Shown here piece after piece: positions 1 through 63,455 of a DNA stretch of 63,455 nt. The translations under genes were made by a program, and so were the position numbers. The stretch's first letter is position 1; every line of letters starts with the position of its first letter. The notes under the pieces were generated by a model, which searched no databases, was not told the DNA's origin, and saw only the letters and a list, made by a program, of their open reading frames with translations. The stretch comes from a virus. Taxonomy: Duplodnaviria > Caudoviricetes. The stretch is from positions 1 to 63,455 of the IMG/VR virus record IMGVR_UViG_3300043395_004412. One strand, 5' to 3'.

Positions 1-15
1 AAAATATAAATTTAG

Positions 16-88
16 TGGAGAATGAGGGAGTCGAACCCACGACATCTTGAATGCAAATCAAGTGCTCTACCAACTGAGCTAATTCCCC
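16..88 (-). tRNA. tRNA-Ala(TGC)
   Basis: Cloverleaf on minus strand; anticodon arm CTTGA-TT TGC AT-TCAAG; G3:U70 pair; GGTTCGA T-arm. Confidence 0.95.
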
Positions 89-144
89 TTATAGGTGGGA
101 CTAACCTATACCAAGTGTGTACACCACCCATTTAAGTCCTTTTG

Positions 145-217
145 AGCCTCCTGTCGGAATCGAACCAACGACCTACTGATTACAAATCAGTTGCTCTACC
201 TGCTGAGCTAAGGAGGC
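145..217 (-). tRNA. tRNA-Thr(TGT)
   Basis: GCCTCCT/AGGAGGC acceptor; ACTGA-TT TGT AA-TCAGT anticodon arm. Confidence 0.95.
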
Positions 218-222
218 CTATG

Positions 223-295
223 AGCGGAAGACCAGGCTCGAACTGGCCACCCCGACCTTGGCAAGGTCGTGCTCTACCGAATGAGCTACTTCCGC
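223..295 (-). tRNA. tRNA-Gly(GCC)
   Basis: GCGGAAG/CTTCCGC acceptor; CGACC-TT GCC AA-GGTCG. Confidence 0.95.
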
Positions 296-299
296 TTTG

Positions 300-488
300 A
301 AACAGGTTTTTTGTGCCCTTTTACACATCATGACCAACATATTCCTATATTGGTGGTTACATTTTCGTCGTTGGTTAATTACTCCTGACTTATAGTAAAC
401 ACTACCCTCACCGCTCTGATACCGCGAATCAAGACGGCGTCTTTGGGATTCATATACCGAGGGGTTCCACCTCAGTCTTCACCTGTTT
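300..488 (-). ncRNA. Putative ~190-nt structured ncRNA within tRNA array
   Basis: Terminal inverted repeat AAACAGGT/ACCTGTTT enclosing several hairpins, one with a GGAA tetraloop; fills the Asp-Gly spacer. Confidence 0.6.
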
Positions 489-491
489 TTG

Positions 492-562
492 CGGTCTCAC
501 GGGGAATCGAACCCCGCACCTCGGCGCGACAAGCCGATGTTATACCGATTAACTACAAGACC
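492..562 (-). tRNA. tRNA-Asp(GTC)
   Basis: GGTCTTG/TGAGACC acceptor; TCGGC-TT GTC GC-GCCGA; CGGGG-TTCGATT-CCCCG. Confidence 0.9.
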
Positions 563-1176
563 GAATATCCTAATTTTTCTCTCGCTTCTTGGATACGAGA
601 GTCAGACAATAGTTTGACGACATTATCTGAAAACTCCACCATTTTATATCTATTAAGATAATTTTCTTTTGTGTCCAACTTTATACCGATAAAAGAAGAA
701 CCAAAACCGTTTGGTGAAACTTCTTCAGTATGGTCTAAATTATCCACATCTAATTTTAAACACAACTCATCTCTTTTTTCTTTATTCAATAAGAAATCTT
801 CATATTTGAAAAGATTTGTAGATTGGGAATGTTCTAACCACAAATTTACAAAATTCTCATCAACTTTCATATCATCTGTTCCCCTTTTTATTCTACTCGC
901 AGCTAAATTAAAAATATCTCGAATCAGAACTATTTTGTGAGATGGTTCACTTATGAGGTCTAAATTTGATGATGTATCTTCGTAAGTGTTTATCAACACA
1001 TCACAATTTTTTTTACTATACTCGAAATTAGTCACAAATCTTTCTCTCATTTCAACCACATCATTAAGAAAACAAAAACGATTTGAATGCAACGCTGAAG
1101 TAAAATTGTGTTTCAACCAACCAACTAAAGCGTGGGTACCACTTCTTCTTAAACCATATAATTGTATAATTTTCAA
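553..1176 (-). CDS. Sulfotransferase-like protein
   Basis: N-terminal GLRRSGTHAL (5'-PSB-like), IVLIRD..N..AS (3'-PB-like), FKYEDF. Confidence 0.6.
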   Translation of the reverse strand: MKIIQLYGLRRSGTHALVGWLKHNFTSALHSNRFCFLNDVVEMRERFVTNFEYSKKNCDVLINTYEDTSSNLDLISEPSHKIVLIRDIFNLAASRIKRGTDDMKVDENFVNLWLEHSQSTNLFKYEDFLLNKEKRDELCLKLDVDNLDHTEEVSPNGFGSSFIGIKLDTKENYLNRYKMVEFSDNVVKLLSDSRIQEAREKLGYSVL

Positions 1177-1640
1177 TTTAAAAGAATACTACTATGTTGA
1201 TTGATTATTTTTAATACTTTATTTGAATACCCTTTTGACTCAGAATAAATCTTATCCAAAATTTTCAAATAATCAGTTTTACTTATCTCACCATTTTTTG
1301 AGAATATGTAATTTTGCCATAAAGAATAGTCATACACACTTGATTCCCAATTATCAAATTTAGCATACCCACCTTTAGTTTTACCAACAGCAACTGTTTC
1401 CCTTTTTCTTGGAAGTTTCATACCAAATAAGTTATTTGAGTTTTGAAACAATTTTGACCTAAAATGACCTGTTTCCAAGACAGCTTGTGCAAACACAACA
1501 TCAGGAAATTTAATATTATATTCCAATATTTTGGAATACAAATTCTTGTAATTTATATCCTCATCAGTTGTAAATGATGAAGTTGTTGATACTGTTAAAC
1601 CTCCAAATATGAACAACAATAACATTAATATTTTTTTCAT
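1173..1640 (-). CDS. Glucosaminidase (GH73/FlgJ-like) cell-wall hydrolase with N-terminal signal/anchor
   Basis: AQAVLETG, NNLFGMK, YAKF..WESSV, YSE motifs. Confidence 0.85.
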   Translation of the reverse strand: MKKILMLLLFIFGGLTVSTTSSFTTDEDINYKNLYSKILEYNIKFPDVVFAQAVLETGHFRSKLFQNSNNLFGMKLPRKRETVAVGKTKGGYAKFDNWESSVYDYSLWQNYIFSKNGEISKTDYLKILDKIYSESKGYSNKVLKIINQHSSILLN

Positions 1641-1668
1641 GTTAAAAAAATTTAAAGTTTATTTTTCG

Positions 1669-1740
1669 CGTCCCCTCGAGGTTTCGAACCTCGGACCCTC
1701 TCGTTAACAGCGAGATGCTCTACCGCTGAGCTAAGGAGAC
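1669..1740 (-). tRNA. tRNA-Asn(GTT)
   Basis: TCTCG-CT GTT AA-CGAGA; cloverleaf. Confidence 0.95.
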
Positions 1741-1745
1741 GTTTT

Positions 1746-1822
1746 TGGTCGGGGAAGCAGGATTCGAACCTACGACCTCTTGGTCCCAAACCAAGCATAC
1801 TACCTGACTGTACTATTCCCCG
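1746..1822 (-). tRNA. tRNA-Pro(TGG), CCA encoded
   Basis: CGGGGAA/TTCCCCG acceptor; CTTGG-TT TGG GA-CCAAG; 3' ACCA. Confidence 0.95.
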
Positions 1823-1838
1823 TATCTTTCATAAAGAT

Positions 1839-1872
1839 AAAAAAAAACCCCGAACTTTCAAGGTTCAGGGTT
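1839..1872 (-). terminator. Intrinsic terminator/attenuator upstream of tRNA array
   Basis: AACCCTGAAC-loop-GTTCGGGGTT followed by T-run. Confidence 0.7.
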
Positions 1873-1892
1873 AGTTAAGGCTTGTTTAAAAC

Positions 1893-1991
1893 TTACCATC
1901 CACTCGCTTCTGAACCATACCTTACCCCATCACCATTATCTGCTAATGTTGTCGGGTTTGTTCTTGTATCTTGAGAAAGAATGTGTTTCAT
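1893..1991 (-). CDS. Putative 32-aa leader peptide MKHILSQ...SEASGW
   Basis: Small ORF not in track, behind TATTTAT motif and directly before terminator hairpin. Confidence 0.45.
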   Translation of the reverse strand: MKHILSQDTRTNPTTLADNGDGVRYGSEASGW

Positions 1992-2019
1992 AACAAATAT
2001 AAATAGTCTACAATCTAAA

Positions 2020-2760
2020 TTAGTTTCCGTTACCTCTAATGTAAAGGTCTTTTGTTGAATCAAAATTAAGTCTAAACCCTGTGTTTGGATACGTCGTATA
2101 CAATCTGTAGAGTCCCTTGGGAATTCTATTACCTTGGTAATTTATGGTATATCCATACATTACAGAATTAGTTGTATAGTTTGTACCAGTTCTAGTTCCG
2201 TTGGTTACAAGTGTATTTCCAATCTTTTCATAGACATAAACATTTTTTTGTCTTTTAGTATCGTTAGACATTGCACTTACAGGAATCAGAATATTAACCC
2301 ATCCCATACCGATAACAGTGTTTTTTGGTACTTTCACCGTGGTGAAGTTATATGCGGTTTTCGTATTTCCATGTACATCAACACCACCAGATGTTTGTGG
2401 AATCTCAGCAGTGAAAATACTTGGTAGTCTTCCATCGCTCCAATGAGGCATGTCGAAATAAAATTGTACGTTGTGTTGAATTGCACTACCAGGTCCTACA
2501 AAAAATCCTAAGAATTTGTACGTTGAAAGTGGAGATTGTGTAACGCTGTCTCTGAGATACTTTGAAACCATAAGATACTTGGAATATGGCTCAACAAAGA
2601 TGTAAGCATTGTTGTTCTCAGTTGTACGTGCCGAGGTCATCCAATTAGTTGAAGTCGACTCGATTTGTTTCTCAGGTAAAGAAAAAATAGGCAATTCTTC
2701 TTTAACACAAGAAGTGAGGAACAAAACAGAAACCAAAAGGGCTGATAATAGTTTTTTCAT
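2020..2760 (-). CDS. Lipoprotein, unknown function
   Basis: MKKLL...LFLTSC lipobox; TACCTTTG promoter at 2782-2789. Confidence 0.75.
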   Translation of the reverse strand: MKKLLSALLVSVLFLTSCVKEELPIFSLPEKQIESTSTNWMTSARTTENNNAYIFVEPYSKYLMVSKYLRDSVTQSPLSTYKFLGFFVGPGSAIQHNVQFYFDMPHWSDGRLPSIFTAEIPQTSGGVDVHGNTKTAYNFTTVKVPKNTVIGMGWVNILIPVSAMSNDTKRQKNVYVYEKIGNTLVTNGTRTGTNYTTNSVMYGYTINYQGNRIPKGLYRLYTTYPNTGFRLNFDSTKDLYIRGNGN

Positions 2761-2834
2761 TTTTTTTAAATTTAGTTTCCACAAAGGTACAAGAATATTT
2801 GATTTACAAAAAATTTTTAAGATATTTATTTTTT

Positions 2835-2945
2835 ATGATGATGATTTTAGACAATACAAAAACGTGTCTTTTGGGAACTTCAAGTTCATATGAGAACCTT
2901 TGGGTGATGAAACGTAGGATACCCCGAACCATAAACTATTGCTAA
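2835..2945 (+). CDS. Putative 36-aa leader peptide MMMILDN...RTINYC
   Basis: Small ORF after TATTTAT (2823-2829), followed by terminator. Confidence 0.35.
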   Translation: MMMILDNTKTCLLGTSSSYENLWVMKRRIPRTINYC

Positions 2946-2959
2946 AACGTTATATTTCG

Positions 2960-2990
2960 AAGGGGTCAATAGACCCCTTTTGTTTTTTTT
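2960..2990 (+). terminator. Intrinsic terminator
   Basis: AAGGGGTC-AATA-GACCCCTT + T-run. Confidence 0.8.
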
Positions 2991-3023
2991 AATAAAATAA
3001 ACTATAATTGCAAAAAACTACCT

Positions 3024-3512
3024 ATGGGTGATGTATTAGTATTGAATTTTGATTATACCCCGTTGAATGTTACAACTATTCGACGAGGATTTGTATTAGT
3101 TGATAAAGGAAAAGCTGAAATTGTAAAATCTGACGATTCTCCTATAATCGCTGGTTATAAAACATACGTTCGACCTGTGATTATCAGACTTCTTAAGTAC
3201 ATTAAACATTTCACACGAAATCTACGTGCTAATAGAAATAGAATTTATAAAAGAGATAATCATCAATGTGTTTATTGTGGTTCAAGCAGACATTTGACTT
3301 TAGACCATGTAATCCCCAAATCTAGGGGTGGTAAAAATGATTGGCAGAATCTTGTTACTTCATGTTTTAAATGTAATCTCAAAAAAGCCGACAAAACTCC
3401 TGAAGAAGCAAAAATGTCTATGAGACACAAACCTTTCACTCCCACGTTGGTTGGAGAAAATGTAATTGTAAGTAAAGTTTGGGAAGACTATCAAAAATCA
3501 TTCATTTATTAA
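3024..3512 (+). CDS. HNH endonuclease (McrA-like)
   Basis: VLVLN..Y.PL N-terminus; RD...CVYCG, TLDHVIPKSRGG, NLVTSCFKCN. Confidence 0.92.
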   Translation: MGDVLVLNFDYTPLNVTTIRRGFVLVDKGKAEIVKSDDSPIIAGYKTYVRPVIIRLLKYIKHFTRNLRANRNRIYKRDNHQCVYCGSSRHLTLDHVIPKSRGGKNDWQNLVTSCFKCNLKKADKTPEEAKMSMRHKPFTPTLVGENVIVSKVWEDYQKSFIY

Positions 3513-3529
3513 CAAATCAAATTATAATT

Positions 3530-3844
3530 ATGGAAATGAACTTCGACAAAAAATTGAGAATCGCTTTTGTTATTGTGAGTCTATCTTTTTTATGGTCTTT
3601 AGTAATGCTCAGCAAATACAAAGAGCTAAGTGAAAATCCAAAAATTGAAGTTTTGGGTGGTGGTGATATTGCCAAAGCCCAAACAATAGATTCATTACAA
3701 CATGTAATTGATTCTTTATACATGGAAAATTTTCCCTGCCAAGTAGAACTCGGTAGATATCAAGTCGCATACGAAATTTTTATGGAAAGAAATCCTAAAG
3801 CCGCGTCTCAATATGGAGACATAATCTCTGAAGAAACTGAATAA
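3530..3844 (+). CDS. Hypothetical membrane-anchored protein
   Basis: N-terminal TM helix; operon context. Confidence 0.65.
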   Translation: MEMNFDKKLRIAFVIVSLSFLWSLVMLSKYKELSENPKIEVLGGGDIAKAQTIDSLQHVIDSLYMENFPCQVELGRYQVAYEIFMERNPKAASQYGDIISEETE

Positions 3845-3848
3845 AAAA

Positions 3849-4133
3849 ATGCAAGAAAATCATTTAAAACCAAACGACCCAAATTACCAAGATAATCCAC
3901 AGGATTTATTAAACGCTTCTCTCATTTTCGCTAGGGCTCTAAGTTTAATCTTAGAAGATAGTCAAGGTATTGTTGTTGACCTACAAAAAGGGGTAGAAGT
4001 TGGTTCCGATGTTGAAAAAGTAATAGTTTTCAGACATCAAGACCAAGTACACATCTATAAATGCGAAGATGACTTAGTTGAAGGAACTGCTGTAAGAATG
4101 TCCAACACTGAAAGTCCTTCTGAAGAAAACTAA
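3849..4133 (+). CDS. Hypothetical protein
   Basis: ORF tightly packed in operon. Confidence 0.7.
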   Translation: MQENHLKPNDPNYQDNPQDLLNASLIFARALSLILEDSQGIVVDLQKGVEVGSDVEKVIVFRHQDQVHIYKCEDDLVEGTAVRMSNTESPSEEN

Positions 4134-4138
4134 TTTAC

Positions 4139-5809
4139 ATGAGAGTTTTAGGTTTTTCTGTCGGACACGACAAGGGAGCTGTTATTATTGAAAACGGAAA
4201 AATTTTGATTGGAATAACTCAAGAGAGACTTTCTAGAGTTAAACATGATGGTGCACACGTTGGCGGAATAGTCCCAGCAGAATCAATAAGGTATTGTTTA
4301 GATAATACTTCACTCACATTCAAGGATATTGATTTGTGGGTTTATAGTACAACTGAAGAAGTTGATGATGTCCTTATCCAATTCAAAAAATTATTCAAAT
4401 ACGACATTTCTGAAAAACATGAATTTTTACCTCATCACTTGGCTCATGCATATTCTACTTTTTTTAGCTCAGGATTTGATGATGCCGCAGTAGTTGTTGC
4501 TGATGCTTCAGGTAGTATTTTGGATGATAGAAATCGTTTGTCTGAGTGGTATCCAAATAAAACTCGTGAGGGTCTTTTGTCTGGTGAAACTTGGACTGAA
4601 GGAATCTCTATATATCACTTCACAAAATCTGACTATAAAGAAGTTTATAAAAAATGGATTAAATACCCTGTACCAATAGATACAGGCGATGACGTTTCAG
4701 TTGGTACCGTTTACTCTGAAGGGTCATTACAATTAATTTATGAACCTCAACACCATACATGGCCAGCAGGAAAATTAATGGGATTAGCTTCTTATGCTGA
4801 TAAATCAATCGTTGCTGAAGCTCCACATTATATTGTTTGGACCGAGGATGAAGACATATTCATACCAAATAACAGAATCTACCCAAGGGTTTCATACGAC
4901 TCAGATTTTTTCTCAAGAGCCTGTGTTGCAGGAATTTATCAAAGGGAACAAGAAAGGGTTTCTTTGATGTTGGCAGAAAAAGCAAAAAAACTTACAGAAT
5001 CGAAAAACATTTGTGTCGCTGGCGGGTCATTCCTTAATTGTAATTCAAATGAACAAATATTGAATTCGGGTTTATATGAAAATTCTTATTTCATTCCTCC
5101 ATCTGATGACTCAGGTATTCCTTTAGGTTGTGCTTGGTATGGATATCAAATGATAAGCCCAATCAAAAATTTGAAACCTTTATCTCCATATTTGGGTAAA
5201 TCTTATTCCGAAACGGAAATTGTGAAATCTATGAACGAATTTCCAAATATTGAGTTCAGAAGATATGATAATTTTGACGAATTGATTGAGGAAGTTTCAT
5301 ACTTACTACAACAAAACAGAGTTATTGGTTGGTTCCAAAATGGTTCTGAAATTGGTCCAAGAGCTTTAGGAAATCGCTCAATTTTAGCTTCTCCTATACA
5401 AAGATGGATGACTGGGTATATCAATTCAGACATAAAAAAAAGAGAGTGGTACAGACCTTTTGCGCCAGCGGTCCTATTTGAACATCAATCCGAAATATTT
5501 GAATCTGATGTTTTTTCTCCATACATGTTGGTAACTACGACTGTAAAAGAAAATTGGAGAAACAAAATACCTGCGGTGACTCATATTGATAATTCAGCCC
5601 GACACCAGTCAGTTACAGAAGAGTCTAATTCAAAATTTCATAAACTTATTACTTCATTTTATAACAGGACAGGTGTACCAGTTCTTTTAAACACAAGTTT
5701 CAATGGTCCACATGAGCCAATTGTTGAGACACCGATTGACGCAATCAAGTCGATGTACAGCTGTAGATTAGATTTTCTTGTTATAGGTGATATTCTTATT
5801 AAGAGATAA
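4139..5809 (+). CDS. Carbamoyltransferase (NodU/CmcH/TobZ family)
   Basis: GHD, ERLSRVKH, HHLAHA, GKLMGLA, EIGPRALGNRSIL, REWYRPFAP, LLNTSFN. Confidence 0.95.
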   Translation: MRVLGFSVGHDKGAVIIENGKILIGITQERLSRVKHDGAHVGGIVPAESIRYCLDNTSLTFKDIDLWVYSTTEEVDDVLIQFKKLFKYDISEKHEFLPHHLAHAYSTFFSSGFDDAAVVVADASGSILDDRNRLSEWYPNKTREGLLSGETWTEGISIYHFTKSDYKEVYKKWIKYPVPIDTGDDVSVGTVYSEGSLQLIYEPQHHTWPAGKLMGLASYADKSIVAEAPHYIVWTEDEDIFIPNNRIYPRVSYDSDFFSRACVAGIYQREQERVSLMLAEKAKKLTESKNICVAGGSFLNCNSNEQILNSGLYENSYFIPPSDDSGIPLGCAWYGYQMISPIKNLKPLSPYLGKSYSETEIVKSMNEFPNIEFRRYDNFDELIEEVSYLLQQNRVIGWFQNGSEIGPRALGNRSILASPIQRWMTGYINSDIKKREWYRPFAPAVLFEHQSEIFESDVFSPYMLVTTTVKENWRNKIPAVTHIDNSARHQSVTEESNSKFHKLITSFYNRTGVPVLLNTSFNGPHEPIVETPIDAIKSMYSCRLDFLVIGDILIKR

Positions 5810-5814
5810 TTTCA

Positions 5815-7407
5815 ATGAGTACCATTTACGGTTTTTTTGGTGGGTCCCACAGTCCTTCTACATCTTTCATGAAGGATGGTCAAATAATATGTTGTATTGA
5901 AGAAGAAAGACTTACCAGAAAAAAAGCGGGCGACAATTTTGATTCAGTTGCCGAATTAAGTTCAGTGGAAGTAGAAAAAATATCAGGTGTATCAATAAAA
6001 GATGCCGACTACAGAGTTTTTGTTGAGCCTGTTACCGAACTTTTTGCAAATAGATTAACGAACTACAATTACGATAGAGTAAGTCACCACGATGCACATT
6101 GTTATGGTGCATATTTTACAAGTGGTATGGAAGGAAAAGCCTTGAGTATTTCATATGATGGTGGAGGAGATAAATCAGTGATGAAAATTTATCTTTGTGA
6201 AGATGGTAAAATGAATTTAGCCCACTCATATGATATGTGTTCGACTGGTAGTATAGGCCACCTTTGGGCATTTGCAGTAAGCACTATCAAAGGTTATGAC
6301 CACGAAGGTGAGAGCGTATGGAAAATGTGTAAAGACGAAGGCAAATTGATGGGTATGGCTCCCGACGGAGAATACGATGAAACTTTTTACAGAATTCTAA
6401 ATTCTCTCATTGACTATAAAGATTTGCGTTTTTTTCCCAACGATACGGGTAATAAAACAAGGTTTGTGGTTGAATATATGTTTAGATTGGGATGGTTCAA
6501 AGACCAAAAAAATATTGAAAAGTTTTCTTATAATCTTCAAAAATTAACTGAAGATTTAATGTTAAGGTTCCTTAATGACTTACATAAAAAATTTCCCGAA
6601 TACAAAAAACTTTGTCTTTCGGGTGGAATTTTTGCGAATGTAAAACTTAATCAAAAAATTAATCAACTTTCTTGGGTCGATGAAATTTATGTTATGCCAG
6701 CTATGGGTGATGAGGGTTTGAGTTTGGGTGCATGTATCATTAAGGCAACACAATTGGGGGAAATCACAAAACCCTTCAAATTAAAGAATATGTTTTTTGG
6801 TAAGAATTATTCGAATCGTCAAATAATTGATTCGTCAGAAAAATATAATGTGACGTATGAAAAATATGACTCCAAAAAAATTGCAAAACTTATACATGAA
6901 GGCGAAATAATTGGATGGTTTCAAGATGGTTTTGAATATGGACCAAGAGCTCTTGGCGCTAGAAGTATTTTAGTAAGACCCACAGATTATGAAACTCACA
7001 AAAAATTGAACGGTCGACTTAAAAGACACGATTCAATGCCTTTTGCTCCAATTGTTATGGACGAATACTTTGATGATATATTTGTTGAGTCTAAATCTAA
7101 ATATTCTGCAGAATTCATGACCTTGTGTTATCAAACCAAGGATGAATGGATAGATAAAATTCCTGCTGTTATTCAAAAATCCGACAAAACCGCGAGGCCA
7201 CAATTAGTGAAGAATGAAAATAATCCGAAATTTTGGGAAATTTTGAACGAATATCATCTTATTTCAGGAATCCCTGTTTTATTGAATACATCTTTTAACA
7301 CACACAATGAACCCATAATTGATAAACCAGACCATGCATTCCCAAAACTTATGGATGGTACTTTAGATAAACTTGTAATAGGAGACTATGTATTTTCAGT
7401 TAGGTGA
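5815..7407 (+). CDS. Carbamoyltransferase (second paralog)
   Basis: EEERLTRKK, HHDAH, DGGGD, EGKLMGMA, EYGPRALGARSIL, PFAP, LLNTSFN. Confidence 0.95.
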   Translation: MSTIYGFFGGSHSPSTSFMKDGQIICCIEEERLTRKKAGDNFDSVAELSSVEVEKISGVSIKDADYRVFVEPVTELFANRLTNYNYDRVSHHDAHCYGAYFTSGMEGKALSISYDGGGDKSVMKIYLCEDGKMNLAHSYDMCSTGSIGHLWAFAVSTIKGYDHEGESVWKMCKDEGKLMGMAPDGEYDETFYRILNSLIDYKDLRFFPNDTGNKTRFVVEYMFRLGWFKDQKNIEKFSYNLQKLTEDLMLRFLNDLHKKFPEYKKLCLSGGIFANVKLNQKINQLSWVDEIYVMPAMGDEGLSLGACIIKATQLGEITKPFKLKNMFFGKNYSNRQIIDSSEKYNVTYEKYDSKKIAKLIHEGEIIGWFQDGFEYGPRALGARSILVRPTDYETHKKLNGRLKRHDSMPFAPIVMDEYFDDIFVESKSKYSAEFMTLCYQTKDEWIDKIPAVIQKSDKTARPQLVKNENNPKFWEILNEYHLISGIPVLLNTSFNTHNEPIIDKPDHAFPKLMDGTLDKLVIGDYVFSVR

Positions 7408-8029
7408 TGAAAAAATTGTAATGGACTTCAATAATGGAATCACTGTAAGAGTTGGTGGTCCTGATTTGACTTATTTTGTTGAATGCGTAGAACACAGAGG
7501 AATTGACCATCAGCCAGTCACTTTGGAGGGGTATCATATTACTTCAAATTGTGATTGGCCATATAAAGAATTTAAGATTCCAATTGAATTTTATTTAGAT
7601 TTTGAAATCAAAATATATAAATTTGACCCTCAATATGGTTTAAAATTAATTTTTAATCACAGATATAACGACTATGACCAAGTTGTTAGATTTATTTTGG
7701 ACACTGATAATTTAGAAGAAGCCGAGCTGTGGTTAAAAAAAGTCAAAGAATATCAAAGAAAAAATTATTGTAAGGCTCAAATTTTTTCGAAGTTTGAAGA
7801 AATTGAAAAAGAGTCCGATAGTAGATTCCAAACTAAAAATCTCACACCATACAAAACATATAAACTCGGTAGATTTCCAAAAAATAGCTCTGATTGGAAA
7901 ACTGTTGACCCAAGAAAAGAAGGTTTACTTTGGTTTGGTTATTGGAAAACAGTATGGTCTTACCAACATCCGCGACTTTGGAAAAATCTTTCCTCAGAAG
8001 AAATTGCTAACGACATTTTGGGTTTGTAA
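7388..8029 (+). CDS. Hypothetical protein (possible glycosyltransferase-associated fragment)
   Basis: 213-aa ORF overlapping end of carbamoyltransferase. Confidence 0.7.
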   Translation: MYFQLGDEKIVMDFNNGITVRVGGPDLTYFVECVEHRGIDHQPVTLEGYHITSNCDWPYKEFKIPIEFYLDFEIKIYKFDPQYGLKLIFNHRYNDYDQVVRFILDTDNLEEAELWLKKVKEYQRKNYCKAQIFSKFEEIEKESDSRFQTKNLTPYKTYKLGRFPKNSSDWKTVDPRKEGLLWFGYWKTVWSYQHPRLWKNLSSEEIANDILGL

Positions 8030-8048
8030 CTTTTTTTTCATAGTTTTG
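8017..8048 (+). promoter_or_regulatory. Bacteroidota sigma70-type promoter for clpP
   Basis: TTTG-N20-TAGTTTTG. Confidence 0.7.
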
Positions 8049-8066
8049 TTACAAATAAATTAAACT

Positions 8067-8744
8067 ATGGATATCGGAAAAGAATTTTCTTCTTATTACA
8101 CAAAACATTTAGGTAAAGGTTCATTAGACCTTCATTATTTTGGACAACAAATCCAATCTTCCATGACTCCTTATATTCTCGAAGAAAGAGAAATGAGAGC
8201 AACTCAAATTGATATTTTTTCCCGTTTGATGAGAGATAGAATTATATGGGTTGCTGGAGGGGTTGATGATAGAATGTCTACCATTGTTCAAGCACAACTC
8301 ATGTTTCTAGATAACACAGAAAAAACAGACATTACTATGCATATTGATTCTCCAGGCGGTTCTGTGAAATCAGGATTATCAATGGTGGATGTTATGAATT
8401 ATGTTTCATGTGATATCGCTACTGTAAATACAGGAATGGCAGCTTCAATGGGTTCTATTTTACTCGGTGCAGGAACTAAGGGAAAAAGAAGTTCGTTAAG
8501 ATTTTCAAGAACGATGTTACATCAATCATCTGGTGGATTTGGTGGAAATATTCAGGATGCAGAAATTAGTATGAAAGAGTGGCACAAGTTAAATGATATT
8601 TTATTTAATCTTTTGGGAGAATATTGTGGTAAGGATGCTGAACAAGTTAAACAGGACGCCACAAGAGATTTGTGGCTTGATTCTGAACAAGCTTTGGACT
8701 ACGGAATTATCGATAATATTGTTAAAACAAAAAAGAAGGGATAA
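8067..8744 (+). CDS. clpP: ATP-dependent Clp protease proteolytic subunit
   Basis: DIFSRLMRDRII, IDSPGGSV, GMAASMG (Ser), MLHQ (His), RDLWL..EQALDYGIID. Confidence 0.97.
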   Translation: MDIGKEFSSYYTKHLGKGSLDLHYFGQQIQSSMTPYILEEREMRATQIDIFSRLMRDRIIWVAGGVDDRMSTIVQAQLMFLDNTEKTDITMHIDSPGGSVKSGLSMVDVMNYVSCDIATVNTGMAASMGSILLGAGTKGKRSSLRFSRTMLHQSSGGFGGNIQDAEISMKEWHKLNDILFNLLGEYCGKDAEQVKQDATRDLWLDSEQALDYGIIDNIVKTKKKG

Positions 8745-8760
8745 ACCCTTCTTTTTTTTT
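8731..8760. terminator. Bidirectional terminator
   Basis: AAAAGAAGGG-ATAAA-CCCTTCTTTT between convergent genes. Confidence 0.75.
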
Positions 8761-8803
8761 TAGACCTTAGAACACCCCCTTTTGTTCGTTAGATTTATGT
8801 AGG

Positions 8804-9484
8804 TTAATTTGCTCCTACCAGCTCTTTTCCTTTATCTAAAATACTACTACTTTTTCCTTTTATCTTATCTAAAACATTCTCGGCGTTTCCTGTATATTTG
8901 TCGAATAACCCACAAACTCCTTCTGAAAGTCTTTCTTCTAAACTACTAACAAATGAAGTTTCTTTTATTGCTCCACCAAGTACGTTCCTTAAAATTGAAT
9001 GTCCTTTACCTTCCAAACCTTGAGCTCTTTGTAACATTATAGCTAATGCTTCAGAAAGGGATTCTGCAATTAATTTTGTTAATTCTTTACAATCTTTAGT
9101 CGCTCTTGCAAGTCTTGCTGGGTCTGAAACTATGAATGAAGTTACAAAATCTTTGAAATATCCACCAAGTCCAAACCAACCTAAAATTGAACCTACTAAA
9201 GGCTCAACAAATGCTTGAGTAACTCCACTCGGAGCTTGTCCAAATAACTTACCCAAAATTTCTCCAAATTGCTCATTCAATAATCCCTGTTCATCAAGTG
9301 ACCTAACTTCACTCAAGAATTCAAAAATAACTTTAAGTTTTTTTTCTTCATTTAAAGATTCAAACTTTGACCTATCACCCATTATGATGGAAAGTCTATT
9401 CTCAACTATTTTATTTTCAATAAGTTGAGAATCTTTTTTTTGTTTCTGTTCTAAAAGTTTCTTTCTGATATCTTTTTTCAACAT
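8804..9484 (-). CDS. Hypothetical protein (probable virion protein)
   Basis: 226-aa ORF; leader-like N-terminus IRKKLLEQ. Confidence 0.75.
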   Translation of the reverse strand: MLKKDIRKKLLEQKQKKDSQLIENKIVENRLSIIMGDRSKFESLNEEKKLKVIFEFLSEVRSLDEQGLLNEQFGEILGKLFGQAPSGVTQAFVEPLVGSILGWFGLGGYFKDFVTSFIVSDPARLARATKDCKELTKLIAESLSEALAIMLQRAQGLEGKGHSILRNVLGGAIKETSFVSSLEERLSEGVCGLFDKYTGNAENVLDKIKGKSSSILDKGKELVGAN

Positions 9485-9488
9485 ATTA

Positions 9489-10487
9489 TTATTGTAATCT
9501 AAAAATAGAATCGTCCCCTGAGCTTGAAGGTCCGCCAGTTCTTCTACCAGACAAAACTTTAATCATTTCATCGAATTTTCCTCCACCAATACCCCACTTA
9601 CCTTCAAATTCATTTTTACAGAATTGAGCTTGGTCGTGCATTCTTGTAATCAATCCTCTATTTGTAATTTGTCTACCTTTAGTTCTTTGGAATTCATTAT
9701 AGAAACGCTCGATTGTTTCTTTACAACCCTTTCTATCCATACTCTCATTTTCCTGTTTGTCTTTTAAAAGTGATGGGTCAGCCTTAGTTGGGTCTAAATA
9801 AACTAATTGATTTGGTGAAAATAATCCTTCAGGTAATCCTGAATAATTTATTTTATATAGCTCAACAGATTGATATTTGTCTTTTTCCACATCTGTTGGG
9901 TTTACAATAATACCATCTTCGTCCCTCAGTTTTTTGACCCATTGATTTCTAATAGCTTCTTTTTCATCCATTGTGCCAGTTGCAGTACCAATTTTTCTAT
10001 ATAGTTTTACGTTCCCTACTGTAACTACCTCCCATATTTGAGGGTTATTTATTTCTCTAGTATCTTGATTAGTTTTTCTTAAATCCTCGAGTGTTGCCCA
10101 TTTGTCCTTTTTATATTGTGCAATTAGGTACTCATTGTTAACTTGGTCTTCAGTTGGTTTACCAAGATTTTCCATTGCTGGACAAGCAATCTGATTTTTG
10201 AAAGCCTGAGTCGACTGTTTAGTCGTGGGGTTGTAAAAATAGTATGTATTATTCGGAAGGAAACGTACGAATTCACCTGGTTTACTTTTACTTGGTTTAC
10301 TAAATACCGCTTGTCCTGATGGTAACATACCAATTTTACCATTTGGAACTGGATAAGTACCAAAACAACCAGCACGGTGCCCCGCATCCAACTTTTCTGT
10401 GTCGGTTACTGTTCCCTCTTTTAATAGAGATTTGTGTTTTTGTAAAATTTCAATTCTTTCGGATTCTTCTACTAAAAATTGTTTCAT
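9489..10487 (-). CDS. Hypothetical protein with N-terminal leader motif
   Basis: MKQFLVEESERIEIL..H...LLKE. Confidence 0.75.
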   Translation of the reverse strand: MKQFLVEESERIEILQKHKSLLKEGTVTDTEKLDAGHRAGCFGTYPVPNGKIGMLPSGQAVFSKPSKSKPGEFVRFLPNNTYYFYNPTTKQSTQAFKNQIACPAMENLGKPTEDQVNNEYLIAQYKKDKWATLEDLRKTNQDTREINNPQIWEVVTVGNVKLYRKIGTATGTMDEKEAIRNQWVKKLRDEDGIIVNPTDVEKDKYQSVELYKINYSGLPEGLFSPNQLVYLDPTKADPSLLKDKQENESMDRKGCKETIERFYNEFQRTKGRQITNRGLITRMHDQAQFCKNEFEGKWGIGGGKFDEMIKVLSGRRTGGPSSSGDDSIFRLQ

Positions 10488-10497
10488 ATTATAATTT

Positions 10498-11712
10498 TTA
10501 TAATTCTTCGGTTGATGGTTCGAGTCCTGAGTCTTTAACTACTGCAGTCGCACAGATTTTATCAACCTCAGAGTCTCTAAATATTCCATTTAGTTCAGGA
10601 TGTTTTTCGTTCAATTTATTTTCTGTTTTTGGACCAAACTTACCATCTTGTGATAGTCCGCCTAAACATCCTTGTACTTTTGCAATCACATCTGATTTAC
10701 AACCTTTTCTATAAACACCTGAACATGATTGGAATGATGTTCCTGGTCTTGGACTTGGGTCTGGACTTGGGTCTGGACTTGGGTTCGGGTCAATGTCCAC
10801 ATCTACCGAATCTAAATTAATATTTCCTAAATCAGCTTGTTCTCTTACCAATTTTTTTTTTACACTTTCACTAACAGTAACTTTTCTGTTATCAGTACCT
10901 GAACAAACAACTTTCTTACCTGTCCATTTGTGTGTATCACCCTTGTAGAGTCTACCGTCTTGAAGTACGTGGAATTCTTTTAATTGACCTTTTACTTTGA
11001 AAGTTACCTTTACGTATGTATTACCATATTGGTCAGTTTCAACTGAAATTGGTAAAACAAATGAATCCGTAACTTCCAAACATGGGAATTGATTTAACCA
11101 CCATTGTTCATTTGCAGTTTCAGCATTTCTGATTTTAAGGTTACCCTTAACTGATTTTGCTAACAAAATTTCGATTACATTTGTTACTTCACCAATTTCT
11201 GAAGTATTGAGTTCATCTATTAATTCTTCCTCAAACTTTTCTTTACCCATTTTTTCTCTAATCTTACAAAAATCTCCAAAATTTCCGTTGGTTTCAAGCT
11301 CTGTAAGTGCTGCTCTTAAATCAGTCAAACCTGTACCTGCACCTATTCCCATTCCCATAAAAGTCCAATCGAATGATTTTCTGAATAAACCAGCAAGTTT
11401 AGTTTGTTGTTGGGTATCAAGTGTTTCTCTTTTCAATTTCTGAGCATCAGCATCGTTTTTATCACAACCTTTTGCAAGTTCTCTTAATTTTGTTTTAGCA
11501 TCTGTAGTAGTCCATTCAGAAGCAATACTTCCACCTAGTAATGCAGGTATCCCTATCCCAAGACCCCACGCCACTAGAGGAGCAATCTCATTTAATTGTT
11601 GTTTATTCTCTACAACGACTTTATTCTCTGTATAAGTTTTAGAGGAATCATACTCCATCATTAATTTTATTCTTTGGAGTGCCTCTTCGGGACTATATTT
11701 TGGATGTACCAT
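10498..11712 (-). CDS. Hypothetical protein with C-terminal peptidoglycan-binding-like domain
   Basis: KGCKSDVIAKVQGCLG...DGKFGPKT; PSPD linker; hydrophobic segment. Confidence 0.7.
   Translation of the reverse strand: MVHPKYSPEEALQRIKLMMEYDSSKTYTENKVVVENKQQLNEIAPLVAWGLGIGIPALLGGSIASEWTTTDAKTKLRELAKGCDKNDADAQKLKRETLDTQQQTKLAGLFRKSFDWTFMGMGIGAGTGLTDLRAALTELETNGNFGDFCKIREKMGKEKFEEELIDELNTSEIGEVTNVIEILLAKSVKGNLKIRNAETANEQWWLNQFPCLEVTDSFVLPISVETDQYGNTYVKVTFKVKGQLKEFHVLQDGRLYKGDTHKWTGKKVVCSGTDNRKVTVSESVKKKLVREQADLGNINLDSVDVDIDPNPSPDPSPDPSPRPGTSFQSCSGVYRKGCKSDVIAKVQGCLGGLSQDGKFGPKTENKLNEKHPELNGIFRDSEVDKICATAVVKDSGLEPSTEEL
10746..10784. repeat. 12-bp tandem repeat (PSPD linker)
   Basis: About 3 copies of GGACTTGGGTCT. 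Confidence 0.8.
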
Positions 11713-11744
11713 GATACTGTTTTTTTGTTATAAATATATTGAAA

Positions 11745-11996
11745 TTACCAAATTTGATTTGCAACACCTCTATTCAATCCTGTTTCCCATTTTTCTCCTC
11801 CTTTACCCAACATATTGGCCTTCCCACGTTTGGGACCTCCGTGAACATCTGACCATTTTGGTGGAGCCTTTCCTGTACCACCTGTTGAGCCTCCAGCTGG
11901 GGGTGGGGTTGCTTCTTGTTCTTTCATTTCACCATCACGACCTTTATCTGAATATTTTTGGAAAAAGGATATAAGAAAATCTATGTCTAAAATCAT
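11745..11996 (-). CDS. Small Gly/Pro-rich hypothetical protein
   Basis: Two RG(K/V)AN motifs; TATTTAT upstream. Confidence 0.65.
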   Translation of the reverse strand: MILDIDFLISFFQKYSDKGRDGEMKEQEATPPPAGGSTGGTGKAPPKWSDVHGGPKRGKANMLGKGGEKWETGLNRGVANQIW

Positions 11997-12044
11997 ATTA
12001 ATAAATATTTTTGTTTTGGATAAAAAAATCATACTTTTGTTTTT

Positions 12045-12587
12045 ATGAAAAAATACCTTCTATTTCTACTTCCGTTACTTCTGTCTTGTGAAAAATATGT
12101 TACCGAAGTCAGTGACCTGACTCTGAGTGGAAAATATGTTGTTTCCAAAGTTACTTTGATTCAAACATCTCAAGCAACGACAAAGGATACAACATTCTTT
12201 TCAGGTTCTACTTTTATGACCCCATACCTTCCTGACCCTTTCGATTCAATTAAAGTAGATAATTTCTATCTACATTTTGATTATTCAACCATAAGGATGA
12301 TTTGGTATAATAGACACCAAAACGGTCAAAGGGATAGATGGGAATATGGTGAGTCCCCAAATGAAATTATGTTCTGGAGGGTTCCATATAGTTTTGATGC
12401 ATACACCACAGGTAAAATTCAATTCGATTACAAACCCAAGGATAGAAACTCTTACGCAAGAATTACTTTTCAGGTCGATAGTGATTTGTTAGAGACCCTA
12501 CAATTGTCTGGATTGGATTTTGCACCGTACGGTAAAGATGGCCCGCACTATAGACTTATTCTTTCTCTCAATAGAGTTGGACCTTAA
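12045..12587 (+). CDS. Lipoprotein, unknown function
   Basis: MKKYLLFLLPLLLSC lipobox; TACTTTTG upstream. Confidence 0.8.
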   Translation: MKKYLLFLLPLLLSCEKYVTEVSDLTLSGKYVVSKVTLIQTSQATTKDTTFFSGSTFMTPYLPDPFDSIKVDNFYLHFDYSTIRMIWYNRHQNGQRDRWEYGESPNEIMFWRVPYSFDAYTTGKIQFDYKPKDRNSYARITFQVDSDLLETLQLSGLDFAPYGKDGPHYRLILSLNRVGP

Positions 12588-12883
12588 TAGAATTCTGATT
12601 CAGGTAGAGATTCGGGATGGATTGTATAATATTCGTTCAAGAATGTTATCAGTTCATCCTCATCCAATTCTACTTTTTCTTCATCTGCAAATGAATCGTC
12701 TTCCTCATCCTCAAAAAAGTCAAATGATTCTGTAACTAAATCAAACCCATATTCTTCAACTATTGAATAATCTATTTGGTCTACTCTTATAACCTCATCA
12801 TTGTCTTCTATCGTTCTGAATGAAACTTCCATTATGTTGCTATCGCTATTCATGAAATACGATACTATTTCTTTGATTTCCAT
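12584..12883 (-). CDS. Acidic hypothetical protein
   Basis: 99-aa D/E-rich ORF. Confidence 0.7.
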   Translation of the reverse strand: MEIKEIVSYFMNSDSNIMEVSFRTIEDNDEVIRVDQIDYSIVEEYGFDLVTESFDFFEDEEDDSFADEEKVELDEDELITFLNEYYTIHPESLPESEFY

Positions 12884-12996
12884 AAGTAATTTTATATAAC
12901 AAATATTATAAAATATGATAAAAGTCAGGCCAAAATTTTTATTTTATCATTTTTTTTCTCTGTATTTATGGTTAACTTTATTTAAAGATTCAAATT

Positions 12997-13593
12997 ATGA
13001 GATTCAATTCACTTACAATAGACAACTTCTACGCTAATCCATTAGAAGTTAGAGAATTTGCACTTAAACAAGAATTCAAGGTAAGAGGAAATTATCCTGG
13101 TCAAAGAACCAAATCATTCTTAAATGACCCCTTGAAAAAGAAGTTGAGAGACATATTATATCCTTTTGCTGGTGAGATTACTTATTGGGGAAGTGATGAC
13201 CCCGAAAACAATTATACTGGTTCATTCCAATATACTGTTGCTGAAGACAGGTCATGGATTCATGCCGATTCCACCACTGATTGGGCTGCGGTTTGTTATT
13301 TAACTCCAGATGCCCCAATATCATCAGGTACAGGAATTTTTAGACATAAGTCTACAGGTTGGATGCATTATGATTACAAAAGAGAAAACGAACCAGGTTA
13401 CAAAGAATCTGCCCCTCCAGGACATGAGTGTAGAGATTACACCAAATGGGAAATGGTAGATAGAATTGGAAATGTGTTCAACAGACTCATAATGTATAGA
13501 GCCGATAACTATCACGTATCATTAGATTATTTCGGAAGAGATATTAACGATGGAAGATTATTCCAAGTTTTCTTCTTCAACACAGAACGTTAA
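12997..13593 (+). CDS. 2OG-Fe(II) oxygenase-like (DUF6445-like)
   Basis: IDNFY.NP, NYPGQR, WIHAD, AVCYLTP, GT, FNRL..Y...YH, RLFQVFF. Confidence 0.85.
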   Translation: MRFNSLTIDNFYANPLEVREFALKQEFKVRGNYPGQRTKSFLNDPLKKKLRDILYPFAGEITYWGSDDPENNYTGSFQYTVAEDRSWIHADSTTDWAAVCYLTPDAPISSGTGIFRHKSTGWMHYDYKRENEPGYKESAPPGHECRDYTKWEMVDRIGNVFNRLIMYRADNYHVSLDYFGRDINDGRLFQVFFFNTER

Positions 13594-14009
13594 TCAACAA
13601 AAAAGTTTTCCAAGAGTTTTGGATTCATTTGTGCAACAATATTGATAATTCCCTCTGCACACAAACACATACCTGGGTGGTGTGTTGAACTCACCAATCT
13701 CATATGATTGAATCCCAAAATAATAGTAAAAAAATGGTCTTTTTGATAAACATTCCTTGCAACAATGTTGGGGTCTAAGCTGATTAAAAAATCTACCGCT
13801 TTTTCTGCTGGTGTTTCAAACACAGGTATACCGATTCTTTCTACGACATAACGAAATGGATGAAAACCTATTTCATCTGTTTGACCTTTGATAGATTGGA
13901 TTTGTTGGTTTGGTAATGGTTTGGATGGCGTAAAATGCCAAAGCCAATATTCGTTTTCTAACCCAACTTTTCTATAGTCCTGAACTGATATATATTCGTG
14001 TCTTATCAT
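13590..14009 (-). CDS. Hypothetical protein
   Basis: ORF coupled to upstream oxygenase. Confidence 0.65.
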   Translation of the reverse strand: MIRHEYISVQDYRKVGLENEYWLWHFTPSKPLPNQQIQSIKGQTDEIGFHPFRYVVERIGIPVFETPAEKAVDFLISLDPNIVARNVYQKDHFFTIILGFNHMRLVSSTHHPGMCLCAEGIINIVAQMNPKLLENFFVD

Positions 14010-14605
14010 CTTAAATTAGCACCACATAACCAAGTAACCAAGGACCTTCTTAGACCTGAAGATAATGGGGTCACTCTGTGTAGAACAAACGATGGGAAAA
14101 AACAAATTAACCCTTTTTGCTTTGGGACGTTGAGGATGCTACCTCCAGTATTCATCTGTAGTTCACCACCCTCGTATTCGGATGCATCAGACAATTGAAG
14201 AACAACTGAAAGTTTTCTATTTGAAATACCTACACCCAAATCAGCGTGCCAATCATAGTGACCACCATTTCCATAATAAGATGTATATTGAAGGTCGTCT
14301 TGATAATCCCAAATATCAAAATTCCACATCTCGGAGTTTGCCTTAATTGCTAAATCCGCAATTCTATTGAATAACCATTCAGAATCTGAGAAATTTGGTA
14401 TCCATGAAATATCACTGACTCTATAGTCCGAAACTTTGTGGTCTTTTTCGTCTCCCACAGTTGTGGCTTTTATTTTTGGTTGAGATTCTCCTATCTGAAT
14501 AATTTTCTCTAATTCTTGGTCGGTGAATACTTCGGTAAAATAATAATAGTTAAAATGATTTACACTATTTCTCTGAAGGGATACAAACTTGTTATTACTT
14601 GGCAT
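14006..14605 (-). CDS. 2OG-Fe(II) oxygenase (PKHD/prolyl-hydroxylase type)
   Basis: YDWHAD, RKLS, YEGGEL, FPSFVLHRVTP, RRSLVTW. Confidence 0.92.
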   Translation of the reverse strand: MPSNNKFVSLQRNSVNHFNYYYFTEVFTDQELEKIIQIGESQPKIKATTVGDEKDHKVSDYRVSDISWIPNFSDSEWLFNRIADLAIKANSEMWNFDIWDYQDDLQYTSYYGNGGHYDWHADLGVGISNRKLSVVLQLSDASEYEGGELQMNTGGSILNVPKQKGLICFFPSFVLHRVTPLSSGLRRSLVTWLCGANLR

Positions 14606-14657
14606 ATCGATATTTTATACTTCAAGTTTAATCTGTTCTTGTTATATTTTCAATAGT

Positions 14658-15599
14658 ATGAGTGAAAAAAAATTGGTTTTTGACGTAGTATTCCTTAAGG
14701 GGGATAACAGAGTTTTTGAACTCAGAATCAAAGAAACTTTTGAGTTTATAGATTATCTTTTAATTTTTGGGGATGATAAAAGTTTAAAAGAGATATTGAA
14801 TTATTTACCAGAAAATAGCCCCAATATTTCGACTTTTCATATTGATGGGGAATTTGTTACTGAAAATATTTCAGAACAAATCTTAAAATTTTTGGAAAGA
14901 AACTATAAAACATTCGAAGACTTAGTTTTATTTTCTTTTTCCAATGAAATACCAAATCTGAAAGATTTGACTGCAGAAGAAATTAAATCTAAAGAAGTAA
15001 TCGTTTTTAAGAATGATGTTTATCAGTATCACTCAAACTTGAAACAAAAGTTTGGAGAAGCAGGAACAACACTCACAAATTTTAGCCACCTTTTAAAAAA
15101 TAAAAAAAACTTTTTAGTCGAGGTTTTAAATTCATTAAGTAATAGATTATATAGAGATACCGATATTGTTAACGGAAAAAAATTTTTATTTTCAGAATTG
15201 AGTAGTCATACTACCTATAAATGTCCTTATTCAAACAAAACTATTGAGTTCAAAAAACCTATTGAACCAAGAAAATTCATTTTCTTTTTTGGTGATGTTT
15301 TAGATAATGATTTAGGGGATTTCAATTTTGACGTTAAATTTACAAATCAATTTCCAGAATCAATAGATATTGGTTTTGGTAGAGAAATTCAAAAAATCCA
15401 AATTTACCAACCAAATAATAAAATTTACGGAAATAACCAAACTGAATTTGAATTCAAATATAAAACTTTCGAGGTTTTGAGAATACTTTCTTTTTTCAAT
15501 TGCCAAGATGAAGACAATATTGTTATTTACCAACCCTCTTTTGAAGTACAAAGTTATAAGTTCAGTCAAATAAAAAACCCCTCATACGGAGGGGTTTAA
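14658..15599 (+). CDS. Degenerate GT17-like glycosyltransferase
   Basis: FD...FELRIKE...IDY and DLVLFSFSNEIP resemble GT17 ELRL / ISDxDEIP. Confidence 0.5.
   Translation: MSEKKLVFDVVFLKGDNRVFELRIKETFEFIDYLLIFGDDKSLKEILNYLPENSPNISTFHIDGEFVTENISEQILKFLERNYKTFEDLVLFSFSNEIPNLKDLTAEEIKSKEVIVFKNDVYQYHSNLKQKFGEAGTTLTNFSHLLKNKKNFLVEVLNSLSNRLYRDTDIVNGKKFLFSELSSHTTYKCPYSNKTIEFKKPIEPRKFIFFFGDVLDNDLGDFNFDVKFTNQFPESIDIGFGREIQKIQIYQPNNKIYGNNQTEFEFKYKTFEVLRILSFFNCQDEDNIVIYQPSFEVQSYKFSQIKNPSYGGV
15572..15597. terminator. Terminator between convergent genes
   Basis: AAACCCCTC-ATACG-GAGGGGTTT. Confidence 0.7.
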
Positions 15600-15600
15600 T

Positions 15601-16761
15601 CTATTTTAAAACTTTCATTCTCAACATCATCTCGGTTATTTTGTTTTTTTGTTTTTCGAAAGATTCTTTCAAATCTTCATCAATTTCATCCCAATCACCT
15701 GTGTGAGCTTTAATTTCTTCCCACGTAGAATCTTCAGGATTAAATTTTTCCAAATCCAAATCTAACTCATTTGGAGCCAAATCTTTCTCCCAATAAACAT
15801 CATCTTCAGCAGTATCATCACTTGATGAGCCACCCCAACTTGAAGTTTGATAAGGTCCTGCACTTCCTGGTCCTTTCGAATCAAAATCAAACGCTGGTTC
15901 CATATCACCATAAACTCCTTGTACTCCTGAGATATCTGTTTCTTCTAATTCATCTGACCACGCAGATTCCATAGTTTCGTAATCACAATCTAAACATTCA
16001 TCTTCTTCCATTTCTCCCTCAGGGTAGACATCCATGGGTCCGTTGCTAACAAAATCGTAGGCTGGTTCAACATTACTGATGTCCATATCAGGAGCATTTC
16101 CACCACCAGTATAGCCTTGTTCATACATTTCACTTGAATCGATTTCCAAGTCATCTGTCCCCACAACTTCATCATCTTCGTTGTCTGGGTCCTCAAAGTT
16201 ATCAACATAATCATCTTCTTCTTGTTCATTTTTTATTCCCTTCATGTGGTGCATTTTTTCAAATGTACCGTATTTGTTACCTCCCCCTTGAACGTAGTCG
16301 AATTCATCGTTACCCAAGTCTTCAACATTATAAATGTCGTCTAAATGACCTACTTCATCCAATTCTTCCATTTTATATCCACACTCGGTACACTCACCTT
16401 CGTTCATTAATCCTCCACATTCGGAGCACATCATCTCTTCTTTTTCTTCCATAGCACCCACCTCACCTTTCCATCCACACTCGGTACACTCTCCTTCCAT
16501 CATCATAGAACCACATTCGTCACAAACTTCTTTTTGTTCTTTTTGTTCGTTGATTCCAACATTTGTGTATGGTTTAACAACACCTTTGTTGTTTATAACT
16601 GCACCGACTTTATCTTTTGCAAAATCTTGTACGTATAGTGGTTGTTGGTTAGACACATTAGCTTGTAGTGTTCTATACCCATCATATAGTGTTCTGTGTT
16701 GTGCCAAAATATCGTTTTTCTCGTCTTGGCTCAAACTACTTGCGGCGAAATATGCGTTCAT
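15601..16761 (-). CDS. Highly acidic protein with tandem Zn-ribbon repeats
   Basis: CDECG..CTECG, CSECG..CTECG, CLDC; repeated PA(Y/F)DFxSxGP. Confidence 0.8.
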   Translation of the reverse strand: MNAYFAASSLSQDEKNDILAQHRTLYDGYRTLQANVSNQQPLYVQDFAKDKVGAVINNKGVVKPYTNVGINEQKEQKEVCDECGSMMMEGECTECGWKGEVGAMEEKEEMMCSECGGLMNEGECTECGYKMEELDEVGHLDDIYNVEDLGNDEFDYVQGGGNKYGTFEKMHHMKGIKNEQEEDDYVDNFEDPDNEDDEVVGTDDLEIDSSEMYEQGYTGGGNAPDMDISNVEPAYDFVSNGPMDVYPEGEMEEDECLDCDYETMESAWSDELEETDISGVQGVYGDMEPAFDFDSKGPGSAGPYQTSSWGGSSSDDTAEDDVYWEKDLAPNELDLDLEKFNPEDSTWEEIKAHTGDWDEIDEDLKESFEKQKNKITEMMLRMKVLK

Positions 16762-16842
16762 AGAGAATTATTTTCTATAAATACCAAAAAAAACTAAATT
16801 TTCCATTTTACAATCCCGAAATTAAATTATAGTATTATGTAG

Positions 16843-16917
16843 ACAGGTTTGGTTCTCTTAATTGATAAAGTATCTTGGTAATTTACTTATCGCCATTTGA
16901 ACTGACCTGTTTTTTTT
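16843..16917 (+). ncRNA. Putative ~70-nt hairpin RNA
   Basis: ACAGGT/ACCTGT, GGTTC/GAACT and GATAAAGTA/TACTTATC nested stems then T-run; intergenic. Confidence 0.4.
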
Positions 16918-16958
16918 ATTATTATTTTTTTTATCTTTGTTATCAAAACAATAAAAAC

Positions 16959-17174
16959 ATGCAAACACTTATTTTCAACACAACCACAAAATCAATCAAA
17001 GTTTACGAAAACTACACTTCAGAGAATCAAAAAATCCTTATGGAAATGACGAGTATTCCTACAGTGAAAGTATGTGAAGGATATTATGAAGTAATCCAAA
17101 GTGATGAATTCGAAAAAAAATTCCCTGTTCTTCGTTTACCTATTTCTAATACAAACATGGTAATCACAAAGTAA
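16959..17174 (+). CDS. Hypothetical protein
   Basis: ATG after TATCTTTG promoter (16932-16939). Confidence 0.75.
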   Translation: MQTLIFNTTTKSIKVYENYTSENQKILMEMTSIPTVKVCEGYYEVIQSDEFEKKFPVLRLPISNTNMVITK

Positions 17175-17178
17175 AACT

Positions 17179-17382
17179 ATGGACATCCGATTTAACGAAA
17201 TATTTGATAACACAATCCCACATAGTTCTTTCTTAAGTGAAAGTTCAATCAAAAGTTGTATGCACCAATCTTATAGATTGGGTGTTGACGACGTTTTGGA
17301 TTGGTTAAAACAAAATGAACATCTTTCAGACAACATCAGTTATTTAATTGAAGAATTTGTAAATCAAACTAATCAAAAATGA
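17179..17382 (+). CDS. Hypothetical protein
   Basis: Operon packing. Confidence 0.7.
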   Translation: MDIRFNEIFDNTIPHSSFLSESSIKSCMHQSYRLGVDDVLDWLKQNEHLSDNISYLIEEFVNQTNQK

Positions 17383-17543
17383 GTATTACCAACGAAGAAA
17401 TCATCGATGAGATTTTACATGAAGCGGGAAAATTTGGTCTTTTAAATGAAGTGATTGATACTGCAAAAAAAATTATGGAACAATACCCCAACACTGACCG
17501 AGTTGTTGCATATGAACAAGCTTTAATGGAATGGGTAAAATAA
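17379..17543 (+). CDS. Hypothetical 54-aa protein (not in ORF track)
   Basis: MSITNEEIIDEILHEAG...EWVK; ATGA overlap with previous gene. Confidence 0.7.
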   Translation: MSITNEEIIDEILHEAGKFGLLNEVIDTAKKIMEQYPNTDRVVAYEQALMEWVK

Positions 17544-17752
17544 AAGAATTAGATTTACATGGTCTTACAAATCTCGAGGCTCGAGATAAAGTTGAAAACT
17601 TTGTTTTACTTCATTCTACCGAATTACCAATTAGAATTATTACAGGGGGTTCAGAGAGAATGAGAAACATGACTATAAACATTCTTGAAAAACATAAATT
17701 TACTTACGATATACCAGCTCATAATTCTGGTGAAATAATAGTTTTATCATGA
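17531..17752 (+). CDS. Stand-alone Smr (MutS2 C-terminal) domain protein
   Basis: ELDLHGL, IRIITG, NSG motifs. Confidence 0.85.
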   Translation: MGKIKELDLHGLTNLEARDKVENFVLLHSTELPIRIITGGSERMRNMTINILEKHKFTYDIPAHNSGEIIVLS

Positions 17753-18816
17753 ATACGATAGACAAAAAATATCAAGACCTTCTTATTCACATTCTCCGAA
17801 ATGGTGTTGAGAAACAAGATAGAACGGGAACAGGAACAAAATCAGTCTTCGGTTATCAAATACGCCATAATATGAGAGAGGGGTTTCCTCTTCTCACGAC
17901 CAAAAAAATGGCTTGGAAAACTATGGTAACTGAGTTATTATGGTTTTTAAGAGGTGATACAAACATTAAATTCCTTGTAGATAATAATTGCCACATTTGG
18001 GATGGAGATGCTTATAAAAATTATTTCAACAAAAACAAAGCCGATATATTTCACCCAATATTACCACAAGATGCATTCATTAATGCAATCAAAACAAATC
18101 CCGATTTTGCAAAAAAATATGGTGAATTGGGTCCCATCTATGGTAAACAATGGAGACAATGGCAGGGTTGGATGACCACCTCAGAAGGTGAAATGGGTTC
18201 ATTGTGGTTCGACCAAATCCAAAGATTGGTCCACATGTTAAAAACAGAACCTGATTCAAGAAGACTAATGGTCAACGCTTGGAATGTTGGTGAATTGAAT
18301 GAAATGGTGTTACCTCCATGCCATTATGGATTTCAAGTATACACAAGAGAACTTACATATCATGAAAGATACAGTTTGTGGTTTTCGAATAATTACGAAA
18401 CAGGAATGGAATACAATGAAACAATTATACCTGATTTTGATAATGAATATTACACCAAAACACCTACAAGAGCAATATCTTTAATATGGAATCAAAGGTC
18501 TGTTGATACGTTTTTAGGATTACCTTTCAATATTGCATCCTATGGACTATTACTAACATTATTAGGAAAGTTAGTCAACATGGTTCCCGACGAGTTAATC
18601 GGTAATTTGGGAGATACTCATCTATATCTCAATCACATAGACCAAGCAAGAGAACAAATTGAAAGAAATTCATTCGAACTACCAAACGTTAAATTAAATT
18701 TCAATTTTCAGTTTAACGATGGATATCTAGTTGCTTGGGAAAAAATTCGTGTGGATGATATTCATTTGATGAACTACAACTCTCACCCGTCTTTAAAGGC
18801 CCCTTTGAGTAACTAG
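17749..18816 (+). CDS. thyA: Thymidylate synthase
   Basis: DRTGTGT, FPLLTTKK, ELLWFLRG, LPPCH, QRSVDTFLGLPFNIASY, DTHLY. Confidence 0.98.
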   Translation: MNTIDKKYQDLLIHILRNGVEKQDRTGTGTKSVFGYQIRHNMREGFPLLTTKKMAWKTMVTELLWFLRGDTNIKFLVDNNCHIWDGDAYKNYFNKNKADIFHPILPQDAFINAIKTNPDFAKKYGELGPIYGKQWRQWQGWMTTSEGEMGSLWFDQIQRLVHMLKTEPDSRRLMVNAWNVGELNEMVLPPCHYGFQVYTRELTYHERYSLWFSNNYETGMEYNETIIPDFDNEYYTKTPTRAISLIWNQRSVDTFLGLPFNIASYGLLLTLLGKLVNMVPDELIGNLGDTHLYLNHIDQAREQIERNSFELPNVKLNFNFQFNDGYLVAWEKIRVDDIHLMNYNSHPSLKAPLSN

Positions 18817-19436
18817 TTTCTGTTACCCATATTAGACAATGCGATGTACAGTCCCAAAATTTTTTGAGCAAAATTTTGGGCGTATCTATTAACTTGGTCT
18901 AAGTTATCAAGGTCTTTGTTATTTTTCTCCATGAACTTAATAACACCTTGAATAATTTTGTTTTTTGATTCGTCTGCATCCTCCAAAACCGCTTGAAAAT
19001 TCTCGTCGTCTTCTCTTCCTTCACCGTAATAACGGTCTATGTGTTCGCTTCCCGAATAAAGTAACGGATATGCCGCATACATGTTGATTATACCACTGTC
19101 TCTTACTTTATATAGAAATTGTTCTAACCATCTCCAATCAAAATTTTCAAAGACATCAGCATTTTGGGTCATATAGTCCCATGTGGAGTCTCTTGATTCT
19201 TGGATGTTTTCTTCTGATTTAACCTTTTTCCACGCATCTGTTGATGTAATCATACTTAGTGTACTTCCATTTTCCCATTTTACTGATATGATTTTTTCAT
19301 CAGGAGATTCAAATGGGTCTCTCGAAATTTTTTCAACCACACCCATTGTACCAGGAGGGACAGCAGTTTCTTTTTCCATGTGTAATAAAATTATTACATC
19401 ACCTACTTTCAACTCAGGATTTAGTGGACCTTTCAT
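18813..19436 (-). CDS. Two-domain protein (DUF4314-like + DUF5049-like)
   Basis: PPGTMGVV...VKWENGSTLSMI; VRDSGIINMY. Confidence 0.65.
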   Translation of the reverse strand: MKGPLNPELKVGDVIILLHMEKETAVPPGTMGVVEKISRDPFESPDEKIISVKWENGSTLSMITSTDAWKKVKSEENIQESRDSTWDYMTQNADVFENFDWRWLEQFLYKVRDSGIINMYAAYPLLYSGSEHIDRYYGEGREDDENFQAVLEDADESKNKIIQGVIKFMEKNNKDLDNLDQVNRYAQNFAQKILGLYIALSNMGNRN

Positions 19437-19469
19437 ACTAATAAATATAACTGGACTATTTATAATCGT

Positions 19470-20093
19470 ATGGAATTTTTAATAAGTCAATCTCAACTTC
19501 AAGTAATTTTATCCGAGCAAAGGGGAAATGATAATCTTACCGATTCATTGAAAAGAATGAAGGCATTTACCAATAACATGGTTGGAAAAGTGTTAAAGAC
19601 TTACGATATAAATCTAAAAATGTTTTTGACTTGGGGCGCATCTATTGCAGGATTGGTAATGCCTCTAAATGAGTTTTTGAAGACAGGAAATTTGAATATC
19701 AACGAGAGTGAGAGGTATTTAATTCTCTGCGGGGTTGCATTTTTGATTTTTTTCGAAGGTAAAAGAGGAATGCAAAAATTACTTCATAAAATTAAAGAAG
19801 AAGGTTTGGAAGAAGCGTTTGATGCCGCTCTTTTCAAAGCCTACCAATTGAAAGATGCTTTCTCAGATTTTTTACGTTCAACGAAGATTATTTCAAGTCA
19901 GTTTTTAGAAATAGTTTCCTACGCCTTTTTAATCCCAATAATTGGTGATATACAAAATTTAGTTGCAAATACGACAGATTTGAAATCAACGGCTATTATG
20001 GTTGCCGAAAGATTAGTGGCATCTGGCGCAATTTTACTTACTCGTGAAGTTCTTTTGAATTTAATCAAAAAACTTATCAAGAGATTGGGATAA
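19470..20093 (+). CDS. Hypothetical membrane-associated protein with leader motif
   Basis: MEFLISQSQL..ILSEQ; hydrophobic helices. Confidence 0.75.
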   Translation: MEFLISQSQLQVILSEQRGNDNLTDSLKRMKAFTNNMVGKVLKTYDINLKMFLTWGASIAGLVMPLNEFLKTGNLNINESERYLILCGVAFLIFFEGKRGMQKLLHKIKEEGLEEAFDAALFKAYQLKDAFSDFLRSTKIISSQFLEIVSYAFLIPIIGDIQNLVANTTDLKSTAIMVAERLVASGAILLTREVLLNLIKKLIKRLG

Positions 20094-20832
20094 AAAAATC
20101 GGGTTGAATCTTGCCGTATCTTTCTTCTTGTTTAACTCTAATCCCATTTAGTCTATTCACTCTGATAAAAACTTGAGCATATACGTCCTCAACTTTATCA
20201 ATTTTTGTTTCAGGTGAAATTACCTCATATATGTAGTCTTCCATTTTAGGAATAAACCAATCTCTATCAACTAAAAGACTCCAAAGAGTTCCAGCCACAT
20301 CATTTAGTTTTTCAGGATTTGGTATTACGGGTGTTTTATCTAATTCAAAGTCGGAGAGTTCCATTTTCATATAAAAATTTACGTTTTCATGAATTCCATC
20401 ATAAGGAACTTTATCCCAACTTAATCTACAACTCATATCCAAAGTCTTTTCACTCTCGAAAACTGTTATGCCAATCCTTCCGAATTCATCGTTACATTTT
20501 TTGATAATTTCACTTAGTGATTCTTTATTAATGAATGTAAAAGTATTGTTAAATAGCTCTTCATCGTTAACGTCCATAACGATAGTATACGAATACGTTT
20601 TTCCAATAAATTTGTAGGCTTCGTAAATTTGGTCTTGAATTAAACTATCCAACACTTGAGCTATGTAAGATTGATTTTCTTGAGGAAGAATAACATTTAC
20701 ATTGAATCTGAAAGCATCGGCAAACCCTTCTTCAATCTCAATATCAAAGTATTGAAAGATAATTCCCTCAAATTCAATTGGGTCCTTGAAATATTTTTGT
20801 AGAAATTTTAATATCCCTTGTAATTCATTCAT
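20077..20832 (-). CDS. Hypothetical protein
   Basis: 251-aa ORF. Confidence 0.75.
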   Translation of the reverse strand: MNELQGILKFLQKYFKDPIEFEGIIFQYFDIEIEEGFADAFRFNVNVILPQENQSYIAQVLDSLIQDQIYEAYKFIGKTYSYTIVMDVNDEELFNNTFTFINKESLSEIIKKCNDEFGRIGITVFESEKTLDMSCRLSWDKVPYDGIHENVNFYMKMELSDFELDKTPVIPNPEKLNDVAGTLWSLLVDRDWFIPKMEDYIYEVISPETKIDKVEDVYAQVFIRVNRLNGIRVKQEERYGKIQPDFFIPIS

Positions 20833-21413
20833 TTTTCACTGAGTATTTTTTGAATTACTCTTTCGGCTTGGTCTTTATTCATCCTGTGTTTATGAGGATT
20901 ATCTTCGAACCATTTACGTACCAAAAATTCATAATTGATATTTTCACCTTTGGACCTTCTTTTGAAACCCGCTCTTTGGGCATCTAATTCATGGCTCTGC
21001 GTGTAATATTTTTCAGGATTTTTAGGTTCTTTATTAGGAAATTTGAAACCTTTTTCGTGTTGTTTCAGATGTTCCAATTCATGCCTAACTAATTCATTTA
21101 ATTCACCTATGAGTTGTTGGATTACATTCGTACTGTAACTTGGATTGGAAATTATTTCAATTGAAATGAGGTCTTCGTCTGAATAATATTCGGCGTCAAC
21201 TTCAAAACCATCTACTGAGTCATCAGAGCTAATTTCTAAAAAAATTGAAAATGTCGTTTCTAATTGTGGAAATTCATATTGTAATAAATCATCGTGAAGG
21301 TCTTCGGGTAATCCGAATTCACCGTCCACACCCTTCTTGTAGATTGTTATAATATCTCTAACAATCTGTCGAACAACACTATCTAATTTATCCTCTAAAA
21401 TTAATTTTTTCAT
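20829..21413 (-). CDS. HExxH zinc-metallopeptidase-like protein
   Basis: VRHELEHLKQ ... YY...HELDA. Confidence 0.65.
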   Translation of the reverse strand: MKKLILEDKLDSVVRQIVRDIITIYKKGVDGEFGLPEDLHDDLLQYEFPQLETTFSIFLEISSDDSVDGFEVDAEYYSDEDLISIEIISNPSYSTNVIQQLIGELNELVRHELEHLKQHEKGFKFPNKEPKNPEKYYTQSHELDAQRAGFKRRSKGENINYEFLVRKWFEDNPHKHRMNKDQAERVIQKILSEK

Positions 21414-21415
21414 TA

Positions 21416-21850
21416 TTAATAAATACCTCTGAATGGGATTGATAAACCAACCCCATACCTGAAACCTTCCATGTAGTTTACACCGAAAGTGAAATCCAAA
21501 CCTTTTTCGGTTTTTGTAAGGATTCTGAGAGGGTAAATTTTAACCCAAATGTCTGGTTTAACGGATATACTATCTCTGAATGATTCTACAAAACCTCCCG
21601 CCATAAGGGAAATCCTATGATTGGAAATAGATAAACCTAATCTATTGAATCTACTAGCAGGTGTTGTGTAAATGTAAGGTGTTGGAAAAGAAGTTAAGAT
21701 GTATCCGCCCAAATAAAACCCAAATCCATTAAAATCATTGTTGTATGTTACAACAACTGTTTTTTGGTCTGGAACCCACATTGCGTCACTTGTTTGACTG
21801 AAGGATTTTAAACAAATTATAAAGAATATTGTTGTTAGAGTTGTTTTCAT
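21416..21850 (-). CDS. Putative secreted/outer-membrane beta-strand protein
   Basis: Signal peptide (SFSQ); amphipathic aromatic strands; TATATTTG promoter. Confidence 0.6.
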   Translation of the reverse strand: MKTTLTTIFFIICLKSFSQTSDAMWVPDQKTVVVTYNNDFNGFGFYLGGYILTSFPTPYIYTTPASRFNRLGLSISNHRISLMAGGFVESFRDSISVKPDIWVKIYPLRILTKTEKGLDFTFGVNYMEGFRYGVGLSIPFRGIY

Positions 21851-21922
21851 ACAACAAATATAATATCTTTATGTGAGAAAATAAAATGCGTCAGTTTTTC
21901 AAACTAGCACATATTTATTTTT

Positions 21923-22267
21923 ATGGAAAAAAAGAGAAACAGTGGTGGAGGTAACAAAAAAGCTTCGGATGCGAGAGTTAGGTGGGCAATAGAAAATCTA
22001 ACAATTCCTGACGATAAAGTTTTTTGTGAAAACGCCACAATTGCTCGGCATCACGTTAAAAGAAAAATCATTCAAAGAAATTTGATAGACTATAAATGTG
22101 AGTTATGTGGAAACAAGGGAGAGTGGATGGGAAAATCTTTACCATTAATACTTGACCACATAAACGGAATAAATAACGATAATAGATTAGTTAATTTACG
22201 TTTTTTGTGTAGTAACTGTGATTCACAATTACCTACATATAAAAATCGTAGAGGAAATAGTGGTTAG
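21923..22267 (+). CDS. HNH endonuclease (tRNA-adjacent, homing type)
   Basis: CELCG, LILDHINGINNDNRLVNLRFLCSNCDSQ. Confidence 0.9.
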   Translation: MEKKRNSGGGNKKASDARVRWAIENLTIPDDKVFCENATIARHHVKRKIIQRNLIDYKCELCGNKGEWMGKSLPLILDHINGINNDNRLVNLRFLCSNCDSQLPTYKNRRGNSG

Positions 22268-22271
22268 TATT

Positions 22272-22359
22272 GGAAAGATGGCAGAGTTGGTCGATTGCAC
22301 CTGACTTGAAATCAGGAGTACCTGTGAGGGTACCGTGGGTTCGAATCCTACTCTTTCCG
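22272..22359 (+). tRNA. tRNA-Ser(TGA)
   Basis: GGAAAGA/TCTTTCC acceptor; CCTGA-CT TGA AA-TCAGG; long variable arm. Confidence 0.95.
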
Positions 22360-22360
22360 C

Positions 22361-22389
22361 AAAAGGTGGATAACTTATCCACCTTTTTT
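22361..22389 (+). terminator. Terminator after tRNA-Ser
   Basis: AAAAGGTGGATAA-C-TTATCCACCTTTT. Confidence 0.8.
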
Positions 22390-22434
22390 ATTTGACTGAA
22401 AAAAATAATTGTTTTATGTTTTAAAAAAAAAGTT

Positions 22435-23436
22435 ATGTCTCGAATTGATGAACTGAAAAAACAATACCCCGAACTTAATGTATCACTATTAGATATTATA
22501 GTTAATTTGGATACATCCAAAACTTACAAATATGCACCTCTCTTTTGTAAACTGATTGCCAAAAGATTGAATTTAAAAAATAACAATCCAAATGAAAATT
22601 ACATTGATGTAAAACTTAGGTATGAGTCTAGTTTGATAAATAGAGGAATTTCTACAATCAATTTGACTGATAACGAGTTGTTTGTATACAACATGCTCAT
22701 GGAATATTTCCCAACTGAGATTTTTTCTACAATCAAAGAGTTCATGTATTTTATGGATAAGAATCAAATTGAAAATAAGGATGTTACATCGTATTCGACG
22801 ATTGATGAAATTAGAGGTGCAATTACTTTAGCATCAATGAAAGAACTTACCAAAGAACTTGAAGGTCAGGTTATAAAAGAATACGAAGACGAGGTTTGGG
22901 TTGCTGTTAGACCTCTCACATTCCAAGCATCGGTAAAATATGGTGCAGGTACAAGATGGTGTACTACTTACCAAGCAGAGAAAAATTATTTTGAAAGATA
23001 TTGGAGAGGGGGAATTCTATGTTACTTCATCAACAAAAAAACTGGTTATAAGTTCGCAGGTTACAGAAGTTTACCTGATAGGGAAATGAGTTTTTGGAAT
23101 GCTGCTGATAATCGTGTTGATTATTTGGATTTGGAAATTGAAGACTATATGTTCAATAAGATAAGAAAAATTTTCTCTTCTGAATTCACAAACAAAAATC
23201 TCTCCTCAGATGAAATTCAGGATTTAGTACATAAAGAATGTATTGAAGCATATGAAAAGAAAGAGGTTTTAGTCGAACAAGATATTCCACAATTGGAACA
23301 ATTGGTTGCTAACGAACCACAACCTATGGATGGACCTAATCAGGTTTTAATAAACGCGGCTCATAGATATAGGACTATGACTGCTGTACCAAGATTTGAA
23401 GAACCTGAAGTCCCTATAATTCCAATTAGAGGATAA
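22435..23436 (+). CDS. Hypothetical phage protein (PLT..AS.KYG..T.WC family)
   Basis: Motif shared with 61026..61514. Confidence 0.8.
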   Translation: MSRIDELKKQYPELNVSLLDIIVNLDTSKTYKYAPLFCKLIAKRLNLKNNNPNENYIDVKLRYESSLINRGISTINLTDNELFVYNMLMEYFPTEIFSTIKEFMYFMDKNQIENKDVTSYSTIDEIRGAITLASMKELTKELEGQVIKEYEDEVWVAVRPLTFQASVKYGAGTRWCTTYQAEKNYFERYWRGGILCYFINKKTGYKFAGYRSLPDREMSFWNAADNRVDYLDLEIEDYMFNKIRKIFSSEFTNKNLSSDEIQDLVHKECIEAYEKKEVLVEQDIPQLEQLVANEPQPMDGPNQVLINAAHRYRTMTAVPRFEEPEVPIIPIRG

Positions 23437-23441
23437 AATTG

Positions 23442-23465
23442 AACCCACCTTTATGGTGGGTTTTT
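23442..23465 (+). terminator. Intrinsic terminator
   Basis: AACCCACC-TTTAT-GGTGGGTTTTT. Confidence 0.75.
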
Positions 23466-23494
23466 AATTACAATAGTTAGGTATTTATCATAAT

Positions 23495-24262
23495 ATGAGG
23501 ACGCTCAACGAAATATTAGACAAATATAATGTATCCGAAAAAAATGGTTCTTTGGGTAATTTGAAAGCGCTCAAAAAAACAATCGAAGAACTTGAAAAAT
23601 TGGATAAAGTTTTACTCTTACCTTGTTCGAATAGATACAATTGGGATTTGGGTAAAATGGATATTCCAAAGTCTACTATTTTAGCAATGGTGATTGATGA
23701 ATACCTTGGTGATAAGTCTGTTCTGATTGATGTACCTGAACTCAAAATTTATCCCTGTGAAGGAAACGTATCAAGAGCTGAAGGTAATTCTTGTGGACTG
23801 AAAAAAGCCATGTTGAAAGACAAAACAAAGAATCCATCAGGGGAACATAGATGTTGGGCTAGTCTAAACAACAAAGATGATGAACTTTGGAAAATATCAA
23901 AGGAACTTTTGGAATCTGACGCTGTTATATTTTTCTCATCAGTAAGATGGGGTCAGGCAAATATGTTTTATCAGAAACTAATTGAAAGACTTACTTGGTT
24001 AGAAAATAGGCACACAACTTTGGGGGAATCTAACATAATCAAAGATATTCAAAGTGGATTTATTTGTGTCGGTCAAAACTGGAAAGGTATAGATGTGGTA
24101 GATACTCAAAAAAGAGTACACACATATTTCGGATTCAGACCGAATGATGACTTCTATTGGAATTGGCAGTTCACAAATAAAATTTCCGACGAGACACAAA
24201 AATCCTATAAAGAAGCCTTCCCTAAGTTTGTTGAAAAATTCGACTTAAAAGATTTAATCTAA
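23495..24262 (+). CDS. Flavodoxin-fold NADPH-dependent FMN reductase / iron-sulfur flavoprotein-like
   Basis: IYPCEGN..C..HRCW, DDEL, ESDAVIFFSSVRWG, LIERL. Confidence 0.8.
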   Translation: MRTLNEILDKYNVSEKNGSLGNLKALKKTIEELEKLDKVLLLPCSNRYNWDLGKMDIPKSTILAMVIDEYLGDKSVLIDVPELKIYPCEGNVSRAEGNSCGLKKAMLKDKTKNPSGEHRCWASLNNKDDELWKISKELLESDAVIFFSSVRWGQANMFYQKLIERLTWLENRHTTLGESNIIKDIQSGFICVGQNWKGIDVVDTQKRVHTYFGFRPNDDFYWNWQFTNKISDETQKSYKEAFPKFVEKFDLKDLI

Positions 24263-24831
24263 AGTTCTTTCAAAATTTTCTCAATTTCCTTCCACTTTTT
24301 TGTAATTTCTTTTGGAGTTTTTCCTTCGGTTAACACTAAGGTTACACCGTCGGCATTCTTAACAGGAGCTTTACCTCTAAGTTTTTCAAAAATGTTCCCT
24401 TCATCCACCATACCAAGTACACCTTTTGTTTGATATTTCCTCAACTTTTTCAAAAATTCATTTTGTGTGTACGGTAATCTATAATTTTGGTTTTTGTAGA
24501 AAAACTTTCTATTTGTCTCAGGATTTATCAACTCAATCCCATCTTTTCTAATTCTATTTTTTGTGTGGGCAATTGTTTTGAATATTTTTTCATAATGGTC
24601 ATTATTTTTTATGTGACCTGAGCAAGATGGGGTTGTGGGTATATTCTTTGAATGAAGGCCAATAACAATATCTTTCAAATCTTCATCTAAAGTGTTATAG
24701 AAATTTTTGTTGTTGGGTAACCTGAATTCTCGTGGTGATTCGTAAAAGAAAAACCAAGGGCACTTTTCTGTTTTTAACCAGAAACCTTTATGAAAATTTT
24801 CATGAGGTATAAAATCTGAATTCAAAATCAT
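24259..24831 (-). CDS. Hypothetical protein (T..SCSGH motif)
   Basis: LDEDL..IV..L...NIPTTPSCSGH. Confidence 0.7.
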   Translation of the reverse strand: MILNSDFIPHENFHKGFWLKTEKCPWFFFYESPREFRLPNNKNFYNTLDEDLKDIVIGLHSKNIPTTPSCSGHIKNNDHYEKIFKTIAHTKNRIRKDGIELINPETNRKFFYKNQNYRLPYTQNEFLKKLRKYQTKGVLGMVDEGNIFEKLRGKAPVKNADGVTLVLTEGKTPKEITKKWKEIEKILKEL

Positions 24832-25097
24832 GCTAATTCTTCAATTTCTACAATCAAGGTACCTTTACCCTTTATGACCCTATGCCAAGCAAATTTTGGA
24901 ATATAAATTTGTTTGGCATCAACTAATTTGGTCGGCAAACAATCTTCCATTTGAAATTCCCATCCGCCACCTTCAACTACAGTAACTTTTCTGTCTTTTA
25001 AGTCTTGATGCCATTTCAATTCCTCGGACTCAACGTCAGGAGCAAAAACTCTTCTGAGTTTGTTACCAATTATTTCTTGTTGGAAGGGGTAGTTCAT
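24828..25097 (-). CDS. Small cupin-fold protein
   Basis: WHQD..DR, IPKFAWHRVIKG. Confidence 0.75.
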   Translation of the reverse strand: MNYPFQQEIIGNKLRRVFAPDVESEELKWHQDLKDRKVTVVEGGGWEFQMEDCLPTKLVDAKQIYIPKFAWHRVIKGKGTLIVEIEELA

Positions 25098-25411
25098 AAC
25101 TCCATTACTTTTTTCATGTTTGGTGACTTATTCCAATGTATTTTTACTCTAAAATTTATTGAAAAAACTTGAAAGAAATTACTGATGTCTTTTTCGATAC
25201 CAGAAAGGGACATTTTCGTAGTCGTATGGGGTTCAACATCTATAAAAACATGAATTATTGGTGGTTGATAACTTCCCTTTAGAATGCTTTTTACATTCAT
25301 GGTAAGGGGTTCACTACGTTCAGCATTCGAAACTGGTAAAACTACCGTATCTAAGTAATCTTGGAGAAATTCTTTGATTCTATCGAATTCCATACCCTTT
25401 TTAATTTCCAT
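25094..25411 (-). CDS. Hypothetical protein
   Basis: Operon packing. Confidence 0.7.
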   Translation of the reverse strand: MEIKKGMEFDRIKEFLQDYLDTVVLPVSNAERSEPLTMNVKSILKGSYQPPIIHVFIDVEPHTTTKMSLSGIEKDISNFFQVFSINFRVKIHWNKSPNMKKVMEL

Positions 25412-26028
25412 TACCAAGAGTTTGAGGATGATAATCCCAACTGCTTAGCATATCTTCCCACATTACATGACCAATATCCCGCTGTTGTTCTGTCTTTCTT
25501 TTGGTCACATCTGTGTCTTGCTCTGAAAGATTTTGCAGCCCCTTTATTCCTATTTCTCACTTTTAATTTTGGGTCACCAAAAGTGACTTTTTTAACGCCA
25601 CCATTTTTTGATTTTACATAAACCGCAAACTTTTTAGGTCCACCAGGAGTTCTGAATGGTTTTCCCAATTTTACATTTTTTCCTCTGTGTTTAGCTTCTT
25701 CCAGAACCTCTTCATCATTCAATTCGAATGGGGCGTCTAAGTAAACAATTTCCTCTCCAATCTTAACTCTTTTACCTAAGTCAGATTCGACCATTAAAGT
25801 ATCCTCTTCATTCAAGTTTATTTTACCTTGTTCCCAAAGATTTCTTACTTCATTAACCAAGTCAAAATAACCCTTAGAGTACACTCTGAAAACATTATCA
25901 GTCAATGATAATTCATTATCTATATGATATTTTAGAGCTTCTGAAATTTCTACTTTATCTGTAAGAACCAAAGTTTGATTTAATTGTTTTTCTAACGCTT
26001 CTTTAATGATTTGTCTTAAATTTCTCAT
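25411..26028 (-). CDS. Protein with acidic N-terminus and basic C-terminal phage domain
   Basis: KKFAVYV...KKVTFGD...SFRARHRC...AGYWSC. Confidence 0.8.
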   Translation of the reverse strand: MRNLRQIIKEALEKQLNQTLVLTDKVEISEALKYHIDNELSLTDNVFRVYSKGYFDLVNEVRNLWEQGKINLNEEDTLMVESDLGKRVKIGEEIVYLDAPFELNDEEVLEEAKHRGKNVKLGKPFRTPGGPKKFAVYVKSKNGGVKKVTFGDPKLKVRNRNKGAAKSFRARHRCDQKKDRTTAGYWSCNVGRYAKQLGLSSSNSW

Positions 26029-26031
26029 ATA

Positions 26032-27138
26032 CTATAAATTTGGTTTGAGTACTGTTAATACTTCAGGGAATTCTTTATCGAGAACAGCTTCGTTTTTTCC
26101 TTCATAAGGAATATTTTGAAGAACGTATCTTATTGCATTTAAACCTGATACTCTCTTATCCTCAGCATCAATAATAACCCATGGATGATTCAGTGTAGAT
26201 GTTTTATCAAATAATTTTTCTTTAAATTCAGTAAATCTGTCCCACAAATCTTGCATTTTGGAATCGTTTGGTGAATATTTCCAATATTTTAACGGAGATT
26301 GTTGTCTCATTTTGAATCTTCTTGCTTGCGTGTCTTTGTCTATTGAAAACCACAACTTGAAAAGATAGTCACCTTCCTTTACTAAATCACTTTCAAAATC
26401 CTCAACGTTTTCCATAAAGTCTTCATACTCTTCAATTGAGCCATAACCCATTACGGGTTCAATGAGACCTCTATTATACCAACTTCTATCAAAAAGATTA
26501 ATCATTCCAGGTCTTATTTGTTTACGATATCTCCCCCACCAATCTTTCCTATCTTCAGGTGAAGGCACTCCTAAGGCAATCACATTATAATATCTTGGAT
26601 TCAAGTTTTCGACAAATTTTTTGATTGTTGAGCCTTTTCCTGCAGAGTCTCTACCTTCAAAAACAATTATCACTGTTTTATTCGTTTTTTTTAACCATTC
26701 TTGTAGTTTGAGTAATTCCACTTGTAACTCGTAAAGTTCTTTTCTAAAAACTTTTTTGGGTATTATCGATGGCTCTTCAACTTCAAACTCATAATCTTCA
26801 CTTTCTGGTTCAGTGCCATAACCTGACCTTTCTCTGTATTTTAGAGACGTAATAATTTTACCCAAATATTCTTCCACATTTTTTTTCTTGTCCCCCTTTT
26901 TCAAAAGTACTTTTCTCAAACCCCTACCCATCATATCAAAATCAATAATTTGAGTTGTTGAAAAATGTGTTATGTCCATTAACATTTTTTCAATCTTTGG
27001 AGAGTACAGTTTAAGGAATTCCAAAGTTTCAACAAATTTTTTCAAATTCGTATTCATACTTGGGCCTTCAACCCCATTTTCTTCTTTCAATATACCCATT
27101 ACAGAACGGATACGACTTAATTCATTTAGGACGGACAT
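26032..27138 (-). CDS. ppk2: Polyphosphate kinase 2 with N-terminal extension
   Basis: LQVELLKLQ, FEGRDSAGKG, LFDRSWYNR, KYWKYSPND. Confidence 0.95.
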   Translation of the reverse strand: MSVLNELSRIRSVMGILKEENGVEGPSMNTNLKKFVETLEFLKLYSPKIEKMLMDITHFSTTQIIDFDMMGRGLRKVLLKKGDKKKNVEEYLGKIITSLKYRERSGYGTEPESEDYEFEVEEPSIIPKKVFRKELYELQVELLKLQEWLKKTNKTVIIVFEGRDSAGKGSTIKKFVENLNPRYYNVIALGVPSPEDRKDWWGRYRKQIRPGMINLFDRSWYNRGLIEPVMGYGSIEEYEDFMENVEDFESDLVKEGDYLFKLWFSIDKDTQARRFKMRQQSPLKYWKYSPNDSKMQDLWDRFTEFKEKLFDKTSTLNHPWVIIDAEDKRVSGLNAIRYVLQNIPYEGKNEAVLDKEFPEVLTVLKPNL

Positions 27139-27223
27139 TCGAACTTTTCTTTATAAATATTATTTTAATCGGTATTTCTATATTTATCTATACCAAGATA
27201 CTAAATCAAAAAAATCAATAAAA

Positions 27224-27526
27224 ATGGCAACAAGAAAAACTGCATTAGACTCTGCTGTTTCGACAGTAAAACCACCAATTACATTTAAGGAATTCTCGAA
27301 AGACCCTGTGAAAGGTCTTTTATTCATTGTGTTAATCGCAATTGGATATCTCTATGTAGATATTAAACTATCAAACAAAGAAATCGTTAGTAAGCAAGAT
27401 GCTAAAATAGAAGCCTTGGAAGGTAAGGTCACAGTGCTTGTGGACCAACTTCGTAAATCTGATAGTACATCCGCCTCATTGGCATCAAAAATTTCAGTTC
27501 TACAAGAACTAGGTAAAATAAAATAA
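27224..27526 (+). CDS. Membrane-anchored coiled-coil protein (holin or i-spanin candidate)
   Basis: Single TM then coiled coil; first gene of lysis cluster. Confidence 0.65.
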   Translation: MATRKTALDSAVSTVKPPITFKEFSKDPVKGLLFIVLIAIGYLYVDIKLSNKEIVSKQDAKIEALEGKVTVLVDQLRKSDSTSASLASKISVLQELGKIK

Positions 27527-27527
27527 G

Positions 27528-27860
27528 ATGAAATACTCAATACTACTTCTACTAATAGTGTTGGGATGTACATCACCAACAGAAACTAAAATCGAAAATA
27601 ATGAAACATATTCAGCAATTGATTCAATCATTGGTCAAAGTAAAAAAAACCTTGTTGGACTTGATTCAACAATTAAAAGAACTGATTCTACCATCACAGG
27701 AAAAGTAGAAAAAACGGTTAAACAAATCTCAACTCTAAAAGAAGAGAACACAAAATTAAAAAAAGAAAATGAAAATCTTAAAAGCAAGCTTGACGATGCT
27801 AATGATGTTGGTCAGCCTTTCAAGCTACTCCCAGTATCCAACGGTCAAGACAATAGGTAA
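27528..27860 (+). CDS. Coiled-coil lipoprotein (o-spanin candidate)
   Basis: LIVLGC lipobox; heptad repeats. Confidence 0.65.
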   Translation: MKYSILLLLIVLGCTSPTETKIENNETYSAIDSIIGQSKKNLVGLDSTIKRTDSTITGKVEKTVKQISTLKEENTKLKKENENLKSKLDDANDVGQPFKLLPVSNGQDNR

Positions 27861-28194
27861 AGATACTGTTGTTATTATGACTGTAAAACAAGGTGAAGAC
27901 ATTAACCAAAGATTCATTTTACTAAATGATAGTATTAAAAAAGTTAATGTAAGCTTCGATAAATACATGTTAGAAAACGGGATGCGTTTACAAAAAGTCT
28001 ATTCCGATTATAACATGGAATTAAATAATCACAGACAAACTAGAGCGGAAGCAGATAGTATCAAAAATCTCTATCTTCTTAACAAAAAACTTTATATGAA
28101 TGCTGAAGAAGACCATAGAAGAGAAGTCAGAAATTTATTTGGTTTTACACTAATATCGTTTTTTCTTACAATATTCGTTTCCTTCAGTAAATAA
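27769..28194 (+). CDS. Signal-peptide, coiled-coil, C-terminal TM protein (lysis accessory)
   Basis: SSYSQ signal cleavage; C-terminal hydrophobic helix; overlaps lipoprotein gene. Confidence 0.65.
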   Translation: MKILKASLTMLMMLVSLSSYSQYPTVKTIGKDTVVIMTVKQGEDINQRFILLNDSIKKVNVSFDKYMLENGMRLQKVYSDYNMELNNHRQTRAEADSIKNLYLLNKKLYMNAEEDHRREVRNLFGFTLISFFLTIFVSFSK

Positions 28195-28246
28195 AAGTTG
28201 TATGTCCAATCTTTAAAATAAAAATATTTATTAAAAAAATTAATTT

Positions 28247-29062
28247 ATGTTACTGAAAAAAGGTTCTAAAGGTGACGAAGTAAAACAACTTCAATCAAAA
28301 TTAGGTTTGAATGCTGATGGCGATTTTGGTCTGAAAACTGAAGATGCTGTAAAAGCATATCAACTAAAAAACGGTTTAACTCCTGATGGTATTGTTGGTC
28401 CTAATACGTGGCAGAAAATAATGGGTGAAGGAGTTGTTGTTACCCCACAAGTAGCACCTCAAGTAGGTGGTTTGAACTTAGATAAACTCAAAGGTCATAT
28501 TCCTGATTCAGTAATTTCACAAATACCTGAAACCGCAGCTAAATTCAAAATAGACACTCCTTTAAAATTGGCACATTTCTTGGCTCAGTGTGGTCACGAA
28601 TCTGGTGGATTTAAAGTTGTAAACGAAAACTTGAATTACTCTGCGGACGGTTTAAAAAAGATATTCACAAAATATTTCAAAGATGTACTTGCTGAAGGTT
28701 ACGCTAGAAATCCTGAGAAAATTGCAAACAGGGTTTACGGTGGTAGAATGGGAAATGGTCCCGAATCAACAGGTGAAGGATTTAAATTCAGAGGTAGAGG
28801 ATACATCCAATTAACAGGTAAAGACAACTACACAGCCTTTGGTAAGGCTATCAACGAAGACATTATTGGAAACCCTGATTTAGTATCTACAAAATACCCT
28901 CTATTATCTGCAGCATGGTTTTTCAGTAAAAATTGCTTGAGTAAATGTGTGGACGCTAGTGATGCCACAGTTACCTCAGTTACAAAATGTGTTAATGGTG
29001 GAACTATAGGTTTACCAGATAGACTAAAGCATTTCAAAGAATATTATAAATTGTTATCTTAG
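28247..29062 (+). CDS. Endolysin: PG-binding domain + GH19 lysozyme
   Basis: LKKGSKGDEVKQLQ..DGIVGPNT; AHFLAQCGHESGG; FRGRGYIQLTGKDNY; VNGG. Confidence 0.95.
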   Translation: MLLKKGSKGDEVKQLQSKLGLNADGDFGLKTEDAVKAYQLKNGLTPDGIVGPNTWQKIMGEGVVVTPQVAPQVGGLNLDKLKGHIPDSVISQIPETAAKFKIDTPLKLAHFLAQCGHESGGFKVVNENLNYSADGLKKIFTKYFKDVLAEGYARNPEKIANRVYGGRMGNGPESTGEGFKFRGRGYIQLTGKDNYTAFGKAINEDIIGNPDLVSTKYPLLSAAWFFSKNCLSKCVDASDATVTSVTKCVNGGTIGLPDRLKHFKEYYKLLS

Positions 29063-29064
29063 GT

Positions 29065-29096
29065 TTTGGTGATTTTACCTTTGTTTGGTATCTTTG
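29065..29096 (+). promoter_or_regulatory. Bacteroidota sigma70-type promoter
   Basis: TTTG-N20-TATCTTTG. Confidence 0.7.
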
Positions 29097-29111
29097 ACCA
29101 AAATATAAACT

Positions 29112-29339
29112 ATGAAACTCAAAGTGAAAGAAACGAAGGTAAATACAGAACTTAATTGGGTTATCAAAATCGTTAATTCGGTTAAAACCAAAGACCAGCT
29201 TGATGTTGCTCTCAAATGTTTTTTGCTTTGGGATATGAAACATAGTTGCGAACCAAGATGTGAAGAAAAATCAATGTTGAAAAGTAAATTTTGGTCCATT
29301 TATAAAAACAAAGAAACTGGTTTTTTTGTCGGTGGTTAG
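29112..29339 (+). CDS. Hypothetical protein
   Basis: ORF behind promoter. Confidence 0.65.
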   Translation: MKLKVKETKVNTELNWVIKIVNSVKTKDQLDVALKCFLLWDMKHSCEPRCEEKSMLKSKFWSIYKNKETGFFVGG

Positions 29340-29422
29340 AATTTAAACATACTTTTATTATATTGTGGATATATTTATCTCTACATCACTCTTTGGAGTG
29401 TTCTCATATATCCCTTTTCCAA

Positions 29423-29461
29423 AAGACCCGTCAAAATTATTTTGTCGGGTCTTATTTTTTT
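29423..29461 (+). terminator. Terminator overlapping a promoter
   Basis: AAGACCCG..CAAAAT/ATTTTG..CGGGTCTT + T-run; TTTG-N19-TATATTTG at 29441-29471. Confidence 0.65.
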
Positions 29462-29475
29462 AATATATTTGCTCT

Positions 29476-29598
29476 ATGGACAAACTATCATTATATCAAC
29501 AAATAGAATTAGCCATTATTAGATGGTCAAATGATGGTACTAAAACAGCTGGTTCTCTAACAAGAGAAATTATGGAACTTATAAAAGATTTAAAATGA
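29476..29598 (+). CDS. Hypothetical 40-aa protein (not in ORF track)
   Basis: MDKLSLYQQIELAIIRWSNDG...; ATGA overlap with next gene. Confidence 0.65.
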   Translation: MDKLSLYQQIELAIIRWSNDGTKTAGSLTREIMELIKDLK

Positions 29599-30197
29599 AA
29601 ATCACATACGCAGACTCATTTTGGAAATCCTTAAAAAGATTGGCAAGACATCAAACTTGGTGGTACAAGACCTATGAAGTTTTTCGTTACAAAATTCCCA
29701 TGTTCATTGAAAACCTTTGGTATTTCAGAAAAGAGCTTTGGAGATTTAGGTCATGGGATTATACTTTCAATTTAAGTCTCTTTGCACGTTCTTTGGAAAA
29801 AAGTGCTAACACACTTGAGTTTCATGGACACGAAGTAGATGTATCAAGGATGAAAAAAGTTGCTAAAATGAAAAGAGTTATCGAAATTATTAGAAATTTG
29901 GATGAATCAAATTATATTTCTTTAGCAGAAAAAGAATTGGGAAAATTAAAAAATACTGGTGGTTGGTTTGACGATAAAGAGGACACACCTGAGGAAAAAG
30001 AACACAATAAGAAAGTCTTTGATAGGTCAACTGAACTTGAAAATAATGAGTGGAATGAGTTATGGTCAATTCTTAAAGGACAAGATTATGAAGAATTCAG
30101 AAAGATTTACAACAAACTATCTGACGAAGAAAAGTGGGAACATTCTCATTGGGAAAATTGGTTCGATGGTTCAGGAATAAAAACTTGGTGGGATTAA
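29595..30197 (+). CDS. Hypothetical phage protein
   Basis: WRFRSWDY, C-terminal WWD. Confidence 0.8.
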   Translation: MKITYADSFWKSLKRLARHQTWWYKTYEVFRYKIPMFIENLWYFRKELWRFRSWDYTFNLSLFARSLEKSANTLEFHGHEVDVSRMKKVAKMKRVIEIIRNLDESNYISLAEKELGKLKNTGGWFDDKEDTPEEKEHNKKVFDRSTELENNEWNELWSILKGQDYEEFRKIYNKLSDEEKWEHSHWENWFDGSGIKTWWD

Positions 30198-30210
30198 AAA
30201 ATTAAAAAAT

Positions 30211-30369
30211 ATGTGGAAAGTTTTTTTATTAATGTTCATTGTTACGGCAATTATATCCTATCTTTGGGTTCGAGGAATTGATTACATGCACAAAAATCAT
30301 CCTGATTATAAAGGAGACGATTTTTTAAATTGGGATAAAGATGAAGACGATAAAAATAACATTTATTAG
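30211..30369 (+). CDS. Small membrane protein (not in ORF track)
   Basis: MWKVFLLMFIVTAIISYLWVRGIDYM...HPDYKGDDF. Confidence 0.7.
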   Translation: MWKVFLLMFIVTAIISYLWVRGIDYMHKNHPDYKGDDFLNWDKDEDDKNNIY

Positions 30370-31024
30370 TGATACTCATAACAAACACGAGTATTTGACC
30401 TCCAAGGCCTATAATAACATTTTAGGTAGTGGTGATGTTCTTGTACATGCGGGTGATATCAGTATGATGGGTAAGACAGGTGAAATCAAAAGTTTTTTGG
30501 ATTGGTTTTCTAATGTTGATTACACTCACAAAATCTTCATTGCAGGTAACCACGATTGGGGTTTTGAGTTGGTGAGTGATATTGCTCCTGAATATAAAGA
30601 AAAAGGGGTTCATTACCTTTTCGATAGTGGTATCGAAATCGATGGTGTAAAGTTTTACGGTAGTCCTTGGCAACCTGAATTTTTCAATTGGGCATTCAAT
30701 CTACCAAGAGGAGAAAAACTTGCAGAGAAGTGGGCAATGATTCCTGGTAACACTGATATTTTGATAACTCATGGACCAGCACATGGAATGTTGGATTGGG
30801 TTCCAAATGGTCAAAGAGTAGGTTGTGAGGATTTGTTTCAAAGAATTATGGATATCCAACCCAAAATACACGTATGTGGTCACATACACTGTGCTTACGG
30901 TCAGAAAAGTTTCAATGGGGTAGAATTCATCAACGCTTCAGTCTTAGGTGAAAGATACACACATGAAAACAAACCTGTGACTATTTTATTCGACATAGAA
31001 ACAAAACAAATTGATTACCCATGA
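30341..31024 (+). CDS. Calcineurin-like metallophosphoesterase
   Basis: SDTH, HAGD, AGNHD, ITHGP, GHIH. Confidence 0.95.
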   Translation: MKTIKITFISDTHNKHEYLTSKAYNNILGSGDVLVHAGDISMMGKTGEIKSFLDWFSNVDYTHKIFIAGNHDWGFELVSDIAPEYKEKGVHYLFDSGIEIDGVKFYGSPWQPEFFNWAFNLPRGEKLAEKWAMIPGNTDILITHGPAHGMLDWVPNGQRVGCEDLFQRIMDIQPKIHVCGHIHCAYGQKSFNGVEFINASVLGERYTHENKPVTILFDIETKQIDYP

Positions 31025-31503
31025 AAAATGAATCTGTAATTTCAGAACTCAAAAAGTTGAATCCTGATGAGCACGTAAAAGTCACAATTGACCTTTATAG
31101 AAAATCGTTACTTGAGGTTTGTTACCATAACGGTTACAAATTCGACAAAAAATTTTATTGTGATTCGGAAACTACTTGGAGAGGAGCTAGTTTAGTTTGT
31201 GAACAATTTAACGTCTCAGAACTGATTGAACTCTTAGAATCCAAAGATTTGACTGAAATGCAAGACCTTGACTTTCCTGATTTGTCTATAGAGACCTCTA
31301 CGGACGGTGATGTTGACGTAACTAATGTTGAGTGGGATGAACCCTTGACTGAAGAAGAAGAGTCAGAATTCAGTCCTATGGACCTTTATTGGGATTCTGA
31401 AATTACAGATTCTGAATTAAATTTTGGTACGGGTAGTATTCATACCATGATTGTAGAACATAATGATTCAAAAATCGCAAAAATTACTGAAAATGAAGAT
31501 TAA
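31021..31503 (+). CDS. Acidic hypothetical protein
   Basis: Coupled ORF. Confidence 0.7.
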   Translation: MKNESVISELKKLNPDEHVKVTIDLYRKSLLEVCYHNGYKFDKKFYCDSETTWRGASLVCEQFNVSELIELLESKDLTEMQDLDFPDLSIETSTDGDVDVTNVEWDEPLTEEEESEFSPMDLYWDSEITDSELNFGTGSIHTMIVEHNDSKIAKITENED

Positions 31504-31744
31504 TGATGGACATTATTTAGAATTACTGGATAGATTACACGTACAAACATGTATGATTGAATCTCATTTAGTTGACCACCCTCTAACCAAGAGATTGAAA
31601 AAGGTTAAAAAATTAATAAATTCAGCACAGTGGGCTTTACTTGAGGCCTATCAAGTTGTTGGAGAAAAAGATTATGAAAGAGAACAAAAAAATAATCCAA
31701 TTGCCAAAGTTGTACTTGGACGACGTAAGAAATCCAAAGACTAA
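31493..31744 (+). CDS. Hypothetical protein
   Basis: HYLELLDRLH...HP. Confidence 0.7.
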   Translation: MKINDGHYLELLDRLHVQTCMIESHLVDHPLTKRLKKVKKLINSAQWALLEAYQVVGEKDYEREQKNNPIAKVVLGRRKKSKD

Positions 31745-32000
31745 CGGTTGGACAATTGTAAGAAATTACGAAGAATTTGTTAAACACATCGATGAAAATG
31801 GTCTACCCGACGAGATATCATTTGACCATGATTTAGGTGAAGATACCAAAACGGGTTACGATTGTGCTAAATGGTTATGTAACTACTGTTGGACAAATGG
31901 AATTCCAATTCCAACTTATAATGTACACTCAGCAAATCCTGTTGGCAGAGATAATATAATCGGAATACTTAAATCGTTCGAACAAAAATTGAACAATTAG
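31674..32000 (+). CDS. Cyclic-phosphate-processing receiver-domain protein
   Basis: LYLDDVR, ISFDHDLG, TGYDCAKWL, VHSANPVG. Confidence 0.85.
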   Translation: MKENKKIIQLPKLYLDDVRNPKTNGWTIVRNYEEFVKHIDENGLPDEISFDHDLGEDTKTGYDCAKWLCNYCWTNGIPIPTYNVHSANPVGRDNIIGILKSFEQKLNN

Positions 32001-32028
32001 AAAGGTGAGATAATTCTCACCTTTTTTT
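32001..32028 (+). terminator. Intrinsic terminator
   Basis: AAAGGTGAGA-TAAT-TCTCACCTTT + T-run. Confidence 0.8.
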
Positions 32029-32040
32029 GTATTTATAAAC

Positions 32041-32658
32041 ATGAGTACATTATCTAATCAACCTTTAAAAGTTTTACTTGCATTATCAAAACAACTCATA
32101 GAAGATGAATTTGAATATAGAAATCCGTGGGATGATGAGGATGGTAATATGAGGAAATTAAAAATTAGTGGAGGTTGGATTGGGGAAAAATTAGATGAGG
32201 ACGACATGGAATTCATTTCCGCTTTCATTTTGGAAAATCTCAAAATAATACTAATGTCGATACATAACGAACTTACAAACTCACAAGCAATAGAGGCTCT
32301 TTCAATCCCTAAGAAAAAAAAATATAATGTTTATTATGAGGTTTGGGGACCAGCGACTTTGACCGAGAAATATAAAACCACTTGGGAATCTTACAATAAA
32401 AATTGGGTAAAGGATTCATTAAGACATAGTTACCATGAAGGAGAATTTGACTACTACGAGGGAGATTATCAAGAACATGAATCGGACAATTTCGAACCAG
32501 ATAATTTTGATATAAATTACGTAAATGACTTGAGAGAAAATAAAGAACCAATCTTAGACAAATTGGTAGTAGAAAACACTCAGGATTTGTTGGATAATTT
32601 AGATAGAGATACTCTATTGAAACTCAGGAATTTGATTAATCAGAAACTTTCTTCTTAG
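32041..32658 (+). CDS. Hypothetical protein
   Basis: TATTTAT upstream; 205 aa. Confidence 0.75.
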   Translation: MSTLSNQPLKVLLALSKQLIEDEFEYRNPWDDEDGNMRKLKISGGWIGEKLDEDDMEFISAFILENLKIILMSIHNELTNSQAIEALSIPKKKKYNVYYEVWGPATLTEKYKTTWESYNKNWVKDSLRHSYHEGEFDYYEGDYQEHESDNFEPDNFDINYVNDLRENKEPILDKLVVENTQDLLDNLDRDTLLKLRNLINQKLSS

Positions 32659-32854
32659 CTTCTTTTGCAAGTTCACCTAAGGTTTTCTTCTTTGAACCAG
32701 GATGAACGTAACCCCTCTTATATTTGTATTCTACCTCGACAGGACCGTTTGTCGTAATTTTAGAATTGTATTTCCAAATAGAAATACACTCCTCGTCTTC
32801 AAACACGTATTCGTATTTCGTAGGTTTTGGTTCAGGTTTTTTTTCGAAAGGCAT
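32636..32854 (-). CDS. Hypothetical protein
   Basis: MPFEKK..WKY...GPVEV. Confidence 0.65.
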   Translation of the reverse strand: MPFEKKPEPKPTKYEYVFEDEECISIWKYNSKITTNGPVEVEYKYKRGYVHPGSKKKTLGELAKEAKKKVSD

Positions 32855-32884
32855 GATGTAAAGATATGAATTAATTTTCAACTA

Positions 32885-34078
32885 TTAGTTCTGTTTTTTT
32901 GTTTTTCTGTAGAACTCGTCATTAAAACTACCATGCGTATTATTTGAGATAAACTCAAAATTATATTTTTTTAATTCTGTTTTGTTTTTCGGATATATTG
33001 CCAAAAAAGGTATACCCAGTTTTCTTATGAAGGCTTTTTCTGCGTGGTCTTTATTTTTTTTAACTTGTATTGCATATGTTGTTCCGTTTATTGTTGCAGT
33101 CAAATCAATTCCGAAAACCATATCTACTATATTACCCCACGTTGAGAAATTATTTATGTTTTGTACGTTTTCTGGCAAATTATTTAGAAGCTCCTTAAAC
33201 TTTTCCTCAACTAAATCCCCTTCCTCGGTTGTTTTTAAAATTCTAGAAAAAACAGATTTCATTTTTATACTTTCTAAGTCTTTAAAAGATTCTAACAGGT
33301 CTAATTCAGCCAAACTCAAAGTTTTAATTTTGATTTGTTTTCTAGATTCAGTTTTCTGTAATAAACCCATCATTTCAGTATTCAAAATTTGACTTACGGG
33401 TCTTTGTTTGAAATATTCGTGAATTACCTCTGAGTCCGATTTTCCTGAGATAAGATTCTCAAGATACTTTTCTTCTATCATTGAACCCCAATTAACATAA
33501 TTGGTGTCTATTTTATTCAACAGACTCCAAATAACCTTATCTCCTTCGGTTTCCAAAATACCCCAGTAATTTTTATTTTCACATTTGAAAATCATTTCAT
33601 CTATTTTTTCTTCGAAGGTTGCTTTTGATTTGTCTGCCCAAGTAATAATACCAGCGGTTGAGTCAAATTCGTCAATTTTTTCTAAATCATCGATATTTGT
33701 CTCATACCATTTGTCGGATGGGGACCCAATTTTGAATTTCGAACCCAAAATTAAAGATTCTAATAAGAATTTCTTATTTGATTTTATTAAATTGAGATAA
33801 GTTTCGATACCTTCTTTCTTGATTTCTGTTTGTAGTGACCTTGTTGAGTTAATTCTTGAAGAAATATTTTTTTCTTTTTTTGTTTTCTCTGACTTTTCAA
33901 TTTCTTGGAAAAGTTTCTCAGCATTTTCTAGCTCTGTGTCTGATATTGGTTCTTTTCTCCAAACTTTTACCCATAAATCTTTTATTGATTTATCATCACC
34001 ATAATAATTCAAGATTTTTTTGAAAAGTTCTTCTTGTGATAGTTCTTCCTTAAGTATTTTTTTTATGAGTTCTTTCAT
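32885..34078 (-). CDS. Protein with leader motif and C-terminal PD-(D/E)xK-like domain
   Basis: MKELIKKILKEE; EG...E...GIDL....YAIQVK. Confidence 0.65.
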   Translation of the reverse strand: MKELIKKILKEELSQEELFKKILNYYGDDKSIKDLWVKVWRKEPISDTELENAEKLFQEIEKSEKTKKEKNISSRINSTRSLQTEIKKEGIETYLNLIKSNKKFLLESLILGSKFKIGSPSDKWYETNIDDLEKIDEFDSTAGIITWADKSKATFEEKIDEMIFKCENKNYWGILETEGDKVIWSLLNKIDTNYVNWGSMIEEKYLENLISGKSDSEVIHEYFKQRPVSQILNTEMMGLLQKTESRKQIKIKTLSLAELDLLESFKDLESIKMKSVFSRILKTTEEGDLVEEKFKELLNNLPENVQNINNFSTWGNIVDMVFGIDLTATINGTTYAIQVKKNKDHAEKAFIRKLGIPFLAIYPKNKTELKKYNFEFISNNTHGSFNDEFYRKTKKQN

Positions 34079-34116
34079 TGTAAAATAAATATCAAAAAAA
34101 ATGAAACCCTTGTTTT

Positions 34117-34980
34117 CTATTTACCTGAATAATCGCCCAACAAAGTTATTGGTTGACTGTTTTTAAGTGATTCGAGTATTCCTTCTTCAATTTTACTCGA
34201 TGGAAACTTGTAATGTACTCTAATAAGTTTTATTCCATTGTTAAAACAATACTCATTTTTTATCTTATCGTTTTCCTGTATTTCATCGTATTTTCTTGCG
34301 TATTTGGTCTTGGGGTTAAAATGCTGCTCTCCGTCATACTCTATTACAGTATTAATATCAGGAATGTAAAAATCAAATCTCAATGGTCTACAATACTTTC
34401 CCTCAACTTTGTTATTACAATCTTCAAAAATTTTTTCACGGTTATCACATTTTCTAGAACCCATGCATTTAGGGTCGATTAAACCTTTTTCTACTAAAAT
34501 TTTCGCAATTAATTCTTCACCAGCGGATATTTTTTCAGGTACAAAATGAGAGGTTATTGATTGGTAAAAATCTTTACCTCTTTTGTTAGCTGCGTTAAAG
34601 TAATTAAAAGAATTTTTTTTGAATTGTGCCGCGGTTTTATATTTTTTCGCCTCTTGTTCGAGTTCATCAGGTGAATATTTGATTTTTGATTCAATATAGT
34701 CAAACCTGCATCCATTTCCTTTTAAATGATGAAATGGATAAATTTCAAAATATTCGTGACCTGTTTTTTTCAACCAATCTTCTCTGTGTTTGGGACATAT
34801 AATTTTGACTTTGTTTTTACTGTCCTTATAGTCAGTCAATGAATAATCATATTTCGGATTACCATCATCATCAACATGTATTTTTTTTGACGCATCAACA
34901 AATTCTTGAGTGGTTTTTTTATTTTGTCCACCCGCTTCCATCAATCTTGTATACTGAGATTCTGTTATGATAATTTTCAT
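34117..34980 (-). CDS. Endonuclease (DUF723-like + Vsr/DUF559-like), homing-endonuclease-like, with leader motif
   Basis: KYDYS...KIICPKH; LRFDFYIP..VIEYDGEQHF; DKIKNEYC...IKLIRV. Confidence 0.85.
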   Translation of the reverse strand: MKIIITESQYTRLMEAGGQNKKTTQEFVDASKKIHVDDDGNPKYDYSLTDYKDSKNKVKIICPKHREDWLKKTGHEYFEIYPFHHLKGNGCRFDYIESKIKYSPDELEQEAKKYKTAAQFKKNSFNYFNAANKRGKDFYQSITSHFVPEKISAGEELIAKILVEKGLIDPKCMGSRKCDNREKIFEDCNNKVEGKYCRPLRFDFYIPDINTVIEYDGEQHFNPKTKYARKYDEIQENDKIKNEYCFNNGIKLIRVHYKFPSSKIEEGILESLKNSQPITLLGDYSGK

Positions 34981-35003
34981 CTATCATAAATACAAAACAA
35001 AAT

Positions 35004-35030
35004 AAAAATCCCCTCACTAAGGAGGGGATT
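35004..35030 (-). terminator. Intrinsic terminator
   Basis: AATCCCCTC-loop-GAGGGGATT + T-run. Confidence 0.75.
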
Positions 35031-35041
35031 AATGTGTTGTC

Positions 35042-35302
35042 TTACTCAACGGGTTGTTCTTCGGATTCTCCTTTAGTCTTATTAATCCATTTGTCTACCG
35101 AACCGATTCCAAATGAACCTAAAACTAACCATAGGAAAGCGTTAAAAATGAATTCATTAATGACTAAATCTTTCCCTAAATAACCTGTAATGATGTCTGC
35201 CAATGCAAACATAACCATCATCACAAAAGCTAAAAATCCTACAACACTTTTCTCATTGATTGAGTTGTTGTCGTTGAATAAGTTTGATAAGAACTTTTTC
35301 AT
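35042..35302 (-). CDS. Two-TM membrane protein (holin-like)
   Basis: Two hydrophobic helices, charged C-terminus. Confidence 0.7.
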   Translation of the reverse strand: MKKFLSNLFNDNNSINEKSVVGFLAFVMMVMFALADIITGYLGKDLVINEFIFNAFLWLVLGSFGIGSVDKWINKTKGESEEQPVE

Positions 35303-35330
35303 ATTTTGGTAATTTACTTACCAATAAATA

Positions 35331-36317
35331 TTAGAATTCAGGCGCGTTTGCGTTGTAATTTTGTAGAATTTCTGCAGCACTCAAACTTTTCGTGTAACAA
35401 TAAACTCTAGCCACTCTACCATTAAGTAAATTTCCACCCGCAAATGTTCCAATATTTGTTGAGCCGTTACCTGGTCTTGGAGATTTATTTGCGGTGTAAG
35501 CACTATCAAAAACACCATTAACATAAAGTTTCATCCCGTCTGTTGTATTGAAGGTCAAAGCAACATAATACCATGTATTCAAATTGAAATTAGCTACTGA
35601 CGGGAATGCAATATAACTCGGCCAATCACTATGACCACAATATATTTTATGAGTTGCTCCAGCAACACCCATATACATAAAATGACCTCCACTAGAGCTA
35701 CTTATGATATTATTATCTTGATATCCGTTAAAATAAACCCAACAAGATTTTGTGTAAGCTGTTGAACCCAAAACTAATCCACTGCCTGTACCATATTGAT
35801 TCGAGCCGTTGAACGTGAAATACGATGGTGATGATGAGGTATAGGTCGGTGAGTTAACCAATGTAATATTTTGTTGGGGGTCAACTAAATCAAACCAAGT
35901 ATTTCCAGTTCCTGGATATGATATTGGATTACTTGCATCCAATTTCAAAGTTAAATTTTCTGTTACCACTTCTGAGTAAGAGGTCCAATATCCATTTGAA
36001 TTTAACCAATTTAATGCTTCAGTACTTCCTGTGAAAGTCTGTCCCGCTATCGTACTTGATAAATCGAGGAACTTATTTTTTGTTTTTCCATCTGTCCTAA
36101 AAAAACCGAGATAAGCGGGTGTGCCAACGGGGTTCGGTTGATTTCCAGTTGGGACGGGCTGTGCAATAACATAACCCAAATCTTGGTCAGGTCCATTCCA
36201 AAATTGTGGTGAATTTGTATACCCCGTTAATGGTACACCAATTGCAAAGTCACCTGACTGTATTGTTCCACCGATTGTTGTACCTGTATTATATGCGAAT
36301 GATTGTATTGTAGCCAT
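35331..36317 (-). CDS. Virion/adhesin protein: shared N-terminal domain + LamG (ConA-like) domain
   Basis: LDASNPISYPGTG; WYYVALT..MKLYVNG; LSAAEILQNYNA. Confidence 0.85.
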   Translation of the reverse strand: MATIQSFAYNTGTTIGGTIQSGDFAIGVPLTGYTNSPQFWNGPDQDLGYVIAQPVPTGNQPNPVGTPAYLGFFRTDGKTKNKFLDLSSTIAGQTFTGSTEALNWLNSNGYWTSYSEVVTENLTLKLDASNPISYPGTGNTWFDLVDPQQNITLVNSPTYTSSSPSYFTFNGSNQYGTGSGLVLGSTAYTKSCWVYFNGYQDNNIISSSSGGHFMYMGVAGATHKIYCGHSDWPSYIAFPSVANFNLNTWYYVALTFNTTDGMKLYVNGVFDSAYTANKSPRPGNGSTNIGTFAGGNLLNGRVARVYCYTKSLSAAEILQNYNANAPEF

Positions 36318-36327
36318 TTTGTGTTTT

Positions 36328-37599
36328 TTAGTTAAAAGTCAAAGACCAATTGAGTAATTCGTGATTATCGTTAGCTCCTCCCGTTGCTGAACCAAATCCC
36401 ATGTAGTAAGAACCTGTATCAAATGAAAAGCTAGTAAATGTTTTATTTGCCGACACAGGTTTTGAATTGGATGTATTCCAATAAAGAGCAAAAGTTTGTG
36501 CTGAATGATTGTAATCACCCCAGAAATACATCGTTTGTCTCCAAAGTCCTGATGAAACCGAGTTAGCCGACTGAAGCACGTTATTTTTATACCAATTGTA
36601 ACTGTTATTGGTATAGGTTAAAAATGTGATTGCATTAATGGTGCCAACAGCCTGTATCAAACCGACACCTCCACCACCAGTTCCTGTCGAGTTATTAGTT
36701 GATGTCCACTGAACGCAATATCCATCTGCACCAGTTCCCCCACCGATAATGGTTTCCCATTGAGTAGAAAAATTTCTATCATATCTAATTGCAGATGTTC
36801 TATAAACATTACCCACCTGGTTATTTCCTGCCGTAGTCAGATAAAGAATATTTGAACTAACCGCAGCATTACCTAAAAGTGTAAGTCCTGCGGTGGATGA
36901 GAAATTAGAATAACTGAATCCTTGTGCGTTTGGAGTTCCCGATGGGGTGTTAGTTGGTGTTGGGGTTTTTGTTGGTGTTTGAGTCTGAGTGTTTGTTGGA
37001 GTAGGAGTGTTTGTTGGAGTAGGAGTTTTTGTTTGTGTAGGTGTAGCCGTAAGTGTAGTTGTTGTAGTTGGTGTAATTGTTGGAGTTAAAGTTTGGGTAG
37101 GTGTAGGCGTAGATGTATTAGTTACAGTTTGTGTAGGTGTAGCCGTAAGTGTAGTTGTTGTAGTTGGGGTGAGTGTTTGCGTTACCGATGGGGTCGGTGT
37201 GTTTGTTGGTGTTTCGGTTTGCGTTATTGTAGGTGTGGGTGTTGGTGTAATTGGGGTAAATGTTGTGGAATAACCATTGGTGTTTAACCAGTTGTATGCA
37301 TCCAACCCATCTGAAAAATTTTGTCCTGAAATTGCATTTACTAAATCAATAAATTCACTTGTGGAGAAACCATTTGTCCTAAAAAATCCCAAATAAGCCG
37401 ATGAACCAACAGGATTTGGTTGCGCTCCTGAAGATACAGGTTGTGCAATTACATAACCCAAACTATCATCTGGACCATTCCAAAATTGTGGTGAGTCGGT
37501 AAAACCTGAAATGGGAGTACCAATTGCGAAATCGCCAGATTGAGTTGTTCCTGATATTGGAACTAAGCTTGGATTATATGCGTAAGGAATTGCCATCAT
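36328..37599 (-). CDS. Virion/adhesin protein: shared N-terminal domain + Thr/Pro linker + legume-lectin-like domain
   Basis: [25 protein letters not shown]...HELLNWS. Confidence 0.85.
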
Positions 37600-38918
37600 T
37601 ATAGACCGTATTTTGACTTTGTATTATTATAGTTTTGTAAAACTTGAGCTCCCGACAGTCCAACGTTGTAAATTTGGCAAGCGCCTAGTCTGTATGTACA
37701 TATTGTTGTAGTTGTGGTCATGTCTGTTGATGTAGGGTAACCTAAATTGAAATACATCGGTAATGAACCACCAGCATTGTAAGGTGTATCTCTTGAATAG
37801 GTTGAACTTCCTACACTACTTCCATTTACATATCCAGTTAAAGTACCATTATATGTCCAACCAACATAATACCAGTTGTTAAGAGCATAAGTTCCTGATG
37901 TTATGGGTGCCGTGTTGATTGTATACGGCCAAACACCAAATAAAAATCTATTACTTGAATCTCTTTGAATTTGAGCGTCATACCAACCTCCATCAGGGGT
38001 TAAGTTACCTTGTTCGGAATATATTATACCATTCGATGTTGGGTAAATCCATAAGAACATAGATTGATTTGTTCCTGTATTAGCGGGGGACAAATAAGGG
38101 TTGATATTGGCCGTATAGATATATTCGAACGTGCCTCCATCAATTGTAAGATAATTTGGAGAACCACTTGTATAAACTATCGTTCCCGTCAAAGTTCCAT
38201 TGATGTTTCCTTTAAGGTCAGTAATAACTGAGCCTGAACCGCTATATGAACTTGAATTTTGTATATCCCAATTCATAATCAAATTGGTCTGAATCAAAGC
38301 TGTTGTTGGTGAAGGTGTTACTGTTGGCGTTGGTGTAGTTGTTTTGGTTGGAGTTTGAGTTACTGTTGGCGTTGGTGTAGTTGTTTTGGTTGGAGTTTGA
38401 GTTACTGTTGGCGTTGGTGTAGTTGTTTTGGTTGGAGTTTGAGTTACTGTTGGCGTTTGAGTAGGAGTAGCGGTAAGAGTGGTTGTTGTTGTTGGCGTTG
38501 GTGTAGTTGTTGTCGTTGGGGTATTTGTAGGTGTTTCGGTTTGTGTTATTGTAGGTGTGGGTGTTGGTGTAATGGGGGTAAATGTTGTGGAATAACCGTT
38601 GCTGTTTAACCAATTATATGCATCCAATCCATCTGAAAAATTTTGTCCCGAAATTGAGTTAACCAAATCTATGAACTCAGAAACCAAAAATCCGTTTGTC
38701 CTAAAAAATCCCAAATAAGCAGATGAGCCAACAGGATTTGGTTGGTTTCCCGCTGATATAGGTTGTGCAATTACATAACCCAAACTATCATCTGGACCGT
38801 TCCAAAATTGTGGTGAATTCGTAAAACCTGAGATTGGACTACCTATCGCAAAGTCTCCCGATTGGGTTGTACCCGATATCGGAATTAAACTTGGGTTGTA
38901 TGCGTAAGGAATTGCCAT
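37599..38918 (-). CDS. Virion/adhesin protein: shared N-terminal domain + Thr/Pro linker + LamG domain
   Basis: [33 protein letters not shown]. Confidence 0.85.
38317..38456. repeat. 42-bp perfect tandem repeat, about 3.3 copies
   Basis: GTTACTGTTGGCGTTGGTGTAGTTGTTTTGGTTGGAGTTTGA; encodes [14 protein letters not shown]. Confidence 0.9.
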
Positions 38919-38946
38919 TTTTTTATAAATATCTATTCTATTTTCA

Positions 38947-39507
38947 TCAACATTGACCCCAATTGATGACTTTGGTTCCAACTACTTGAATGAAAGTTGC
39001 TCCATCCGTGATAGTGAATTTAGCACCTACAGGGGGGATTGAAAATTGTCTATTCCCGTAAACATTATCTCCAGGTCTTAATTGATGAAATGGTTTTGGT
39101 GCGTAAATGGTAACATTACTCGGGGTCCCATAGTCAATAGACTCACATACGTCTTGATACCAATTTCCTGTTATTAAATTTTCTATGAAAACAGGTGTAG
39201 GTGTAAAGGTTGGAGTTGGGGTATAGGTCGCAGTTGGAGTTGGTGTGTGAACCGTTGGTGTTACAGTCATTGTTGGTGTAACCGATGGGGTCAGAGTTGC
39301 TGTCGGAGTCGCGGATGGGCATGGACCCATAATTTGAATATTCAGAGGAGAACTATATTCTTCCTGTAATAAATTTTCAGCACAAACATATGCTCTATCC
39401 AATGGGTTCAAAGGGGATACACTTATAATTCCTGTACATCCCGTCCAAACGTAATATCCTTCTTCAACTGTGTTATAATTGGTTATTTCGTAGTAATTAC
39501 ACGCCAT
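38947..39507 (-). CDS. Thr/Pro-linker, Cys-containing virion protein
   Basis: TPT repeats between two small domains. Confidence 0.75.
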   Translation of the reverse strand: MACNYYEITNYNTVEEGYYVWTGCTGIISVSPLNPLDRAYVCAENLLQEEYSSPLNIQIMGPCPSATPTATLTPSVTPTMTVTPTVHTPTPTATYTPTPTFTPTPVFIENLITGNWYQDVCESIDYGTPSNVTIYAPKPFHQLRPGDNVYGNRQFSIPPVGAKFTITDGATFIQVVGTKVINWGQC

Positions 39508-39530
39508 AACAATAAATAGAATGGGGGGAT

Positions 39531-39561
39531 AAAAAAAAAGGGGGACACCGTCGTGTCCCCC
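39531..39561 (-). terminator. Strong intrinsic terminator of ncRNA cassette
   Basis: GGGGGACAC-GACG-GTGTCCCCC + T9. Confidence 0.9.
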
Positions 39562-39842
39562 GAATCTCCGTCGAGATAAATTTGGTCCTATTTTTTTTAG
39601 ACTAAGGGGCCGAAGACCATCAAACCCGTGGGAGTGGACAACTCCTATTTCTATTTTACGCCTGAAACATCCAAAAGAAGGCTTAGGTTGTTAGTTTATT
39701 AAGGATGAAACTGGAATTACCTTTCCATGTAAACCTCCCGTGTTTGGTTTGTCCATAATTTCTGAATTTATAAAGCGGAGAAGAAATCAGGAAGGGTGAG
39801 TATGGGGAACCACCGCTCGTAAACATTCCGCTGTCCATTTGT
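39531..39842 (-). ncRNA. Putative ~310-nt structured ncRNA
   Basis: Own promoter and terminator; raised GC; many complementary segments. Confidence 0.65.
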
Positions 39843-39846
39843 TTTA

Positions 39847-39878
39847 CAAAGATAAGAAAGATTTTAATGCCTTCCAAA
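39847..39878 (-). promoter_or_regulatory. Bacteroidota sigma70-type promoter
   Basis: TTTG-N20-TATCTTTG. Confidence 0.8.
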
Positions 39879-39916
39879 TCTTTTCAAAAAATTCAGATAA
39901 AAATCTGAAAATTTCG

Positions 39917-40004
39917 TGGTTGGGAGTGGAGTCGAACCACTGGCACACGGTGTTCACCCGCTGCTCTACCATAAACCCCGAAGAGTTACTGAGCTACCTC
40001 AACC
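39917..40004 (-). ncRNA. Atypical tRNA-like RNA
   Basis: Acceptor GGTTG(A)GG/CCCAACC, TA-GCTC...GAGC D-stem, AGTGG-TTCGACT-CCACT T-arm; D-loop has extra UUCG hairpin; anticodon arm defective. Confidence 0.8.
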
Positions 40005-40014
40005 AATTGTCTTA

Positions 40015-40046
40015 CAAAGATAAGAAATCTTTTTCGGACCGCCAAA
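40015..40046 (-). promoter_or_regulatory. Bacteroidota sigma70-type promoter
   Basis: TTTG-N20-TATCTTTG. Confidence 0.8.
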
Positions 40047-40065
40047 ATTTGTAAGAACTTTTTTT

Positions 40066-40108
40066 GTTCGAATACCGAGTATCTTTCATCGCCTTTAAGT
40101 TCCGAACT
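40066..40108 (-). ncRNA. Putative ~45-nt hairpin RNA
   Basis: GTTCGGA/TTCGAAC closing stem with inner CGA/TCG stem, directly after promoter. Confidence 0.45.
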
Positions 40109-40113
40109 GAACA

Positions 40114-40145
40114 CAAAACTAATTACTATTTCCTATTCCGTCAAA
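40114..40145 (-). promoter_or_regulatory. Bacteroidota sigma70-type promoter
   Basis: TTTG-N20-TAGTTTTG. Confidence 0.75.
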
Positions 40146-40164
40146 TTTTTTGGTATTTATTTTT

Positions 40165-40806
40165 ATGAAGAAATTATTTTTAACCACCATTTTGTTTTTA
40201 AGTATAGGAATTTCATATTCACAAGATACTATAAGAGTGAATCACACAAATTACACTACTGTTTTTTCCAAATCAAAAAAATATCCTGTAGTTGTCGAAT
40301 GGTGGGTTACCAAAGACATGGTGAGTTGCCCGTATCCATTAAAAAGAAAAGACAACTTTAAACCTGACCCAAAGCTATTTCAATACACTGATTTATTAAA
40401 AGATTATGTGGGAAGTGGTTTTGATAGAGGACATATGATGCCTGCCGCAGATAATCTTTGCCAAACTCAACAGGTTCAAGATGAATGTTTCTATTTTTCT
40501 AACATGGCTGCACAATATCATAGTTTGAATGCGGGTGATTGGAAGTCTCTAGAAACCTATGTGAGAGAGGAATCAAAGAAAAGTGACTCAGTACGAGTGT
40601 GGTGTGGGAATTTGGGTGAAATAAAAAAAATTGGTTCGGTATCAGTACCCAAGTATTGCTGGAAAGTAATTTACATCAAGAAAGAAAATATATGGAAATC
40701 ATTCTTATTTAATAACGACAATTCAAAACCTGACGGGTTTCAAAATAACGAAGTCAAGTTATCTGAAATTGAAAAAATGACGGGTTTTAAATTTAAGAAT
40801 TTATAA
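40165..40806 (+). CDS. Secreted DNA/RNA non-specific endonuclease (NucA/EndA type)
   Basis: Signal peptide; GFDRGHMMPAAD; SNMAAQ..LN..W..LE; VPKYCWKV. Confidence 0.93.
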   Translation: MKKLFLTTILFLSIGISYSQDTIRVNHTNYTTVFSKSKKYPVVVEWWVTKDMVSCPYPLKRKDNFKPDPKLFQYTDLLKDYVGSGFDRGHMMPAADNLCQTQQVQDECFYFSNMAAQYHSLNAGDWKSLETYVREESKKSDSVRVWCGNLGEIKKIGSVSVPKYCWKVIYIKKENIWKSFLFNNDNSKPDGFQNNEVKLSEIEKMTGFKFKNL

Positions 40807-41089
40807 CACCGTCAAGATATTTTTTTATTGTCCTTCTAATTTTTTGCTCCCCTAAAGCAACCCAGTCATCTTCAATCATTTGAAAAATTTTCCCGACTAA
40901 GTATTTTTTATTGCCGACTAGTGGTCTTGTTTTATCGTCAATTTGTATTAATTTAAGAGGAGTTTTCATCCAATCAAAATTGATTTCATGAGTTGGGAAA
41001 TGTCTTTTCAGATAAGTCAAAAGTTCATCTGAAGTATCGTCAACATATTTTGATAAAATTTCTTTTCTTTCTTCCTCTGTAATACGCAT
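40793..41089 (-). CDS. Hypothetical protein with leader motif
   Basis: MRITEEERKEILSKY. Confidence 0.7.
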   Translation of the reverse strand: MRITEEERKEILSKYVDDTSDELLTYLKRHFPTHEINFDWMKTPLKLIQIDDKTRPLVGNKKYLVGKIFQMIEDDWVALGEQKIRRTIKKYLDGVINS

Positions 41090-41128
41090 AATCATAAATA
41101 TAGGTCTATTTATTTGAAAATCTAACAC

Positions 41129-41263
41129 ATGGCAAAAGCAAAAGGCGGCGCGAGAGCTGAATCAAGAAAAATTACTTTCGGTAAAAGAAAAGGTGGAGTT
41201 GCAAAGAAATCTTATAACAAAAACAATCCGAGACCGAAAGCATATCGAGGTCAAGGACGCTAA
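41129..41263 (+). CDS. 44-aa very basic protein ending YRGQGR (not in ORF track)
   Basis: MAKAKGGARAESRKITFGKRKGG...PKAYRGQGR; TATTTAT upstream. Confidence 0.8.
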   Translation: MAKAKGGARAESRKITFGKRKGGVAKKSYNKNNPRPKAYRGQGR

Positions 41264-41299
41264 CTTTAGTTTTCTATAAATTGAGTTATAATTTTTATC

Positions 41300-41587
41300 A
41301 TGTTAGATAAGAAAAGAAGACTATTTCGCCTAATAGAAACCTACATCAATGATTACCAAAAAGAAGCTGTGGAGGAGATGTATGGTGTTGGTACAAGAAT
41401 CAAAATCCACAACATTGTAGAGTCTCAAACTCAAAAGTCAATTTTATTCGAGGCTGTGATTATTTTGGGTGAAACTATAACTGAACAAGTTATGGATAGA
41501 AAATTAGCCGATGTGTTAATTCAGGATGCGATGGTCTATTTTTTTCCTGACCAATCAATTAAAACTTATGTAAGGTGGGATGTTTAG
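41300..41587 (+). CDS. Hypothetical protein
   Basis: 95-aa ORF. Confidence 0.7.
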   Translation: MLDKKRRLFRLIETYINDYQKEAVEEMYGVGTRIKIHNIVESQTQKSILFEAVIILGETITEQVMDRKLADVLIQDAMVYFFPDQSIKTYVRWDV

Positions 41588-41892
41588 AGATTTCTTTTTC
41601 TCATCTCCTCGAGTAACTCACTATTCTCTTTTTGTAAAAATTCAACTTTGACCGTAAGTGCTGAAACCTTTTCAGTCAACGACAAAATTGTCGTTCTCAT
41701 ATCATCTTTTTCTTTTGAGCTCATTTGAAGAAGAGCTTCCAATTTGGATATTCTATCTCTGCAATCGTCACGAACAAAATCTTCGTCTCTTTCTTTTCTC
41801 ATGGCTCTTTTTTCGTAGAATCTCCAGGCACTTGTTGAACCCAAAACTGTGACGATGGTTATTAACACCGTCCAAACTGAATCACTCGTCAT
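41584..41892 (-). CDS. TM + coiled-coil protein (holin-like)
   Basis: N-terminal TM, coiled coil. Confidence 0.7.
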   Translation of the reverse strand: MTSDSVWTVLITIVTVLGSTSAWRFYEKRAMRKERDEDFVRDDCRDRISKLEALLQMSSKEKDDMRTTILSLTEKVSALTVKVEFLQKENSELLEEMRKRNL

Positions 41893-42054
41893 AAATTAAT
41901 TTTTCATTTATTTTCATAAATACCGAAAAGTAAAGAAAAAATTATTTTTTTATCTGATGAATTTCCGAAGGGAGGGAAATAATTATTATTCTTATAGAAT
42001 AATAATATAAATTATAAAATATAAAAAAACTAGTAATACTAGTTCTAGAGGTTT

Positions 42055-42324
42055 TTAGACAAAATCCACACAACACTCCAAGTTTAAAAGAGACTCCACA
42101 AAATTAGTTACTTCGTTTATTGTGATATTCGACTTCGTATAAATGGAGTCCGTTTTGTTTTCGATGGATAAAAAGATAGCATGTGAATCAGGTAACCATC
42201 GGTCTTCATCTTGGTCATATTTTTGGGTTGGTACTATAACCATTTCTTTGATTATAAGATTGTCTCCGTAGGATATCTCAAAAGACGATTCAACCAATCT
42301 TTTTATACGTTTAATTTTGTCCAC
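42055..42324 (-). CDS. Hypothetical protein
   Basis: ORF. Confidence 0.6.
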   Translation of the reverse strand: MDKIKRIKRLVESSFEISYGDNLIIKEMVIVPTQKYDQDEDRWLPDSHAIFLSIENKTDSIYTKSNITINEVTNFVESLLNLECCVDFV

Positions 42325-42689
42325 GTCATATCAGAATTTAAAACTACCGAATATAAATATTTTTTTGTCCATTCTTTGGGTCCAATTAAAGAAAGGGAAC
42401 GTCCACCATCCATATCTTCATAAAGGTGGTATATCTCCCCTATAATAGGTTCAAATTTGTACCTTGACTCGTAGACCTCCTGTTGTAAAAGGATTGAATT
42501 TTGAAGGGTTTCTGCGTCTCTAATGAGTTCTTCATATCGTCTCTTGATTACCCTATCTACTTTGTTAAGACCATGACTTTTGAATGCCGTCAAATCGGAA
42601 GGTTCAATCTTTGGTGCACCGACATGTGTAGGGTAAGGAATACTCTTTGGTTGTAAATTTACCTTATCTATGTGTGATTGTGTCGACAT
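42303..42689 (-). CDS. DUF2452-like protein
   Basis: PYPTHVGAPKI; FEPIIGEIYHLY; LSLIGPKEW; LNSDMTW. Confidence 0.8.
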   Translation of the reverse strand: MSTQSHIDKVNLQPKSIPYPTHVGAPKIEPSDLTAFKSHGLNKVDRVIKRRYEELIRDAETLQNSILLQQEVYESRYKFEPIIGEIYHLYEDMDGGRSLSLIGPKEWTKKYLYSVVLNSDMTWTKLNV

Positions 42690-42743
42690 AAAAAAAATGT
42701 CCCATTCGGGACATTAATATAATCAAAATATTTTTAAAAACAA

Positions 42744-43241
42744 TTACTGACCTTTAATCATACCAAGACCATGTTTCAAAAATTCTTTAGCTCTTGGTGA
42801 GATATGTTGCATTGCATACACTTTCTCAATATCTTTCACAAGTTCTTCCCCGTGTTCATTCTCTTTGTATAATTCGATGATTTTGTCCATAGCCTTACCA
42901 CATTCTTTCTTTGTTTCATCGAAATAGTTATATGGTTTGAATCCTTTAAGATGATTCATGATTTCGTAAGCCAAGTGTTCTCCTCCGTCAGAAACTTTTG
43001 GATGAAGTCTTAGGGTCTTTAGTAATTCTAATTTATCAACCAATCCTCTAACTCCATTTTTTCTCATTTTAACACCTTCAATATAATCATCATCTTCGTC
43101 ATCACCAACAATCTCTTCTAATGATTTTGTATTTCCAGCGTGGCAAAATTTTCTGTCCTCAGTTTTCTCTGATTCGCTTACTTGATAGATTCCTCTGATT
43201 CTTTGTTTTTCGTCTTCGGTTATAATAAATCTTTTACCCAT
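42744..43241 (-). CDS. Hypothetical protein with leader motif
   Basis: MGKRFIITEDEKQRIRGIY. Confidence 0.75.
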   Translation of the reverse strand: MGKRFIITEDEKQRIRGIYQVSESEKTEDRKFCHAGNTKSLEEIVGDDEDDDYIEGVKMRKNGVRGLVDKLELLKTLRLHPKVSDGGEHLAYEIMNHLKGFKPYNYFDETKKECGKAMDKIIELYKENEHGEELVKDIEKVYAMQHISPRAKEFLKHGLGMIKGQ

Positions 43242-43274
43242 GACTATAAATACTTCAGTTTATTGAAAATTTTA

Positions 43275-43976
43275 TTAGTCCAAAATATGATGAATAAAGA
43301 AAATTTTCTCGTCATCACTTAATTCATCGTTTGTGAATGAAAATGGTGAATAATCAAACTTATAAAAACAAGGTTTAAAATATTCATAAACCAATTTTGC
43401 TGATATAGAATCATATGCGTCTTTGAAAGTAAAATATCTTTCATTCAAATAGGAATTATCCTCCAACAATGAACTAATTCTCGATATCTCACTTTTCTCT
43501 TTCGAAATGAAAGGGAGTTTCAATATATCTTCCTTTAGGTTCTCAAGTTTTACAACATAGTCGGGGTCTTTTTTATCAAATGTCCATTTCTGAAAAAAAT
43601 TATTTTCATCATCGTATCTCGGACTCAAAAAAACATAAGAGCCTTGTGACCAAAAGTTATCTCGAACCCAACTGCAAAATTTAAATTTGAAATCTTTAGA
43701 ATTTTTCAGAATTGGTTTTTCCAAATAAAAATTTTGATAACAAGCAAAAACTCTATCATATGGATTTCTGATATTTGTAATGATTTGGAAGTCAGAATAG
43801 TCTTCATCGATATGATTTTCGTTACTTTGGGAATCTTTACGGAAATCTACCAACTCGTAATTGTTTTTTTTCTTTATCGAGAAAAAATTATAATTTTCAA
43901 ATATTTTTTTTGTAATAGAACTTGCAGTTCTTTCAGGAGCCAACCAAATTACCTGATTTTCTAAGGAAACATTCAT
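43275..43976 (-). CDS. Sulfotransferase family 2-like protein
   Basis: WLAPERTAS, IRNPYDRV, DYVVKLENL.ED, F..FDY. Confidence 0.75.
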   Translation of the reverse strand: MNVSLENQVIWLAPERTASSITKKIFENYNFFSIKKKNNYELVDFRKDSQSNENHIDEDYSDFQIITNIRNPYDRVFACYQNFYLEKPILKNSKDFKFKFCSWVRDNFWSQGSYVFLSPRYDDENNFFQKWTFDKKDPDYVVKLENLKEDILKLPFISKEKSEISRISSLLEDNSYLNERYFTFKDAYDSISAKLVYEYFKPCFYKFDYSPFSFTNDELSDDEKIFFIHHILD

Positions 43977-44224
43977 ATTTTAATGAAATTATTAACATTT
44001 TGGATTGTGTAAACAGAATCTTGAGAATCTTCACAATAATCCCAAAGTGTTTTCAATTTCAAATAAGGGTGTTTTTGACTTTTTGACCATTTTTTAGCAT
44101 ATTGATAGTCAGCAACGTTCCACATTAATTTTCTTTTTGGTTTTTCAACAAAAAAAGAACGAATTTTCAATAAAATTGAAAAAAAGAACGAAATAATTTT
44201 ATAAATAAAGTCTTGATGTCTCAT
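43973..44224 (-). CDS. Hypothetical protein
   Basis: Operon packing. Confidence 0.6.
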   Translation of the reverse strand: MRHQDFIYKIISFFFSILLKIRSFFVEKPKRKLMWNVADYQYAKKWSKSQKHPYLKLKTLWDYCEDSQDSVYTIQNVNNFIKI

Positions 44225-44393
44225 TGAAGATTTTTTTCGCTACGATTTCTAATCTATCAATTTCTTTTTGGTCTTTTTCGGAAACCTCGAAGTTTTTAGC
44301 TTTGATTTCTCTGATTTGTTCCTGAATTCTCTGATATTGGAACAAATATTTGTTATAAAGGTCGGCTTTCTGTTCGTTTGTGAGTCTTTGCAT
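44199..44393 (-). CDS. Hypothetical coiled-coil protein
   Basis: MQRLTNEQKADLY. Confidence 0.65.
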   Translation of the reverse strand: MQRLTNEQKADLYNKYLFQYQRIQEQIREIKAKNFEVSEKDQKEIDRLEIVAKKIFNETSRLYL

Positions 44394-44437
44394 GGTTGTG
44401 TTTTCTAAAAAAATAAAAAAAGGGTACAAAATGTAAA

Positions 44438-44722
44438 TCAAGTACCCTCTTTTGTTTTATTATATATTGAATTCAATTTATCTACCACACCAAAAACTTC
44501 AGACTTGGTTCCTTGGTCAATTTTTTTTCCAAATTTAAAAAGTGAATTCAGCTCTTTCAATTTACCAATCACATCCTCCATTGAATCCTCCAAGTTTTGA
44601 TTTCCGTTACTTGTATCGTATTCAACAGGTTGAACATAAATGTCCAAATCCATTGCGGCACTGTTGGAACCCGTCTCTACGAGTCTTTTATATTGCTTTT
44701 CGGTAATAACAATAGTTCTCAC
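44438..44722 (-). CDS. Hypothetical protein with leader motif (GTG start)
   Basis: MRTIVITEKQYKRLVE. Confidence 0.7.
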   Translation of the reverse strand: MRTIVITEKQYKRLVETGSNSAAMDLDIYVQPVEYDTSNGNQNLEDSMEDVIGKLKELNSLFKFGKKIDQGTKSEVFGVVDKLNSIYNKTKEGT

Positions 44723-44727
44723 AAGAT

Positions 44728-45093
44728 TTAAGCATTTGCTAATGTGATATTGATTATAGAAGATACATTCAAATCTTCCCAATTAACCAATTTTTCTTCA
44801 CCACCAGCTAAAACCTCTATATTTCTACCAAAATTAAGGTCCCCTTGGACTTTATTACCCACAATATTTGCAAGATTCAAATAAAGACCATCATTAACTC
44901 TGAAAATTACTTTCATTATTCCTAAAAATGTTGTGCAAGCTTCATCTGAATATACATTAAAAATTCTATCTGATGATACATCAGTTAACTGTACTGTAAC
45001 GTCCTCAGTTACACCAGAAGGTTTGTGAGTATAGTTATCATTAAAAAGCTTGATGAATTTATTTGACTCATTTCTTACGTTAAGTGTTGCCAT
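44728..45093 (-). CDS. Hypothetical protein
   Basis: TATTTAT upstream. Confidence 0.7.
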   Translation of the reverse strand: MATLNVRNESNKFIKLFNDNYTHKPSGVTEDVTVQLTDVSSDRIFNVYSDEACTTFLGIMKVIFRVNDGLYLNLANIVGNKVQGDLNFGRNIEVLAGGEEKLVNWEDLNVSSIINITLANA

Positions 45094-45146
45094 AGTTTGA
45101 TTTTCTTTATAAATAGTCTAATTTTTATTAAGAAATATTTATTGTT

Positions 45147-46001
45147 ATGAAAAACCTACTCTTTTTACTCATTTTTACACCACTTTTTGTTCTTGCTCAG
45201 AATGAAAAAGAACAAAAATCAAATATTCGAAATAACACTCAATCGTCCACACAAAACTCACCAAATAGAGTAACCAATACTGAAATTTATCAAAAACAAG
45301 AGATTAGGAGAGAAACCCAACCACCAAAACAAACTATAATCATAAGAGAACAACCTTATTATGGTCGACCTTGGGGATTCAATTCTTGGGATAGATGGAA
45401 TAGATGGGGAGCACCTTACTCGTATGTGAATTATTATGATTGGGACATCTACGACAGATGGGGTTATAGAAAACCTGCAAGGATTTATCAATTGCCCGAT
45501 GGAAAAAACGACACAATAGTTAGTAAAAAAAATAAAACAAGAATAGGATTTAACTTTACATCTGATAATCAAGTGGGTGGATGGATAACAGTAGGTAAAG
45601 GAGTATATTTTAAAGGTCAATTCTCAAAATATATAAATCAAGATAAATCAGAATACTATTCTCACCCTGATGTTAATTTTTATAATGCAACAAATGTTTG
45701 GAAGGACCAAAGACTCGAAGACATAACCAAGGGATGGTCGATGTATTTGGGAGTGGGACGAGAATTTAAAAATATAGGAGTTAATATATCCTTAGGTTTT
45801 GGTCAAGAAACTGAAAATTTTCAGTTTTTTGACGAATACTACCAGTTGTCTAGTAATGGAAAATATTCTTTCAAAAACTTTGTAGATGATTATATGACTT
45901 TAAGTTTTGGGGTGACTCATGACTATAAATTTTTATCTATAAACGGAGACTTTGACCCAATAAGAAAAACATTTTCTTTGGGGGCTGGATTTAATTTTTA
46001 A
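45147..46001 (+). CDS. Putative outer-membrane beta-barrel protein
   Basis: Signal peptide; aromatic-rich linker; C-terminal FSLGAGFNF beta-signal. Confidence 0.7.
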   Translation: MKNLLFLLIFTPLFVLAQNEKEQKSNIRNNTQSSTQNSPNRVTNTEIYQKQEIRRETQPPKQTIIIREQPYYGRPWGFNSWDRWNRWGAPYSYVNYYDWDIYDRWGYRKPARIYQLPDGKNDTIVSKKNKTRIGFNFTSDNQVGGWITVGKGVYFKGQFSKYINQDKSEYYSHPDVNFYNATNVWKDQRLEDITKGWSMYLGVGREFKNIGVNISLGFGQETENFQFFDEYYQLSSNGKYSFKNFVDDYMTLSFGVTHDYKFLSINGDFDPIRKTFSLGAGFNF

Positions 46002-46004
46002 AAT

Positions 46005-46400
46005 ATGGCATATTCTGATAAAGTTATTGACCACTATACCAACCCTAAAAATGTCGGTACATTAGATAAATCTAAACTAAACGTAGGTACTGGGTTGGTT
46101 GGAGCTCCCGAATGTGGTGACGTTATGAGACTACAAATAGAGGTTGAAAACAACATAATTATCGATGCTAAATTCAAAACTTTCGGATGTGGTTCAGCAA
46201 TTGCTTCATCAAGCTTAGCCACAGAGTGGTTAAAAGGAAAATCTGTGGATGAAGCATTGAAAATTGATAATATGGAAATTGTTGAGGAATTAAATTTACC
46301 TCCAGTCAAGATACATTGTTCAGTATTAGCCGAGGATGCCATAAAATCAGCGATTAATGATTTCAGAATCAAACAGGGCTTGGAAGAAATAAAATTCTAA
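46005..46400 (+). CDS. iscU: Fe-S cluster scaffold IscU
   Basis: YSDKVIDHY.NP.NVG, APECGDVM, FGCGSAIASSS, LPPVKIHCSVLAEDA. Confidence 0.98.
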   Translation: MAYSDKVIDHYTNPKNVGTLDKSKLNVGTGLVGAPECGDVMRLQIEVENNIIIDAKFKTFGCGSAIASSSLATEWLKGKSVDEALKIDNMEIVEELNLPPVKIHCSVLAEDAIKSAINDFRIKQGLEEIKF

Positions 46401-46408
46401 AAATTTCT

Positions 46409-46732
46409 ATGATAACTGTTTCTAACTCAGCAGCCGTAAAAGTGAAATCGTTGATTGAAGAGAGTGGTTTTAAAACTCCATTTTTGAGAGTTGCAGTAAA
46501 AGGTGGAGGATGTAGTGGTCTATCATACGATTTATCTTTCGACACTGAGAAAAAATCTAACGATACACTGTCCGAAGATAAGGGTGTTAAAATTTTAGTT
46601 GATAATAAATCCTTGTTATACTTATTTGGCACTGAACTTCAATTTTCAGATGGATTGAACGGTAAAGGATTTGAATTCGTAAATCCCAACGCAAGTCGAA
46701 CTTGTGGATGTGGAGAAAGTTTTGCGGTGTAA
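46409..46732 (+). CDS. iscA: Fe-S assembly A-type carrier IscA
   Basis: GGGCSGLSY, NPNASRTCGCGESF. Confidence 0.96.
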   Translation: MITVSNSAAVKVKSLIEESGFKTPFLRVAVKGGGCSGLSYDLSFDTEKKSNDTLSEDKGVKILVDNKSLLYLFGTELQFSDGLNGKGFEFVNPNASRTCGCGESFAV

Positions 46733-46770
46733 TTTAATTCGTTTTCTTGGGGTATTTATTAGTTAGTACT

Positions 46771-47823
46771 ATGAAAAAAAATATTAGAGAAGCTGTAGGT
46801 GTTCCTTCGAATATTCACGAAACTTCAGAAAAAATATACAAAAAAATATATTCTTGGGTTAAAAATCTTAAAAAAGAAGATTTAGAACCAGGTGTTGGTG
46901 CCCAAAAAGATTTCAGAGGACAATTCCAAATTGCAGATTATCCGTTTTCTACCATCAGGGTAAAACTTGGTGTTGAGCCTCACAAAAAAATTACAGAACC
47001 CGAATTGATGTCTATGAGTGTACAGACACAATCTAAGAAAACGGAAGATTTCAAATTACAAACATTAAAAAGTAAAACAGTAAACATACTCATCCTGATT
47101 CTTGTCCCAAAAGGTTGGGATTATAGCAAACTTCCTTCATTTTTTGAAACTAATAAGAATGAATTGATAGAAAATTTCAGTCATGAACTGAAACATGCTT
47201 ACGACCATTACAAGAAAGAATATGATAGTATGGAGAATAGAGCCATTTACCAAGGTGCAATCGGTTCAGGTATCGGAATTGATGCTGTAGATAAATTTAT
47301 CCACGATATATATTTTACTTCTGTAAACGAAAATTTAGTTAGACCAAGCGAGGTGCTGAGTGCAATTAAAGCTAACAAAATTTCACAAAAGGATTTTTTA
47401 AATTTTCTAACAAATCACGTTACTTATCAAAATTTGAAAAGAATTCAAAACTTCACTTATGAAAAGTTTATTCAAGAAATTCTTTCTACTCCCAAACAAG
47501 TAGACAAATTTTTAAAAAAATTGGGATTGGACCCATCAACGATGAGGGACAAAACTAAAGTAAGAAGGGTGTTGGAAGCTACGTATAATTACATCGTGAA
47601 CAGTACAATCTCGAATTACAGTGATATGTTGAAACAATCAATTTTGGACGAACTTATCGGATTTCAAGGGGAACAACAGGTTATGTTTACCAACTTCATA
47701 AAAAAAGTAACAAGATTCAAAAAACCTGAAGATTTTTACAAATATTATGAAAAACAGTTCAAATATGTTGCGGATGAGATGATAAGAAAAATCTCTAAAG
47801 TTTACTCTTTAGTTGATAAGTAA
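46771..47823 (+). CDS. Hypothetical protein with HExxH motif
   Basis: SHELKHAYD; MKKNIREA leader. Confidence 0.75.
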   Translation: MKKNIREAVGVPSNIHETSEKIYKKIYSWVKNLKKEDLEPGVGAQKDFRGQFQIADYPFSTIRVKLGVEPHKKITEPELMSMSVQTQSKKTEDFKLQTLKSKTVNILILILVPKGWDYSKLPSFFETNKNELIENFSHELKHAYDHYKKEYDSMENRAIYQGAIGSGIGIDAVDKFIHDIYFTSVNENLVRPSEVLSAIKANKISQKDFLNFLTNHVTYQNLKRIQNFTYEKFIQEILSTPKQVDKFLKKLGLDPSTMRDKTKVRRVLEATYNYIVNSTISNYSDMLKQSILDELIGFQGEQQVMFTNFIKKVTRFKKPEDFYKYYEKQFKYVADEMIRKISKVYSLVDK

Positions 47824-48258
47824 GTAGTCCTCTACAAAAACTTTACCCTTTCCTTTTTTAAGTGTTAAATATTTTTTGGTGAACCCATGCGTAAATCCGT
47901 ATCTGTTGTTAATTTCCAAAAGACCTTTTTTTTTCTTCAAAAAACCTGAAATGTAGTATTCCATAGAACCTTGTTTCCTTTGGATATTTCTCAATGGTAA
48001 GTCAAAGTTTTTTTCGAACCATTGTCCAATCAAATTACCCAAGGTTTTAGACTCTAAAGAAAATAAAGATTGATAGGGTTGAAAAAATTTTTGGTTATAG
48101 AATAACTGACCATTGGAATTTGCTTGAATAAACCAATCACGGGTATCCTCTTCAATAATCCAAAACTCACTTTCGTTTGTAAAAATTCCTTTGTTGGAAA
48201 TGTCCTCAACTAACTTATCAAAAACAAACTTTTTAAGGTGTGGATGAATTTCAGACAT
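47809..48258 (-). CDS. Hypothetical protein
   Basis: ORF. Confidence 0.7.
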   Translation of the reverse strand: MSEIHPHLKKFVFDKLVEDISNKGIFTNESEFWIIEEDTRDWFIQANSNGQLFYNQKFFQPYQSLFSLESKTLGNLIGQWFEKNFDLPLRNIQRKQGSMEYYISGFLKKKKGLLEINNRYGFTHGFTKKYLTLKKGKGKVFVEDYLLIN

Positions 48259-48262
48259 AAAT

Positions 48263-48634
48263 TTAATTATCGACGGTTTTTACAGGCTCTTCAAAATTAC
48301 GAATAAACCATTTTCTGAATGGTTCTTTCCACATATCACCGAAATAACTGTTTAAAATATTCTCATACTTGTATTCAACAGTTACCGTAGGACAAATTTC
48401 TCTCACATAACTTCCAGGGCTGAAATATTCACAGTCATACCACCTGAAACAAGTATCATCATTTTCGTAGTCACCGATGTAAAACTCCATTCTCGTCATA
48501 TCGTCACCCTCCTCACCAGTTTCATCATTATATTCGTAGGGTACAGTATAATGAATATTATCCACATCAAAAAGCAGGTCCAAATAATTGGTTATAGTCT
48601 TTTCTAATTTGGATTCTGAAATTATGTACTTCAT
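48263..48634 (-). CDS. Hypothetical protein with leader motif
   Basis: MKYIISESKL. Confidence 0.75.
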   Translation of the reverse strand: MKYIISESKLEKTITNYLDLLFDVDNIHYTVPYEYNDETGEEGDDMTRMEFYIGDYENDDTCFRWYDCEYFSPGSYVREICPTVTVEYKYENILNSYFGDMWKEPFRKWFIRNFEEPVKTVDN

Positions 48635-49338
48635 TATGCTACGTCGGAATCTGGTTTTTTGATTGATGCAATTATCGGTTGTCCCATACCTTTGACTTGT
48701 GATGCAATTTGTGATACCATTTGTTCATACTTTTTTCCTGAGGCGTACCTATTTCCGTTTTTGTTTACAAAATTGTCTAACAAATCAGATGCTGTCTTGT
48801 CTCCAACCAAATAATTTTTAGCAATCAAATCATAATAAGTTTGGATTCCACTTTGTACCGAATTGTGCTGAATATTTGCACCTGAATCTGTGTTTCCAAC
48901 ATTATACGGATTTTTAGTTCTTATTGGTCTTGATGTAGGGTCTTTTGAAAATCCTCCTTCAGCCGCAAGCTGTCCAAGTGATAATTCAACTGGAACATAT
49001 TTTCCAAACTTATTTTGAGAGTTTTTGGCCGCGTCAGCTAACATTGAACCTGTTATACCTAAAAGATTTGATGACCTTGAAGAAATAAAGTTATTAGCAA
49101 TTTTTTCATAAGCTTTATAATCTTCAGGATTGTTCATATCTAATTGAGCGAATTCACCAGCAGTGTTTGATGAAGTTTTTGTAGTACCATCACTCGTATC
49201 ACTTGTAGAGGTTTTATCAATTTTCATGTCTTTCAAAATATCTCCAATAACATCTCTACCTTTACCTCCGAAAACATTTCTAACTAACAAGTCAGTAAAA
49301 TCTTGTTCTGAAATTACGATTTTAAATTTTTTTCCCAT
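48634..49338 (-). CDS. Lysozyme-fold/glucosaminidase-like hydrolase with leader motif
   Basis: LGQLAAEGG, KNPYNVG, RYAS. Confidence 0.7.
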   Translation of the reverse strand: MGKKFKIVISEQDFTDLLVRNVFGGKGRDVIGDILKDMKIDKTSTSDTSDGTTKTSSNTAGEFAQLDMNNPEDYKAYEKIANNFISSRSSNLLGITGSMLADAAKNSQNKFGKYVPVELSLGQLAAEGGFSKDPTSRPIRTKNPYNVGNTDSGANIQHNSVQSGIQTYYDLIAKNYLVGDKTASDLLDNFVNKNGNRYASGKKYEQMVSQIASQVKGMGQPIIASIKKPDSDVA

Positions 49339-49353
49339 ACAAATAAATACAAC

Positions 49354-49377
49354 AAAAAACCCTCTTTTGAGAGGGTT
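49354..49377 (-). terminator. Intrinsic terminator
   Basis: AACCCTCT-loop-AGAGGGTT + T-run. Confidence 0.75.
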
Positions 49378-49391
49378 ATTTTGTGTTTGGA

Positions 49392-49823
49392 TTATAATAT
49401 TGAAATTGAATTGATTTTGTCTCCTGCTTGAATTCTATCTACGATATCAACACCCTCGGTTACTTTACCAAAACACGTATGATTTCTATCCAAATGTTGG
49501 GTGTTTTGTCTATTGTGGCAGATAAAGAACTGAGAACCCCCTGTGTTTCTACCAGCATGTGCCATAGATAAAACACCTCTATCGTGAAATTGATTGGGTC
49601 TATCCACCTCACAAGGTATTTGATAACCAGGTCCACCTGTTCCTGTACCAAGAGGGCATCCACCCTGAATTACAAACCCAGGAATCACTCTGTGAAAATT
49701 TAATCCATCATAGAATTTTTTCTCAATCAACTCAATGAAGTTTTTTACTGTTACTGGTGTTGCGTCATCATATAAGTCCGCAATCATATCACCTTTGTCT
49801 GTTGAAATTTTTACTTTAGTCAT
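49392..49823 (-). CDS. Cyclophilin-type peptidyl-prolyl isomerase
   Basis: FYDGLNFHRVIPGFVIQGG, LSMAHAG..TGGSQFFI, HLD..HTCFG. Confidence 0.96.
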   Translation of the reverse strand: MTKVKISTDKGDMIADLYDDATPVTVKNFIELIEKKFYDGLNFHRVIPGFVIQGGCPLGTGTGGPGYQIPCEVDRPNQFHDRGVLSMAHAGRNTGGSQFFICHNRQNTQHLDRNHTCFGKVTEGVDIVDRIQAGDKINSISIL

Positions 49824-49826
49824 AAT

Positions 49827-50162
49827 TTAAAAAATATATGCTCTTTTTTTCAAAACATCAACATTTGGCTTTGGATTCGGCGCACTTTCCCATTCGATTA
49901 TATAAAGTTGATTTATAAAATAATCAAACTTGACTTTGTCTATCGATAGATATTGTAATGCAGAGTACAATTCATTTGTTATTGTGTTATTGAATTCTCT
50001 AATAACAACACCCGTCATTTTCTTTTCTAAAAAGAAATCCTTTTTTGTGGAGTAAATTTGGATGGAACCTAAAATATTACCATCAACGTTGAATGGTGAT
50101 ATGATTGTGGGACCTATTTTAATGTCCCCAACAGAGAAAAATTTTTCAAATAATGGATTCAT
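49827..50162 (-). CDS. Hypothetical protein
   Basis: ORF. Confidence 0.65.
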   Translation of the reverse strand: MNPLFEKFFSVGDIKIGPTIISPFNVDGNILGSIQIYSTKKDFFLEKKMTGVVIREFNNTITNELYSALQYLSIDKVKFDYFINQLYIIEWESAPNPKPNVDVLKKRAYIF

Positions 50163-50188
50163 GTAAAATCCAATTTAAAAATAAATTT

Positions 50189-51205
50189 TTATTTTCTCAA
50201 GTGATTAAAATTGAATTCAATTACCGATTTTTCGGGTAGTGGCTCATGGTATCTGTATCTTGGTCCAATGAATTCTCTAAAATCCCCTTTCAGTTTTTTC
50301 GTTATAGACTTTTCAACTCTTTCCTTAGTTACTCCTTCCATTTCCCCTTTAAGATAATTTTCAGGGGTTTTTACTCCTTTGTAAGTCATGGGGTCTAACT
50401 TAAGAACGTCTATTACATCGACATTTATGATAACTTTGTCTCCTGAATCATCTATAGAGTTGATTCTGTATTTTGCTTTAAATCCTTGTTGATTATCTTC
50501 AGGTCCCCCCCATGTGTATCTACTCTGAGTAAGAGTTGCAAGTCTTTTATTTTGTAATTCTTGTTCTTTTGATTTTAAAGATTTTCTTTTGTGTTTGATA
50601 ATGTCTTCGTGAGTTGCACCCATTTCTAACATTTCCATCTCTTTTCTCGTTACAATATAAACTCTATCATCTAACACATCACTCCATTCAACGGGGTTTG
50701 AATTTCTCATTTGACGACCTGTAGAAGATGAGTAGTGTTCGAATATCTCATACCACCTATCGTTTTTGAAAATGTATATTGGGTACCATCTGTATGATTT
50801 TACAACGTAGTATGGAACACCTTTGGCGTCTTTAGACCAATGTCCCTCCAAGTTTGAACCTTTGAAAGGTAGTTGAGCAACTGTATACAAATCGGCTTGA
50901 GTGTTAGGAGTTGTTTTTCCTTTCATTTTTCTTGGGTCAACAAAGTTTTCCTTTGTTATTGAACTATAATCACCATCCTTTCTATAATTTAGAAGGTATA
51001 ATTCAAGGAGATATAACTCATGTCCTTTCGGTAAGTTCATATAATCAGTTAGACCCTTGATTACGTCCAAAAGTTGAGCTCTTGTTTTTTTGGTTTTTTT
51101 CTCTTCATTAAGGAAACGAAATAACTTTACAATACGAGGTTCTATAATTTTCTCGTCTTGTTCAAAAATGTACTTATATTTCTCTAATAAATTGACTAAT
51201 CCCAT
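50189..51205 (-). CDS. Hypothetical protein
   Basis: 338 aa; FKGSNL, YVVKSY, YSSST..Q. Confidence 0.8.
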   Translation of the reverse strand: MGLVNLLEKYKYIFEQDEKIIEPRIVKLFRFLNEEKKTKKTRAQLLDVIKGLTDYMNLPKGHELYLLELYLLNYRKDGDYSSITKENFVDPRKMKGKTTPNTQADLYTVAQLPFKGSNLEGHWSKDAKGVPYYVVKSYRWYPIYIFKNDRWYEIFEHYSSSTGRQMRNSNPVEWSDVLDDRVYIVTRKEMEMLEMGATHEDIIKHKRKSLKSKEQELQNKRLATLTQSRYTWGGPEDNQQGFKAKYRINSIDDSGDKVIINVDVIDVLKLDPMTYKGVKTPENYLKGEMEGVTKERVEKSITKKLKGDFREFIGPRYRYHEPLPEKSVIEFNFNHLRK

Positions 51206-51214
51206 TATAAACTA

Positions 51215-51616
51215 TTATTGTGTTTTACATTTTTCAGTTGCCATATCGGATAACGTTTTTGAAAAATATTTTGTAGACCCTTTCAAAAAAGCGCCGTCGG
51301 TAGAAATTGTCCCACAATCGGCTGTAAGTGTAAAATTACCCATATCAACTTGAATTTTCCCCCCATTATTAGTCATAGATTTAAATTGGTAAGTTCCATA
51401 TCTATTTCTTAATTCTTTATCGGTGAATAATTCGACACTTTGTCCACCTGAAATACTGCCTGCAACTGTTTGGGCTTCGGGAGTTGAGCTTGTTGTAATA
51501 TCACCATAAGCCGCAAAGTTAGTTGGTGTGGTTGAGGAAGTGGCTTCTTGTTCACCCTCTTCAGAAATTAATTTCATTAGTCTCTTATATTGAGATTCTT
51601 TAATTGTATATCTCAT
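51215..51616 (-). CDS. Hypothetical protein with leader motif
   Basis: MRYTIKESQYKRL..LISEE. Confidence 0.75.
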   Translation of the reverse strand: MRYTIKESQYKRLMKLISEEGEQEATSSTTPTNFAAYGDITTSSTPEAQTVAGSISGGQSVELFTDKELRNRYGTYQFKSMTNNGGKIQVDMGNFTLTADCGTISTDGAFLKGSTKYFSKTLSDMATEKCKTQ

Positions 51617-51723
51617 AGTTGGTATTTTTTTAAAACGATATTATTTTCAGCAATTCTTTTTGCTGTTTTAACTCCCGACTTTTTACTTTTCATCGGTTTT
51701 GGTTTTTTTGATTTTTTAGCCAT
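51613..51723 (-). CDS. 36-aa Lys-rich protein (not in ORF track)
   Basis: MAKKSKKPKPMKSKKSGVKTAKRIAENNIVLKKYQL; fills the gap with coupled start/stop. Confidence 0.7.
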   Translation of the reverse strand: MAKKSKKPKPMKSKKSGVKTAKRIAENNIVLKKYQL

Positions 51724-51724
51724 C

Positions 51725-52591
51725 TTAAATTTCTATTCTTATTTTATTATCAGGGAATCCCAATTTTGAAAAATATGACTTAACTTTATCTCTAAGAGCA
51801 CTTCTACTCTGATACGAGGGGTAATTTTTGAAAACAAATTTCATTTCTGCACCGTTCGTGTTTGGTTCAAACCTAATACTTTTTAAATCTCTAGATTCGG
51901 GAAAACTACGAATTTCTTTTTTTATAACTTTATTTAGAACGTCTTTAACCCACGACTCGAGACCTACGAGTTTAGGTTCTTTTACATCTAACTTCAACTC
52001 GCCATGAGCTGGATTACCTATTTCTAATCCCAAATAATTTTTTACAAAATCGTGGATTTTTCTTTCCAAATTATGTGTGTTAATGTGCTTAGCGTTGGGA
52101 GACAATAACATCGTCGCAAATGGAACATCAACGAACACTTTAACGAATTTTGGGTCATCCTCCACAAATCTTACACTTGCATATTCGGGTAATTCTAATT
52201 GCTCAATTATCTCAGGTAATATTCTACTATATTTTTCAGTAAATTTTTCTTCGGAATATAAAGTAGGTAATTTATAACCACCCCTACTTACAATCGTCTT
52301 TACAATTCTATCAATATCCCACTTACTAATTTCATAATCATTATAATCGTCCATGTTACGATAATCAGCACCAGTCATGTCTATCAGGAATGGTTTGGAA
52401 TATTTTTTTATTAAAAATCCAAAAGGATATGACCAAAATTTTTCAGGTGTGTTTTTTCTAATCCAATCCATGTAGATTTGGACGAAGGCTGCCATATAAT
52501 CAAGCTCATCGTATTCAAGCTTTGCTTGTTCTACGATGTTCTTGATTACTGAAATTAGTTCGGATTCTTTTAAAAATATCTTGGACGCCAT
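51725..52591 (-). CDS. Hypothetical protein with leader motif
   Basis: MASKIFLKESELISVIKNIVEQ. Confidence 0.78.
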   Translation of the reverse strand: MASKIFLKESELISVIKNIVEQAKLEYDELDYMAAFVQIYMDWIRKNTPEKFWSYPFGFLIKKYSKPFLIDMTGADYRNMDDYNDYEISKWDIDRIVKTIVSRGGYKLPTLYSEEKFTEKYSRILPEIIEQLELPEYASVRFVEDDPKFVKVFVDVPFATMLLSPNAKHINTHNLERKIHDFVKNYLGLEIGNPAHGELKLDVKEPKLVGLESWVKDVLNKVIKKEIRSFPESRDLKSIRFEPNTNGAEMKFVFKNYPSYQSRSALRDKVKSYFSKLGFPDNKIRIEI

Positions 52592-52612
52592 ATAGAATAA
52601 ATATGAAGAAAT

Positions 52613-52906
52613 TTAATCTTCTTCTTCACAGGTGTCTCTATAAAGTTCCAATAGTTCAAACCCAAATGTTTCTTTGATATAATCGTATACTAAATTATAA
52701 ATTTCGTCGTAATCTTCCCCTAATGAAAGACTTTCATCTACGGTTAGAAAGTCATCACAAGCCCAAGAAATTATGTTATCAGCATATTCGAATTCATCAC
52801 TAAAGTCCGAACAAGGTGTGGGCTGTTGTTGAATTGATTGGTCAACAAATGTTTTGAGGTTATCTTCACCTATTCTTCTTTTTAACCATAAAGGAATACT
52901 GTTCAT
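52613..52906 (-). CDS. Hypothetical protein (paralog of 60327..60608)
   Basis: LKRR..., PC.DF..F, LY..C. Confidence 0.7.
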   Translation of the reverse strand: MNSIPLWLKRRIGEDNLKTFVDQSIQQQPTPCSDFSDEFEYADNIISWACDDFLTVDESLSLGEDYDEIYNLVYDYIKETFGFELLELYRDTCEEED

Positions 52907-53193
52907 AATATCAAATATCTAATACTTCTTGAAAATAATTCGGGAAATCCAAAAACTGAAATGATTTGTCGAATTGTTTCTGTGTGTTTATCTAAAAGTG
53001 AGTCCATATCGAAATCATATTTTCTTTTCACTTTTGCAGGAACTGATAACATTATTGTTACAATTGAGGGTCTTCCTCCCATGGTCAAATGGTCAATCAT
53101 AAAGTCAAAATCTATAATTTCTCCTTCAGTGGCGTCCTGAACTGCTTTAGAAATTTTCTCCCTATTCTTCAATAAATCGTCGAAAGTGTTCAT
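52903..53193 (-). CDS. Hypothetical protein
   Basis: Coupled ORF. Confidence 0.7.
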   Translation of the reverse strand: MNTFDDLLKNREKISKAVQDATEGEIIDFDFMIDHLTMGGRPSIVTIMLSVPAKVKRKYDFDMDSLLDKHTETIRQIISVFGFPELFSRSIRYLIL

Positions 53194-53195
53194 GA

Positions 53196-53594
53196 TTAGC
53201 CGTTGGTTTTTGCATTAAGTGTTCCACCAGCATCAAATGTACTAAACTTGAGTCCTGCATATTGAGCCAACTCAACCATTTTTGCTCTTAAATTATTAAA
53301 ATAGAGTTCGCCGTAACATTTATCCACCATTTCCTTGTTAATCGGACCACCATCCCACCCATTTTCCACCAAAGGGGTTTTGTCTATAATAACATCACAA
53401 TCATAATCAATAAAGTTCTCATTCATAGAGTATGGTCCCATTTTTCTTTTTACTAAAACTTCAAAAACTTTGTTTGTTTTGAATTCGAGAACATGTGGAT
53501 ATGAAAGGGGCATAAGATTATCCCAAACCTTACTCAAAGGTTTGGTGTAGTCATTAATTATATTATCGGGATTGTAGTCAGCGCTCCAACTCAT
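53196..53594 (-). CDS. Hypothetical protein
   Basis: Coupled ORF. Confidence 0.7.
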   Translation of the reverse strand: MSWSADYNPDNIINDYTKPLSKVWDNLMPLSYPHVLEFKTNKVFEVLVKRKMGPYSMNENFIDYDCDVIIDKTPLVENGWDGGPINKEMVDKCYGELYFNNLRAKMVELAQYAGLKFSTFDAGGTLNAKTNG

Positions 53595-53595
53595 T

Positions 53596-55047
53596 TTAAT
53601 TACCCGTTTTACTCACGATTCCTTGTGTACCTTTTTGGATATCAGCGGCTTTCGCACCGACATAATCGAATTCACCTCGTACTGCGTTAGCCCCCAATTC
53701 TGGGATTTTTGTAAATTTACCATCCCGATTATATTTGAACATTTTTTTACCGTTCAAATATGCTAAATAGAAATCACCATACGCTGTACCATAAGATTCA
53801 TCAACCCACCTCAAAAAATCTTCAGTTGGTTTTTCTCTGAATCTACTTTTCGCCTCTTTATTAATAGTTGCAAGTGCGGTTTTTTCAAGTTGTACTCCAA
53901 TGTATTGACCAATCTCTATAGGTGTTAAAAGGACTGCTCTTTCTAAAATCTCAGGTGAAAATTTCGTAGACAATGCTTTAGCTGTTCTCAAAACAGCTGG
54001 TGCCAAATAAGATGCTAATTTAGCAACACCACTTCTAGCTTGCATCCCTAATAGTCTTTGTCTGGCAGGTATTCTTAGTCCTTTTATAAATTCAACTATT
54101 TGGTTATAATATGGTTCGATTTTAGAAACAAGATTCCCAACCCAATTTATACCCATCTTGTTTTTCATAAAGGTTGCTGCTTGGCTAAAAAAACCAATCA
54201 CGCTTTGAAGACCAGTTTCAATAACTTGTAAGAATTTGGTTACGACTGTTCCAACCGATGACTTCATTATGGTTCCCATCATAGCCTCAACTGACGCGAA
54301 CGCTTTTCCAGCTAAACTCGCTAAAGGTTTTGCTAAAGCTCCTGCAGTAATACAACAAATTAAATCAATAATAAAATTTCCCAAATAAGAGGTATTCCCG
54401 TTAACCGTTAGTTGATATAAATCATACAAACCCATTATACCCCAAACAATTGTAAGTCCTATTGCTCCTGCACCTGTGAAAGATAATGCCACTTGTATCG
54501 CGGTTCCAACACCACTGAAAAGAGCGGCTCTAAGATTCTCCATTATGTACCCAATCCCTTTTTCTTTAATGTAATCGATTACATCAGACAAAGATTGTGT
54601 TGAGCGTTGGTTGTACATTGCCATTGCCTCACGTTCTTGGGTAGACATGAATCTTGACTCAGGTTGTTCAACTAAGTTTATTTTCAGAGACTCTAATATG
54701 AAATGATTCAGTTTTTCAATTTCTTTTGAGAAATCATCTATTGATTCATTCAAAACATTTAAAAACTTGTCGTTAAAATTTTCTAAGATGTTTAGGTTAT
54801 TTTCGAATAAACCAAGAGCGTAATCGTTTTGTACATTTCTTAAATAAATGTTTTTATCAACGCCTACAAGCATTGAAATACGATGTAAATGCACATTTTT
54901 TTGAAAATCAAGTTCTTCTTTTATAAAAGAAATTTGTTCGGTTATTTTTGTCGGATTACCCTTTTTATACCTTTTAGGAACAAATTTATCGTGTAAAGAA
55001 AGAATTCTGTTTTTTTCAGATTCAGATATAATCATTGAATTTTTCAT
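53596..55047 (-). CDS. Large protein with leader motif and Gly/Ala-rich hydrophobic helices
   Basis: MIISESEKNRILSLH; ALFSGVGTAIQVALSFTGAGAIG. Confidence 0.8.
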   Translation of the reverse strand: MKNSMIISESEKNRILSLHDKFVPKRYKKGNPTKITEQISFIKEELDFQKNVHLHRISMLVGVDKNIYLRNVQNDYALGLFENNLNILENFNDKFLNVLNESIDDFSKEIEKLNHFILESLKINLVEQPESRFMSTQEREAMAMYNQRSTQSLSDVIDYIKEKGIGYIMENLRAALFSGVGTAIQVALSFTGAGAIGLTIVWGIMGLYDLYQLTVNGNTSYLGNFIIDLICCITAGALAKPLASLAGKAFASVEAMMGTIMKSSVGTVVTKFLQVIETGLQSVIGFFSQAATFMKNKMGINWVGNLVSKIEPYYNQIVEFIKGLRIPARQRLLGMQARSGVAKLASYLAPAVLRTAKALSTKFSPEILERAVLLTPIEIGQYIGVQLEKTALATINKEAKSRFREKPTEDFLRWVDESYGTAYGDFYLAYLNGKKMFKYNRDGKFTKIPELGANAVRGEFDYVGAKAADIQKGTQGIVSKTGN

Positions 55048-55064
55048 CTTTTATAAATATGAAC

Positions 55065-55679
55065 TTAAAATTTTAAATTGAATATTGAACCAAATCCCGT
55101 TTCTTTTTCTGAATTACTTTCCTCATTATCATCATCCTCGGGTTGAACAGTCCCAACATTAACTTTATTCAGATTCAAGTTACCTCCACATTTGATTGTT
55201 CCATCATCATTTATAAATTCTCTGATGTTGTGACCTGTCTCGACTCCAATGTGTAAATGGTCATAAGAACTTCCAGGAAAATCCATAACGTATCCCAATA
55301 ATTGACCACACTCCACTTTATCTCCTTTTTTCACCTGACCGTCTTGTAAATGAGTGTAATACACGTCAGGAAGATTTCCATCACTTTTAACAGTGAAACC
55401 CAAACCAAATAATTTTTTTCCATTTTTTTTGATAACCTTTGGTCCATAATCGTTGTATGTGATAACTGTCCCTGGTGCAACAGCATAAACTGGGTCACCA
55501 ATCTCGGCTTTAATATCCCAAGCGTTGTTACTTGCCCATCCACTTTGTCCTTTATGGGCACCGTCTCTTGGAATTGTTATATCATTATCACCCATTATTC
55601 TATCTGATGCGTTGGGGGCTTCATTTATCCCCGACTTAATCAACCTTAGTAGTTGTGACTCTGTTAAAATGTACTTCAT
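55065..55679 (-). CDS. M23 family peptidase with leader motif
   Basis: WDIKA.IGDPVYAV..G.V, YYTHL, VKKGDKV..GQLLG, HLHIG. Confidence 0.9.
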   Translation of the reverse strand: MKYILTESQLLRLIKSGINEAPNASDRIMGDNDITIPRDGAHKGQSGWASNNAWDIKAEIGDPVYAVAPGTVITYNDYGPKVIKKNGKKLFGLGFTVKSDGNLPDVYYTHLQDGQVKKGDKVECGQLLGYVMDFPGSSYDHLHIGVETGHNIREFINDDGTIKCGGNLNLNKVNVGTVQPEDDDNEESNSEKETGFGSIFNLKF

Positions 55680-55681
55680 AG

Positions 55682-56011
55682 TTAAAATGATTTTTCAAAA
55701 AATTTTTTTGCTTCATATCTCGCAAGACCCTCCAAATAATTTTCCACGTCTCTACTATTACCAAGGTATGCCAATATACCCTCTTCAACGCCCATTACTT
55801 TGTTACCTTCAGAATAAGCAATTTTATCATCTCTTAATTCATAACAATGATATGAGATATATTCTTTTCTATCTTTATAGTGGACAATTACTTCTAAACA
55901 TACAGTTTTTTTTCCGTTGTGATTCCTGTAAGACCTTGAAATATCAACGGATACTTTCATACCCATCTGATTCATAAATTTGATAATTGATATTACAAAA
56001 TCTCTGTCCAT
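55682..56011 (-). CDS. Hypothetical protein
   Basis: TATTTAT upstream. Confidence 0.7.
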   Translation of the reverse strand: MDRDFVISIIKFMNQMGMKVSVDISRSYRNHNGKKTVCLEVIVHYKDRKEYISYHCYELRDDKIAYSEGNKVMGVEEGILAYLGNSRDVENYLEGLARYEAKKFFEKSF

Positions 56012-56052
56012 ATCATATAAATACTCAAATAAAATTATGTTTTCTATGAAAT

Positions 56053-56078
56053 AAAAAAAGGGTCTCTTGAGACCCTTT
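56053..56078 (-). terminator. Intrinsic terminator
   Basis: AAAGGGTCTC-AA-GAGACCCTTT + T-run. Confidence 0.75.
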
Positions 56079-56098
56079 CTTACTAATATTCTTTGGAA

Positions 56099-56716
56099 TT
56101 ACAATCCCCAAGCTGGGTTTGCAATTATTAACTTTCCGTCTTCTTCTCTTGGTAAATCTCCTAAATCTTGATAACCTGCATATTCAATTTCATGAGGGAA
56201 GAATTTTTTTCCTTTATACATGATATAATTGTCTCCTTCTTCTTCATCTTTTCCAATATGACTATAACCGTGTTTTTTTATATGTGTTTTTGCTGCGTCA
56301 TCTACAGTTGGTCTACCAAAGTTCAAATCCCAAAAATTTTCTTTTGTCTCTTCTTTTGTTTCCATCATTTCTCCCAACCCTCTACGCTGACCTTCGATAT
56401 TATTGATTACTGATTTGAAAACCCATTTTAGGTCATCAAGAGCAGCTTCAAATCCCATTTTATTTTTTGGACCATCAGGATTACGAGCCATCATGAATCT
56501 ATAACCTAAATCCATAATTCCATTAATGTCTGCAGTGTCTTTAAACTCTTTCTCTTCAGCAATAGTTCTTGATTCTTTAACTAATGTTTTAACATCACCC
56601 AACTTACCTTCAACTAAACTTTTAAACTTTTCATTCGAAAGTTTCATACCACCTGTGTGTTGTTCGCGGATTGCATTTTTTTCTTGCTCCGACATGTTAT
56701 TTAATAAATGTTTCAT
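56099..56716 (-). CDS. Hypothetical protein with leader motif
   Basis: MKHLLNNMSEQEKNAIREQH. Confidence 0.78.
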   Translation of the reverse strand: MKHLLNNMSEQEKNAIREQHTGGMKLSNEKFKSLVEGKLGDVKTLVKESRTIAEEKEFKDTADINGIMDLGYRFMMARNPDGPKNKMGFEAALDDLKWVFKSVINNIEGQRRGLGEMMETKEETKENFWDLNFGRPTVDDAAKTHIKKHGYSHIGKDEEEGDNYIMYKGKKFFPHEIEYAGYQDLGDLPREEDGKLIIANPAWGL

Positions 56717-56739
56717 AAATTGACTTTAATATAAATATG

Positions 56740-56991
56740 TTAATTAGAACCTGAATGTCTTTTTCTTGGCTCCATCTTTTCAAAATATCCCTCTTTTGTA
56801 CCTTTCCAATCCCAAGGTAAGTCGTTTCTCATGTTGTAGTCTAACTGCTCGTCAGAAATTCCTTTCAATTTCTTTTTAACTTTCCATAACCAAGAAACTT
56901 CCTCGTCTTTTTTTTCAAACTTTTGCTCTTTGACCACCTTATCAATTATTTTGGTCAAATCGGCTTCAGTTAATTTTATAACTTTTTTCAT
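56740..56991 (-). CDS. Hypothetical protein with leader motif
   Basis: MKKVIKLTEADLTKIIDKVVKEQ. Confidence 0.75.
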   Translation of the reverse strand: MKKVIKLTEADLTKIIDKVVKEQKFEKKDEEVSWLWKVKKKLKGISDEQLDYNMRNDLPWDWKGTKEGYFEKMEPRKRHSGSN

Positions 56992-57012
56992 AGAAGTTTT
57001 TTAATAAATAGT

Positions 57013-57393
57013 TTAATTCATCCATTTACTAATAACCTGACCATCAGGTCTTACTACTGCAAAACCTGTTTTTTTGTTTCTTTCTATACCAACATAAGGT
57101 AAAAACCTATTAAAGTGATACTCAACCAAGTAATGTGGGTCCAGTTCTTTTTCATACATATTATCATCGTCCATCTCAGGGTCATTTACGTAAATTCTTA
57201 AAATAAAATAATTGATATCCTCAAGTTCATAAACATCAATATGGTCTACCATAGGGTAGATATCTTTGATGTTACTTTGGTTGATGTATTTTGTTAATGG
57301 TTTATTGATGTATTTGGCAATTTCGTCCAATTTGGAGTTTGCTATCTGATAATGTTTAACAGTAGGATATGTGATAGTGTGTTCGTTAATCAC
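57013..57393 (-). CDS. Hypothetical protein
   Basis: IYPMVDHIDV, LDPHYL. Confidence 0.7.
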   Translation of the reverse strand: MINEHTITYPTVKHYQIANSKLDEIAKYINKPLTKYINQSNIKDIYPMVDHIDVYELEDINYFILRIYVNDPEMDDDNMYEKELDPHYLVEYHFNRFLPYVGIERNKKTGFAVVRPDGQVISKWMN

Positions 57394-57396
57394 TTT

Positions 57397-57912
57397 TTAT
57401 TCGGTTTTTTTTGTTTTTATTCTATTACCCAAAACCAAAAGTAACAAACCAACAACAAATGATATTTGATTATCTAATCCAACTTTGGATAATTCAGGTA
57501 GAACCGAATTTATTAAATAAGATATTGGTATATTCAAAAAAACTAAATTAACAACTCCAAGAGATGCCAATGACGCGTAAACTCCATTCATAATCTTATC
57601 TTTTGTACTCAATCCATCATCTTCTTCGGTCATTTCTAAATTCATATTCATTGAATCGTAATCCACTAAATCATCTGCTAATGATATTGCAGTCATAGGG
57701 TCTGTTTCTGAATCAATCCCGATTGAGATAAGTCCATTTTTCAAATTAATTAATTCTTTTGCTGAAGCACCTGCAAGGGCATTATCAACTAACCTATTTA
57801 ACTTTGGCGAATTTATAATTTGAGAAACAAGTTCTATTTGTTTTTGTTCAACAATAACTTTTTTTACTATTTTTGATAAATCTGACTCAGTTAATCTAAC
57901 AATTTTTTTCAT
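57397..57912 (-). CDS. Membrane protein with leader motif
   Basis: MKKIVRLTESDLSKIVKKVIVEQ; two C-terminal TM helices. Confidence 0.78.
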   Translation of the reverse strand: MKKIVRLTESDLSKIVKKVIVEQKQIELVSQIINSPKLNRLVDNALAGASAKELINLKNGLISIGIDSETDPMTAISLADDLVDYDSMNMNLEMTEEDDGLSTKDKIMNGVYASLASLGVVNLVFLNIPISYLINSVLPELSKVGLDNQISFVVGLLLLVLGNRIKTKKTE

Positions 57913-57945
57913 ACAATTATTTAAAATAAATACTTTGTGTTTTTT

Positions 57946-58377
57946 TTAGAACAGAAGCTCTTTTATTCTTTTGATATTTTCGTTTAATTTTGTAAAATAT
58001 CTATATTTCAATCTCTTGTCTTGAGTTTCCTCAATCTCATACAGTGAAAAATAATCTTTATCTAAATTATAACCCGTTTGAAATCCCGCAGGATTTTCGT
58101 CATAGTTAACAATCATCTCATCTCCTTTGTTAACGTCTTTTGTTGTTACAATAAAATAATTATAGTCTCCACCGTCTATTAATTTACAATTGGGTACTTT
58201 ACTGTGATTAATATACCTTCCCAAATCGGAATATAAAAAACCCTCATTGGTTAATACCATACCAAGACTTTTTTTTCCTGAGTCAATTTTGTTTTTAGCA
58301 AAAACGCCTTTGCCATGAATTTTACTCTCATCAATCAAATATTCATACTCATCTTTTATGTCTTTACGTATTTCCAT
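57946..58377 (-). CDS. SET-domain protein
   Basis: SKIHGKGVFA, GRYINHS..PNC, KGDEMIVNY. Confidence 0.92.
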   Translation of the reverse strand: MEIRKDIKDEYEYLIDESKIHGKGVFAKNKIDSGKKSLGMVLTNEGFLYSDLGRYINHSKVPNCKLIDGGDYNYFIVTTKDVNKGDEMIVNYDENPAGFQTGYNLDKDYFSLYEIEETQDKRLKYRYFTKLNENIKRIKELLF

Positions 58378-58390
58378 CTAAAATAAATAT

Positions 58391-58415
58391 AAAAAACCCT
58401 CCTAATTGGAGGGTT
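58391..58415 (-). terminator. Intrinsic terminator
   Basis: AACCCTCC-AATTA-GGAGGGTT + T-run. Confidence 0.75.
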
Positions 58416-58431
58416 CTATTGAAGTTTCATA

Positions 58432-59880
58432 TTACATTGCTATTTTAATTTGGGATTTGAGATAATCAGCTTGTTTGGCAAGTTTCACCAAAAACTTTCG
58501 ATATTCCTCAGGATTAGTGGATAGATTTTTAAAGTGACCAGATATTACAGGGTCATTATACTTTAAAACACGAGAAACGTCATCGGACCAACTCATAACA
58601 TTTCCTTTTGTGTAATTGATAATCCCATCCAACGCCTTAATTAATCTATTCTTATCCATACTTTTAGTTAAAGTCTCTACGTTAGTTGATAAACTTTGTA
58701 AAACCATAGTGTTGTTTGCAATAATTTCATTTGGATTTAGAATATATTTTTTCAAAGCACTGTTGAAATAATTTTGAGCCTTTTCTTTAAAACCTAATTT
58801 TCCAAGAGTTTCTGCAGTTGCTAAGTCTTGCATTCCTTGCAAAGCTTCCGTGGAATATTTTTTTACATACACGGGACTTTTTACGATGGAAGGGTCTTTT
58901 ATATGTGCAAACTCGTGATAAAGAACATCCTCAATTTGTTTTGTGCTCAGTGTTTTAACGTTATCTTTAACAATATAGATAGCATCACCCGCAGTATTTG
59001 CAAACATCATATTACCTGAACTCGCAGGTAATTTTTGTTGGACTAAAGATTTTGGTACAGTAAAAATTTTTATAGTTCTTGGCCCTGATTTAGATGTAAG
59101 GGTAACCGATTTGATTACACTATCATCAAGTGCCATAGATGCGACCTTTTGGATTTGAGAAATTTCTTCTTTGGCAAATTTGATACCAAATCTCGAAACG
59201 AAATTAGCAACCTGTGGAGCTGCTTGTCCTCCTGATTTAAGGGTTTGTAAAAAATAATTTTGGTCTGCAGCTCCAGATATAAAATCTCTCATTAATTTTT
59301 CATAAGCATCTTGACCATACCTTGAAATATAAGCAGGTTTTAATTTGGCAATCTCATTTACAAGAGGTGATAGTTTTCTTGATGCCGCGGTTAATACAGT
59401 TTGAACAGATGGAGCGTTAGTTGCAACTTGTTTCACCAATTCAATTTCAGCTGGTGCTAATTTTGCACCTGTAGATAATTTGGATGTAATGGTTTTCCAT
59501 ACTGCAGATGATGTCTCCTTAACCCCAGGAATTTTTCCGATAAAAGGCAATAAAGAAAATACCCCTGAAATTGCGGCACTTGTGTTATCTCCTTCCTTGT
59601 AATATAATCCAGCATCTAATAGTCCAATCCCTGCGGAAATGAATGGACCTGCAACAGGAATGAATGCTGTTCCAATACCTACAATGGCCAAAACCAAGTG
59701 TGGGTCAACATCCTTAAACATCAACTTTTGAGACTGAGTAATGATATCATCCACTTTTTTATAATCCGCATCACTTCTTATTCCCACAGCATTTGCTAAT
59801 GCATTACCACGTCTATCCATCATGAAATCGGACTGTTCCAACAGAAAAGAATATTGTCTTTCAGAAATAATAATTTTCAT
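58432..59880 (-). CDS. Leader motif + pre-toxin-TG-like hydrophobic region + HExxH domain
   Basis: MKIIISERQY; AFIPVAG...LDAGLYYKEGD...LLPFIG; VLYHEFAH. Confidence 0.75.
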   Translation of the reverse strand: MKIIISERQYSFLLEQSDFMMDRRGNALANAVGIRSDADYKKVDDIITQSQKLMFKDVDPHLVLAIVGIGTAFIPVAGPFISAGIGLLDAGLYYKEGDNTSAAISGVFSLLPFIGKIPGVKETSSAVWKTITSKLSTGAKLAPAEIELVKQVATNAPSVQTVLTAASRKLSPLVNEIAKLKPAYISRYGQDAYEKLMRDFISGAADQNYFLQTLKSGGQAAPQVANFVSRFGIKFAKEEISQIQKVASMALDDSVIKSVTLTSKSGPRTIKIFTVPKSLVQQKLPASSGNMMFANTAGDAIYIVKDNVKTLSTKQIEDVLYHEFAHIKDPSIVKSPVYVKKYSTEALQGMQDLATAETLGKLGFKEKAQNYFNSALKKYILNPNEIIANNTMVLQSLSTNVETLTKSMDKNRLIKALDGIINYTKGNVMSWSDDVSRVLKYNDPVISGHFKNLSTNPEEYRKFLVKLAKQADYLKSQIKIAM

Positions 59881-59901
59881 TAAGGATAAATAGTCTACAA
59901 A

Positions 59902-60291
59902 TCAATCTGAAATGGTATAATCTTCCAAATCTTCTTTATCATGTCTACGTAAATCAGATTTATCTAAACGTTCGACGTGAAATTTTTTATCCAAAAGATT
60001 TCCAAATAATGCAATCAATAATACTTCCAACAGTTTTTGGTCTAATGGTATGTAGGATATAATCTTGTTAAGATGTTTTGTAGAGATAGTCAACTCGTCA
60101 TATGCACGGTCAAAGGTAAAAACGGTCTCACCGTCTTTATCCCAAACTATAATTAGACGTTGCGGAGAATCATTAGTCAATTTCCACCATTTACCTTCCC
60201 AAGAATCATCAATCCTGTTTCTTATATCAAACGGAGCTAAAATACTCTCAATAAGTTTCAAAGCACGTTCAGGAGTAATTTTATATTTCAT
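59902..60291 (-). CDS. Hypothetical protein with leader-like N-terminus
   Basis: MKYKITPERALKLIE. Confidence 0.7.
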   Translation of the reverse strand: MKYKITPERALKLIESILAPFDIRNRIDDSWEGKWWKLTNDSPQRLIIVWDKDGETVFTFDRAYDELTISTKHLNKIISYIPLDQKLLEVLLIALFGNLLDKKFHVERLDKSDLRRHDKEDLEDYTISD

Positions 60292-60326
60292 CAACAATAA
60301 ATAGTCAAACCCCTTATCTGAGATGG

Positions 60327-60608
60327 TCAATCGAAGTTTCTACAATTTTCAACATAATAATCCCTGAGCTCATCTTTCATTTCAGTATTGATGAATTTTT
60401 CGACATATTCAAAGTTTTCATCATTAATCCAATCCAAAGTCAACGTGTCTTTTGTTTCACGAATCAAAAAATATATGAATGTTTCAAAATCGGGAGCATC
60501 ACACGGATACTGATAAAAAAACTGAGATTTTACCAATTGTCTAATTTGGTTAAGTCTTCTTTTAACAACTATACTATTATATTGGTCTTCAGTAATGATA
60601 TATTTCAC
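60327..60608 (-). CDS. Hypothetical protein with leader motif (GTG start)
   Basis: MKYIITEDQY. Confidence 0.72.
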   Translation of the reverse strand: MKYIITEDQYNSIVVKRRLNQIRQLVKSQFFYQYPCDAPDFETFIYFLIRETKDTLTLDWINDENFEYVEKFINTEMKDELRDYYVENCRNFD

Positions 60609-60638
60609 AAACAATAAATATCACAACCAAGTTGTACC

Positions 60639-60812
60639 CTACGAATGTATTTTTTTTGCTCCACCCATTGCGGAACGGATAAGAGCAATACGATATAGGT
60701 CTTTGTATTTCTCCATTTGAATATGTTCTTCTTCAGTCAAAGGTGGACCTGTAGGAATCTTCCGAGTTTCAATTCGAATTAATTCAACAGAATATGAATT
60801 ATTTTCATTCAT
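60639..60812 (-). CDS. Hypothetical 57-aa protein (not in ORF track)
   Basis: MNENNSYSVELIRIETRKIPTGPP... Confidence 0.55.
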   Translation of the reverse strand: MNENNSYSVELIRIETRKIPTGPPLTEEEHIQMEKYKDLYRIALIRSAMGGAKKIHS

Positions 60813-60849
60813 ATCCAAAAAATAATAAGAATAAATAATAAAACAAAAT

Positions 60850-60985
60850 TAAACGACCCCTTTTTCTGAGATGGTTTCTACGACGGGGGATATTCGGTCC
60901 GACGAAGTCGGTCGGGGACGGCGGTCGGAGGATTTCGGGGGAAAATACCGACGGAGTCGGTTTCGGTTTGCGAATACAGACCAAA
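60850..60985. other. GC-rich intergenic hairpin cluster
   Basis: CCGAC-GAA-GTCGG, ACCGAC-GGA-GTCGGT, GGTTTG-CGAATA-CAGACC. Confidence 0.6.
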
Positions 60986-61025
60986 AAGAAGAATTTATTC
61001 TCCCTTCAAATAATTTCTTACCATA

Positions 61026-61514
61026 TCAAAAAGAATAAGTCGGGATTTTAATCTTCTCAACTCCACGTTCTTCTTTCATAAATCTGATGTAATCGTCAAG
61101 TAAAGATTGTACCTCATCAAGAACACCAGCTTCTTCAGCAACGGCAAAGAGATTAAAATTACGATTAATATCGTTATGAATTTCTAAGTAATTGTTGTAA
61201 AGGTTAAAAGCGAATTTACCAGTTCTGAATATCTCTTTAATTTCGGGATTTTTAATCATAATCATGCTAACATCTGATTGTCTATCAATATATCCCTGAA
61301 ACTCGGTTTTCCCTCTTTCTCCCGTCACACACCATTTTGTGTCGGAACCATATTTACAAGAGGCGGTATAGGTCAATGGAACAACTTGCAAAAAATTCTC
61401 CGTATCAGATATAACAATCCTTTCATCTTTGGAAATCTTATACTTGGTCTCATTGATTACTTGTCTAACCAATCCAATCAATTCCGACTCGGTTAATCTG
61501 ATAACTTTTCTCAT
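61026..61514 (-). CDS. Hypothetical protein with leader motif (paralog domain of 22435..23436)
   Basis: MRKVIRLTESEL; PLTYTASCKYGSDTKWC. Confidence 0.78.
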   Translation of the reverse strand: MRKVIRLTESELIGLVRQVINETKYKISKDERIVISDTENFLQVVPLTYTASCKYGSDTKWCVTGERGKTEFQGYIDRQSDVSMIMIKNPEIKEIFRTGKFAFNLYNNYLEIHNDINRNFNLFAVAEEAGVLDEVQSLLDDYIRFMKEERGVEKIKIPTYSF

Positions 61515-61553
61515 ATCAATAAATACCAAATATTCCCAAAAAGGGGTTAGGGT

Positions 61554-62228
61554 TCAAGATGATTTACCACCTTTCCTCATATGAGAAGTTATATCATCAA
61601 AAAAGTCTTTTCGAAGTCGTGCTTTATGATATGCGGTCGGACTTTGTTTTTGAAATTCCGAACGAGAATTATATTTCTGAGCCTCATCTCTTAATGCCAT
61701 ATCATTCCATTTGGACGATTTAACCATATGTGATGTAACATCTTTTAAGTAGTCAGTACCCTTCCTGTAAATTGCTTGATAAAGATTATTATTTTTTTGT
61801 CTTAATTCCAATAATGAGTCGTAATTCAAAACTTCTCTTCTTATTTTATCATCAGTCCACCCTTTATCCAAATGTGAGGTTACATCCGCAAAGAACTCAG
61901 GTCCTTTCTTTCTTGCCGCCTGATAAAGATTTATATTATTTAGTCTCAAGTCAAACATTGAATCATATTTCAAGAGCTCCTTTCTGAGCTCATCATCAGT
62001 CCATTTACGTTTCGGAACCATATGAGATGTTATGTCTTTGTAAAAATCTTTTCCTTTTTTTCGAGCCGTATTAAGGGCATTGTAATCTCCTCTTCTGAAA
62101 TCATCTATAGTGTTATACTTTTTTGCAACTTGACGAAGTGATTCATCCGACCATTTTCTAGGTTTTCCTAAATCTTCATCCAAATGATTAACATATTCTA
62201 ATAAAATTTTTTTGATTAAATCCTTCAT
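61554..62228 (-). CDS. Protein of four ~49-aa helical repeats (homing-endonuclease-type DNA-binding repeats) with leader motif
   Basis: 4x W.D..LR....KY.S...(L/F)R.....Y..AR.KG..F..D(I/V)TSHM. Confidence 0.8.
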   Translation of the reverse strand: MKDLIKKILLEYVNHLDEDLGKPRKWSDESLRQVAKKYNTIDDFRRGDYNALNTARKKGKDFYKDITSHMVPKRKWTDDELRKELLKYDSMFDLRLNNINLYQAARKKGPEFFADVTSHLDKGWTDDKIRREVLNYDSLLELRQKNNNLYQAIYRKGTDYLKDVTSHMVKSSKWNDMALRDEAQKYNSRSEFQKQSPTAYHKARLRKDFFDDITSHMRKGGKSS

Positions 62229-62405
62229 TAATTATAAATATTCATCATCCAAAAAAGGGGTCGGGGTTTAAGCCGACCGAAGGGAGAGTAATTCTTCTAC
62301 GGTCATTTGTCGTTCGTTTTCATTTTCCATATGATATACACAATTCCCATGACGACAACAAAACACGCCACACCTATTAAATTAAAAAAAAGTTCACTAT
62401 CCATA

Positions 62406-62591
62406 TTAATCAATTTTATGTATCTCCTTATCCCCTCCCATAACATCCCGTTCCATTTTCTCTTTCATTGATTTCATACGTTTCAAAAAATTAAGCCTAT
62501 ACTCAGGTTTGATATCATCAACCGATATACTCAAATAAAGACCGTTCAAATAGTCCTTGAATTTTTCCAACCTTGAAACTTTGTCCTCCAT
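62406..62591 (-). CDS. Hypothetical protein
   Basis: Short ORF. Confidence 0.55.
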   Translation of the reverse strand: MEDKVSRLEKFKDYLNGLYLSISVDDIKPEYRLNFLKRMKSMKEKMERDVMGGDKEIHKID

Positions 62592-62677
62592 AAAAAACAA
62601 AAATAGAAAAAACCAAAAAAATTTCCAAAAATTTTTTTTTGAGTATAGGGGACCTTTTTAAAAGAGGGGGTCAATGT

Positions 62678-63172
62678 TTAAGATAAAGACTCTATCTTAT
62701 TTAAAACTGAAACAACAAGTGGGGAACCTTCCCCCATATAATTGGTGAGGTCATCAACAACCCCAAACAAATTGGAATCCTTATTCCCCACCTCATCAAG
62801 ACCTGCAAATAATCCAAAGATAAATGTTGGAAGAATGGTAGATACCCTTCCATTAAGAAGAGACTTATTTCTTTTTGTTATTAACTTGAAACCCTGACGT
62901 TTCATAAAACCAAGGGTCCCCCAAAATGAATCGATACTCTTAGAAGTAGATGGAATGATAACTGATGAAATATATTTCTGTGTAGTTGGGGAAATCTGTG
63001 ATGAAGTCTTTGCATCATTTTCAATATATCCCTTCAAACCATATAACGCATCAAACAAAGGTTTCCCATGTTCCATAACCATGGAAGGTTCGATGTTGTC
63101 GTACTTTTTTAATGATTGAAGAAATTTCTCTCTTCCGATACTAAATGCTCTATCCCATTCGGTCTTAGTCAT
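62678..63172 (-). CDS. Hypothetical protein
   Basis: TATTTAT upstream. Confidence 0.7.
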   Translation of the reverse strand: MTKTEWDRAFSIGREKFLQSLKKYDNIEPSMVMEHGKPLFDALYGLKGYIENDAKTSSQISPTTQKYISSVIIPSTSKSIDSFWGTLGFMKRQGFKLITKRNKSLLNGRVSTILPTFIFGLFAGLDEVGNKDSNLFGVVDDLTNYMGEGSPLVVSVLNKIESLS

Positions 63173-63191
63173 ACAAATAAATATCACAAAT

Positions 63192-63220
63192 AAAAAACCC
63201 CTCTTTATGGGGAGGGGTTT
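63192..63220 (-). terminator. Intrinsic terminator
   Basis: AAACCCCTC-loop-GAGGGGTTT + T-run. Confidence 0.75.
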
Positions 63221-63251
63221 AAGAATATTTTAAATAAATGTTAGTATCAAT

Positions 63252-63455
63252 TTATTTGTTGAAGAGCTTATCTTCAACATGTTCCTCAACATAGTCAATA
63301 CCACCAACCAAATCTTTTCCCATTGTTTTCATGAACTTTTTCAATTCAGAAATTTTGGAGTTTAATTCTTTGAATGATGGATGTTCATTTATAAACTCAT
63401 ATTTTTTACCCTCATTCAATACTTGTTCATCAAGTTTGGATAGTTCCTTTTTTCC
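63252..63455 (-). CDS. Partial CDS (5' end outside window)
   Basis: Open frame ...LDEQVLNEGKKYEF...DKLFNK*. Confidence 0.7.
   Translation of the reverse strand, partial: GKKELSKLDEQVLNEGKKYEFINEHPSFKELNSKISELKKFMKTMGKDLVGGIDYVEEHVEDKLFNK

Follow-up and report, generated by a model that had tools for sequence, protein, structure and literature searches.

A conserved pseudoknotted RNA, probably of a new family, encoded beside a tRNA-Phe-like gene in uncultivated freshwater jumbo phages

Results

A non-coding RNA gene downstream of a tRNA-Phe-like gene

The stretch of DNA analysed here (63,455 nucleotides, called the window below) is a fragment of a jumbo phage genome, and relatives of this phage measure 317-326 kb. 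On the minus strand, at 39531-39840, lies an RNA gene of about 310 nt including its terminator U-run, for which we assembled 93 homologues and a covariance model, detected covariation and found no match in Rfam. The RNA is non-coding and strongly conserved, and we think it likely that this element is a stand-alone gene whose product is a structured non-coding RNA from a family so far absent from Rfam. Its carrier is a clade of uncultivated freshwater jumbo phages. In what follows, position n of the RNA corresponds to window coordinate 39841-n.

The RNA gene is preceded by a promoter (39847-39877, minus strand) composed of a TTG at 39875-39877 and a TAnnTTTG box, TATCTTTG, at 39847-39854. The box lies 6-9 nt upstream of the first conserved base of the RNA and is kept upstream of most homologues. 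We take promoters of this TAnnTTTG type to follow the Bacteroidota consensus and, judged by promoter type, the hosts of the RNA-bearing phages are presumably Bacteroidota. Exact matches to TTATCTTTG occur both here (39847-39855) and at 40015-40023, in front of a tRNA-like gene, and a 31-nt stretch of the two promoters is 87% identical.

This second gene, a tRNA-Phe(GAA)-like gene with a hairpin inserted in its D-loop (39917-40004, minus strand), lies upstream of the RNA gene. It scores 26.5 bits with the Rfam tRNA model, under the 29-bit cut-off, and in blastn searches it matches tRNA-Phe genes of Bacillus phages; in relatives without the D-loop insertion, ARAGORN calls a tRNA-Phe (8/48 loci). 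Between the tRNA and the RNA promoter there is a hairpin with a T-run. In nearly all relatives the RNA directly follows a tRNA gene, and in the clade of loci L116, L265 and L039 the two are fused, with the 3' end of the tRNA 4 nt before UGGAUAG. We also observed a divergent short paralogue of the RNA, which sits between the tRNA and the full RNA copy and has its own promoter and no terminator.

Homologues and searches against known RNA classes

Homologues were present in 36 of the first 89 loci. The motif of hairpin P3 (described below) was found in 42 IMG/VR stretches and 119 metagenome stretches, and the full-length, distinct homologues number 93, of which 53 share less than 95% mutual identity. 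The most distant full-length homologue is 57% identical to the window, and homologues score 198-311 bits with the covariance model. The P3 motif served to collect most of these sequences, which accounts in part for the P3 loop being invariant; all 14 sequences that nhmmer found first carry the motif as well. The 18 stretches carrying the P3 motif among 185,579 prokaryote genomes were rejected as chance occurrences, the nhmmer match being limited to the motif itself. Among deposited phages, a blastn search with the region returned only pieces of tRNA-Phe (three Bacillus phage records) and a 47-nt piece in one uncultured phage, and a tblastn search with a carbamoyltransferase reached at most 32% identity and found no cultured relative. 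The RNA is present in one copy per genome in two complete genomes (317 and 326 kb). In another complete relative of 335 kb (G003), the covariance model gave only a spurious 17-bit match; thus, not all kin carry the gene. Fremin et al. 2023 (PMC10690425) give 8495 candidate structured RNAs from IMG/VR; one of these may overlap the present family, which would then have been listed, though not analysed, before.

Neither in the window nor in 10 related loci did any of the 4227 Rfam families reach its gathering score, and at E≤10 nothing meaningful for the RNA appeared in the window. ARAGORN identified no tmRNA in the window, and the RNase P RNA, SRP RNA and 6S RNA models matched neither at gathering score nor at E≤10, the 10 related loci being likewise negative. 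There was also no Rfam match to SAM-II, SAM-V or preQ1 riboswitches. The P3 region has what we take to be a loose resemblance to 5S rRNA; this candidate was rejected, there being no Rfam 5S match. An earlier note, made from the letters of the window, had described a highly structured, pseudoknotted RNA of about 310 nt of no known class, without RNase P, tmRNA or SRP signature, and had proposed an Rfam search and a covariation analysis. The Rfam and ARAGORN negatives bear out this description, as does the covariation presented next.

Base pairs, and not a reading frame, are conserved

In an alignment of 99 rows (A2), 44 pairs in nine helices are paired in 95.4% of cells, compared with 42.9-54.9% when the partner strands are slid out of register. 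Compensatory changes on both sides were seen at 29 of the 44 pairs, and the observed A2 values were reached by none of 500 shuffles; three pseudoknot helices included in this test lay outside the covariance model. The nested minimum-free-energy fold of the window sequence is not unusual (z -1.22; 11/100 shuffles fold as well), and the case for the RNA therefore rests on covariation. Helices P4, P5, PK2 and PK3 were not brought into register by MAFFT or by the first covariance model, and their support comes from anchored searches fitted to each sequence, together with a partner-swap control. No variation was seen among the homologues in hairpin P3 or in stem A of PK3, which hence give no covariation signal.

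The lengths of the homologues are spread evenly over the classes modulo 3 (33, 24 and 36). A 21-codon ORF pointed out in the earlier note does exist in the window, beginning at RNA position 85, but its ATG is found in only 5 of 93 homologues, and a role for this ORF is not supported. The same note had named conservation of a reading frame in place of base pairs as the outcome that would speak against an RNA; the pairs are conserved and the frame is not, which favours an RNA. Taken together, these data make it very probable that this is a real structured non-coding RNA gene of a new family.

A chain of crossing helices

The fold is compact and almost fully pseudoknotted: to a chain of H-type pseudoknots it adds two pairings of a loop with a strand and one of the 5' end with a loop. 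From 5' to 3', PK1 (P2 crossing P4, with P3 inside) is followed by a double knot of the X/P6-loop and P5-loop/Y pairings, then by PK2 and P9; 3' to this core come PK3 and a pair of hairpins with GACG tetraloops, of which the second is followed by a U-run. All features in this section are on the minus strand. The crossing pairings are real: they had been read as pseudoknots from the single sequence, and the homologues support that reading. Likewise, every string that had been listed as a pairing partner occurs on the minus strand at 39531-39842, and the assignments of most of these partners are given with the helices below.

The 5' strand of P1, UGGACA (39832-39837), base-pairs with the P9 hairpin loop, closing the core domain as a pseudoknot. 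This helix (helix 1, outside the model) is 92.9% paired, with C-G replaced by U-A in 11 rows. P2 (helix 2; 39775-39831, strands 39827-31 with 39775-79, or positions 10-14 with 62-66) corresponds to the AGCGGA/TCCGCT pairing proposed earlier; it is 97.5% paired, with changes on both sides in 3/5 pairs, GCGGA/UCCGC being replaced by GAGGG/CCCUC or GAGAG/CUCUC. P2 encloses hairpin P3 (39795-39814), a GGUG/CACC stem whose 12-nt loop, GUUCCCCAUACU, hardly varies in the collected set. P4 (39752-39792, strands 39782-92 with 39752-63) crosses P2 to form PK1, and the conserved UUUAUAAAUU is the loop between its strands. The proximal part of P4 (positions 49-59 with 78-89) is the previously proposed pairing of TGATTTCT with AGAAATTA. 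The distal 4-6 bp covary through GACC/GGUC, AACA/UGUU, CGUC/GACG, ACCUUU/AAAGGU, GAGAU/AUCUC and AAACC/GGUUU. When partners were swapped the P4 score fell from 10.4 to 7.1; a single-sequence shuffle test of P4 was not significant (1065/2650). Alternative folds had been suggested from the duplication of TGGACA and are not supported; the second copy (86-91) is specific to the window, and its GGA lies in distal P4.

In the central domain, strand X (GGGAGGU, 39733-39739) pairs through its AGG with the CCU of the P6 loop (helix 4; 82.7% paired, with A-U in place of G-C and C-G in place of A-U, each in 11 rows). The GGG of strand X possibly pairs with the CCC of the P3 loop, as suggested by the short paralogues, which have UUUUU with AAAAA. 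A role of GGGAGGU as a Shine-Dalgarno-like element was rejected: A105-G107 covary with the P6 loop and become CAG in some clades. The hairpins P5 (39712-27) and P6 (39694-711) together span 39694-39727. P6 (helix 6) is 97.2% paired and compensatory in 4/4 pairs. P5, the TGGAA/TTCCA pairing of the earlier note, shows variants, and its partner-swap result is weak, with 47.7% of swapped pairs scoring at least as high as the true ones. The P5 loop (AGGU) pairs in turn with strand Y (ACCU, 39685-39688; helix 5, outside the model), which is 90.5% paired and changes from GG/CC to UU/AA in 13-19 rows. A proposed CATCC/GGATG pairing finds no support: several clades lack it, and AGG 105-107 is the strand with which the P6 loop covaries.

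PK2 (39646-39682) is an H-type pseudoknot with stem 1 GCCU/AGGC, already recognised in the single sequence, and stem 2 GUUUC/GAAAU. An anchored search recovered it in 53/53 representatives, with 32 variants of stem 1 and 30 of stem 2; the observed score was reached by 105/3180 shuffles, and a slid control gave 0.30-0.41 against 0.95. Loop 1 is U-rich (55% U) and loop 3 is A-rich (53% A). The P9 hairpin (39631-39645, GGAG/CUCC; helix 7) is 96.5% paired and compensatory in 4/4 pairs, and its loop UUGUCCA (39635-40) supplies the 3' strand of P1. The CAAAC..GGGAG/CTCCC..GTTTG pairing proposed earlier is not supported: CTCC has a local partner, GGAG 196-199, in the covarying P9, and the P6 loop is the partner of AGG 105-107.

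In the 3' part, PK3 (39583-39627) is an H-type pseudoknot with an A-rich loop 3, formed by stem A (GGG/CCC), which is conserved and shows no covariation, and stem B ((U)GGUC/GACC(A)), in which we recognise the TGGTC/GACCA pairing of the single sequence. Stem B occurs in 38 variants; the search is noisy, with 284/2120 shuffles at or above the observed value, and the partner swap gave 11.8 against 9.8. The two GACG-loop hairpins noticed at the 3' end are H1 and the terminator. H1 (39564-39577; helix 8) is 97.8% paired and compensatory in 3/5 pairs, with the loop GACG in 93/93 homologues. The intrinsic terminator (39531-39561) has a G+C-rich 9-bp stem with a GACG tetraloop (39561-39540) followed by a run of nine U (T9 in the DNA); the helix (helix 9) is 99.0% paired, with 7/9 pairs compensatory and the loop GACG in 89/93. 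This tetraloop occurs in no other terminator-like hairpin of the window.

Downstream genes and a possible leader function

An alternative to a free RNA would be a cis-acting 5' leader of the riboswitch or attenuator kind, in which the terminator would gate read-through to lectin-like or virion genes, depending on the binding of some ligand or factor to the pseudoknotted domain. We regard this as unlikely, even though it is consistent with several observations. A same-strand ORF begins 0-74 nt past the U-run in 26/27 rows, such that transcription may read through into this next gene, and there is no host-type promoter between the terminator and the ATG at 39507. Furthermore, the downstream ORFs of 11 rows are members of one family that has a common N-terminal domain, and paralogues follow in the window. 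Ligand-binding triple-helix pseudoknots have a U-rich loop 1, an A-rich loop 3 and an A-U stem, a layout that PK2 would fit by analogy.

The first downstream ORFs, however, fall into six unrelated clusters, with no constant regulated gene family, and this variation of the downstream genes makes a cis-leader role less likely. The downstream ORF, moreover, has a generic TATTTAT signal of its own, seen before many genes of the phage. No conserved antiterminator pairing was found; a non-exhaustive search turned up a single candidate, UCUCCG (60-65) with CGGAGA (271-276), which is lost where P2 has changed. Another RNA gene comes after the short paralogue, which has a promoter and lacks a terminator; in one clade the RNA is joined to the tRNA, and no Rfam riboswitch model matches. 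Separately, we note that if UAUAAAU were to pair with TATTTAT, the motif at gene starts, only six A-U pairs would form.

The RNA region in RNA libraries

Six RNA-library runs contain 41-42% of the words of an 801-nt stretch. In 4/4 river RNA-library runs examined, contigs with a depth of 83-136 span the region from 39570 or 39575 to 39850-39884. These are Logan contigs, which give no information on strand or on where a transcript starts and ends, and a sequence found in an RNA library is not thereby proven to be transcribed. In the same four runs, 38900-39557 and 40075-40300 have no contig cover and 39887-40065 has a depth of about 2; neither the gaps nor the low cover were read as silence. 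The contigs extend upstream past the predicted start into sequence that is unlike the window and that resembles a tRNA-linked element of relatives, from which it follows that co-transcription with upstream RNA genes occurs. Two of the contig stops at 39570/39575 have adapter-like loose ends; as an indication of a 3' end inside H1, these stops are at most a weak hint.

Small proteins encoded near the RNA

The best-conserved neighbours of the RNA are proteins of 95 aa (in 40/53 representatives) and 98 aa (in 32/53), with predicted structures of pLDDT 86.6 and 89.7, respectively. The predicted fold of the 95-aa protein resembles the type-II KH domains of Era, uS3 and RbfA (E 2e-3 to 4e-2), and that of the 98-aa protein gave no significant match, with weak dsRBD rows at E>2 only. 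As assessed with ARAGORN and nhmmer, the 95-aa family occurs without the RNA in 25/64 IMG/VR loci, one of which has a partial nhmmer match, and the relative G003 lacks both the 95-aa protein and the RNA. A partnership of the 95-aa protein with the RNA is therefore unsupported, and the 98-aa protein was set aside in the same way, both also occurring without the RNA.

Discussion

The reading that we favour is the following. The RNA would be transcribed from its own host-type promoter or, in the clade with the fused genes, released from a tRNA-RNA co-transcript via processing of the tRNA 3' end, and the transcript would end at or before the intrinsic terminator. It would then accumulate as a stable species and work in trans, with a rigid fold that would present to a protein or RNA partner those parts that stay unpaired and invariant, namely the 12-nt loop of P3, the strand UAUAAAUUAGAAA and both GACG loops. 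Such an RNA would act as a scaffold or decoy rather than regulate the next gene, a trans-acting role to which we give about an even chance.

A bolder version of the trans-acting role, which we put forward tentatively and hold to be possible rather than probable, is that this RNA founds a new class of ornate phage RNAs: a particle of about 300 nt consisting almost wholly of pseudoknots, made together with tRNA-Phe and highly abundant when Bacteroidota of fresh water are infected, that serves as a free RNA machine or decoy. Its invariant loops might sequester a host RNA-binding defence or processing factor, or the RNA might assemble into RNA-only multimers.

Assembly of the ROOL/GOLLD type, in which multimeric particles are made during infection and monomers might be joined by pairing of the 5' UGGACA of one molecule with the UGUCCA loop of another, appears improbable, slightly more so than a leader. 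GOLLD and ROOL are phage or prophage RNAs found near tRNA genes, a context like that seen here; the ornate fold and its conserved exposed loops would also suit such an assembly, and the P1 loop-to-end pairing could equally form in trans. The covariation of P1 is, however, equally compatible with pairing within one molecule, the RNA is a half to a third of the size of ROOL or GOLLD, and it shows no sequence or model similarity to them.

Less probable still is a ribozyme, or a substrate of specific processing, with self-cleavage or a cut in the GACG loops generating a mature 3' end. The many invariant unpaired nucleotides of the pseudoknotted core would be in line with this, as would the two tandem hairpins with the same tetraloop, unique among the terminator-like hairpins of the window, and the contigs that end at 39570 or 39575 within H1, twice beside adapter-like letters. 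Contig ends, however, differ from molecule ends, random priming and stable hairpins give the same pattern, and we found neither a match to a known ribozyme family nor a cleavage-site signature.

A highly divergent housekeeping RNA (tmRNA, RNase P RNA or a T-box-like tRNA-binding RNA) is already largely refuted, and we give it next to no chance: the string of H-type pseudoknots, as in tmRNA, the adjoining tRNA gene and the complementarity of GGUGGUU (27-33) to the tRNA 3' end AACCACC after CCA addition would fit, but this complementarity does not covary (G31 becomes U in the L082 clade with C71 unchanged) and lies near the 5' end of the RNA, not at the terminator as in a T-box, the RNA ends form no acceptor or T-arm pairing and ARAGORN finds no tmRNA, no reading frame or stop is conserved (UAA at 71-73 is CAA in several clades), and even at E≤10 there is no signal from the Rfam models for tmRNA, RNase P and T-box. 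Templates for a reverse transcriptase (retron, DGR, DRT or telomerase-like) were also considered and rejected; in the window and two complete relatives (G000, G001 and G002), RVT_1 (PF00078) was not found and the controls matched.

If the RNA is a trans-acting scaffold or decoy, it would be a candidate factor for host takeover or anti-defence at the RNA level, and thus of interest to phage biologists. Large, intricate RNAs of unexplained function are rare, and earlier cases opened new biochemistry: HEARO proved to be a guide RNA, and ROOL and GOLLD proved to be RNA cages. The RNA described here is short enough for structure determination and is a tractable target for RNA structural biologists; its covariation-supported pseudoknots are unusually dense, and it comes from giant phages of an under-studied host phylum. 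The locus also indicates that phage tRNA loci can hold islands of several unannotated structured RNAs.

Among known systems, tmRNA also combines several consecutive H-type pseudoknots with a link to tRNA, and it occurs in huge phages. However, tmRNA has a tRNA-like domain formed by its ends and a tag frame, whereas the phage RNA lacks both and pairs its 5' end internally. PK2 taken alone has a layout like that of the telomerase RNA core, SAM-II and preQ1-II, including a stem 2 of 4-6 U-A pairs. In those RNAs, a U-rich loop 1, a U-A stem 2 and an A-rich loop 3 give rise to U.A-U triples; PK2 is only one sub-domain here, and any base triples in it are suggested by layout only. GOLLD and ROOL are likewise orphan, highly structured, phage-borne RNAs encoded beside tRNA genes, with roughly 580-800 nt compared with about 300 nt here, and their Rfam models do not match. 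In contrast to these, the present RNA is a linear chain of small H-type pseudoknots (for GOLLD and ROOL, see the cryo-EM preprint 10.1101/2024.12.08.627333 and PMC5737381). An analogy may also be drawn with species 1 and 2 of phage T4; these are smaller and are not known to be pseudoknotted. The T4 tRNA cluster encodes them as small stable RNAs (rnaC/rnaD), and the RNA described here would resemble them as a phage-encoded stable RNA that lies in or beside tRNA genes and matures with these.

Conservation, non-coding character and phage context of the RNA

Homologues of the RNA (window 39531-39840 (-); position n of the RNA is window 39841-n) were sought with nhmmer in 89 loci fetched via two neighbouring proteins, 36 of which carried the element (14 distinct sequences), and by means of a 20-letter motif taken from its most conserved block, which was present in 42 IMG/VR and at least 119 metagenome stretches; a further 18 motif-bearing stretches in the prokaryote genome collection were chance matches. 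In all, 93 distinct full-length sequences were collected (53 at <95% and 36 at <90% mutual identity), the lowest identity to the window being 57%. Their lengths (296-312 nt, n = 93) are spread evenly over the three modulo-3 classes, and the ATG of a 21-codon internal ORF pointed out in the earlier note is kept in only 5 of 93 homologues; the element is non-coding, and a role for that ORF is not supported.

Since the window, an entire IMG/VR virus record of 63,455 bases, is rated 24% complete by CheckV and has among its close relatives contigs of 317-335 kb, of which three are rated 100% complete, it is a fragment of a jumbo phage. Exactly one copy of the RNA is present in each of two complete relatives' genomes and none in that of a third, and no close relative was found among deposited phages. 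RNA genes at the locus are preceded by TTG...TAnnTTTG boxes, which we take to be the promoter consensus of Bacteroidota, the sole basis on which we name the host phylum. Certain DNA runs, labelled riverine, freshwater, freshwater sediment or aquatic metagenomes (20 rows from 16 studies, one possibly the origin of the window DNA itself), contain 82-99% of the sampled words of an 801-nt stretch around the RNA (window 39300-40100). Elsewhere, the window encodes tandem Nol-like carbamoyltransferases (4139-5809 (+) and 5815-7407 (+); phrog_1601, E 7e-102 and 5e-88); the nearest deposited relatives of the first, the one of the pair that was searched, are mostly cyanophage genes at ~31% identity.

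Comparative support for a pseudoknotted fold

All the strings whose pairing the earlier note proposed are found on the minus strand. Taken alone, the window sequence has an unremarkable nested minimum-free-energy fold (-81.6 kcal/mol, z -1.22; 11 of 100 shuffles equally stable). A covariance model of nine nested helices, trained on 25 sequences, recovers 93/93 full-length sequences at 198-311 bits, together with five short paralogues (60-77 bits) and one cut copy, yielding the 99-row alignment A2. We scored it over 9 helices (44 pairs), three of which are pseudoknot helices that the model lacked. On this alignment 95.4% of cells are paired versus 42.9-54.9% for slid partners, both-sided changes occur in 29 of the 44 pairs, and 547 cells carry such a change against a shuffle mean of 175; the observed values were reached by 0 of 500 shuffles. 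Helix P1, in which the 5'-UGGACA pairs with the P9 loop, has 92.9% of cells paired (C-G to U-A in 11 rows), and the pairing of strand X (GGGAGGU) with the P6 loop 82.7% (G-C to A-U and A-U to C-G in 11 rows each). The corresponding values are 97.5% for P2, 90.5% for the P5 loop with strand Y, 97.2% for P6, 96.5% for P9, 97.8% for hairpin H1 and 99.0% for the terminator; P3 reaches 100% and is invariant, hence informative about conservation only.

Four further helices, which neither MAFFT nor the model put in register, were examined by anchored searches of their own. The PK2 pseudoknot (stem 1, 159-162/178-181; stem 2, 173-177/190-194), in which no base separates the 5' strand of stem 2 from the 3' strand of stem 1, was found in 53/53 representatives with 32 variants of stem 1 and 30 of stem 2; its score was matched by 105 of 3180 shuffles, the slid control gave 0.95 versus 0.30-0.41, and loops 1 and 3 are 55% U and 53% A, respectively. 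P4 (49-59/78-89) crosses P2, forming a P2/P4 pseudoknot with P3 within loop 1; its proximal UUUCU/AGAAA is conserved and its distal part covaries (at least six variants), and the single-sequence shuffle test of P4 was not significant. PK3 comprises stem A (GGG/CCC) and stem B (222-226/254-258), the latter with 38 variants in a noisy search (284 of 2120 shuffles).

As a partner-swap control, each 5' window was scored against a 3' window taken from a different sequence. Mean own and swapped scores were 10.4 and 7.1 for distal P4 (swapped at least equal to own in 27.7%), 15.2 and 12.5 for PK2 stem 2 (18.8%), 11.8 and 9.8 for PK3 stem B (31.7%), 10.8 and 9.2 for PK2 stem 1 (40.6%), 10.0 and 8.8 for P5 (47.7%), and 10.4 and 10.0 for PK3 stem A (57.4%). 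The positive controls P6 and P9 gave 11.6 and 7.1 (16.3%) and 10.5 and 7.7 (27.3%), the negative controls 4.9-5.2 and 4.4-4.6 (58-68%). As predicted pairings, P1, P2, P4, P6, P9, X with the P6 loop, the P5 loop with Y, PK2, H1 and the terminator are in our reading well supported, and PK3 stem B and P5 moderately so, while P3 and PK3 stem A are candidate helices judged by their conservation. Only in the short paralogues, whose loop is U-rich and whose strand is A-rich, is there a hint that the P3-loop CCC may pair with G102-104.

At the 3' end, H1 (39564-39577 (-)) is followed by a 9-bp G+C-rich hairpin with T9 (39561-39531). A GACG loop caps H1 in 93/93 sequences and the terminator in 89/93, and was found in none of the window's other terminator-like hairpins. 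Because two identical tetraloops stand in tandem, they point to a putative specific contact with a protein or RNA receptor.

The upstream tRNA gene and other small RNA elements

The immediate upstream neighbour of the RNA, at 39917-40004 (-), is a tRNA-Phe(GAA)-like gene that has a separate copy of the promoter box as well as a T-run hairpin. It scores 26.5 bits against the 29-bit Rfam cut-off and is missed by ARAGORN; its D-loop carries a ~18-nt hairpin insert, an A bulges out of its acceptor stem, and its anticodon stem is 4 bp long. Insert-free relatives are ordinary tRNA-Phe (8/48 loci), and ARAGORN mis-types the long form in 13 loci. The T-arm and 3' end of the tRNA lie at most ~150 nt upstream in most of the 53 representatives; in the remainder a short RNA paralogue or another small conserved element intervenes and the tRNA is farther upstream. 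In one clade (L116, L265 and L039), no terminator or promoter separates the two genes, and the tRNA end ...CCAC is followed 4 nt on by the UGGAUAG of the RNA. This arrangement implies that there the two would be co-transcribed and the RNA freed by tRNA 3' processing, and it would place the 5' end of the RNA close to position 1.

The divergent short paralogues (~235 nt, 60-77 bits) separate the full copy from the tRNA (L192:2237-2471(-), L240:3282-3535(+), L160:7711-7946(+), L217:5176-5411(-), L154:5901-6136(-) and L291:2537-3082(-), the last holding two copies). They retain the core from P1 to P9 without PK3, H1 or the terminator, and their U-rich P3 loop is matched by an A-rich X strand. A conserved ~120-nt element occurs directly 3' of the tRNA-Phe gene, ahead of the RNA's promoter (L216:4667-4789(+), L195:1645-1760(-), L171:355-472(-), L231:4083-4200(+)), with compensatory changes in a CGGAU...GUCCG hairpin. 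In another clade, a second element (~75 nt, ...GUGUCGUCUGUA...ACAGGAGGUCCCAC) is inserted between tRNA and RNA (L256:3621-3720(+), L132:983-1082(-), L123:403-500(+), L258:542-622(-), L164:1429-1509(+)). Upstream of the tRNA gene, at about 40067-40100 (-), a hairpin-like conserved element with G(U/C)GAUGAAAGAUACUCGG may be yet another small RNA; it also lies upstream of the tRNA or the RNA in L116, L265, L039 and L254, and in L254 has its own TAnnTTTG box.

Presence in RNA libraries

In six RNA-library runs (river metatranscriptomes with six study codes), 41-42% of the words sampled from the 801-nt stretch are present, a share that approximates the length of the RNA. In 4/4 runs mapped, contigs, which cannot reveal ends, strand or level, span the interval from 39570 or 39575 to 39850-39884 at a k-mer depth of 83-136. 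Past 39884 they run into letters unlike the window that resemble the ~120-nt post-tRNA element (L231, L195, L216); in the abundant strain, transcription therefore comes into the RNA from RNA genes that lie upstream. Contigs end at 39570/39575, within H1, in two cases next to adapter-like letters; these ends hint only weakly at a processed 3' end.

Downstream genes and candidate partners

In 26 of 27 rows, the U-run is followed at 0-74 nt by the start of an ORF, and the first downstream ORFs fall into 6 unrelated clusters; we give lower odds to a role of the RNA as a cis-acting leader. In the window, the first of these genes encodes a 186-aa protein, and after it come three paralogues carrying lectin or LamG domains; this lectin-like virion gene block also contains an HNH or homing endonuclease-like gene (34117-34980 (-); phrog_559, E 7e-28). 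The ORF following the RNA has TATTTAT 5-11 nt ahead of its ATG. This heptamer is over-represented in the window (51 sites versus 34.3 expected; 0 of 100 shuffles reach 51; for example 39512-39518(-), 34085-34091(-), 34986-34992(-), 43246-43252(-) and 45136-45142(+)) and, in the cases inspected by eye, stands 5-25 nt ahead of the start codon of an ORF. It precedes many of the phage's genes and could serve as a phage promoter or translation-start signal.

The two best-conserved neighbours, both strongly syntenic, are a 95-aa protein (41300-41584 (+); model pLDDT 86.6), whose predicted fold resembles the type-II KH domains of Era, uS3 and RbfA, and a 98-aa protein (40796-41089 (-); pLDDT 89.7) with conserved lysines and a predicted alpha-beta3-alpha core, to which no structure gave a significant match. 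Because the KH-like family occurs without the RNA in 25 of 64 IMG/VR loci, its partnership with the RNA is not supported. No reverse transcriptase was found in the window or two complete relatives. GGUGGUU is complementary to the 3' end of the tRNA, but this match shows no covariation, and GGGAGGU, which resembles a Shine-Dalgarno site, is taken up by internal pairing.

Most likely, the RNA acts in trans as a stable folded molecule, which would be made together with or right after the phage tRNA-Phe and would present its invariant loops to a partner. An assembly built of RNA only has lower odds, as does a ribozyme.

Relation to known RNAs

At the Rfam gathering score the whole window contains seven tRNAs only, and at E<=10 the region 39300-40150 holds nothing relevant besides the sub-threshold tRNA at 39917-40004; ARAGORN finds no tmRNA, and by the criteria we applied the RNA fits none of the known RNA classes tested. 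A full-text literature search found no description of it. From an IMG/VR screen of DNA viruses, 8495 structured-RNA candidates were reported (PMC10690425); the text consulted mentions no jumbo-phage or Bacteroidota RNA of such kind, though the supplementary tables might list this one. In the portions available to us, a 2026 jumbo-phage review mentions non-coding RNAs for phiKZ only (PMC13282480). The observation behind the earlier note is real and its core reading, a structured RNA with pseudoknots and of no recognised class, was correct: the locus is a jumbo-phage gene for a non-coding RNA, conserved, abundantly represented and dense in pseudoknots.

What the first reader, a model, noticed from the sequence alone, without database searches (positions are those of the whole stretch)
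39917..40004. tRNA mimic with a UUCG hairpin in the D-loop and a crippled anticodon arm
Seen: intact T-arm (AGTGG-TTCGACT-CCACT), D-stem (GCTC/GAGC) and an acceptor stem with a bulged A. The D-loop carries a ~16-nt insert AACTC-TTCG-GGGTT; deleting it restores the canonical AGTTGGTA. The anticodon arm GCGGGTGAACACCGT cannot form a 5-bp stem with a 7-nt loop (at best 4 bp around GAA). The cUUCGg tetraloop and dedicated promoter argue against a decayed pseudogene. Inference: a non-decoding decoy for anticodon nucleases, uncharged-tRNA sensors or synthetases, or a tRNA with a non-canonical D-loop intron.
Basis: partly seen in the sequence, partly recalled or inferred. Interest (0 to 1): 0.8.

Follow-up and report, generated by a model that had tools for sequence, protein, structure and literature searches.

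The report
Phage tRNA-Phe look-alike beside abundant RNA
This is a conserved phage gene for a phenylalanine-tRNA look-alike that carries an extra hairpin and always sits just before a very abundant structured RNA, much as its cousins sit before the giant GOLLD RNA.

Summary
On the minus strand, 40004..39917 encodes an 88-nt tRNA-like RNA. It has an acceptor-stem bulge, a 14-nt cUUCGg hairpin inside the D-loop and a 15-nt anticodon arm (4 bp, 7-nt loop, GAA). ARAGORN misses it and Rfam scores it 26.5 bits, below the cut-off of 29.

It is not a decayed pseudogene. It belongs to a family found only in viral and metagenome contigs: 60 unique hairpin-bearing sequences with 38 different hairpin stems kept by compensatory changes. 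Hairpin-less relatives are near-canonical tRNA-Phe, differing only by the acceptor bulge and a pyrimidine at position 37. Non-canonical anticodon arms occur only in hairpin bearers. GAA is kept in 48 of 48 group-A sequences and A73 in 47 of 48.

In every relative with enough sequence, the gene lies 83-148 nt upstream of a conserved ~300-nt structured non-coding RNA. That RNA has no Rfam match and is hugely covered in four metatranscriptomes. A second phage group carries the same kind of tRNA-Phe look-alike upstream of GOLLD RNA.

Best reading (0.45): a tRNA-Phe-derived, PheRS-recognisable but non-standard tRNA that works with the adjacent RNA. Its expression and charging are untested.

The parts
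39917..40004 (-). tRNA-Phe-derived RNA gene, 88 nt. Acceptor stem with bulged A (39999), D-stem, T-arm TTCGACT, discriminator A, no encoded CCA.
   Evidence: Identical or near-identical copies occur in viral contigs. Six of the phage's 7 canonical tRNAs also lack an encoded CCA.
39974..39987 (-). Hairpin inserted in the D-loop between position 16/17 and G18 (AACTC-UUCG-GGGUU).
   Evidence: 42 of 42 group-A inserts fold into a hairpin of at least 4 bp. There are 38 distinct stems among 60 unique sequences. Native inserts fold at -4.5 kcal/mol, against -1.4 for chimeric halves and -1.3 for shuffles.
39947..39961 (-). 15-nt anticodon arm: 4-bp stem (G.U, C-G, G-C, G-C) and 7-nt loop GUGAACA. U precedes GAA (39955..39953) and C sits at position 37.
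   Evidence: Family arm lengths are 15 (5 sequences), 16 (15), 17 (25) and 18 (3), with GAA in 48 of 48. Stem pairs 2-4 show compensatory changes.
40015..40046 (-). Promoter-like motif TTTG-N20-TAtcTTTG, ending 10 nt upstream of the RNA's first base.
   Evidence: Sequence. The exact 14-mer occurs only here and at 39844-39857. The consensus is from my own knowledge of Bacteroidota promoters.
39886..39909 (-). Weak AU-rich hairpin (7 bp) plus a run of 6 T: terminator-like spacer between the two RNA genes.
   Evidence: Sequence. A hairpin plus T-run is conserved in relatives. It was not called by the scan.
39847..39878 (-). Second copy of the promoter motif (TTTG-N20-TAtcTTTG), in front of the downstream non-coding RNA.
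   Evidence: It is conserved in all 18 aligned relatives.
39531..39839 (-). Conserved ~300-nt structured non-coding RNA ending in a strong intrinsic terminator (stem 39561..39540). It is the constant downstream partner of the tRNA-like gene.
   Evidence: Alignment A3 (17 sequences): 95.2% of cells paired and 21 of 42 pairs with changes on both sides, with 0 of 500 shuffles as high. The ATG is not conserved and indels are not multiples of 3. There is no Rfam hit. RNA-library contigs reach depth 83-1819, against 0-5 for flanking genes. The terminator was called.

Best explanation
The element is a functional phage gene derived from tRNA-Phe.

Inferred steps: it is transcribed from its own Bacteroidota-type promoter. 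It is matured like the phage's other tRNAs, by RNase P, 3' trimming and CCA addition by the host. It folds into an L-shape with an extra hairpin projecting from the D-loop at position 17.

It keeps what a phenylalanyl-tRNA synthetase reads: G34-A35-A36, A73, U20, G10, A26, G44/U45 (identity set recalled from my own knowledge). It has given up features the ribosome needs. All group-A members have a bulged acceptor stem and most have a pyrimidine at position 37. This phage's lineage has a 4-bp anticodon stem.

I therefore read it as a specialised, PheRS-recognisable tRNA-Phe mimic that decodes poorly or not at all. I also read it as one half of a two-gene RNA module, the other half being the very abundant ~300-nt structured RNA encoded directly downstream. 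The same pairing is seen in a second phage group, where a D-hairpin tRNA-Phe look-alike precedes GOLLD RNA.

What is shown: conservation, covariation, the evolutionary series and the linkage. What is inferred: maturation, PheRS recognition, loss of decoding and any physical or functional link to the neighbouring RNA.

My odds: real selected RNA gene 0.93; not an ordinary decoder in this phage 0.6; functionally coupled to the neighbouring RNA 0.45.
For: Family size. The D-arm pattern with a 10-30-nt insert hits 59 viral contigs. By my count, 32 are group A (this type), 19 are group B and 8 are other.

Selection on the hairpin. There are 60 unique hairpin-bearing GAA sequences with 38 distinct stems. 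At the five outermost stem positions, 28-41 sequences have both sides changed. Native inserts fold at -4.5 kcal/mol, against -1.38 for chimeric halves and -1.33 for shuffles.

Evolutionary series (48 unique group-A sequences). All 6 without a hairpin have a canonical 17-nt arm; one of them, L190, is called tRNA-Phe by ARAGORN. Of the 42 with a hairpin, 23 have arms of 15, 16 or 18 nt. GAA is kept in 48 of 48 and A73 in 47 of 48. Position 37 is C in 22 of 25 canonical loops.

Anticodon stem. Pairs 2-4 show 31, 33 and 16 sequences with both sides changed.

Constraint relative to neighbours. The flanking 111-aa protein has diverged to 53-94% identity, while the T-arm and acceptor stem are almost invariant.

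Co-occurrence with a normal tRNA-Phe. Contig L049 carries a canonical tRNA-Phe about 110 nt from a hairpin variant.

Linkage to the downstream RNA. 31 of 33 group-A loci have the RNA motif 83-148 nt downstream; the other 2 loci are too short. 27 of 28 viral stretches with the RNA motif have the tRNA-like upstream, and 1 is too short. In metagenomes, 77 of 80 true RNA copies with enough upstream sequence have it. The syntenic relative L172 lacks both genes.

Group B. In 12 of 15 loci scanned, GOLLD lies on the same strand 540-1040 nt downstream. The other 3 have at most 1028 nt of downstream sequence.

Distribution. I saw no group A or B member among the 102 cellular-genome stretches, and the RNA profile hit none of them.

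Literature, passages read. GOLLD and ROOL are encoded in phages, 'often near tRNA islands', with tRNAs sometimes inside the GOLLD linker (PMC12286853; PMC5737381). A pseudo-tRNA is predicted inside a mycobacterial GOLLD gene (PMC6582537).
Against: Expression of the tRNA-like itself is not shown. The RNA-library contigs over it have depth about 2 and belong to a variant strain (8 other letters). They could be DNA carry-over or read-through.

25 of 48 group-A sequences, including 19 hairpin bearers, keep a canonical 5-bp/7-nt arm with U33-GAA. Many members could therefore still decode.

There is no cognate-specific base complementarity between the hairpin or anticodon arm and the neighbouring RNA. 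Duplex energy is -11.7 for cognate pairs and -11.6 for non-cognate pairs.

The hairpin loops are not conserved (UUCG, UUUA, GNRA-like, pentaloops), so a sequence-specific docking role is unlikely.

Adjacency could simply reflect clustering of RNA genes.

Three metagenome copies of the RNA lack a canonical-body tRNA-like. L225 has a degenerate one without GAA; L226 and L310 have none.

The neighbouring RNA is not GOLLD by Rfam. A sequence profile of it hits 0 of 19 group-B loci, so the parallel is one of arrangement, not homology.

PheRS recognition is argued from recalled identity rules and was not tested.
Confidence: 0.45

Rival explanations
1. It is a working tRNA-Phe that still decodes UUU/UUC. 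Its D-loop hairpin, acceptor bulge and altered anticodon arm make it resistant to a host tRNA-cleaving defence, so phage translation continues when host tRNA-Phe is destroyed.
For: U33-GAA and the tRNA-Phe body are kept in all 48 group-A sequences, and 25 of 48 have a canonical arm. The fastest-changing part is the anticodon arm, which is where anticodon nucleases cut. Phage tRNAs are reported to escape such nucleases through anticodon-loop changes (PMC10264068, abstract in the listing). [quoted passage not shown] A tRNA-Phe-specific anticodon nuclease exists in humans (PMC10246899, abstract in the listing). The phage has no other tRNA-Phe.
Against: This phage's arm has a 4-bp stem, and other members have 16- or 18-nt arms. 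C at position 37 and a bulged acceptor stem are poor features for a decoder (my knowledge). The phage's 7 ordinary tRNAs are canonical and clustered 38 kb away. L049 has a normal tRNA-Phe beside the variant. A Spinach aptamer inserted at the same D-loop site of E. coli tRNA-Tyr gave no detectable RNA in cells (PMC5397188, passages). This reading also does not explain the constant linkage to the downstream RNA.
Confidence: 0.25
2. It is a free-standing decoy or sponge for a host factor that binds tRNA-Phe: an anticodon nuclease, a modification enzyme, PheRS itself or an uncharged-tRNA sensor. It has no functional tie to the neighbouring RNA.
For: The tRNA-Phe body and GAA are kept while decoding geometry is relaxed. 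The gene has its own promoter.
Against: A decoy for one nuclease should copy the host anticodon loop, yet loop size and position 37 vary. There is no evidence of the high expression a sponge would need. The strict linkage to the downstream RNA is left unexplained.
Confidence: 0.12
3. It is mainly a processing signal. It is a tRNA-shaped handle that recruits RNase P and RNase Z, so that read-through transcripts are cut and the downstream RNA gets defined ends, as with tRNA punctuation or the MALAT1/mascRNA pair (recalled).
For: It always lies 83-148 nt upstream of the RNA on the same strand. Only a weak terminator lies between them. RNA-library contigs run upstream of the RNA's promoter box as far as 39884-39891.
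Against: Processing needs only the acceptor and T arms. The kept GAA, the covarying anticodon stem, A73 and the D-loop hairpin would then be unexplained. The downstream RNA has its own conserved promoter motif.
Confidence: 0.08
4. The hairpin is a D-loop intron that is removed to give a normal-sized tRNA.
For: Removing 16 nt restores a canonical D-loop. Archaeal tRNAs with D-loop inserts turned up in the genome scan.
Against: The insert is a simple 4-7-bp hairpin without the bulge-helix-bulge that the archaeal splicing enzyme needs. Bacteria and their phages are not known to have that enzyme (my knowledge). No joints were seen, though the contigs hardly cover the site. Removal would not repair the acceptor bulge or the short anticodon arm.
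Confidence: 0.03
5. It is a decaying tRNA pseudogene or an attachment-site remnant.
For: It scores below the Rfam threshold and ARAGORN misses it. A degenerate tRNA-Phe duplicate with inserts exists in a Bacteroidota MAG (L085). L225 looks like further decay.
Against: There are compensatory changes in three helices. Core positions are invariant while neighbouring proteins diverge to 53% identity. The promoter is conserved. The whole tRNA is present, not only a 3' half.
Confidence: 0.03

Closest known systems
tRNAs and pseudo-tRNAs encoded next to or inside GOLLD and ROOL RNAs of phages and prophages
   Same: A tRNA-shaped gene lies directly beside a large, highly structured phage RNA of unknown function. 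In group B the partner is GOLLD itself, at 281-309 bits in 11 loci. The literature notes the tRNA neighbourhood and a pseudo-tRNA inside GOLLD.
   Different: In this window the partner RNA is about 300 nt, is not recognised by the GOLLD or ROOL models, and shares no detectable sequence with the group-B loci. In the passages I read, no paper describes a D-loop hairpin or a constant tRNA-Phe identity for such tRNAs.
Phage tRNAs with anticodon-loop changes that escape host anticodon nucleases
   Same: A phage-encoded tRNA gene whose anticodon arm differs from the norm while the body is kept.
   Different: Those tRNAs keep a normal cloverleaf and decode. This one adds a fifth hairpin and an acceptor bulge, and in this phage it shortens the anticodon stem. 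I saw only the abstract of PMC10264068.
Archaeal tRNA genes with non-canonical introns in the D-loop
   Same: Extra sequence lies at the same place in the D-loop. Examples from Bathyarchaeia and Nitrososphaerota appear.
   Different: Those inserts are longer, have bulge-helix-bulge-like flanks and are spliced by an archaeal enzyme (my knowledge). This one is a plain hairpin in a phage with bacterial-type promoters.
YrlA (bacterial Y-RNA-like) tRNA-mimic module
   Same: A non-decoding RNA that keeps D- and T-arm features of tRNA. A YrlA-like match sits about 150 nt upstream of the group-B element in L008, at 40.4 bits against a gathering score of 69.
   Different: YrlA is permuted: the acceptor end is closed and the ends lie in the anticodon stem (my reading plus recall). 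This element has normal tRNA topology and did not match YrlA.
Non-proteinogenic tRNA-Gly of staphylococci and other aminoacyl-tRNAs used outside the ribosome (recalled, not checked here)
   Same: The idea of a chargeable tRNA kept away from translation by changes outside the identity set.
   Different: No aminoacyl-transferase gene was found beside this element, and charging is untested.

Membership tests
Canonical elongator tRNA-Phe | Scores above the curated tRNA model threshold and is called by tRNA finders | tested here: not met
   Rfam 26.5 bits against a gathering score of 29. ARAGORN does not call it. The hairpin-less relative L190 is called tRNA-Phe.
Canonical elongator tRNA-Phe | 7-bp acceptor stem without bulges | tested here: not met
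   The 5' strand has 8 nt against 7 on the 3' strand, and one base is bulged (A here). The bulge is present in all 48 group-A sequences: T in 31, A in 11, C in 6.
Canonical elongator tRNA-Phe | D-loop of about 7-11 nt with G18 G19 | tested here: not met
   G18 G19 are present, but the loop is 24 nt and contains a 14-nt hairpin.
Canonical elongator tRNA-Phe | 5-bp anticodon stem, 7-nt loop, U33, purine at 37 | tested here: not met
   It has a 4-bp stem and the 7-nt loop GUGAACA. U33 and GAA are present, but position 37 is C. 25 of 48 relatives do have 5 bp plus 7 nt, yet 22 of those 25 have C37.
Canonical elongator tRNA-Phe | T-arm with TTCGA loop, 5-bp stem and 5-nt variable loop | tested here: met
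   AGTGG-TTCGACT-CCACT with variable loop GTGCC. The first T-stem pair covaries A-T/G-C in 37 versus 22 sequences.
Canonical elongator tRNA-Phe | PheRS identity set (G34 A35 A36, A73, U20 and core bases; recalled) and actual charging with Phe | not testable with these tools
   The bases are present in the sequence: GAA in 48 of 48 and A73 in 47 of 48. Charging needs an enzyme assay.
tRNA pseudogene | Random decay without compensatory changes | tested here: not met
   38 distinct hairpin stems are all paired. Compensatory changes occur in the acceptor, T, hairpin and anticodon stems.
tRNA with a bulge-helix-bulge intron | Two 3-nt bulges flanking a 4-bp helix at the exon-intron borders | tested here: not met
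   The insert folds as a plain hairpin of 4-7 bp with a 4-6-nt loop in 42 of 42 group-A sequences.
GOLLD- or ROOL-associated tRNA | Encoded beside a GOLLD or ROOL RNA | tested here: not met
   There is no GOLLD or ROOL hit in the window. The neighbour is a different ~300-nt RNA. Group-B cousins do meet this feature.
tmRNA or YrlA tRNA mimics | Match to the curated models | tested here: not met
   Neither family hit at E up to 10 over 39500-40500.

The most novel reading that the evidence does not exclude
The D-hairpin tRNA-Phe look-alike is the dedicated partner of a whole class of abundant ornate phage RNAs: GOLLD in one phage group and the new ~300-nt RNA here. The partnership could be as cargo, adaptor or substrate. 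If so, the pair forms a two-RNA machine acting on translation or on Phe-tRNA metabolism during infection. That would give the first concrete handle on what GOLLD-type RNAs do.
Probability: 0.2. Interest if true: 0.9.

Novelty: new variant of a known kind. Interest (0 to 1): 0.72.

Why it matters
GOLLD and ROOL are among the largest bacterial and phage RNAs. Their cage-like structures are solved, but their function is unknown, and the only recurring clue is that they lie near tRNA genes. This analysis finds a specific, recognisable tRNA-Phe derivative with an extra D-loop hairpin. It is tied to GOLLD in one phage group and to a new, extremely abundant ~300-nt RNA in another.

That turns a vague neighbourhood into a testable pair. 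One can ask whether the two RNAs bind each other, whether the look-alike is charged with Phe, and whether it enters the ribosome.

The family also shows, as a natural series, how a tRNA can gain a fifth arm and then loosen its anticodon arm while keeping its anticodon bases. Standard tRNA finders miss or mislabel these genes: ARAGORN calls some of them Pro, Cys, Arg, Thr, Gln or SeC.

Four full-text searches for such a D-loop hairpin in phage tRNAs found no description. Supplements and subscription papers were not visible to me.

Tried and rejected
Close relatives among cultured phages. There are none. A 20-kb megablast, a protein search with a 482-aa ORF, and a distant search with the downstream RNA all found nothing in the phage collection. 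The tRNA-like itself matched only the 3' half of Bacillus-phage tRNA-Phe genes.

Protein partner. Ten neighbouring ORFs gave no tRNA-related enzyme. They gave only a secreted DNA/RNA non-specific endonuclease, a holin-like protein, DUF2452 and virion proteins.

Pairing between the hairpin or anticodon arm and the neighbouring RNA. Cognate and non-cognate duplex energies are the same. An apparent match of a CCTTAA segment to one hairpin type was dropped, because the segment is conserved whatever the hairpin.

T-box, RNase P, tmRNA, SRP and 6S readings of the downstream RNA. No Rfam family matched at E up to 10.

Small ORF in the downstream RNA. The 64-aa frame at 39683..39877 is not conserved.

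MAFFT-based consensus folding of the tRNA-like family. It failed in the hairpin and acceptor regions because of length differences. I used a regex parse and per-sequence folds instead. Hairpin pairs there are paired by construction, and only the chimera and shuffle controls speak to selection.

RNA reads. Only contigs were available, so neither strand, ends nor level of the tRNA-like can be told. The lack of cover over 39917-40004 is not evidence of silence.

My first regex for the downstream RNA was wrong and gave 2 hits (first part). It was corrected.

ARAGORN's calls of Pro, Cys, Arg, SeC, Thr and Gln for family members are artefacts of forcing the hairpin into the cloverleaf.

Full report
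**What is there.** The window is a complete 63,455-bp virus record. The feature is on the minus strand, 40004..39917. It reads as a tRNA cloverleaf with three departures:
- One extra, bulged base in the 5' strand of the acceptor stem.
- A 24-nt D-loop that contains a 5-bp hairpin closed by a UUCG loop, inserted between position 16/17 and the conserved G18 G19.
- An anticodon arm of 15 instead of 17 nt, giving a 4-bp stem and the loop GUGAACA. U precedes GAA and a C follows it.

The D-stem, T-arm, 5-nt variable loop and discriminator A are canonical. The Rfam tRNA model aligns over its full length at 26.5 bits, just under the gathering score of 29 (E = 0.0046 in 1 kb). ARAGORN finds the phage's seven ordinary tRNAs but not this one. 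Six of those seven also lack an encoded CCA, so its absence here is normal for this phage. The fold energy alone is unremarkable (z = -0.63).

**Transcription signals.** A TTTG-N20-TAtcTTTG motif ends 10 nt before the first base. I recognise it as the Bacteroidota promoter type from my own knowledge. Its 14-mer core occurs exactly only twice in the genome, here and 168 nt downstream. A weak hairpin plus T-run follows the gene. The consensus scan did not call it.

**It is a family, not a relic.**
- Scan of viral contigs: a search for the D-arm with a 10-30-nt insert gave 59 contigs. By my count from the listing, 32 share this element's acceptor stem with its bulge (group A). Another 19 form a second type with a normal 7-bp acceptor stem and an 8-nt loop NNYGAAAG (group B). 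Eight are other things. These include two contigs with a CAU version, and one jumbo contig (L049) where a canonical tRNA-Phe lies about 110 nt from a hairpin variant.
- Scan of 185,579 species' genomes: the same pattern gave 102 stretches. They are archaeal tRNAs with D-loop inserts, assembly duplications and a few oddities. I saw no group A or B member among them.
- Pooled set: viral, metagenome and window sequences together give 60 unique hairpin-bearing, GAA-containing sequences with 38 different hairpin stems. At each of the five outer stem positions, 28-41 sequences have both sides changed.
- Controls: these pairs come from per-sequence folds, so the controls are what matter. Native inserts fold at -4.5 kcal/mol, chimeras of halves from different sequences at -1.38, and shuffles at -1.33.
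- Other helices: acceptor, T and anticodon stems also show compensatory changes.
- Neighbouring protein: the flanking 111-aa protein has drifted to 53-94% identity, while the T-arm and acceptor sequence are almost invariant.

**An evolutionary series.** Among 48 unique group-A sequences, 6 have no hairpin. All 6 have a canonical 17-nt anticodon arm, and ARAGORN calls one of them (L190) tRNA-Phe. The other 42 have the hairpin, and 23 of these have arms of 15, 16 or 18 nt.

| Feature | Count |
|---|---|
| GAA present | 48 of 48 |
| Discriminator A | 47 of 48 |
| Acceptor bulge present | 48 of 48 (T 31, A 11, C 6) |
| C at position 37, among canonical 7-nt loops | 22 of 25 |

The lineage therefore began as an already odd tRNA-Phe, with a bulge and a pyrimidine at 37. 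It then gained a fifth arm, and only afterwards loosened its anticodon-arm geometry, never losing the three anticodon bases. The window's 15-nt form exists as five unique variants that differ by compensatory hairpin changes, so it too is maintained.

**The neighbour.** Four metatranscriptome runs from four studies were laid on 38000-42000.
- Contigs of very high depth cover about 39566-39891: 1819, 136, 737-1222 and 83. Flanking genes sit at 0-5.
- Loose ends that I read as sequencing adapter lie at 39575, 39585 and 39891, which suggests a short molecule.
- These are contigs, so strand and true ends are not shown.
- The tRNA-like itself is covered only by depth-2 contigs of a variant strain.

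The covered stretch is a conserved ~300-nt RNA gene at 39839..39531 on the minus strand. It has its own copy of the promoter motif and a strong terminator.
- In 17 aligned relatives, 95.2% of cells pair, and 21 of 42 predicted pairs have changes on both sides. None of 500 shuffles reached this, and slid controls pair at 41-59%.
- The start codon of the only ORF is not conserved, and indels break the frame.
- No Rfam family matches, and there is no match in cultured phages.

**Linkage.**
- 31 of 33 group-A loci have this RNA 83-148 nt downstream; the other two loci end too early.
- 27 of 28 viral stretches with the RNA motif have the tRNA-like upstream; one is too short.
Of these, 77 are true copies with a tRNA-like upstream, 7 are too short, 31 are chance matches of the 17-mer and 2 lie at locus edges. 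Three true copies lack a canonical-body tRNA-like: one has a degenerate version without GAA and two have none.
- One syntenic relative, L172, has a protein gene in place of both RNAs.

**The GOLLD parallel.** In group B, the D-hairpin tRNA-Phe look-alike lies on the same strand 540-1040 nt upstream of the conserved 3' domain of GOLLD RNA.
- 15 of the 19 group-B loci were scanned.
- GOLLD is complete in 11 loci (281-309 bits) and cut by the locus end in one.
- The three loci without a hit have at most 1028 nt downstream.

[quoted passage not shown] They report that both RNAs form cages, with the function of both unknown (PMC12286853; PMC5737381). A pseudo-tRNA is predicted inside a mycobacterial GOLLD gene (PMC6582537). 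The window's RNA is not GOLLD: a profile of it hits none of the 19 group-B loci. The likeness is one of arrangement.

**Reading.** The constraints point to an RNA that must still look like tRNA-Phe to something that reads the three anticodon bases, the discriminator and the tRNA core. That something need not be the ribosome. PheRS fits best, by recalled identity rules. The constant linkage suggests the RNA works with the abundant neighbour. I put this combined reading at 0.45.

The main rival, at 0.25, is a decoding tRNA-Phe hardened against a host tRNA nuclease. It is favoured by the 25 of 48 canonical arms and by published cases of phage tRNAs escaping anticodon nucleases. It is disfavoured by the 4-bp stem here, C37, the bulge, the co-occurring normal tRNA-Phe in L049, and the failure of an engineered insertion at this D-loop site (PMC5397188).

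Decoy, processing-signal, intron and pseudogene readings are less likely, for the reasons given under the rivals.

No base-pairing between the two RNAs was detectable, and no enzyme partner is encoded nearby.

**Limits.** Nothing here shows that the tRNA-like RNA is made, matured or charged. Hosts are unknown. The runs that hold the phage are freshwater, riverine and sediment metagenomes, and the promoter type suggests Bacteroidota. Literature claims rest on four full-text searches and on passages of the named papers. Supplements and several key papers could not be seen.

Noticed in passing
window 39531-39839 (minus strand): A conserved ~300-nt structured non-coding RNA with its own promoter motif and a strong terminator. 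It has no Rfam match. RNA-library contigs reach depth 83-1819 in four metatranscriptomes, against 0-5 for neighbouring genes. Metagenome contigs hold at least 87 true copies (scan stopped at its limit). It may be a new RNA class.
   Followed up: partly
L003:4476-4887, L044:1998-2418, L046:7008-7433 and 8 more loci: Complete GOLLD RNA genes (281-309 bits) lie 540-1040 nt downstream of the group-B D-hairpin tRNA-Phe look-alike, on the same strand.
   Followed up: partly
L008:4495-4593; also L008:2100-2193 and 3696-3783: Group-B phages carry further odd tRNA-shaped genes, each behind its own promoter motif. One is a YrlA-like, apparently permuted tRNA module (40.4 bits, below the gathering score of 69). 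Two others are ~90-nt tRNA-like genes that ARAGORN labels Pro or unknown.
   Followed up: no
L055:3438-3689 (minus), L003:5956-6207 (minus) and about 50 other loci: An 84-aa protein that is 77-100% identical across group-B and some group-A phages is encoded just upstream of the tRNA-like/RNA module. It has no Pfam or PHROG match, and this window has no copy.
   Followed up: partly
L049:6085-6173 and 6284-6356; L049:4093-4188: A 362-kb viral contig has a canonical tRNA-Phe about 110 nt from a D-hairpin variant with an 8-nt loop. It also has a small SRP RNA match (40.9 bits against a gathering score of 40).
   Followed up: no
L034:13565-13652, L035:1115-1202: Two viral contigs hold a tRNA-like gene with a covarying D-loop hairpin, a 15-nt anticodon arm and CAU instead of GAA. 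The hairpin and short-arm combination is therefore not limited to tRNA-Phe.
   Followed up: no
L225 (upstream of its RNA copy): A degenerate version of the tRNA-like: the D-loop hairpin and acceptor bulge are kept, but the T-loop is changed and GAA is lost. L226 and L310 have the RNA with no recognisable tRNA-like.
   Followed up: no
window 40150-40806 (+): A signal-peptide-bearing DNA/RNA non-specific endonuclease gene (Pfam Endonuclease_NS, E = 3e-40) lies between the tRNA-like gene and the conserved upstream genes. By the ORF clustering it is shared by 8 of the loci compared, including the window.
   Followed up: no
window 4139-7407 and 17749-18816: Two tandem carbamoyltransferase genes and a thymidylate-synthase-like gene (PHROG matches), possibly for DNA base modification.
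   Followed up: no
window 35331-39507 (minus): Four consecutive paralogous tail-fibre-like genes with Pro/Thr-rich linkers lie directly downstream of the RNA module.
   Followed up: no
L046:9465-9859, L003:2717-3112, L028:11224-11619: Phage-encoded tmRNA genes occur in the GOLLD-carrying contigs.
   Followed up: no
L085:1150-1270 (minus): A Bacteroidota MAG has a truncated tRNA-Phe duplicate with hairpin inserts in the D-loop and variable region, directly upstream of its normal tRNA-Phe. It looks like a remnant rather than a family member.
   Followed up: partly
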